The notes beneath the pieces were generated by a model that did no database searches, was not told the DNA's origin, and saw only the letters and a program-made list of their open reading frames with translations. Position numbers and translations under genes: made by a program. Shown here piece by piece: positions 1-32,615 of a stretch of DNA of 32,615 nucleotides (the first letter of the stretch is position 1; each line of letters starts with the position of its first letter). This DNA comes from Octopus bimaculoides. Taxonomy: Eukaryota. The stretch lies in contig NC_068994.1 in NCBI RefSeq assembly GCF_001194135.2, positions 5,135,455-5,168,069 of the forward strand, read 5' to 3'.

Positions 1-86
1 TATATGTATATATATATATATATGTATATATATAAATATATATATATATATGTATATATATTTATATATGTATATATATATAAATG

Positions 87-139
<53 letters not shown>

Positions 140-378
140 ATCCCGAGCGTCATACTAATACATCCTTTTGTTATTTACACCACCTGTCCTCGTCTGTTGT
201 TGTTTTTTTGTATATTCTCCCATATATATTATATATGTATATATATATATATATGTATATATACACACACACACACATATATATATTTACACACGCATAT
301 ATATATATTTATACATACATGCATATACATATATACACACACCTACCTACCTACATACACACACACACACACACACAC
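1..378. repeat. (TA)n/(CA)n microsatellite complex
   Basis: Direct reading; source of the Y/I/H/T-rich ORFs. Confidence 0.95.
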
Positions 379-811
379 GTCAACCTACGCTCTTAAAAAG
401 GATATGATATTGGATACCTTGATCCTAGTTTTACGCTGTCTAAAAATGCCTGAGTGTCACGGTTGGAAAGCTATGGACCATGTCCATTGGATCAGATTTG
501 ATCTGAAAGTAACCCTACCAACAACAACTGCACTTCACCATGTCCACTAAATTCCACTGTACAACACTGTATCATCACTCCTGTATAACAGTACCCCATC
601 AGTATTCCACATCTCCGGTATACCAGAAATCAAACAGGGGACCTAGCTGACACGGGCCTACGCGTCTCAAGGCCAACCCACCTCATATTTTATTTAAATG
701 CTCTGAAGTATATTGTTGTAGTAATTAAACAAATAATATTTTAAGTGGTTTATTAAATGGCACATAATTAAAACCATGCAGTCGATACAATGATATTACG
801 CACACGTGAAA

Positions 812-985
812 AGGAAGCACGTGGCCTCGTGGTTACACTGTTGCATTCACGATCGAAGGATCGAGGTTTCGATTAGCGGGCCGTTGTGTTCTTGAGTAAA
901 ACACTTCACTTCACGTTGCTCCGGTTCACTCGACTGTATAATGAGTAAACCGGCGATTGACTGGCGTCCCTTTCAGGGAGATCGT
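812..985 (+). mobile_element. SINE family C copy
   Basis: gtggcctcgtggtta head, gtttcgatt B-box-like, ttgagtaaaacacttcacttcacgttgctcc core. Confidence 0.7.
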
Positions 986-1060
986 TGTGATTTCAGTTAG
1001 AAGCGTTGTCACATCACCGAATACTGAGTTTTTGGATTGGTAATTATATATTCTAGTCAA

Positions 1061-1271
1061 GGCGGCGAGCTGGCAGAAACGTTAGCACACCGGGCGAAAT
1101 GCTTAGCGGTATTTCGTGTGCCGTTACGTTCTGAGTTCAAATTCCGCCGAGGTCGAATTTGCCTTTCATCCTTTCGGGGTCGATAAATTAAGTACCAGTT
1201 GCGTACTGAAGTCGATCTAATCGACTGGACCTTACCCAAAAATTTCGGATCTTGTGCTTAGAGTAGAAAAC
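1061..1271 (+). mobile_element. tRNA-derived SINE (family A) with 18-bp target-site duplication
   Basis: A-box-like tggcagaaacg and B-box gagttcaaattcc. Direct repeat attatatattct(a/c)gtcaa at 1043-1060 and 1272-1289 (one mismatch). Confidence 0.88.
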
Positions 1272-1551
1272 ATTATATATTCTCGTCAATATTAGACAAC
1301 ACCTCCAACGCTTTAATCTCTGGAAGCCAGGTAAACGACCCTACGAGTTCTATGCTTTCAAATTCTGTGAGACCTGGTGTAACTTTTTAACGCGAGGTCT
1401 CCAAGTTTTTTATAAGTTAGGGCCTCACCAAGACTAAATTCCATACAGGTCGATCATATTGCTTTCAGTACTTGACTGCTAAAGAGATAAGGTGCGATCT
1501 GACTGCAATTTCTAGCATCATCCATTGTCTCATATTACGAGTGTGTATGTG

Positions 1552-2170
1552 TCATCATTCAGTTTATTTCAAGATTTCTTGCCAACAGAGAAAGAGCTGG
1601 TTTCTAACCTAGATCCAAGCCTCCTTCATTGCAATTACAGCATCAATAGAGTATTTTGCATGTATGTGTGTATATGCTCAGTATGCTTTGTTTTATGCAT
1701 GTATTTTCATGCATTATAGCTGCATGTCGACATGCGCATATATACTTAAATGATAAACTTCTGGAAAAGCTTTACAAAATTTTCACAGTTCCAGTGATGG
1801 CTTGGATCTGTAGTCTTCGAATCAGCTTTCTCTTTCCTGGTTTTGAGAAGCCCTATTTCTCAAGATTGGTACTTGGGCAATGTGTAAGATATCCCAGTAC
1901 CCCAATAATTATAGGTATAAAACTGAACTTGTAATCCGGGTAGAGTAACTCAATAGCTCAGCGTCGGTCTTTTCTTTTCCGCTGATCTTTAGCTTTATGT
2001 TAACATCTGCTGGGCAGCTGATTTCCACAACTGTACACAGTTTCTCTTCCTTGTCTCAAACCACTATGACTGCTCTATTATGTCTACATTTACATTTTCA
2101 CTGAGACATTCCACCAGTAATTCTTATTATGAGTGGCTATGGCCTCTGCCACACTGAGGATTATTCTTTG
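1552..2170 (-). mobile_element. Decayed 3' end of a non-LTR retrotransposon with restriction-like endonuclease (R4/Dong-like)
   Basis: Minus-strand translation with stops and frameshifts: YWWNVSVK...HNRAVIVV*DKEEKLCTVVEISCPADVNI...FIPIIIGVLGY...LEK*GFSKP...LIRRLQIQAITGTVKI; ancestral stop near 1746-1748. Resembles the HN(R/K)PD-IV...P and IP+++GALG...Q..A+.GT pattern of REL domains. About 200 bp of 3' UTR follows. Confidence 0.7.
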
Positions 2171-2200
2171 GCTACGTATGTATATACATGTGCGTACGTA

Positions 2201-2231
<31 letters not shown>

Positions 2232-2260
2232 ATGTATGTATGTATGTATGTATGTATGTA

Positions 2261-2628
2261 GTGGAGGCGCAATGGTTCAGTGGTTAGGGCAGCGGACTCG
2301 CGGTTTCGATTCCCAGACCGGGCATTGTGAGTGTTTATTGAGCGAAAACACCTAAAGCTCCATGAGGCTCCGGCAGGGGATGGTGGTGAACCCTGCTGTA
2401 CTGTTCCACCACAACTTTCTCTCACTCTTACTTCCTGTTTCTGTTGTACTTGTAATTCAAAGGGGCCAGCCTTGTCACACTGTGTCACGCTGAATCTCCC
2501 CGAGAACTACGTTAAGGGTACACGTGTCTGTGGAGTGCTCAGCCACTTGCACGTTAATTTCACGAGCAGGCTGTTCCGTTGATCGGATCAACTGGAACCC
2601 TCGTCGTCGTAACCGACGGAGTGCCAAC
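2261..2628 (+). mobile_element. tRNA-derived SINE inserted in a (TATG)n tract
   Basis: A-box tggttcagtggtta, B-box-like ggtttcgattcc, TATG repeats on both sides. A degenerate reverse copy of its 3' body (gagtggctga..ccacagacac.tgtac) is at ~12580-12660. Confidence 0.8.
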
Positions 2629-3059
2629 CATGTATGTATGTATGTATGCATGGGTGGATGGATGGATGGATGGACGGAGGAAGGGATGATTCTCTGGAGT
2701 TTATTTTAAGTTTTATTTTCTTATTTGTAGAATTCAAACCGGTTACAAAGTGGTAAGACTCTTTTGTTCAAGTCACGACAGCTTTTATGATTTGTGGTTA
2801 CCTGAATTGGTTGACTATGCAGATATATATGTGCGTGTGGGTGTGCGTGTGGGTGGGTAGGTGGGGGGTTAATTTGTATTCTTGGGTGTGTGTATCACGG
2901 CAGAACACAGGTCTGAATGTTTCGTTACTGGTTATGGCCTCATGCTCAAGTGTATTCGGTATTGATATGTGATTATGCGCAAATATTCATTCAGGAATCA
3001 CAAACAGAGAATCCTCGAAATGTTTCCCAAATTGTCTCTGTTCCTCTGGTCTAGTGGTT

Positions 3060-3262
3060 CTCACTAAAGATCATTTAAAGAATTCATCAGCTCCAGAACT
3101 CCAGATTTTTATGTTACCGGAATAAACAAACTTGTAACTCATTGGCAAAAATGTATTGATTGTAATGGTACTTACTTAGCTGAATAAAATTTCCGCATTG
3201 TTGAAAAATATAGTGATGAATTTCATGTTTCAAAACGTTGATTACTTTTTACTCGCCCTGGC
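3060..3262 (+). mobile_element. Mariner transposase C-terminal remnant plus degenerate 3' TIR (Hsmar1/cecropia-like)
   Basis: 3074-3187 translates FKEFISSRTPDFYVTGINKLVTHWQKCIDCNGTYLAE*, very similar to the Hsmar1/SETMAR C-terminus as recalled (EFVESRSTDFYATGINKLISRWQKCVDCNGSYF). Followed by aaaacgttgattacttttt..., resembling a mariner 3' TIR. Confidence 0.8.
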
Positions 3263-3284
3263 ATATGAAATGTCAACGAGGTAG

Positions 3285-3480
3285 GCTTTACGTAGTTGTT
3301 CGACCCATTAGAAATAGCAGCCAAATCTTCTTCAAATTACTCCTTACTCTCTTAAAAGGAAAAGGACACATTACATAATATTGTCCCGCGTAATCATGAA
3401 ATGATGTACTGGTCACGTTTGGAATGCCCGTGAACATGAAAGCCTCTATCATCCACAACTGTGCTAACCTGGAGCTAACA
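3285..3480 (-). mobile_element. Dispersed repeat family D copy (core gatttggctgctatttct; orientation arbitrary)
   Basis: tagaaatagcagccaaatc...ggacacatt is the reverse complement of copies at ~21405-21612, ~27470-27578, ~30975-31205 and ~31770-31925. A same-orientation copy is at ~25630-25830. Confidence 0.7.
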
Positions 3481-4049
3481 AACATGCATGCATACATTCA
3501 TACATCCACACACATACATACATACGTATAAATACATATATATGTATACACATACACACACACATATAAGCATACATACATACATACATACATACAAACA
3601 AACAAAGATACCCCGTCCCAAGAGGCATACCATTGTCGCTTAGACAGTCTACAATGTTATACGCAGTAGGGATTGTCGAAAGGCACGCCTGAGCTAGAAA
3701 ATATCCACACCTTTAAAAACGGAAAATACTGCTAAAACATTACAATAACAGCAACAGTCCAATGTAAACACTAAAGACCAGATATAATTCGTATGCACCG
3801 TTGCAAAGATAAGCTGTCGAACGGATGCGAATATCTCGTGAAAAGCTGCGTAAAAGAAGAATATCTACAGAGAACTAACGAGAATCCTACAGCTGTTATT
3901 TCCAGGCTATAGATTTTCATTTGTTTCTCTTATCACAGATGCACTCGACTATGTAATAACAAATCGGCAGAGAAACCTAGAAATGCTTGAGTTCTGCAAA
4001 AAAGAGCAGAGCAGACTGATTCCCATTCTCGAGAGACATTCGATTAGAG

Positions 4050-4190
4050 TAGTGGGTCTCAACCATTTTTTTCTTTACCTATAGATCCCGTTGGTTCCTT
4101 TTTTTATGTGGATGGACCCACGTAGCCATTCAAGGTTTTAACAATTCTGTTTATATTTCTATGATTAAAATACTGTTGGGAACCGTATTT
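4050..4190 (+). mobile_element. hAT/Charlie-like element left end (fragment)
   Basis: Begins tagtgggtctcaacc, resembling the CAGTGGTTCTCAA(C/A) terminus of Charlie-type hAT elements. The other end was not found. Confidence 0.4.
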
Positions 4191-4191
4191 A

Positions 4192-4586
4192 TCTTTTATC
4201 TTTTACGTGTTTCAGTTAGTTATCTGACTGCGGCCNNNNNNNNNNNNNNNNNNNNNNNNNNNNNNNNNNNNNNNNNNNNNNNNNNNNNNNNNNNNNNNNN
4301 NNNNNNNNNNNNNNNNNNNNNNNNNNNNNNNNNNNNNNNNNNNNNNNNNNNNNNNNNNNNNNNNNNNNNNNNNNNNNNNNNNNNNNNNNNNNNNNNNNNN
4401 NNNNNNNNNNNNNNTATATATATATATATATATATATATGATGGACTTCTTTCAGTTTCCATCTACCAAATCCATTAAGGCTTTGGTCGGCACATGGCTA
4501 TAGTAGAAGACACTGTGTCATGCAGTGGGACTGAACCCTAAACCATGTGGTTGAGAAGCAAGCTTCTTACCACACAACCACGCCTG
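4192..4586 (-). mobile_element. SINE family B copy, spanning an assembly gap
   Basis: Both flanks of gap 4236-4414 are reverse complements of the 3' tail and 5' head of the 7832-8258 element. Confidence 0.8.
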
Positions 4587-4977
4587 AAGAAGCATAACCA
4601 TTTAATTGCAGATAAATTTTAACAACAATGATCTTTAATTGACCGTCATCGATAACAGATGGGTGTCCATTACGTTCACGATCTTTAAAGGAAATTTCCA
4701 GCAGGCCGAGAAACCACATGAAAACCTCTCAATGGCACCAGCTGTGTGTGTGTGAGTGATGACATTTATAGTAGCCAGGTCTTCCTTCAAGGCATCTCCT
4801 CTGCTCTCTCTCAATCCATGATTTTCCGATTCCTACATCATTTAACTTTTCACAGCTCAGGAATATATTAACCAGTCACGTGTTGGAATGATTCAGATAA
4901 CTTTGTTCAGTGATTCCATTACACCTTGAAAACAAAGACATACATACATACATGCCAAAGCCCTTGTTGGAATGTTG

Positions 4978-5106
4978 TTTTTCACGTACCACCGGCACAA
5001 GTGCCAGTAAGGCGATGCTGGTAACGATCATGCTCGAATGGTGCGTTTTACGTGCCACCGGCACAGGGGCCAGTCAGCGGCCCTGGCATCGATCACGCTC
5101 GGATGC
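4978..5106 (+). repeat. Two-copy ~66-bp tandem repeat (acgt.ccaccggcac...gccagt...ctgg...cgatca.gctcg.atg)
   Basis: Units start at ~4983 and ~5049 and are GC-rich relative to the flanks; probably part of a TE. Confidence 0.7.
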
Positions 5107-5667
5107 TGATCTTAGCGCTCCACTAACACGGATGCCAGCCAGTTATGTGGTTCTGTCATCGAAGCACCCCTTCGGCCATGAATGACCATAAATTGAAAGG
5201 CACCCTCTGAGGCACAAGTCTTTGCAAGGTATTTGTGGAAGACCAGCAGTCAGCCGTGCATACCAGCCTCCTCTCTCTCTTTGCCACAGATGTTGTCCCA
5301 GAGAAAGTGAAAGGCCAATGCAGCTTAGCATCATTGATGTCAGGACTCAATTCTACATCTGAGTGAACCACAGCAATGTGAAATAAAATGTCTTGGTCTG
5401 GGAATCGAACTCACAATCTTATGATTGAAAACCTAACACTCTCACCACTGAACTATGTGCCCTCATACACACACACACACACACTTACACATATACATGG
5501 GTGTGTGCATGTGTATATGTAAATAGTAAGTCTATCTACAATAGTGTATATACAACAATGTTTTTGTTTGTTTACATGTATACATAGATACCATTGACTG
5601 TTTTAAATTTCTATATACATATGCATCTATGTACACATGTATGTGTATATATATACATACTTATGCA

Positions 5668-5726
<59 letters not shown>

Positions 5727-6551
5727 NNNNNNNNNNNNNNNNNNNNNNNNNNNNNNNNNNNNNNNNNNNNNNNNNNNNNNNNNNNNNNNNNNNNNNNNNN
5801 NNNNNNNNNNNNNNNNNNNNNNNNNNNNNNNNNNNNNNNNNNNNNNNNNNNNNNNNNNNNNNNNNNNNNNNNNNNNNNNNNNNNNNNNNNNNNNNNNNNN
5901 NNNNNNNNNNNNNNNNNNNNNNNNNNNNNNNNNNNNNNNNNNNNNNNNNNNNNNNNNNNNNNNNNNNNNNNNNNNNNNNNNNNNNNNNNNNNNNNNNNNN
6001 NNNNNNNNNNNNNNNNNNNNNNNNNNNNNNNNNNNNNNNNNNNNNNNNNNNNNNNNNNNNNNNNNNNNNNNNNNNNNNNNNNNNNNNNNNNNNNNNNNNN
6101 NNNNNNNNNNNNNNNNNNNNNNNNNNNNNNNNNNNNNNNNNNNNNNNNNNNNNNNNNNNNNNNNNNNNNNNNNNNNNNNNNNNNNNNNNNNNNNNNNNNN
6201 NNNNNNNNNNNNNNNNNNNNNNNNNNNNNNNNNNNNNNNNNNNNNNNNNNNNNNNNNNNNNNNNNNNNNNNNNNNNNNNNNNNNNNNNNNNNNNNNNNNN
6301 NNNNNNNNNNNNNNNNNNNNNNNNNNNNNNNNNNNNNNNNNNNNNNNNNNNNNNNNNNNNNNNNNNNNNNNNNNNNNNNNNNNNNNNNNNNNNNNNNNNN
6401 NNNNNNNNNNNNNNNNNNNNNNNNNNNNNNNNNNNNNNNNNNNNNNNNNNNNNNNNNNNNNNNNNNNNNNNNNNNNNNNNNNNNNNNNNNNNNNNNNNNN
6501 NNNNNNNNNNNNNNNNNNNNNNNNNNNNNNNNNNNNNNNNNNNNNNNNNNN
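5727..6551. other. Assembly gap (825 N); other gaps at 4236-4414, 10073-10813, 11388-11794, 17474-17855
   Basis: N runs, four of the five bordered by microsatellite on at least one side. Confidence 1.
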
Positions 6552-6819
6552 TATATATATATATATATGAAAATTGAATAAGGAGATGAGCACTTAGGAT
6601 ATTGTTAAACCAAAAATGTCTGACAGGATAAATTATGGTCAGCAAGGCATCAGTCTAATCAGGAAGAATATAAATAGCAAACTCATCAAACAGACATGTT
6701 AACGGAACTAGAAAGTCCTATAAAATGTAACGTATTTATATTGATATGCACACACTCAAATATGTGACATGTAAATATAAACATTATATACATCCAAAAA
6801 AAACACAAACCTATCCAAA

Positions 6820-7590
6820 CACATATACATACGCACACATTAATATGCATACACATACACATAAATATAAATATATAAATATATACACATATTTATTTTA
6901 TGTACAAACATATACATAAATATATACATATATACATACACACAACCACACATACATATATATTCAAATACATACATACATATGAAGTGTTTGTTTGTTT
7001 GGCTATATTCTGATAAGAGATAAATGTATAAAATATATCTCTCTCTCTACACGTACAAATATATGTAAATATATATAGCAGCTGTGAGATCAACATGCTA
7101 GTATGTAACCATAACTATCTGTTAATATTCAACATACATATGCATTGACATGTATTGGAAAACTAAATAGAATAAACACATATATCCATACAGACACACA
7201 CACTTCACTCACGTTTATGAATGCAAAGATATGCAAATACACATGCTCATTCACATATGTACACACACACACACACATGTATGCACATGTAAAAATACAA
7301 GCACATACCAGCAGAAATATGTATAAATGCACATACACACGTGTGTACAAGTACAGATGTGTGCGTATATAAATGTGTTAATACTCGTACATACATGTAG
7401 AAATATCTACATGTGTAAATACATACATGTATGAACACAAATACACATACACATATATACATGTGTAAATACATAGACGCCCACATACAGACATGTATAC
7501 TTATATACACATACAAATATATACCATGTACACACACATATACATGTAGAGCTACGCACATACATACAAGCACATGCATGTACACATATA
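6820..7590. repeat. Degenerate TA/CA low-complexity tract
   Basis: Direct reading. Confidence 0.85.
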
Positions 7591-7612
7591 CAGTAATCCC
7601 TTGCCATATTAC

Positions 7613-7724
7613 GGTTCACCTGTCTTGGTTCACCTGTCTTGGTTCACCTGTCTTGGTTCACCTGTCTTGGTTCACCTGTCTTGGTTCACCTGTCATGAAT
7701 CACCTGTACCAGTTCACCTATCAC
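7613..7724 (+). repeat. 14-bp minisatellite (GGTTCACCTGTCTT)
   Basis: Five perfect units from 7613, then three degenerate units (ggttcacctgtcat, gaatcacctgtacc, agttcacctatcac). No spacers. Confidence 0.95.
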
Positions 7725-7831
7725 AGTTTATTATTTAAGCTTATGTCAATTTCTCTGTTGTGCTGTTTTGCATTTATAATAAAATAAATATACACAAATT
7801 ATAAAAATAATTAAAAAATATACAGTATTAT

Positions 7832-8008
7832 AGGCATAGGAGTGGCTGTATGGTAAGTAGCTTGCTTACGAACCACATGGTCCCGTGTTCAGTCCCACTG
7901 TGTGGCAACTTGGGCAAGTGTCTTCTATTATAGCCTTGGGATGACCAAAGCCTTGTGAGTGGATTTGGTAGATGGAAACTGAAAGAAGCCTGTCATATAT
8001 ATGTATGC

Positions 8009-8056
<48 letters not shown>

Positions 8057-8258
8057 TTGTCAGTGTTTCTTCCCCCAACATTGCTTGACAACCGATGCTG
8101 GTGTGTTTACATCCCCGTAACTTAGCGGTTCGGCAAAAGAGACTGATAGAATAAGTACTAGGTTTACAAAGAATAAGTCCTGGGGTCGATTTGCTCAACT
8201 AAAAGGCAGTGCTCCAGCATGGCCACAGTCAAAATGACTGAAACAAGAGTAAAGAGAG
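7832..8258 (+). mobile_element. Full-length tRNA-derived SINE (family B) with internal (TA)n(TG)n microsatellite
   Basis: A-box-like tggctgtatggtaag, B-box-like gttcagtccc, internal microsatellite at ~7995-8055, tail gactgaaacaagagtaaagag. A reverse-orientation copy lies at 4192-4586. Confidence 0.85.
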
Positions 8259-8634
8259 TGCTGTTTCTTTTTCGCAGATGTTCACCCATTGTGAGGTGTT
8301 TTGGAATGTAACACCCACTAGTCGAGGAATCACTGTATGCATGTGTAAATGCACTTGCACATGTGCATGTACACACATATGCATACAAATGTGCATAAAC
8401 ATACAAATACATCTATGTACATTTGTAGACAAGTATAAAAATGAATTAAAAACAAAACAAGGAACAAAACAACAACAACAACAAAAAAAAACCATTGTAT
8501 CTTCTGCTAAACAGACTTAAATTTATTCTTGCAGAACTTCAAACATCTTCACTGGCAACCGACCAATCTGCCATCATCCTAAATATTTCCATCTCAACTG
8601 ACCAAGTCTACTACCAACCCACTAAATAACAGAC

Positions 8635-9141
8635 ATGGCTGACCAAATTCCAAGACCCAAAATCAGTGATGGTTATTTGGGAATGCAAGCGAAATTCAAT
8701 GAAATTGGTTTGTCAACTTTATCCCATGAAGACCCTCTTCTGGAATTGAATGGAAATGCCATAGAAATTATCATTGGATACAACCAACCTACCCGATTCA
8801 CGACCAAACTATTGTTGTGTAATTCCGGCGGTCAGGACAATCCAAACTTTGTTATGGTGAATAACCTCCAGGGCCGTATGTGTTATACGATCACTGTGCC
8901 ACAGATAGGCTACTACAAGTTTCAAATCTATGCCTTGCCAACCTGTGAGGCTGGTCCGAACATGGTGAATGTTTTTAATTATGTGCTCTTCTTCAAGGAA
9001 ATCACTGATGAGTTCAGACCTTTCCCTAAACAGTATCCACCATGGAAAAATGGCTGCTACATGTGGGAACCACGTGGCATACCACATGGCTGTAGGGCAC
9101 CTGGTGTACCATTTAAGGTACATTTACCAAATGCTCAACAG
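8635..9141 (+). CDS. Short hillarin/KY C-terminal-repeat paralog, first recognisable coding exon (169 codons)
   Basis: ORF 8635..9165 up to the donor CAG|GTAAGA at 9141/9142. Shares GYLG.Q.KF.E.GL.T.SH, G..K.Q.YALP, PFPKQY..WK.GCYMW.P and FKV..P.A with the C-terminus of the minus-strand protein. ATG context gacATGG; an AG at 8631-8632 could alternatively be a phase-1 acceptor. Confidence 0.88.
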
Positions 9142-9965
9142 GTAAGATGTCATTGTCATTATTGATATGTTTTTCTAGCTTATTAGACTTAATTTTTGAA
9201 GCCTTTCCACCAAAAACTGGTGCTATTGGCTACTGTCAAAGCACCTTTAGGTAGGACCCTCTGAAAGAATTTTTGAAAGTCAGAAGAAGACTGTTTTCAG
9301 AGCCCTGGGGAGTGTGCTGGAAGGTTCTTTTCAAAGTTCAAGGCAACTGAGTTCTCTCTCTCTCTCTCTCTCTGAAGGGTATGCAGCAGCTACATCCTGA
9401 CACTCCACCCTCCCTAGCTCTCTCTGGGCCCTTGATTGGTGCACTGACTGAACCCACCTCTTCTTAGAGGCCTTTTATATAGACCCATGTCTTCGTGGAA
9501 AACATGAGTATGGAAAAAACTGAGTGACTCGTTTTCATCCTTATAACAGACAGTGAAGGGTTGGTTAGTTGTTGTTGCTGTTACTGGTGGTGTTGTTCAA
9601 CCACAAATCAGTTCCAGATTAACAAAATTATGACGAAAGACATTTCAACCATGACCATCTCATCTTTTTGTTAACGACTCAGTGAGAGGAGGCAAGGCTG
9701 CATCCATGAGTGTCTTCAGAGTCCCCAAGACTGGTTCTCCACAAACCAGTGACTTTGTCCATAAACTCCCAACAGAGTGGACCCTACTAAAAGCATCCCA
9801 GGACCAGCTGGTTGTGACAAACTGAATAGTGTATTTAGCCTAGACTACTTTAGCCTTTCCTGTTCCTTTAACATGTTAAGGTTTAATTTGTGGAAAATTT
9901 GGCTACTATTTCTAGTACGATTAGCAACCAAGTAGAGGAACCTCCACACCAATAACTTGTGTTGT

Positions 9966-10040
9966 GATGGTGGTGGTGGTGGTGGTGGTAGTGGTGGTAA
10001 AGGTAGTAGTAGTAGTAGTGGTAGTAGTGGTGGTGGTGGA
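9966..10040. repeat. (GGT)n/(AGT)n trinucleotide microsatellite
   Basis: Direct reading; intronic in the plus-strand gene. Confidence 0.9.
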
Positions 10041-10813
10041 TGTGTTAACCCCAGCAGCAGTGTGTTTGCAGGNNNNNNNNNNNNNNNNNNNNNNNNNNNN
10101 NNNNNNNNNNNNNNNNNNNNNNNNNNNNNNNNNNNNNNNNNNNNNNNNNNNNNNNNNNNNNNNNNNNNNNNNNNNNNNNNNNNNNNNNNNNNNNNNNNNN
10201 NNNNNNNNNNNNNNNNNNNNNNNNNNNNNNNNNNNNNNNNNNNNNNNNNNNNNNNNNNNNNNNNNNNNNNNNNNNNNNNNNNNNNNNNNNNNNNNNNNNN
10301 NNNNNNNNNNNNNNNNNNNNNNNNNNNNNNNNNNNNNNNNNNNNNNNNNNNNNNNNNNNNNNNNNNNNNNNNNNNNNNNNNNNNNNNNNNNNNNNNNNNN
10401 NNNNNNNNNNNNNNNNNNNNNNNNNNNNNNNNNNNNNNNNNNNNNNNNNNNNNNNNNNNNNNNNNNNNNNNNNNNNNNNNNNNNNNNNNNNNNNNNNNNN
10501 NNNNNNNNNNNNNNNNNNNNNNNNNNNNNNNNNNNNNNNNNNNNNNNNNNNNNNNNNNNNNNNNNNNNNNNNNNNNNNNNNNNNNNNNNNNNNNNNNNNN
10601 NNNNNNNNNNNNNNNNNNNNNNNNNNNNNNNNNNNNNNNNNNNNNNNNNNNNNNNNNNNNNNNNNNNNNNNNNNNNNNNNNNNNNNNNNNNNNNNNNNNN
10701 NNNNNNNNNNNNNNNNNNNNNNNNNNNNNNNNNNNNNNNNNNNNNNNNNNNNNNNNNNNNNNNNNNNNNNNNNNNNNNNNNNNNNNNNNNNNNNNNNNNN
10801 NNNNNNNNNNNNN

Positions 10814-10863
<50 letters not shown>

Positions 10864-11277
10864 GGGGAGGGACAAGGAAAGAGTGAAACATAGAGTGAAA
10901 GAAGGAAAGAGAAAGAGAGTAGGAGGAGGGTGAGTTGTGGAGGAGAGTTAGTGGCAAGTTACTGTTTAGTAAGTCCAGGACTTTGAGAAGTTAGAAAAGT
11001 ATGCAGTGTCAGTATTTGGAGGTATTTGTCTAGTAATTACTGCTGTAACTGAGGTGTCTGACTGCAGAGCAGCAGGCAGACGACATGAAACAGGTATGAG
11101 GGGACGTGGGTGTGGGTGTAGATATCGATATAGATATATAATATACATAGAAGTAGGTATATGTCTCTCTTTCAAAATACCCATCCATCTATCTATCTAA
11201 CCGTCTGTCTCTCTCTATCTGTCTATCTACACACTCCCACATACATCTATGCATATATATATATATCTATCTATCTA

Positions 11278-11320
<43 letters not shown>

Positions 11321-12199
11321 AATAAATATAGAAATATATGAATATATATATAAATAGATACACACATCTATCTATCTATCTATATATNNNNNNNNNNNNN
11401 NNNNNNNNNNNNNNNNNNNNNNNNNNNNNNNNNNNNNNNNNNNNNNNNNNNNNNNNNNNNNNNNNNNNNNNNNNNNNNNNNNNNNNNNNNNNNNNNNNNN
11501 NNNNNNNNNNNNNNNNNNNNNNNNNNNNNNNNNNNNNNNNNNNNNNNNNNNNNNNNNNNNNNNNNNNNNNNNNNNNNNNNNNNNNNNNNNNNNNNNNNNN
11601 NNNNNNNNNNNNNNNNNNNNNNNNNNNNNNNNNNNNNNNNNNNNNNNNNNNNNNNNNNNNNNNNNNNNNNNNNNNNNNNNNNNNNNNNNNNNNNNNNNNN
11701 NNNNNNNNNNNNNNNNNNNNNNNNNNNNNNNNNNNNNNNNNNNNNNNNNNNNNNNNNNNNNNNNNNNNNNNNNNNNNNNNNNNNNNNNNNNNNNTATATA
11801 TATATATATATGTGTGTGTGTGTGGGTATATATATATATATATATATATACCCACACACAGAGTGTTTCTATATATGTGTAGGTTGTATGCCTGTAAAAT
11901 AAGCCATGTATATAATTTATCTGCTACAGAGAAGCTGTCCAACACATGCGCCAGCGTGGAAATATGGAAAAGCAAATGTAAACTGATATAACGTGTGTCT
12001 GTTTGTAAAGGTACCTGAAGAAAATCTCTGAGCCCTATTCTCCTACCAAAATTGCAATTCTCGAGGGATGGAGTCCCTGTATAAGGTTACATACATGTTC
12101 ATGCATCCACTCGCCCCAAATCCCACCCCCACAGACATTGCTCAGCCATATTATCATATTTCCTGTCCCATTATACACTTTGTTGAAGATATATTTGTG

Positions 12200-12315
12200 C
12201 TGGTATATAATACATATATGAATATATATATATGAATGTATATATATAGATATATATATATATGTGTATATATATATGTATACACATATATATGAATACA
12301 TATATACATATGTAT

Positions 12316-12369
<54 letters not shown>

Positions 12370-12520
12370 GCACACACAATTATATGTACGTATATACATA
12401 TATATTGTGTATGTGTATATATATATATATGTGGGTGTGTGTGTATATGTTTTTTGTGTGTGCATGTGTATTTGAATGTGTGTGAGTGTGTGCACATGCA
12501 TGTATACACATATACACGTA
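12200..12520. repeat. TA/CA/TG microsatellite complex
   Basis: Direct reading. Confidence 0.9.
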
Positions 12521-13146
12521 TATAGATCTTGGTTAGTATTTCTGTTCAAACAACCCAACAAACTTCTCATTATATTAGTATAAGAGTGGCTGAATATTCC
12601 ACAGACACATGTACTTTAATGTATATATTTCTGAGGCATAATTAGCCCATGTGTGACAATGCTGCACTGGTGCAATACTGAAAACATCTGAAAGGCTTCA
12701 ACGCAGTTTCTATCTATGAAATTTCACTTATATGGCTTGGGTCACCCAAGGGTTTAGCAAAGCACATTTCTTAACCAACCTGACACACAGACAGACACAT
12801 GCACAGATACACAGACACACAGATACACACACACACATGCAATAAAGTGTGTATTCAGTGTAATCTGGTTGTTAATCTGAAGTGGAATTTCAAGAATCAA
12901 GTTAAGTGGACATGTCCACCTTGTTGTAATGCAATGAAGAGTCAATAAAGAGCGAAAATAAGCTAAAAAAAAAACATAATGAGAATGGATTTTAATTTAA
13001 TACCTGAAGAACATTTGAAAGAAAAGAAAAGAGAGACAGGAGGAAAACTGTGAAAGGGACGAATGAAGGAAATAAAGTAGGAAAGGCAAACGAAAAAAAG
13101 TTTTAAACAACTGAAAAAACCACATGTTGCCTAAGTCAGCAATTTA

Positions 13147-13376
13147 TTGGGTTGGTGCAATAATTATTGCACCCTTTTTTCAACAAATTTTATTCAACAA
13201 AAACATCTTTAAATGAGTATTCTGGGGTATATTCACCATCTACTTCAATTACTGCTTCTCATTTGCTTGGCAGACGGTCAGACCGTCATTTAAAGATGTT
13301 TTTGTTAAATACTGTTATTGTTTTTGTTGAATAAAATATGTTGAAAAAAAGCTGTAATAATTATGCACCAACCCAA
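13147..13376 (-). mobile_element. 230-bp mariner-derived MITE with ~70-90-bp inverted arms
   Basis: TA|TTGGGTTGGTGCAATAATTATTGC... and ...TAATAATTATGCACCAACCCAA|TA, similar to the Hsmar1/MADE1 TIR. The arms extend to aaacatctttaaatga / tcatttaaagatgttt. The core translates on the minus strand as DRLPSK*EAVIEVDGEY (mariner C-terminus). Confidence 0.88.
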
Positions 13377-14882
13377 TATTTAATGACTAAAGTACAAAAC
13401 TCCTCTGGGGTGAGTTAGAGTTATTTCCTTTTGAATGTCTCAGATTTCCCAAATATCTCATCTGGTGTCTGAATAGGGATCTTGGTTGAGCCCTTTTGAG
13501 TATTTTACTTTTCTATCTAATGCATAAATCACACCTTTTTGTTCCGCTCATTCTGAGTAATATTTTTTGATAATTCTCCATTTAATGGTGTAGATTTTTT
13601 TCTTCTTTTAATTACTATTAATGTTGAAACCTAACTCAACAAGGCTTGCAAACAGTTCACAGGAGTGTCAGAAAACAAATTTAAACAAAGATTCTAGAAT
13701 CATATGACCTTCTTTAAAAATGTCAACACAAAAAAAAGATGAAAGCTACAAAATTAACTTTTAATGATGCATTGTGTTCTTGAGCAATCCTTGTTGATCA
13801 GAGAGATTCCATTCAATTTTCAAACTACGCTGGGGTGTCACATTATCTCATGTTATTGTCTTTATTATAGATGAAACTGCTTATCTTATTCACACTATTG
13901 TTGCAATTGCTGTTACTCATAAGGGAGTTGGTGAATTAGTAATGGCAGCAGCTGTACTGGTTTTGGTGTTGATGATGGATAGTGGTGGGGGCTGGTGAAG
14001 ACTGATTTATACACATCTATCCATCTACTCACCCATCCATCCATTCATTGATCCAACAATCCGTTCACACACACACACCACTTAGATGTGTACATGTGTG
14101 TATAGGATGAGATTTACACAAGATGCAATTCCTGACAGGATGTTGATCTGTTAAACTATGTTATGGGTGTGACTCCCTTTTTGCCATCGACTAACTTCCT
14201 TGGTTTACTTATTCCTACATTCTTGGCGATGACATGTTTTAATTCCTGTCTTTCTCGGTTATTTATGACAGAACAGGAAGAGGATATCTTACGTGAGAAG
14301 TGTCAGCTGTTTTTAACGGATAAACTCACACACACACACTTATGGGCTCAGCATGGGCAAATGGTTGAGAAGTTTGTTTCATATTAATGAAGTCACTGGT
14401 TCAATTCCACCACATAGCACCTTGGTCGAGAGTAATTTCCTATAGTACAGAGTCAGCTCAAACATTGTAACTAAAAATGGAATAGAAGTCAGTTGGGTGG
14501 ATTGTACTTGTAACTGAAAAATTCTCGATTATCATAGATTGTGTCATGGTGAATCTGCTTGTCATTACGCTAAGGGTACTCGTGTGTGTAGAATGCTTGC
14601 TTACACACTAATTACATGAACAAGTCAGTTGATCAAACAAATGAATATTCATAATTTACTCTCTCTCTCTCTCCCTCACACACACGCACACAATGAGAGT
14701 CTGTGTTTAGAAAGGTTAAAGTAGAAAATTGTTTCTTTGATATGTGCGGTGTGTTACTTGTTTGATGTGGAACTAGTTTGTCTTTGTCTGATCTGACCTG
14801 ATGTACGCTATGAAGTAACTACAGATGATGGATGCCTTGTGATGTTGAAACAACATCATTGAATCTGTCTTTATAATTACAG

Positions 14883-15056
14883 GTGATGGTGACTGCTGGT
14901 GGAGAGTGGACAGAACTACAAAAAGTAGAAGATTGTGTTTTCCAAGGACTTGTGGATCTCAGTCGGCAAGAAATGGCAGGAGGTGGTAAAGTACACCTGA
15001 ATGTGAAGGGCAAAGGTCAAACCCAGTACACCACGTATTTGGAGTATGATGTCTAA
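14883..15056 (+). CDS. Short hillarin/KY C-terminal-repeat paralog, last coding exon (VMVTAGGEWTELQKVEDCVFQGLVDL...TQYTTYLEYDV*)
   Basis: Acceptor ataattacag|GTG, phase 0, matching the 9141 donor; TAA at 15054-15056. Aligns with the minus-gene end VAVVADQDWTTLEKK..WEGTVEL...ATLLEYSI*. Not in the ORF track. Confidence 0.88.
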   Translation: MMVTAGGEWTELQKVEDCVFQGLVDLSRQEMAGGGKVHLNVKGKGQTQYTTYLEYDV

Positions 15057-15279
15057 AGCCATACGGATGATCCCTCTTCCCACTGACCTTTTCAATAATT
15101 TATACTTTAATTAATTCCTTTTTTTAATTTTTGCTTCCCCCCCCCCCACATATTATGTTCTTTTTTTTTTCACTAAAAACTCATGTTTTATGCACTAAAT
15201 TTACATTCTGAACTTAAAGACTTTGCTTTGTCCTAAGTTGTTATCATTGTTGCTGTTAGGATTATTATTATTAAACAGG

Positions 15280-15910
15280 GCAGTGGACAAGAAGAACTGG
15301 TAGAGTGGTGGAGAAAACAGTTTGCAGTATTTAGTTACATCACTGTATGTTCTGAGTTTCAAATCCTGCCAAAGGTGGTTTTACTTCAGATCCCTTTGGG
15401 GCTTGATAAAATATGAACAAGTGAAGTAATGCAATCTATTTGATTGACTGAACACATCCACAAGAACTTATGGCCTTGTGTCCGTTTATCTGAGAACTCA
15501 GTTATTACAATGGTCAGTGGATTGACAGAATTAGTGAAAAGGCAGATGGAAATCTATTTTAGCATTCGGTTATATCTCATAACATTCTGAGTTCAATTCC
15601 TGCTGTGACACATTTTGTCCTTCATTTTTCTGGGGCTTGATAAAAAAAAAGAACCAGTCAAGTACTGGGAGAGACCATTCCCATTCTAAATTTGTAACCT
15701 GATAAAATCATAGCAGTGCCAGAAAAAAAGTCCTCACAGTTTTACTTCCAGCACTGAGTTCAAATCACACCAAGGTCACTCAGCCTTTCATTTCTTCAGG
15801 GTTAACAAAATAAATTACCAGTCAAGTACTGGGATCGAGGGTATTGGCTTGCCTCCCCCTCCGCTCAAAATTGCCAACCATGTGCCTAAATTAGAAACAC
15901 TTATTATTTA
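15280..15910 (+). mobile_element. Three head-to-tail degenerate SINE family A copies
   Basis: The tgagtt(t)caaat, ggggcttgataaaa and accagtcaagtactggg motifs recur in three blocks (~15280, ~15510, ~15710). Confidence 0.65.
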
Positions 15911-16393
15911 TATTATCAAATCATAACCAGTTTTCATTATTTATTTAAAATGTGCTTCAAAAATGCTACTGAAGTGGCTTTAAATGACCTTCACAGGAAC
16001 ACATGCAAATTGATGACCCTTGTGGGGACACGTAATTTATTACCTTGGAATGCTACATAATTCACCTCTAAAATTTTGTGTCTTGTTTGAGTGTCAAGGC
16101 TTGCTAAATTGTATCACACTGTCTCACACATATCTATGTCAACGAGATATTCAATGTTCAGTATAGTGTTTTGACAATCTGTTTGTTATTGATTGACAGA
16201 CAACATAAAGCTTAAGGGTTCTCACCTGAAATTCATTGTGAATAAACAATTGAAATATTTCGACTATTTTTTGGCTTGTCATTATTATATTTTGCACACA
16301 CCTATATATGTATGTAACAAAAGAAAGTAGCACACGACACATTTGGTAAGAAAGATATATATCATGGCGCTGAGTCAAACTGTTATTAAATAT

Positions 16394-16634
16394 GTGGAGG
16401 CGGAGGGATTAGTGGTTAGGGTTAGGGTGTTGGACTCATGATTGTAAGATTTCGATTCATGGATCGAGTGATGTGTTCTTGAGCAAAACACTTCATTTCA
16501 CGTTGCTCCACTCAGCTGGCAAAAATGAGTAATCCTACGAAGGATCAGCGTCCTATCCGGATGGGGAATATATACGCCACGGAAACCGGGAAACTGGCCC
16601 CTTATGAGCCTGGCATGGCTTGAGAAGGGAACAT
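16394..16634 (+). mobile_element. tRNA-derived SINE (family C)
   Basis: agtggttaggg head and ttgagcaaaacacttcatttcacgttgctcc core. The same core occurs at ~812-985 (+) and as reverse complement at ~5340-5462 and ~18540-18675. Confidence 0.8.
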
Positions 16635-18199
16635 AAAATGTAAATGTATGTTATATGTATATCTATATGTTATTAATAACACCTAGAAGAAGGTGCTTCT
16701 TTTCCACTCACCAAAGCGAATAGAACTTTGGCCAGGAGGAATTGATGTCATCAGACAATATCCAACGATCGTCCGGTGTTTCAATCATTCCTCCTGGCTT
16801 TCAGCATAACAGAACTCATGAGAAAAGCTTTCAAGTCCCCGTTGACGTTGGTAAATAAATACAAAAACTGTAATGATATAAGTAGCAAGAAGCATGAAGA
16901 TTTCCTATCAAGACAACGTTTTCTATAAAATACATCGAAAAGTGCAGGAACGAAATTTGCTTAGTGGGTGCTAATACCAGGTCCAAATTATTTTACAAAC
17001 ACGGTCGACTTTTTTCAACCTTAATATCAAACCAAACACAGGTATAATACTAATTATCATTATTAATTATATTTTTACATCAAACGAATCAAATAAATCC
17101 AGAAGTAGAAAATGTTCACATCAGTCAAAAAATGCTCCTACGTTCTTTTGTTTTGGTGATGAAGTTTTTCAGGCGGATGTTCAAGACATTTCCATTATCC
17201 CCCACTCAAAAAAATTGTTAGGGGTTGCGCTTGCATGCCTTGTTCTTGAGCCAATGAATAAATCCTCCTGGAAAAGTTTCCCCACAAAAAAAAAATAAAT
17301 AATAAAAAAGGGAAAAGAAAAACCAAAAAATGTTACGTTTTGTTTACAAAACAGGGAGAGTTGCTTCCCTTGTTTTATTGACGGGAGAAATTGTTACTCA
17401 GAAGAAATATTTATTTCTTTATTGCCCACAGTGGGGGATAAACAAGGACGGACAAAGGGATTAAGTCGATCACNNNNNNNNNNNNNNNNNNNNNNNNNNN
17501 NNNNNNNNNNNNNNNNNNNNNNNNNNNNNNNNNNNNNNNNNNNNNNNNNNNNNNNNNNNNNNNNNNNNNNNNNNNNNNNNNNNNNNNNNNNNNNNNNNNN
17601 NNNNNNNNNNNNNNNNNNNNNNNNNNNNNNNNNNNNNNNNNNNNNNNNNNNNNNNNNNNNNNNNNNNNNNNNNNNNNNNNNNNNNNNNNNNNNNNNNNNN
17701 NNNNNNNNNNNNNNNNNNNNNNNNNNNNNNNNNNNNNNNNNNNNNNNNNNNNNNNNNNNNNNNNNNNNNNNNNNNNNNNNNNNNNNNNNNNNNNNNNNNN
17801 NNNNNNNNNNNNNNNNNNNNNNNNNNNNNNNNNNNNNNNNNNNNNNNNNNNNNNNCATTTGAAAGGTGATTATGATGGGAGAATTACTGGAATCGAACAG
17901 GTATTACATGGAGTAATTCTTAATAGAGAAGAAAGATCGTGCTGTTTGAGGTAACTTACCTTTTTATGGTTTTGTGTAGAAGCAGGGGCTGTGTTTGTGA
18001 TTCTTCGTGATAGGGGAGAATGGCATGGTTGGTGACAGTGTTGCAAAACAAAACAAAATTAAAAAAATAGGAATGGAGAAAGGGAAAGAACTCCAACGAG
18101 TTGACGTGGAAAGGAAAGAATGAGTAATAGTAGTATGGGGGCCCTGGGATGGACGTAGAGAGAGAGAGAGTGAGTGAGTGAGAGAAAGAGAGAGAGAGA

Positions 18200-18490
18200 G
18201 CCGGAGCGAAAGTGATCGAACGACAGCTAATACCGATGAGCAGACGTCTTAATACTTAAAAAAGGCAGAGTGAAGGAACGGAAGTCGGAGTGTGTTGGCG
18301 AGGAATTTCATGTCAACCAATCAGGGGTCCTTTTTCTTATTGAGATTGGGTTAATTCACCAAAGCATAAAAAAGTACAACTAACCTCATCACTTGGTGAG
18401 CGATTTTAGCTTGGTAAGCGTCTACTTCGATTTTGCTAATTATTTTGGGCGCCTATCTTTGCGGAACATCAAAGATGTGACTGTTGACGA
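18200..18490. promoter_or_regulatory. CpG-enriched promoter-like patch with ETS and CCAAT motifs
   Basis: About 15 CpGs counted by eye in ~290 bp. CGGAAGT at 18279-18285, AACCAATCAG (CCAAT 18317-18321), reverse CCAAT at 18345-18349. Outward-facing donors at 17960 (minus, AAG|GTAAGT) and at 18395 and 18413 (plus). Confidence 0.4.
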
Positions 18491-18539
18491 GGGAGAAGAC
18501 TACACTCAACTTTAGATTTTGGGCTGGTTTAAAAAATTT

Positions 18540-18675
18540 TTTTTAGCTGAGTGGATTGGAGCAACATGAAACGAAGTGCCTTGCTCAAGGACACAACATA
18601 CTGCATGGTCCAGGAATTGAAACTTTAACCTTATAGTCATGAGCAGAACACCCGAGCCATTTGGACTTGTGCTTT
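18540..18675 (-). mobile_element. SINE family C fragment
   Basis: ggagcaacatgaaacgaagtgccttgctcaaggacacaac is the reverse complement of the family C core. Confidence 0.7.
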
Positions 18676-18853
18676 TTATGATATGAAATTAAATACTCTG
18701 CTCATTAGTAACAGTGGTTGAGTATCATTGGGGACCAGCAATGGTGTTGGAGGAAATTAATTTGCAGTGCAATAAAAAGAATGAGAAACTCTGATGTGCT
18801 GTGCTTTCGGGTGCTGGATCATCACCACCACCCTTGTCGTTGTCCTTATTAAT

Positions 18854-19066
18854 AGGTGAGATGGTAGAATCGTTAGGATGCCAAGTAAAATGCTGAGTGA
18901 CATATCGTCTGTTCTTACATTCAGAGTTCAAATTCTGCTGAGGTCGACTTTGCCTTTCATCTTTTCGGGGTCGATAAACTAAGTACCAGTGGAGTACTGG
19001 GGTTGATGTAATCGACTAATCCCCCTCCTCCAAATTTCAGGCCTTGTGCCTTTGGTAGAAATGATC
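18854..19066 (+). mobile_element. SINE family A copy with (TTA)n tail
   Basis: Shares gagttcaaatt...gaggtcga.tttgcctttcatc.tttcggggtcgataaa.taagtaccagt with the 1061-1271 copy. Confidence 0.85.
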
Positions 19067-22000
19067 ATTATTATTATTATTATTATTTAGCATCTGTTTT
19101 CAATGTTGGCATGAGTTAGTTCGACAAGACTTAAGCGAGAGAGCTGTAGAAGAGCCTGATAGGATAAGTACCAAATCCAACAACAAAAAGAATGTTCTGG
19201 GGTGGTGGGATGGCGGTGGTTTTGTTTGACCCTTGATGGTGATGTCATAGCACAGTTGCAGTCCAAGGATTGAAACAAGATATACACACACACATGTATG
19301 TGCATGTACACATATATGTCTGAGAATGTTTACATTTTGTGATTACATGAGCAATGGTGAGTAATTCATCTGATCAATGCTAGCATGGAAAATGGACGTA
19401 AAATGAATGATGTTTCTGTGTACGTGTATATATAAATATATATCACTATGCGCTTCCTTGTATTATTGTAACCTTCACATGATGCCACCCCGCTGACAAC
19501 AGCCTGTCGCAAAGTTACCCATTAACAGCTTTGCTCAGCAAAGTAATGCACTACTTAGTCTGGGAATCGAGACCACGATCTTGCGATCGCGAGAACTACA
19601 GTAATCACTAGGTCAAGCGCCTGAAATACACAGTTGTGCTTGTGTGAAGCTGGGGGATTGAGTTATCTCCCTTTACACCAAAACCGCCATTCAATATAAT
19701 AGACTGAATTTAATACCGGAATCAATAATGATCAACTAAATACGGTTGAGGATAGAATCCTCTTACTAAAACGAGTAAAGTAATAAAGATTAGTGCTGAA
19801 GCTGGTTGTGGCGATGAGGTGGGTGGCTGGTTCGCATTTGATGAGTAAGACTGCTGTGTTCATGAAAGACAAGTTTCAATGATCCGGTCCATGAACAAAT
19901 CTTACAGCAAATAAACAGCAGGAGTTTTAATTTAACTGAAAGCAGCACTGCCCAGAGACACTCAACAACAATGTAAGAATAAAATACAAATAATTACAAT
20001 ATAAACAAAAAAACCACAAGGAATGACAATATAAAAAGCGAGAAATTTTATTCATTGAAGGAAAAAAAAAAAAAATAATTAAAAAAAAGATAGTAATGAA
20101 ATTAGAGAATTTTTAGATATTACAATTTTTTTGCAGCCTTTTTATTTTCTTTGTCACTTTGCTTTTACTTTTGAACTTTGAAATTTAGAACCCAAACTGG
20201 ACGCAGCTAAAGTTTGAGTGAGAATAAGCAAAATATAATATTGGCAAAGGAAAGTTAGTGGGGATGTGTGTATATATTATATATATATTTTTTTTGACTG
20301 GGGTATTTAAACCTTATAGAAATATAATAGCTATTCAGCTCTGTTGCCATTCAATACATATATTCAATTATTGCACATATTTTATATATGTATATATATA
20401 CATATATATATACATATATACATATACATACATACATATATAAAAGGCTGGGAGAGATTGAGGTGTAGAATATAAAGTAAGAGGCTCAAGTGTTGTTTAG
20501 AAGGGGCAAAGGTAAGGAGCTTATTTAGTGTCATGCTAGGAATAGTTGCAGACTTTTAGCAAAATACTTTATTGTATACGATAAGGCATAAACTTGCAGT
20601 TGGCAGTCTAAAATCTCCTAATAGCAACACCTCCTTCCTTGCACCAAACATGGTATGTATAGAATGGGGGGAAAGGTGAGGACAGAAATATAGTAACAAA
20701 ATAACAAACGAAGAATAATAAAAATAAAAAACAAGATCCTAAGAGAGAAAACAACGCCCAAAATAATCCAAATATTGCTTGACTGAATAACTGTTGTTAG
20801 TGATGTGTTGTAATAAAATAGGAGAGAGAGTGTGTGTGTGTGTGTGTGTGTATATGTTAGGAATAAAAGATGGCTGGAGCTTGATGCAGATGTTGGGTCC
20901 TTGAGATGGAACGATTCGTTTTAGTAATTTTTGCAGTTCAAAGTACAACATATTCACTTAGAGCATGTTGCTTGTATTGCTTTTTGCTTAGATTTTTTTT
21001 TTGTTTTTACTGTTTAGATGAGAGGGTTGCCCCTTTAAGGGATGGGATGTGGCAAAGGAGAGATTGGTGGTCAACCAATTTATCAGACTAATGTTCAATA
21101 AGGAAAGATTAAGGCAAATAGTAACAGCTTGGTGTGTTAAGGACGGCAGGAAGGTTTGGACAATGTTCTTAATAATTTTCGGCGCTGCACAATCCTATGT
21201 ACAATATTCTACATACATTTACAAATATATGTACATGTTCTACATAAAAGGAGGTGTGTGTGTGTGTTTGTGTTTATATGTGTATGTATGGAAATGGAAC
21301 TTTTTTTGTCTAGTACTTCAAACTGGAGAATTTCACGACAAATGTTACACTTAGGAATGTTAACCAACTGAAAATACTGGGAACAGCAAATTTTCGATTC
21401 CAGGACAGCTGTGTGTGTGTGTATACAAGAGCTGTTTTTCCTTTAGGTCAGCTCCGGGTGAGCAGATCTATAGTAAAAGCCTTTCCAGCCATGGCCATTC
21501 CTACTTTTTGCATATTCATGATTACATTATTCAATATCTTGTAATTTTTTAAGCATCACAGGCTGTGATTAGAGGAGATTTGGCTGCTATTTCTCAACAG
21601 TCAAATAACCACTTTATGAAAGAGTGTGTATATGTATGTGCGGAGTGTAGTAAGTGACCTTACGACCTCCAGCAGGTCTTTTGTCAAATTTATTTACCAA
21701 ATAAAATAGAATTCCAATGCAATCCAAAGACATCAATTCAAGAGATTGTTTGTGTGTGTGTGTACATGCCACATAACTGTATCAACAATATTTGACAACT
21801 GAAACTACACAGATTTTCTGGAGTAGTTATTATTGCAAACTGATAGAAATATCTAGTTTGGGTGTAAACCGGGTGTTTCATCCATTCCACTCCTTGCCCA
21901 ACTGGTGCTGGGGTGGTGCAGGGTGGTGCAGGGTTAGCACTTCCTGCTTATCAGTATCTGGCTAGGCTACGTTTGTTTGAGAATAAACATCTTTTCTACG

Positions 22001-23200
22001 TACTGCATGGTGGTGTTACTACTAGCAGCCCAGTAGCCTGAGGTATAGAGCAACAGGGTTTTATGACTCTTGGTTTATTCTAAAGTACCTGTGTATTAGA
22101 AGGTTCACATTAAGTTTGGGTTCGACAATGTACAGACTTTTTCCATTACTAACCTATCACACCATGTTGGAAGGGAAGTTGGAAGGAATTATTAGAAGGC
22201 ACAAAATAAAGGATATCAACAAATAGGGGTTATGGCATGTTGAGTCTGTGTGTGTGTATGTATGCATAGAGGAGAGAAAGGGTAGATAACTCAATAGGCA
22301 CGGACCTAAGACTCCAGGCAATTAATTACAGAAAGGAAAAGACAATGTTTTGTTTAAATGCACAAAGGAAAAATTGAAATATAAAAATATATAATGTAAT
22401 CTAAACTTAAAATATATTGTAGACGATAGGGTTCCTTCGAGAAACTCCTCGACTAAGGGGAGGCAAGAAAAGAATTTATATGCGAAAGAAGCCAGCTAGC
22501 TGTGACAGTTTCATAAGTTATTAACAGAGGAAAGGGAAGGACGGACATTGTTGGTTCACAATGGAAGGATGGGAGGAGTTGAACAGAACTGTGGTGTGTT
22601 CAGTTTTCAAGCCAGACTAATGTAAAATGACAATGACAGTCGGCCGGGTATCTATTGGCCAGTTCTCTTGTCACTATGGAAACATGTGTCTAGAAAACAA
22701 GGAGTAGAAAGATATTAATGCGCAGGGAGGTGGTGCAAAGGTTAACCAGGATTAAGTGCAAACTAACTCCCTGTGTATTCGCTTGCTCTATACAACTACC
22801 TACTCCATTTAGCACACACAGAGTCACACTATACTGGCATAAAGGTGAGTAAGAAGAGCCTGGCTCAGTGGCTTTGTCAAAAAATGTATGTGATCTGGGA
22901 AAAGAAACAAAGACATGAGACAGGCTCAGAAGCTCCTCTTCGAATCAGTATTTTCAAGCGTCAAAAACATTTGTCATTCATCTCTCCTCTTTGCACAAGA
23001 GGTGTTCACTTATTTAACAAACTTGTTGGTTTTCTCGGATCTTTCTGTTTGTTATTTTGCCCTAGTATATTTAGCATCTATTAGCAAAAATAAGCAACAT
23101 TCAAAGGATTGTGAATAGTGGGGTGGGTGGGTGCAGAGAGAGGTGCACTGCAATTAACAGCTACCCCACTCCATCCTAAAAGCATCTTATCAGAAGCGAA

Positions 23201-24932
23201 TTAAATGGAATATTCCAGAAGGGTCGCAAAACTACTTGCATCACCACCCAGATTTGCATTAAGTGTTACTCGGGTATTTGTACCCCAGTATTTGCCCAGT
23301 TCGACTGTACCTTCCCAGATATTGTTCTTTTTCTCTAAAGTTGTCCAATCCTGGTCCGCAACAACAGCAACAGCATTAGCCGAAGGTATGGAAACCTTGA
23401 AGTTGACATTTGCCATGGCCTGTTCAGCATAAGGGCCAAGCACCAGAGGATCCCACATGTAGCAACCTTCTTTCCACTGTGCGTATTGCTTGGGGAAAGG
23501 ATAGGGTTGTTTTACAATAGCAGGGACATGTACCAAGTAGTTGTAAATACCTGGCAGTTGTTGGCTTGTATCCCGACATGGCAAAGCATAGAGCTGAAGC
23601 TTAAAGAAACCAGTTTTGGACAAAAGTACCAAAAAGCTAACAGTAGCACCTTCGGACTGGGTAAAGACACACTCAGCGTATTCCTTATTCTCCTCCACAG
23701 AGATCAAATTAGCTGTAACTCTCATTGGTTCAGCAGTAGCTAATTTAATTTCAACAAAGTTGCCTTCTAACTTAATTAGTTTATTTGGATGAGATATTGT
23801 ACGAAGGCCAAATTCCTCAAATTTCTGTTGGGGACCGAGGTAACCGGGGGGGAGCTTGGGTAGTTGAAGAGCTTTGACGTCTTCATTGCAGACAATTAGA
23901 TATTGTGCAATATGATAGAGGGTCATACCTTCTAAAGCAGGATCATTAGCATAGATCTCGAGACCATATTCACCTCGTCCAGGTAAAGAGATTTTAAAGT
24001 AAGCTGTGCGCCCAACTATTTGGTCAATGATGTAACCCTCGAGATCATCATCGCTGTGGTTGTTCGACTTTAACTTCGCCATAAACTGTCTATTCTGTTC
24101 TGGCATGCGAATTTGTAGTTCAGCCTTTCCTTCTCGTGAAACTACGCAGGCTGTCTGCTGGAAAGTTGACAGGCCGTATTTCTGGAAAGCTGAGCCAGTA
24201 CCCCATGTGAGATAACTGCAAGGTGGGAAAGGTGTAGGTTCTGGCGACGACACGGATTCTTGAATGATTTTGTATTCGCACACCTGGGAATAAACGTTAT
24301 CTTTGTTCTCTGGAGTGTCTTCCTTAGCATATATGTACAACACATATGAACCAGTAACAGGCAGGCGAAGGCGGAAAGATGCAATGCCATTGCTGCTCTC
24401 TTGCATGCCATAACGATTAATCTTGATGCCTTTGTACTCTTCTCTACCATCTTCAAACTGGATGCTGAAGTTGAAGGCCAGGGGTCGTCGTTGGTGAGGA
24501 TAGGTGAGGCGAATGTTCAGTTCACCACGTGCATTAATAACAGCTGTGGTGTTACTGATAAACTCCAGTTCATACTTGAAGAACTGAGGCTTCATGTGTG
24601 GTTGGTTCTCAAATTCTTCCAAAGTAACAGGTTGTTCTAGCAGCTGCCACTTAGGGTCGTCAGGGAAATGAGTAAACTTGAGTTGATGAGGATTAGTCAA
24701 AAAGAAATACTCGTCCAAGGAATATAGGAAATCCTCTTCATCAGTCTGAGTACTCGATTGTTTGCCGATTATGCGCCGCGCTGCCCAGTGGCAGTCTATG
24801 AGGCACCAGTGGCCGTAGATGTAGACTGCATTCCACGAGTGCTGATTGCTGCCTCGAGTAAACTTCTGGCCAGGACGATAGTCGGCTCCCTTGGCAAACC
24901 CACTGATAATTTGGCTGTGGATACCAGCATAC
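23201..24932 (-). CDS. Hillarin/KY-family transglutaminase-like protein, last coding exon (His/Asp half of TGase-like domain, three ~115-aa repeats, terminal module, stop)
   Basis: Lies in the 594-aa ORF 23201..24985, whose first 17 residues are intronic CT-repeat. Acceptor ctccaacag|G (AG at 24934-24933), phase 2, TAA at 23203-23201. Motifs YAGIHSQIISGFAKG, QHSWNAVYIYGHWCLID and DEYFFLTNPHQLKFTHFPDDPKWQLL match the KY/hillarin/Cyk3 transglutaminase-like family. Confidence 0.93.
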
Positions 24933-24944
24933 CTGTTGGAGTAG

Positions 24945-25110
24945 ATAGAGAGAGAGAGAGACAGAGATGATAGAGAGAAATACATGGTGGAAAGACAGAC
25001 TGGGAAAGAGAGAGAGAGGTTATGGAGAAAAAGAGACAGAGAGAGAGGGTAAGAGATAATGGCGAGACAGAAAGAGATGATGGAGAAGAGACAGAGAAAG
25101 AGATGATATA
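24945..25110. repeat. GA-rich purine tract (CT-rich on the coding strand) abutting the acceptor of the 1.7-kb exon
   Basis: Direct reading. Confidence 0.9.
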
Positions 25111-25308
25111 ATAATTATAGTAGAATAAGAAATAGGAAGTCCTTGAGACAGTATTCTATCTTTGAAAAAAGGAATAGAAATGGTTTTTCTGATAATTTTT
25201 CCAATTTAATAATTACATATTATCAAAAAAGCCATTTCTATTCATTTTTTTTTCATAACAATAGATATACGTAGAGAGATAATATAAGATATACAACATA
25301 GTAGTTAC

Positions 25309-25449
25309 CTGCAGAGGATATCAAAGACCATAGCATATGTGGTCCTGCCTGTCTTCAGGCCCATAAGGATCTCTTCAGGACTGTTTGGTTCAACATTTTG
25401 AAAGTTGAATGCACTCAGGTCTTTGGAGGCCAACCAACGGAACACGATT
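25309..25449 (-). CDS. Hillarin/KY-like gene, internal exon (IVFRWLASKDLSAFNFQNVEPNSPEEILMGLKTGRTTYAMVFDILC)
   Basis: Acceptor ttctcaacag|A, donor AG|GTAACT. 141 nt, phase 2 to phase 2, joins both neighbours in frame, giving ...EKVR-IVFRW... and ...ILCR-YAGIH..., a typical TGase-like N-terminal half. Not in the ORF track. Confidence 0.9.
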
Positions 25450-25884
25450 CTGTTGAGAAACAACACTGTTAGTAGAGAAGCAATGTGGATTTACTGATGT
25501 AGGAGTGTGGTGTCAATGTCGAAATTGGAGGAGTAATTAAGTTGCACCATTCAGTGGCCAGCAAGGGTATAACAGAATGTCTAGGCCCAACCATCTCTCT
25601 CTATATGAGCTGACTAGTGAACTGCCATACAGTTAATTGACTTGTTAGAAATAACAGCCAAATATCACCACCTAAGTATCTTGGAAAGGGATGGACACAT
25701 TGGATAATGTACTCCTCAATACACAATGCCTGAGAGAAGTACAGAGCGGTCACACCTGAGATACCTTTGGTTATCTGTTTGTTGAATCAAGATTGATTTG
25801 AGGCTAAATAAGAACAACCATTGACTTGTCCAAACAGCTCTACATCAGATGTGTACATTGGGGACATATATGGGAAAGCAGAAC

Positions 25885-25922
<38 letters not shown>

Positions 25923-26100
25923 AGTTGGTGTGAGAGAGAGAGGGATGTGTATGCCAGGAGTATTACAGCTGCTTGTTGACTGGAAAGGCAGTTTGACTGT
26001 GTAGGTGGGGTGTATGTTAGTCGACAGACTCTCTAGTCTAGACCAACGTATAAAGATTTGAAGTTGCAATATAGGGAGGCAAGTTTAGGGGCCGACTTAC

Positions 26101-26189
26101 CTGACTTTTTCTAACTCATTGGTAATGTTCTTGCTGAATATCATATCCCAGACAAGGTCTTTGAAGCTGTCGTGGGAGCTCTTGGACAC
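26101..26189 (-). CDS. Hillarin/KY-like gene, internal exon (VSKSSHDSFKDLVWDMIFSKNITNELEKV)
   Basis: Acceptor ttccaaaacag|G, donor CAG|GTAAGT. 89 nt, phase 0 to phase 2, in frame with flanking exons. The 'L..ELEKVR.+FRW' pattern precedes the TGase-like core in this family. Confidence 0.88.
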
Positions 26190-27227
26190 CTGTTTTGGAA
26201 GCAAAGTAACATGTTAGCATGGCATTAAATGGGTCAATCCTGCCAGAAGATGGTAGTGGAGTATGAGTGGAACTGTTTGAATGAAACTCTATAGGAAGTG
26301 TGTGGGAGGTGGGAGAGGGGATGCAGAATAATTGGAAATAGAAAACAAGAGAGAGAGAGAGAGAGAGAGAACTGAATAAATAGGAATGGGTAAGTAAAGA
26401 TAGAGAGAGAGAGAGAGAGACAGAGCGATCACTAAGGAGAAAGTTAAAGAGAGAGAAATAAAGAAAAAATCAAAGGAAGAAATAGATAAAAAGAAGAGAG
26501 TCTGACACAGAGAAAAGAGTAGAAACCTGCCTTGGAAGTGGGTGGCATTGTAACAGATTTTTCAGTGAAATTGTTACATTATGGTCAATACTGATCATAA
26601 CAATAACAATAACTGTTATATACAACAAACAGTAGAAACAATTAAAACTGTGGCAGGCAGTAATATAGGAGGAGACTTTGGCTTCAAAGTTTACATCTAT
26701 CTTTTGCCTTCTGTCTGAGTGAAGTAATTTTGAGAGACAACCTACCAACGTTGGTCAATGTGAGAAAAAGGGTTTTTAAGAGTTAACCATCACAACATAA
26801 ATTTTCAACAATTGGTTAGCATTCAATTTTTAATTGTGTAAAAATTAACTCGACAGTCCATGTCAGTAACGAGAGGAGTCCATACAAGAGAGAGTTTGTA
26901 GAGTTCAGTTGGTGAGAAGAGAGAAATATGTAACAAATCTAAAATGCTTACAGATGACATCACTTCTTTCTCATTCTCAAAGACTAAAACATCAGATCCT
27001 TCTGTCCCTGCAGCAGGAACTAAACTAATTAAACTCTCTTAAGTTTACTCTTTATGTTGCGTTTGCATTTAATTACATATTGATAATAAGTTGTTTGACA
27101 ACCATCACAAACTCATTGGGATTGGTTTAAGTTTCCTTTATAATGCTGGCGAGCGTCTCCACAATCATCATCTGTCCTTACCAACATAAGAAAGTTGTTG
27201 TCGTCGTCATCGTTGTCATCATCATCA

Positions 27228-27432
27228 TTTAAGGTCTGCCTTCCATGCTGGCATGGGTTGGATGGTTTGACAGGAGCTAGCCAGGCAGTAGACTGCACCA
27301 GATTTCTGTGGTTCTTTTGACATGGTTTTTACTGCTGGATGCCCTTCCTAACACCAACCAACCTGCAGAGTGGACTGAATGTTTTTTTACGAGGCACCAG
27401 CACAGGTGAGGTTAGTTTTGGCATGGTTTTTA
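27228..27432 (+). mobile_element. Interspersed repeat with RTE-type 3' motif (ggatgcccttcctaacaccaacc)
   Basis: The GGATGCCCTTCCT..C.CCAAC motif is typical of RTE-related LINE/SINE ends. Preceded by (TCA/TCG)n. Confidence 0.5.
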
Positions 27433-28157
27433 TCCAAACAATATTACATTGAAGGCTTGAAATAAAATACTGCTGCTGTTGTTGACCCCTATGTCAAATC
27501 TATGACCAATGTGTCCTTCCTTTTCTAAGATGATATGGTGTGATTTGATGGAATTTGGCTGTTATTTCCAGCAAGCTGATATTTTCCCCATCACATTTGA
27601 TCCAGTTATAATAAGGCTCTTTGTCTCTTTGTTCACAGTCATTGTGATCTGAAGAAGTTCAAAAACATCTCAGTTGGTCAAGTTTATATTTTTCTACATT
27701 AACTCAGTCTCATTAGGTCGATGTCTGCCATTATTTCTCTTATCTCCAAGTCATCTGGAATGTGTTTTTGTTAAGAAGTCTTCTGTTATCCCCACAGTCT
27801 GTCAATTTCACCAGCTGATATTAGCTACATCATTCTAGATTGTTATCTAATTTAACCAAGGTCTCTGAACATGAAGGAATAACAGAGGGAATGAAGCAGA
27901 GCAGTGGGTGGCAGTGATGTGAATGATCCACAATGGAGGAGTCTGGGTAACCATTAACTCCAGGACCCCACGATCCACAGCTCAGAACGATGTATGCACA
28001 AACCTGACCAATGTTCTGCATCAATATCCTAGTGATATAAAGAAATGAACATACAATAAACCAATAATATACATATATATAGCAGTGAACATAATAACTA
28101 GAGACTGAAGGGAGTCAAGCTGGGGTTTGGCTGATTACAGGGTCACCTGCAGAGAGA

Positions 28158-28430
28158 AGAGAGTTAGAAGGGTTTTTTCCTTGATGGAGCATAGTTAACT
28201 CAGATAAAAGGGGACTAGAAGAATTTTATTCAGACAGGGCAGAGTTGACTCGGATAAAAACGAATTAGATGGGTCTTACCTGTCTTACCTAGATGAAGCA
28301 TGGTTGCTGCAAATGGAATAGACTAGGTGTGACCCATTTGGATGGTAAGCCATCTCAGAGAAGGAACTAGATGGCAACTACTTGGATGACACGAGAGGAG
28401 GAGTTAGAAAGGACTTACCTGGATGGCATG
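28158..28430. repeat. Degenerate ~40-55-bp tandem units (gagttagaaggg.cttacctggatgg.gcatgg-like) overlapping the 28419 splice donor
   Basis: About six imperfect units. A further copy is at ~30484-30520. Confidence 0.55.
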
Positions 28431-28847
28431 GTCATCAACAGATTTCAGCACTTTTTGATCCATTACCTCCAGAGAAGGCTTATGTTCTTGGTTGGATATT
28501 GGTACTGGAGGTGGTGCACCTTTTGACTCATCTACAGCTTCCAACTTGAAAGTGGTAGGAGGCAAAGGTGCAACCTGCCCCTTTGATCGCTTTTCGACAA
28601 TAATTGGAGTCTCTGAAGCAGGGATGTTAAAGAAGTTAGCCCTTTGAGTGGGCTTGCTATAGAACTGGCCAGCCCCAGGTCGATAGGAGAGATGACCCTG
28701 TCCTTTGGAATGCGCCATTTGGCCAAAGAGTGGTTGTTGAGCAGTGTTTTGTAATGTTCCGTAGAGAAACTGTTGCTGGAGCAGCTCAGGAGGAGGTGGT
28801 GGGAAGTTTTGGTCATTTATGTCCATGTTTTGCATACCATCGGTCAA
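28419..28847 (-). CDS. Hillarin/KY-like gene, Pro/Gln-rich internal exon (LTDGMQNMD...FPPPPPE...VDDHAIQ)
   Basis: Within ORF 28404..28877. Acceptor ctctgtttctgcag|TTG, donor CAG|GTAAGT. 429 nt, phase 0/0. Ends in VDDHAIQ, which continues in frame into VSKSSH. Confidence 0.85.
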
Positions 28848-29524
28848 CTGCAGAAACAGAGGAAATATAATAAACATCAGTAACTATCAATTGTAAAATC
28901 AAATAACAGAATATTTAGTTCATCAATAATATTTCTTGATAAGGAATAAAGTTGTAAATAAAGAGAGTTAAATATCTTCTTATATGGCAAATCTGAAGTC
29001 TCTTCTGGAATATAAACTCACTATTGTTAACCGTCATGGATGCTTTTATTTTATTGAGTAACAACAATTAATTTCACTTTTAGAGAAATCTTATCTGAAA
29101 TATTTGATTAAAATAATCAAAGCAAGTGTATAAATGTGAAGAGTCCCATACAACATTTGTTAGCCTAAAAACAATGCCCTTTTCTTTATGTTTACGGGTG
29201 CTTATGAATACGACCATAGATAATTGGATAATATAAAGTGGATGATTTACAGAGTCTTTAGTGCATCAGATAGATTGTGTTGCAGTAATCACTCCAGTTC
29301 ACTATGCTATGAGATCAAATACCACTGAGGTCAGTTTGACTTTTGTCCTCTTGGGATTGATAAATAAAATAACAGTCCTGCACTGGTGTCAATTATTTCT
29401 CTTTCATTCACTCTTTCTTTCTATCTGTCTGACTTCCTTTCTTCTGGCACAAATTGGGTGTGGTCAGAATTGGAGAGGGATGAGCTTCACCAAATCTCTC
29501 CCTACAACTCCATCAAGGCATGTT

Positions 29525-29574
<50 letters not shown>

Positions 29575-30427
29575 TCATCATCATATGTGTGTGTGTGTGT
29601 GTGTGTGTGTCTATTGAAAAATGTAACAAAAATAAATAACTACAGATCTTTATTTGGAAGTAAATATTCAGATGAATCTAAGTAAATGTACTCTCTCTCA
29701 TTCATTCTTTCTTTCTCCCTCCCCCTCTCTCACACACATACACACAGCTGATGTTAAGTGCTAACAGGAACCATGTGTACCATTAAGTAGTTTTAGTCTC
29801 ACCCTGACTCCTTCCTTCTGTTTTATTAGCCTTCTGTAGTAATGATGGTAGAAACGGTCCCCTTTTCTCGTATGGGACAGCTGGACAAGCAAAACAGCCA
29901 AGACATTGTGTGTATGTTAGTGTCTGAATGTATGTATGTGTACGCAATGCAGCTATCTGCATTAAGGTTTCAACTGTATAGGCTTTGCAGGTATATACAA
30001 TGTATTTTCACATTCAATAGCATTTTGCTCGGAAATTACATGCGAGAAAGTTGGCATACATGATTGTGAAACGAGAACACATGAATGAGGAGAAGTGTCC
30101 ATGCAGATATATAAAATGTTTTCACATTTCAATGTGTGCACCAGACGATGAAAGACGGTGATGAGTGGTCAGATCTGTCCAGCTCATATCAGTATTCAAA
30201 AAACAGTTGTAAAAAGATGATGATGATGGTGATGATGATGACAGTAATGTATATAAATAGAGACACATCTGCATAGATGTTTTAAGTTCATAACCTGGTG
30301 CAGGTGTTACACTGTTTAGGATCATTCGGCTGGACAAGAGAATGTCTGTAGTGGACTAGTATGAAATTCTGGAGTGGAGAAGAATCACATCCATAATATC
30401 TTTAACTACCTTTTAACATTATAAAAC

Positions 30428-30472
<45 letters not shown>

Positions 30473-30679
30473 ACTCTAGACAGAAGGAGTTAGATGGGTC
30501 TTACTTGCCTGGTGCATGGAGTGACCATGATCCAGCCAGGTATGTGTGCGTGTGCAATTTTATAAATTTAAATGAGAGAAAGAATATGCAATACACATAG
30601 TAGTAAACATTATTTGTGAACAGTTGAGAATCTGTTGCAGAGCTATTCAGTTTCACACTTCTGTGCAACCGGCTGAAAA

Positions 30680-30741
<62 letters not shown>

Positions 30742-30974
30742 CATATATATACTGAAGAAAGTTCGCTCTATGTTAAGTGCAGATAATGACAACACCTTGA
30801 GTAAAAACAAAAAACAAATGTGAACAATTATACAAAACATGAACAACAACATGGAAATTTAGCAACAGAACGTAATATAAAAATACTGAAACAAAACAAT
30901 GTTTAATGAACCTTAAAAAATACCTTTCTTGAAGCCATTGTTAATTTGGTCAATGAGAGATTTCTGTACACCTA

Positions 30975-31205
30975 TGAGGTTTGGCACCTGTGTTGTTCCT
31001 ATTGTTGTTTGGCCCCCAGTCAGCTCTGAATAAACCTATGATCAGCTGTGACCATCCCTTCTTTTCTTCAAGCACAATGTATCTAGGACTATACTGTCCA
31101 ATGTGACCTTTCTTCTTTTTTTTGTTTTGTTTTAGATGGTAGGATGCAGTTTGAGCGAGATTTGGCTGCTATTTGTAGCAGGTTGAATGACCATGTAGAG
31201 GTTCC
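30975..31205 (+). mobile_element. Dispersed repeat family D copy
   Basis: tgaccatccc...aatgtatctaggact...ccaatgtg...gatttggctgctatttgtagcagg, shared with the other family D copies. Confidence 0.7.
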
Positions 31206-32423
31206 CTTGATGTAGAAGAGTTGTTGAAACTACAGGCAACATTTACATTTTTGTTAAAACTGTATATGTGTGAATACAATGGGGAAAAAAGAGGAAGAAA
31301 GGGAGTTTCTTATCAAATATTCAGTCAATTGATGAAGTAAAAATAAATGGAAATAAAATTTCTACATTTACAGTTCTTAGCAAAGTGTTTGCGTGTTTGT
31401 TTGTGGGTGTGTGTGTGTTTATGAAAATATATAACAGCAAAACTTAACAATAATAAATTTCTCCCTCCTTCACATTCTTGGAATGCACAACTCTTTCCTT
31501 TCCGGTCCTCAGCCACGAGGCTCGAAGCACATCTGTAAATAATTTCAGACACAATAAACCAACTGTCAAAATCTCTGTCGTCCTCTTTTCCCTTTGAGTG
31601 TTCTGTGACGAAGAAGGCAGTCTGCTCTTTTTCCCAACTAGTGTTCTCTACCTCAAGTGGGGGTGGTCCTCTGTTTCCTTCCTTCTGATGTAACTTTTAA
31701 TAATAGGCTCCTTATAACTTCTTCCTCAAGTGATCCTTGTAATACAGCCCACAGTGAGGCATCAATAAAACATCCAGTGCTTCAAAATACAAGTTGTTAT
31801 ATTTTGCAGAGTAGGGCTAAAAGAACATGCAGTCGTTGCTGTGTAGCTTGAGTGAAATTTGATAGGGATTTGGTTGCTATTTCTAACAAGTTGCAGTAAC
31901 CTAAAACCACTTGTATTTTGCAGTATGGATGAGTCACTAAAATACCCAGTCCAGTATTTTTACCAAATAATCTACATTTGCTTGTATTTTGCTGTCCCTA
32001 AAATGTTCACAGGTGCCTTTTTCACTAATGGTTACCCTAGAATTTTCTTCTTTTGCAGTGTTTGTCATAAAGATACCAATAATATTCCTTGTCTTATTTT
32101 GTTGGTAACACTTCCGTTTGTTCACGCAGTCCACAGTGGATATTGGTTGCACAATGTTTTGAGTTCCCTGAATTTGTTCTTCACATTTATATCCGTATAT
32201 ACATACAAATACATACACACATATATATATACATACAAAAACCAAAAACTTTCTTTACAGTGAAGTTGTTGCTATTTTAAATGGTTTCCTCTCTCTGCAA
32301 CAATCCCTCCTCCGTCCAACTGACCACTCGCCGAAAGCACCCCCGACCAAATTCTAGTCTTCAACAAACATTTAACTAGAGAATTTAGTTTTCCACAAGG
32401 AGAACATTTGCGAGTACACACAA

Positions 32424-32461
<38 letters not shown>

Positions 32462-32527
32462 ATGAAGGGCTCTGGCTGGTGGAGGGCAACAGAGAGAGAA
32501 AATGCTCAACTATCACCTTAGAAGTAC

Positions 32528-32615
32528 CTGACTCTGGCGTGTGCCCATGGCCAGACAAACTGTGTCAGCTGCTGTCCCAGGAGAATCATCTTCAGGCTTA
32601 AACAAGCTGACTTTT
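32528..32615 (-). CDS. Candidate further upstream exon of the minus-strand gene (KVSLFKPEDDSPGTAADTVCLAMGTRQSQ), truncated by the window edge
   Basis: Open frame ending at phase 0 in CAG|GTACTT, compatible with the phase-0 acceptor at 28847. The donor is only moderate and no homology was recognised. Confidence 0.3.

Follow-up and report, generated by a model that had tools for sequence, protein, structure and literature searches.

A conserved tail-only relative of hillarin, encoded next to hillarin in Octopus bimaculoides and found across molluscs

Within the 32,615-nt stretch of Octopus bimaculoides DNA analysed here (the window), a short plus-strand gene encodes a 226-aa protein that corresponds to the C-terminal tail of hillarin, and the full hillarin gene faces it from the minus strand. 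The short gene is independent, spliced and polyadenylated, and its product was 100% identical to RefSeq LOC106868331 (Octopus bimaculoides, 226 aa). Judged from sequence comparison, LOC106868331 is the cephalopod orthologue of a tail-only family present in all mollusc classes sampled. It is almost certain that this is a real, independent and conserved tail-only gene of ancient origin; the best explanation as a whole, which adds that the protein is an adaptor with its own specificity, is held with moderate confidence. The features are collected in Table 1.

Table 1. Positions of the short gene and of hillarin in the window
Feature	Coordinates	Strand	Remarks
5'UTR part of first coding exon	8533..8634	+	acceptor ttcttgcag/AACTTC at 8532/8533; RNA contigs
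CDS aa 1-169	8635..9141	+	linker (PK-ISDGYLG), Ig-like_KY, PFPKQY linker, start of second beta-sandwich
Intron, phase 0, GT..AG	9142..14882	+	5,741 nt as assembled; absent from RNA of four runs
CDS aa 170-226 and TAA	14883..15056	+	remainder of C-terminal beta-sandwich, LEYDV end
3'UTR, about 1.2 kb	15057..16260	+	AATAAA 16241-16246; poly(A) site about 16260
Hillarin last, large exon	23201..24935	-	end of Transglut core, three Ig-like_KY, C-terminal sandwich
Upstream hillarin exons	25311..28787	-	tblastn with Patella hillarin (P0023) and oyster (P0028) queries

Results

Relation to the neighbouring hillarin

The short protein was aligned by BLASTP with the 594-aa minus-strand open reading frame of hillarin (23201-24985), and 76 of 222 positions were identical (34%, E 8e-41). 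The alignment was collinear with aa 376-594 of that frame (nt about 23860-23204) and had no gap at the splice junction of the short protein. An earlier note on this DNA had described a 226-aa protein collinear with the hillarin tail only, and this was confirmed, all four motifs that it quoted (GYLG.Q.KF.E.GL.T.SH, PFPKQY..WK.GCYMW.P, WT.L.K and LEY) falling inside the alignment; the tail-to-tail stop codons, which it had put about 8.1 kb apart, are separated by 8,145 nt. The last exon of hillarin, in which the module homologous to the short protein occupies nt 23204-23860, was 62% identical to Patella vulgata hillarin, and the RNA contigs of hillarin had a loose end at 24935. The upstream exons were matched at 28787-28413, 26192-26100 and 25451-25311.

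A profile of the short family covered the last 220-240 residues in 72 of 74 full-module hillarin-like proteins. Thirty-one positions were conserved in both the short family and the hillarin tails, and a further 8 were conserved within each group and differed between them (short>hillarin: E105>D, G107>S, P108>Q, F96>L, I98>L, K58>N, V210>A, K211>N). A conserved loop reads QIYALP..EAGPNM in the short family and LQLYA.P..D.SQQLPG in hillarin; the signature Q-I-Y-A-L-P-x-x-E-A-G-P-N-M is present in the octopus protein as QIYALPTCEAGPNM. Derivation of the short protein from the hillarin C-terminal module is supported.

A tail-only family in molluscs

Full-length relatives of LOC106868331 measured 221-235 aa and were 41-51% identical to the octopus protein. 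They include proteins of 222-227 aa from Nucella, Pinctada, Pecten, Mizuhopecten and Lottia, the Biomphalaria relative being a 245-aa isoform, and more short members were found in the chiton Liolophura (three genes), Gigantopelta, Candidula, Lymnaea and Tegillarca. In an alignment of 15 sequences (A1), which share their start and end, 42 columns were invariant and the mean column identity was 63%; E105, A106 and G107 of the loop were invariant and P108 was at least 90% conserved. The aligned orthologues and the RefSeq models begin at one shared Met or a few residues from it, and the octopus protein carries the family hallmarks, namely a Met a few residues before P-K-x-x-(D/E)-G-Y-L-G and the ending L-E-Y-x-x.

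In neighbour-joining trees on about 220 columns, the core family, octopus included, was monophyletic and separate from the hillarin tails (bootstrap 96/100), the value rising to 98% when chiton short2 was added. Branching inside the family followed the mollusc classes, and the attachment of the family to the hillarin tails received bootstraps below 30%. The presence of bivalves, gastropods, cephalopods and a chiton in the family (98% bootstrap) rules out an octopus-specific or recent duplication; given this membership, the duplication would predate the chiton-conchiferan split. Omega was 0.043 between Octopus and a congener (dS 0.35) and 0.156 between two closely related sequences from run assemblies, 73-74% identical to the octopus protein. 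Such values, well below 1, indicate that the family is kept under strong purifying selection, as the earlier note had anticipated in regarding the frame as maintained. Several short subfamilies and tandem arrays occur in molluscs.

The earlier note knew of no described hillarin-family member with so minimal an architecture; the protein had in fact already been catalogued. Besides the identical octopus entry in RefSeq, there are mollusc entries in RefSeq and UniProt, in the latter as "KY-like immunoglobulin-like domain-containing protein", which correspond to 221-235 aa orthologues with the same start and end. These entries are automatic annotations without a described function, and a literature search found no paper on the tail-only family, which is therefore catalogued yet undescribed, and an old gene family, not a local oddity. 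Some short family members, in Gigantopelta, have been automatically named "kyphoscoliosis peptidase-like".

Domains and predicted fold

The Pfam scan of the 226-aa protein found PF23265 (Ig-like_KY) as the sole domain, in one stretch at aa 16-131 (63.2 bits against a gathering cut-off of 27 bits, E 3.6e-17), and did not find Transglut_core (PF01841, the "W180" region). On the hillarin frame the same scan gave three Ig-like_KY stretches and the end of Transglut_core. The term "one-repeat" used in the earlier note did not hold, since the AlphaFold2 model (pLDDT 91.7, pTM 0.86) has two all-beta domains. The short protein is predicted to consist of the Ig-like_KY domain and the C-terminal sandwich that closes every hillarin. 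No match was obtained when the PDB was searched with its sequence, and a Foldseek search with the model returned tandem-Ig structures only, for example titin Z1Z2, which likewise has two consecutive Ig-like beta-sandwiches; this likeness is one of generic fold only (E about 1e-6, TM 0.2-0.33, 8-14% identity). As no obvious N-terminal hydrophobic stretch was seen by eye in the 226-aa protein, it is probably cytosolic.

The C-terminal module of hillarin, known as Hillarin in leech and D-Hillarin in Drosophila, is homologous to the short protein over its full length, with the Ig-like_KY domain, the PFPKQY..W linker and the LEY-ending sandwich. At 226 aa against at least 800 for hillarin, the short protein lacks the transglutaminase-like (W180) core, the first two Ig-like_KY domains and the proline-rich N-terminal region, and has EAGPNM in the conserved loop where hillarin has D.SQQLPG. 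According to the account in PMC3718969, citing Ji et al. (2005), D-Hillarin is enriched in the cleavage furrow and shows a genetic interaction with a septin. PF23265 is also present in kyphoscoliosis peptidase (KY) and C. elegans LTD-1, which share it with the short protein and stand farther off, the short protein being 23% identical to the tail of a chiton KY-like protein and having neither a transglutaminase-like nor a LIM domain. KY acts at the muscle Z-disc.

Expression and possible function

Tandem Ig modules are typically protein-binding units, and hillarin/KY proteins are cytoskeleton-associated, with links to fly cytokinesis and to mammalian muscle disease. Judged by predicted fold and ancestry only, the short protein, with the same fold as the hillarin tail, would probably be a small protein-binding adaptor at the cell cortex or cytoskeleton. 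That it is an adaptor with a specificity of its own has about an even chance of being right.

The earlier note had also suggested that the short protein might compete with hillarin. In such a case it would share the ligand of the hillarin C-terminus and, having no transglutaminase-like domain, would titrate or modulate the full protein in a dominant-negative manner. Its fold and boundaries equal those of the hillarin terminal module, and 31 positions are conserved in both groups, but most of these are Gly, Pro, Trp or core-type residues, and the best-conserved loop differs systematically between the short family and hillarin, against a simple stoichiometric competitor. Both genes were expressed in the same four samples (X1, X2, X14 and X6), yet the short:hillarin depth ratio was about 6 in X1, about 4 in X2, about 0.006 in X14 and about 0.015 in X6; a span of about 1000-fold does not suit simple stoichiometry either, even though the ratio was taken from contig depth, which is a poor measure of expression. 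By contig depth in these four runs, expression of the two genes is uncoupled. The two genes are still neighbours in Octopus and Biomphalaria, but the short gene has been kept in Pecten, Pinctada, Lottia, Liolophura and Gigantopelta, in which no hillarin was found within 10 kb of it, and the several short subfamilies and tandem arrays suggest diversification and not a fixed antagonist. Competition with hillarin is consequently considered improbable, and a partner or role of its own would be more likely for the short protein than titration of hillarin's ligand, because both its conserved surface loop and its expression pattern are particular to it.

Origin of the family

The tail-only family would have arisen once, no later than the ancestor that chitons and conchiferans last shared, from a copied 3' end of hillarin's large last exon; it may be older than molluscs, and the other short subfamilies may have had several origins. 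A local, inverted duplication of DNA is the most likely mode of copying. Such an event is plausible because Biomphalaria retains the tail-to-tail pairing, with 6.2 kb from stop to stop between the short gene and the hillarin orthologue. The inverted partial duplication proposed in the earlier note stands to this extent, resting on two lineages, Octopus and Biomphalaria, while pairing within 10 kb was not seen in the other five molluscs; in Pinctada, hillarin lies 43 Mb from the short gene on the same chromosome.

The family could instead have begun as a 5'-truncated retrocopy of hillarin mRNA, its adjacency to hillarin being secondary. The coding region is indeed intronless in chiton, gastropods and bivalves (Biomphalaria, Lottia, Pecten, Pinctada, Liolophura and Gigantopelta), the short gene follows the parent's 3' end collinearly as far as the stop, and introns interrupt the homologous region of Biomphalaria hillarin and are absent from the short gene. 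Intronlessness is not diagnostic, however, since this region is one uninterrupted exon in the hillarin of Octopus and Pinctada, and it is improbable that a retrocopy would land tail-to-tail a few kb from its parent, yet the pairing is common to a cephalopod and a gastropod. Retroposition is regarded as unlikely. A poly(A) remnant or target-site duplications of a retrocopy are not expected after so long. The ancestral coding region would have been intronless and the intron at codon 169/170 gained later in cephalopods; its position recurs in a 77%-identical cephalopod (P0005) as well as in the Octopus congener (L006).

Structure of the transcript

Splicing of 8635-9141 (507 nt) to 14883-15056 (174 nt) gave, in frame, the 226-aa open reading frame, which ends with TAA at 15054-15056. 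The donor is GTAAGA and the acceptor TTACAG, so the intact frame and canonical splice sites reported in the earlier note were found again, now with the junction in RNA. Contigs from four runs joined 9141 directly to 14883, each run having 8533-9143 and the sequence from 14879 onwards on one contig; in a 2,053-nt X2 contig, positions 68-678 equalled 8533-9143 and positions 673-1193 equalled 14879-15400. Two assembly gaps (10073-10813 and 11388-11794) fall within the intron, and because the RNA contigs carry the junction, the join in the mRNA is independent of their contents. Microsatellites were also noticed inside this intron. Contig depths for the short gene reached thousands. Contigs X2 and X14 stop at 16260, where X14 closes in a stretch of A, and X1 showed a weaker 3' extension to about 17261.

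At the 5' end, the match of the X1, X2, X14 and X6 contigs to the window began at 8533 in all, and all carried the identical loose end ...GCAAGTACAGACGCAGTTTTTCAGTGGTGA. Up to 94 nt were spliced onto 8533 in all RNA contigs, and the letters of this upstream exon found no match in the readable window. The mRNA has three exons: this non-coding 5' exon, 8533-9141 and 14883-16260.

It had been raised in the earlier note that the two coding exons might be the 3' end of a longer gene with upstream coding exons to the left of the window or in the gap 5727-6551. Outside the readable window there is indeed an upstream exon, and an alternative acceptor is conceivable at the AG at 8631-8632. However, an in-frame TAA (8623-8625) lies within the transcribed exon, 12 nt ahead of the ATG, and there is no ATG across 8533-8634; as the TAA precedes the ATG, the upstream exon is 5'UTR and adds neither repeats nor a transglutaminase-like domain. 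The congener has this TAA and this ATG too, tblastn found no other hillarin-like coding sequence on the plus strand of the window, and the orthologues and RefSeq models start near the same Met. A longer gene is thus very improbable, and the earlier view of an independent gene without the transglutaminase-like domain is borne out by the RNA, the stop at 8623 and the orthologues with the same N-terminus. An assembly artefact or a decaying pseudogene with a fortuitous frame, which the two gaps between the exons and the 34% identity to the neighbour might have suggested, is refuted by the spliced mRNA at high depth in four runs and by the selection data (omega 0.04-0.16), and is also opposed by the conserved orthologues in other mollusc classes sampled and by the confident AlphaFold2 model.

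Discussion

The RefSeq model LOC106868331 was confirmed across two assembly gaps, and it is not a piece of a longer gene. Beyond annotation, the gene is an unexceptional example of an ancient domain-subset paralogue. A broader reading, to which we give perhaps one chance in a few, is that the tail-only paralogues are an old radiation, present in each of the mollusc classes sampled, of abundant cytosolic tandem-Ig proteins with binding specificities of their own, and that the convergent linkage of the core member to hillarin is ancestral, kept for >500 million years in cephalopods and gastropods through shared 3' regulatory sequence or chromatin. This reading counts at least three subfamilies, together with tandem arrays and, in Gigantopelta, a fusion of two modules. 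If it is true, the radiation would add to the transglutaminase-like/KY cytoskeletal system a branch not described before.

In molluscs, nature has dissected out the Ig-like tail of hillarin as a separately encoded, strongly conserved and well-expressed protein, and the stand-alone tail could be used for expression, for crystallisation and as a bait for partners of the tail.

Transcript structure of the short gene

The two coding exons of the short gene (LOC106868331), when joined, kept the reading frame and gave a 226-aa protein ending in a TAA stop, which was 100% identical to the RefSeq entry 'uncharacterized protein LOC106868331'. RNA contigs were taken from four public runs of four studies (X1, X2, X14 and X6). 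Contigs of all four matched 8533-9143 exactly and the same contig resumed at 14879 onwards, the overlapping letters at the junction (ACAG/GT) being present on both sides. Since a single contig spans both parts, the mRNA joins 9141 to 14883 and the content of the assembly gaps between the exons (two of the five N runs in the window) is intronic. A contig running from the intron into exon 2 was of low depth (26 vs thousands) and is unspliced precursor. The splice, the intact ORF and the canonical splice sites proposed in the earlier note were thus confirmed on both sequence and RNA, and the mapping of RNA to exons that it had called for succeeded in four runs despite the assembly gaps.

That note had also feared upstream coding exons adding further repeats or a TGase-like domain. 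An upstream exon was indeed present: up to 94 extra nt, identical in all four runs and ending ...CAGTTTTTCAGTGGTGA, were spliced onto the acceptor ttcttgcag, followed by AACTTC at the exon start. No match to this 5'UTR exon was obtained in the readable window with 2 mismatches allowed; it lies in an assembly gap or left of the window. But the upstream exon is non-coding, because the leader part of exon 1 has no ATG and carries an in-frame TAA 12 nt upstream of the start ATG, which leaves it unable to add protein. The same TAA-ATG arrangement was found in a genomic contig of an Octopus congener (L006). The reading in which the two exons are the 3' end of a longer gene was rejected on these features.

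At the other end, one contig stops in a run of A just past an AATAAA signal, giving a 3'UTR of ~1.2 kb. From the opposite side the hillarin 3'UTR extends to ~21020, so the transcripts do not overlap. At two sites in the short-gene 3'UTR, a C run and a T run, RNA contigs and assembly differed by one base in length; these are homopolymer variation or assembly error and the protein is unaffected. Just past the poly(A) site lies a dispersed, transcribed repeat, with a depth of 1,500-28,000 in all four runs and many divergent loose ends. It was tRNA-like by eye and hence may be SINE-like; neither Rfam, applied to 7800-17470, nor ARAGORN, applied to the repeat, gave a match. A second very high contig depth (up to ~13,800), at the edge of a gap, is probably another repeat.

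Coordinates of features in the window
Feature	Position	Strand	Details
Exon 1, leader part	8533-8634	+	
In-frame TAA	8623-8625	+	
Exon 1, coding part	8635-9141	+	507 nt, donor GTAAGA
N run between exons	10073-10813		
N run between exons	11388-11794		
Exon 2, coding part	14883-15056	+	174 nt, acceptor TTACAG
One-base length differences	15137, 15161		
AATAAA	16241-16246	+	
Short-gene 3' end	~16260	+	
Dispersed repeat	16400-16520		
Second depth peak	17430-17470		probably a repeat
Gap beside the second peak	17474-17855		
Hillarin 3'UTR end	~21020	-	
Hillarin 594-aa ORF	23201-24985	-	
RNA-genome difference	23662	-	
Hillarin tblastn match	28787-28413	-	
Hillarin tblastn match	26192-26100	-	
Hillarin tblastn match	25451-25311	-	
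Hillarin tblastn match	24931-23204	-	62% identical

Relation to the neighbouring hillarin and predicted structure

BLASTP of the short protein against the 594-aa ORF gave 34% identity over 222 aa (E 8e-41); the short protein was collinear with aa 376-594, and the alignment was ungapped at the exon junction. The stop codons of the two genes are 8,145 nt apart, and the collinearity with the hillarin tail, the shared motifs and the ~8.1 kb stop spacing noted earlier all held. When Patella vulgata hillarin was used as the tblastn query, four matches were obtained, which identify the neighbour as a hillarin orthologue with its final 580 residues in one exon. In the Pfam search suggested for both proteins, aa 16-131 of the short protein matched PF23265 (Ig-like_KY), and the hillarin ORF contained three Ig-like_KY domains as well as the end of the transglutaminase-like core.

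The module ending every hillarin-like protein examined consists of the last Ig-like_KY domain and a terminal sandwich. AlphaFold2 with the family alignment (pLDDT 91.7, pTM 0.86) predicted these two for the short protein, as all-beta domains whose strands span 26-120 and 142-225, and the former description as a 'one-repeat' protein has to be given up. Foldseek against the PDB returned generic tandem Ig-like matches only (titin Z1Z2, Sap S-layer domains 4-5, Fabs and pilus chaperones; E ~1e-6, TM 0.2-0.33, identity 8-14%), and the PDB sequence search with the family profile gave no match; the structure thus offers no functional lead. No hydrophobic stretch was seen by eye at the N-terminus, which makes it likely that the short protein is cytosolic, as hillarin is.

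A separate observation was made in the last exon of hillarin. At codon 442 of the 594-aa ORF, the genome has T and the RNA contigs of three runs have C, that is, A to G on the coding strand, changing ACC (Thr) to GCC (Ala). The variant made up 100% of the depth in X1 and X6 and 89% in X14, and DNA contigs of four different samples carried the reference T. The difference probably reflects high-level A-to-I recoding in the third Ig-like_KY domain of hillarin; no such RNA-genome difference was found with the RNA contigs in the short-gene coding sequence.

A family of stand-alone tails

A word-indexed search recovered full-length relatives of 221-235 aa with 41-51% identity to the octopus protein. 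Named relatives of 222-227 aa came from gastropods (Nucella, Lottia) and bivalves (Pinctada, Pecten, Mizuhopecten), the Biomphalaria relative was a 245-aa isoform, and other cephalopod relatives were 73-96% identical. Alignment of 15 short-family sequences gave 42 invariant columns, with a common start (M-A-x-x-x-P-K-x-x-D/E-G-Y-L-G) and a common end (L-E-Y-T-I/V). Searching 1.84 billion representatives with a profile yielded 898 matches at E < 1e-3, many of 222-235 aa, and the named short members were molluscs without exception, among them the chiton Liolophura (three genes), Gigantopelta, Candidula, Lymnaea, Tegillarca and a second gene of Nucella. Four matches (P0142, P0149, P0172 and P0181) were excluded as fragments clustering tightly with long proteins. 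In Biomphalaria glabrata (L004, 10001-12500), an upstream exon contributes 20 further N-terminal residues to RefSeq isoform X1; the main coding exon contains the conserved Met-Ala start and, as in octopus, is preceded by an intron.

In neighbour-joining trees of the terminal module, the core short family was monophyletic in the first tree (96/100). With named taxa only, core support was 96%, or 98% with the chiton gene short2, and the cephalopod, bivalve and gastropod subclades received 92-96%; two more groups of short mollusc proteins were without good support. Because the family clade includes the chiton, the duplication is older than the chiton-conchiferan split. The short family looked mollusc-specific in the first tree; with named taxa only, bootstraps for the attachment of the short proteins to the hillarin tails of molluscs, annelids and flatworms fell below 30%, and for this reason no origin within Mollusca is claimed.

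Genomic arrangement and origin

The coding region was a single exon in Pecten, Pinctada, Lottia, Liolophura and Gigantopelta, and aa 8-226 lay in one exon in Biomphalaria. The intron at codon 169/170 was common to the Octopus congener and a 77%-identical cephalopod contig, and is thus a cephalopod gain. The convergent pairing, whose conservation the earlier note would have taken as support, was seen again in Biomphalaria, where the opposite strand carries, 6.2 kb downstream of the short gene, a hillarin orthologue 68% identical to the octopus ORF, the same arrangement as in the window; no hillarin was found within 10 kb in the five species with a single coding exon. The short gene neighbours an ASC channel gene and vinculin in Pecten and a Cu-oxidase gene in Lottia; in Pinctada a TIR gene is nearby and hillarin is 43 Mb off on the same chromosome. 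Short genes are clustered in Liolophura, where one frameshifted copy is also present, and Gigantopelta has a tandem pair.

The tandem pair of Gigantopelta aegis (L010, 4931-5602 and 10001-11356) encodes 223 aa and 451 aa, the latter from a single exon in which two complete tail modules are fused, so the module duplicates and fuses locally. A third tail-like copy, uncalled, occurs in Liolophura sinensis (L011, 4169-4804, minus strand); it is split over three reading frames and is likely a pseudogene or assembly error. It stands head-to-head with short2, ~5 kb apart, and short1 is on the same chromosome at a distance of ~29 kb.

For the pairing common to cephalopod and gastropod, the best explanation is that the hillarin tail underwent a local inverted duplication in an ancestor, after which the convergent pair would have been kept by descent in both lineages. 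A 5'-truncated retrocopy of hillarin is the weaker alternative. In Octopus and Pinctada the corresponding stretch of hillarin also lacks introns, and the absence of introns therefore cannot tell inverted duplication from retrocopy.

Selection, expression and possible function

Omega, calculated by Nei-Gojobori, was 0.043 for exon 1 between O. bimaculoides and its congener (dN 0.015, dS 0.35), and 0.156 between two closely related sequences from run assemblies, each 73-74% identical to the octopus protein; silent sites were saturated between octopus and either of these. Both values are well below 1, as anticipated for a maintained frame. An artefact or pseudogene is ruled out by the low omega together with the RNA junction.

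Mean contig depths of the short gene and hillarin were ~3,600 and 618 in X1, 18 and ~4 in X2, 434 and ~50,000-110,000 in X14, and 20 and 1,337 in X6. Their ratio thus varies ~1000-fold by this crude measure, which argues that the two genes are regulated independently. Conservation was shared between the short family and mollusc hillarin tails at 31 positions, mostly Gly, Pro, Trp and core-type residues. Another 8 positions were conserved within each group and different between them, and such differences were concentrated in the loop QIYALP..EAGPNM (LQLYA.P..D.SQQLPG in hillarin tails) and in NVK (NAN in hillarin tails).

The independent depth patterns and the group-specific positions favour a small protein-binding adaptor with the ancestral fold and its own specificity, a reading that has roughly an even chance of being right. 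That the short protein would be a simple competitor of hillarin, which the earlier note considered possible, ranks second and appears rather improbable, as both the variable depth ratio and the group-specific loop and NVK positions speak against it. Properties reported for D-Hillarin include enrichment at the cleavage furrow and genetic interaction with a septin (PMC3718969).

Literature searches by locus name and by 'KY-like immunoglobulin-like' found no publication on the short proteins, the hillarin literature found did not deal with short forms, and no description of a stand-alone hillarin tail was found in the searchable literature. The minimal architecture, for which the earlier note knew of no described case, is nevertheless already catalogued: RefSeq and UniProt contain entries for the gene model and its orthologues, labelled uncharacterised or 'KY-like immunoglobulin-like domain-containing'. 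The short gene adds a domain-subset variant to a known family; it is unsurprising in kind, and it is ancient, conserved and expressed.
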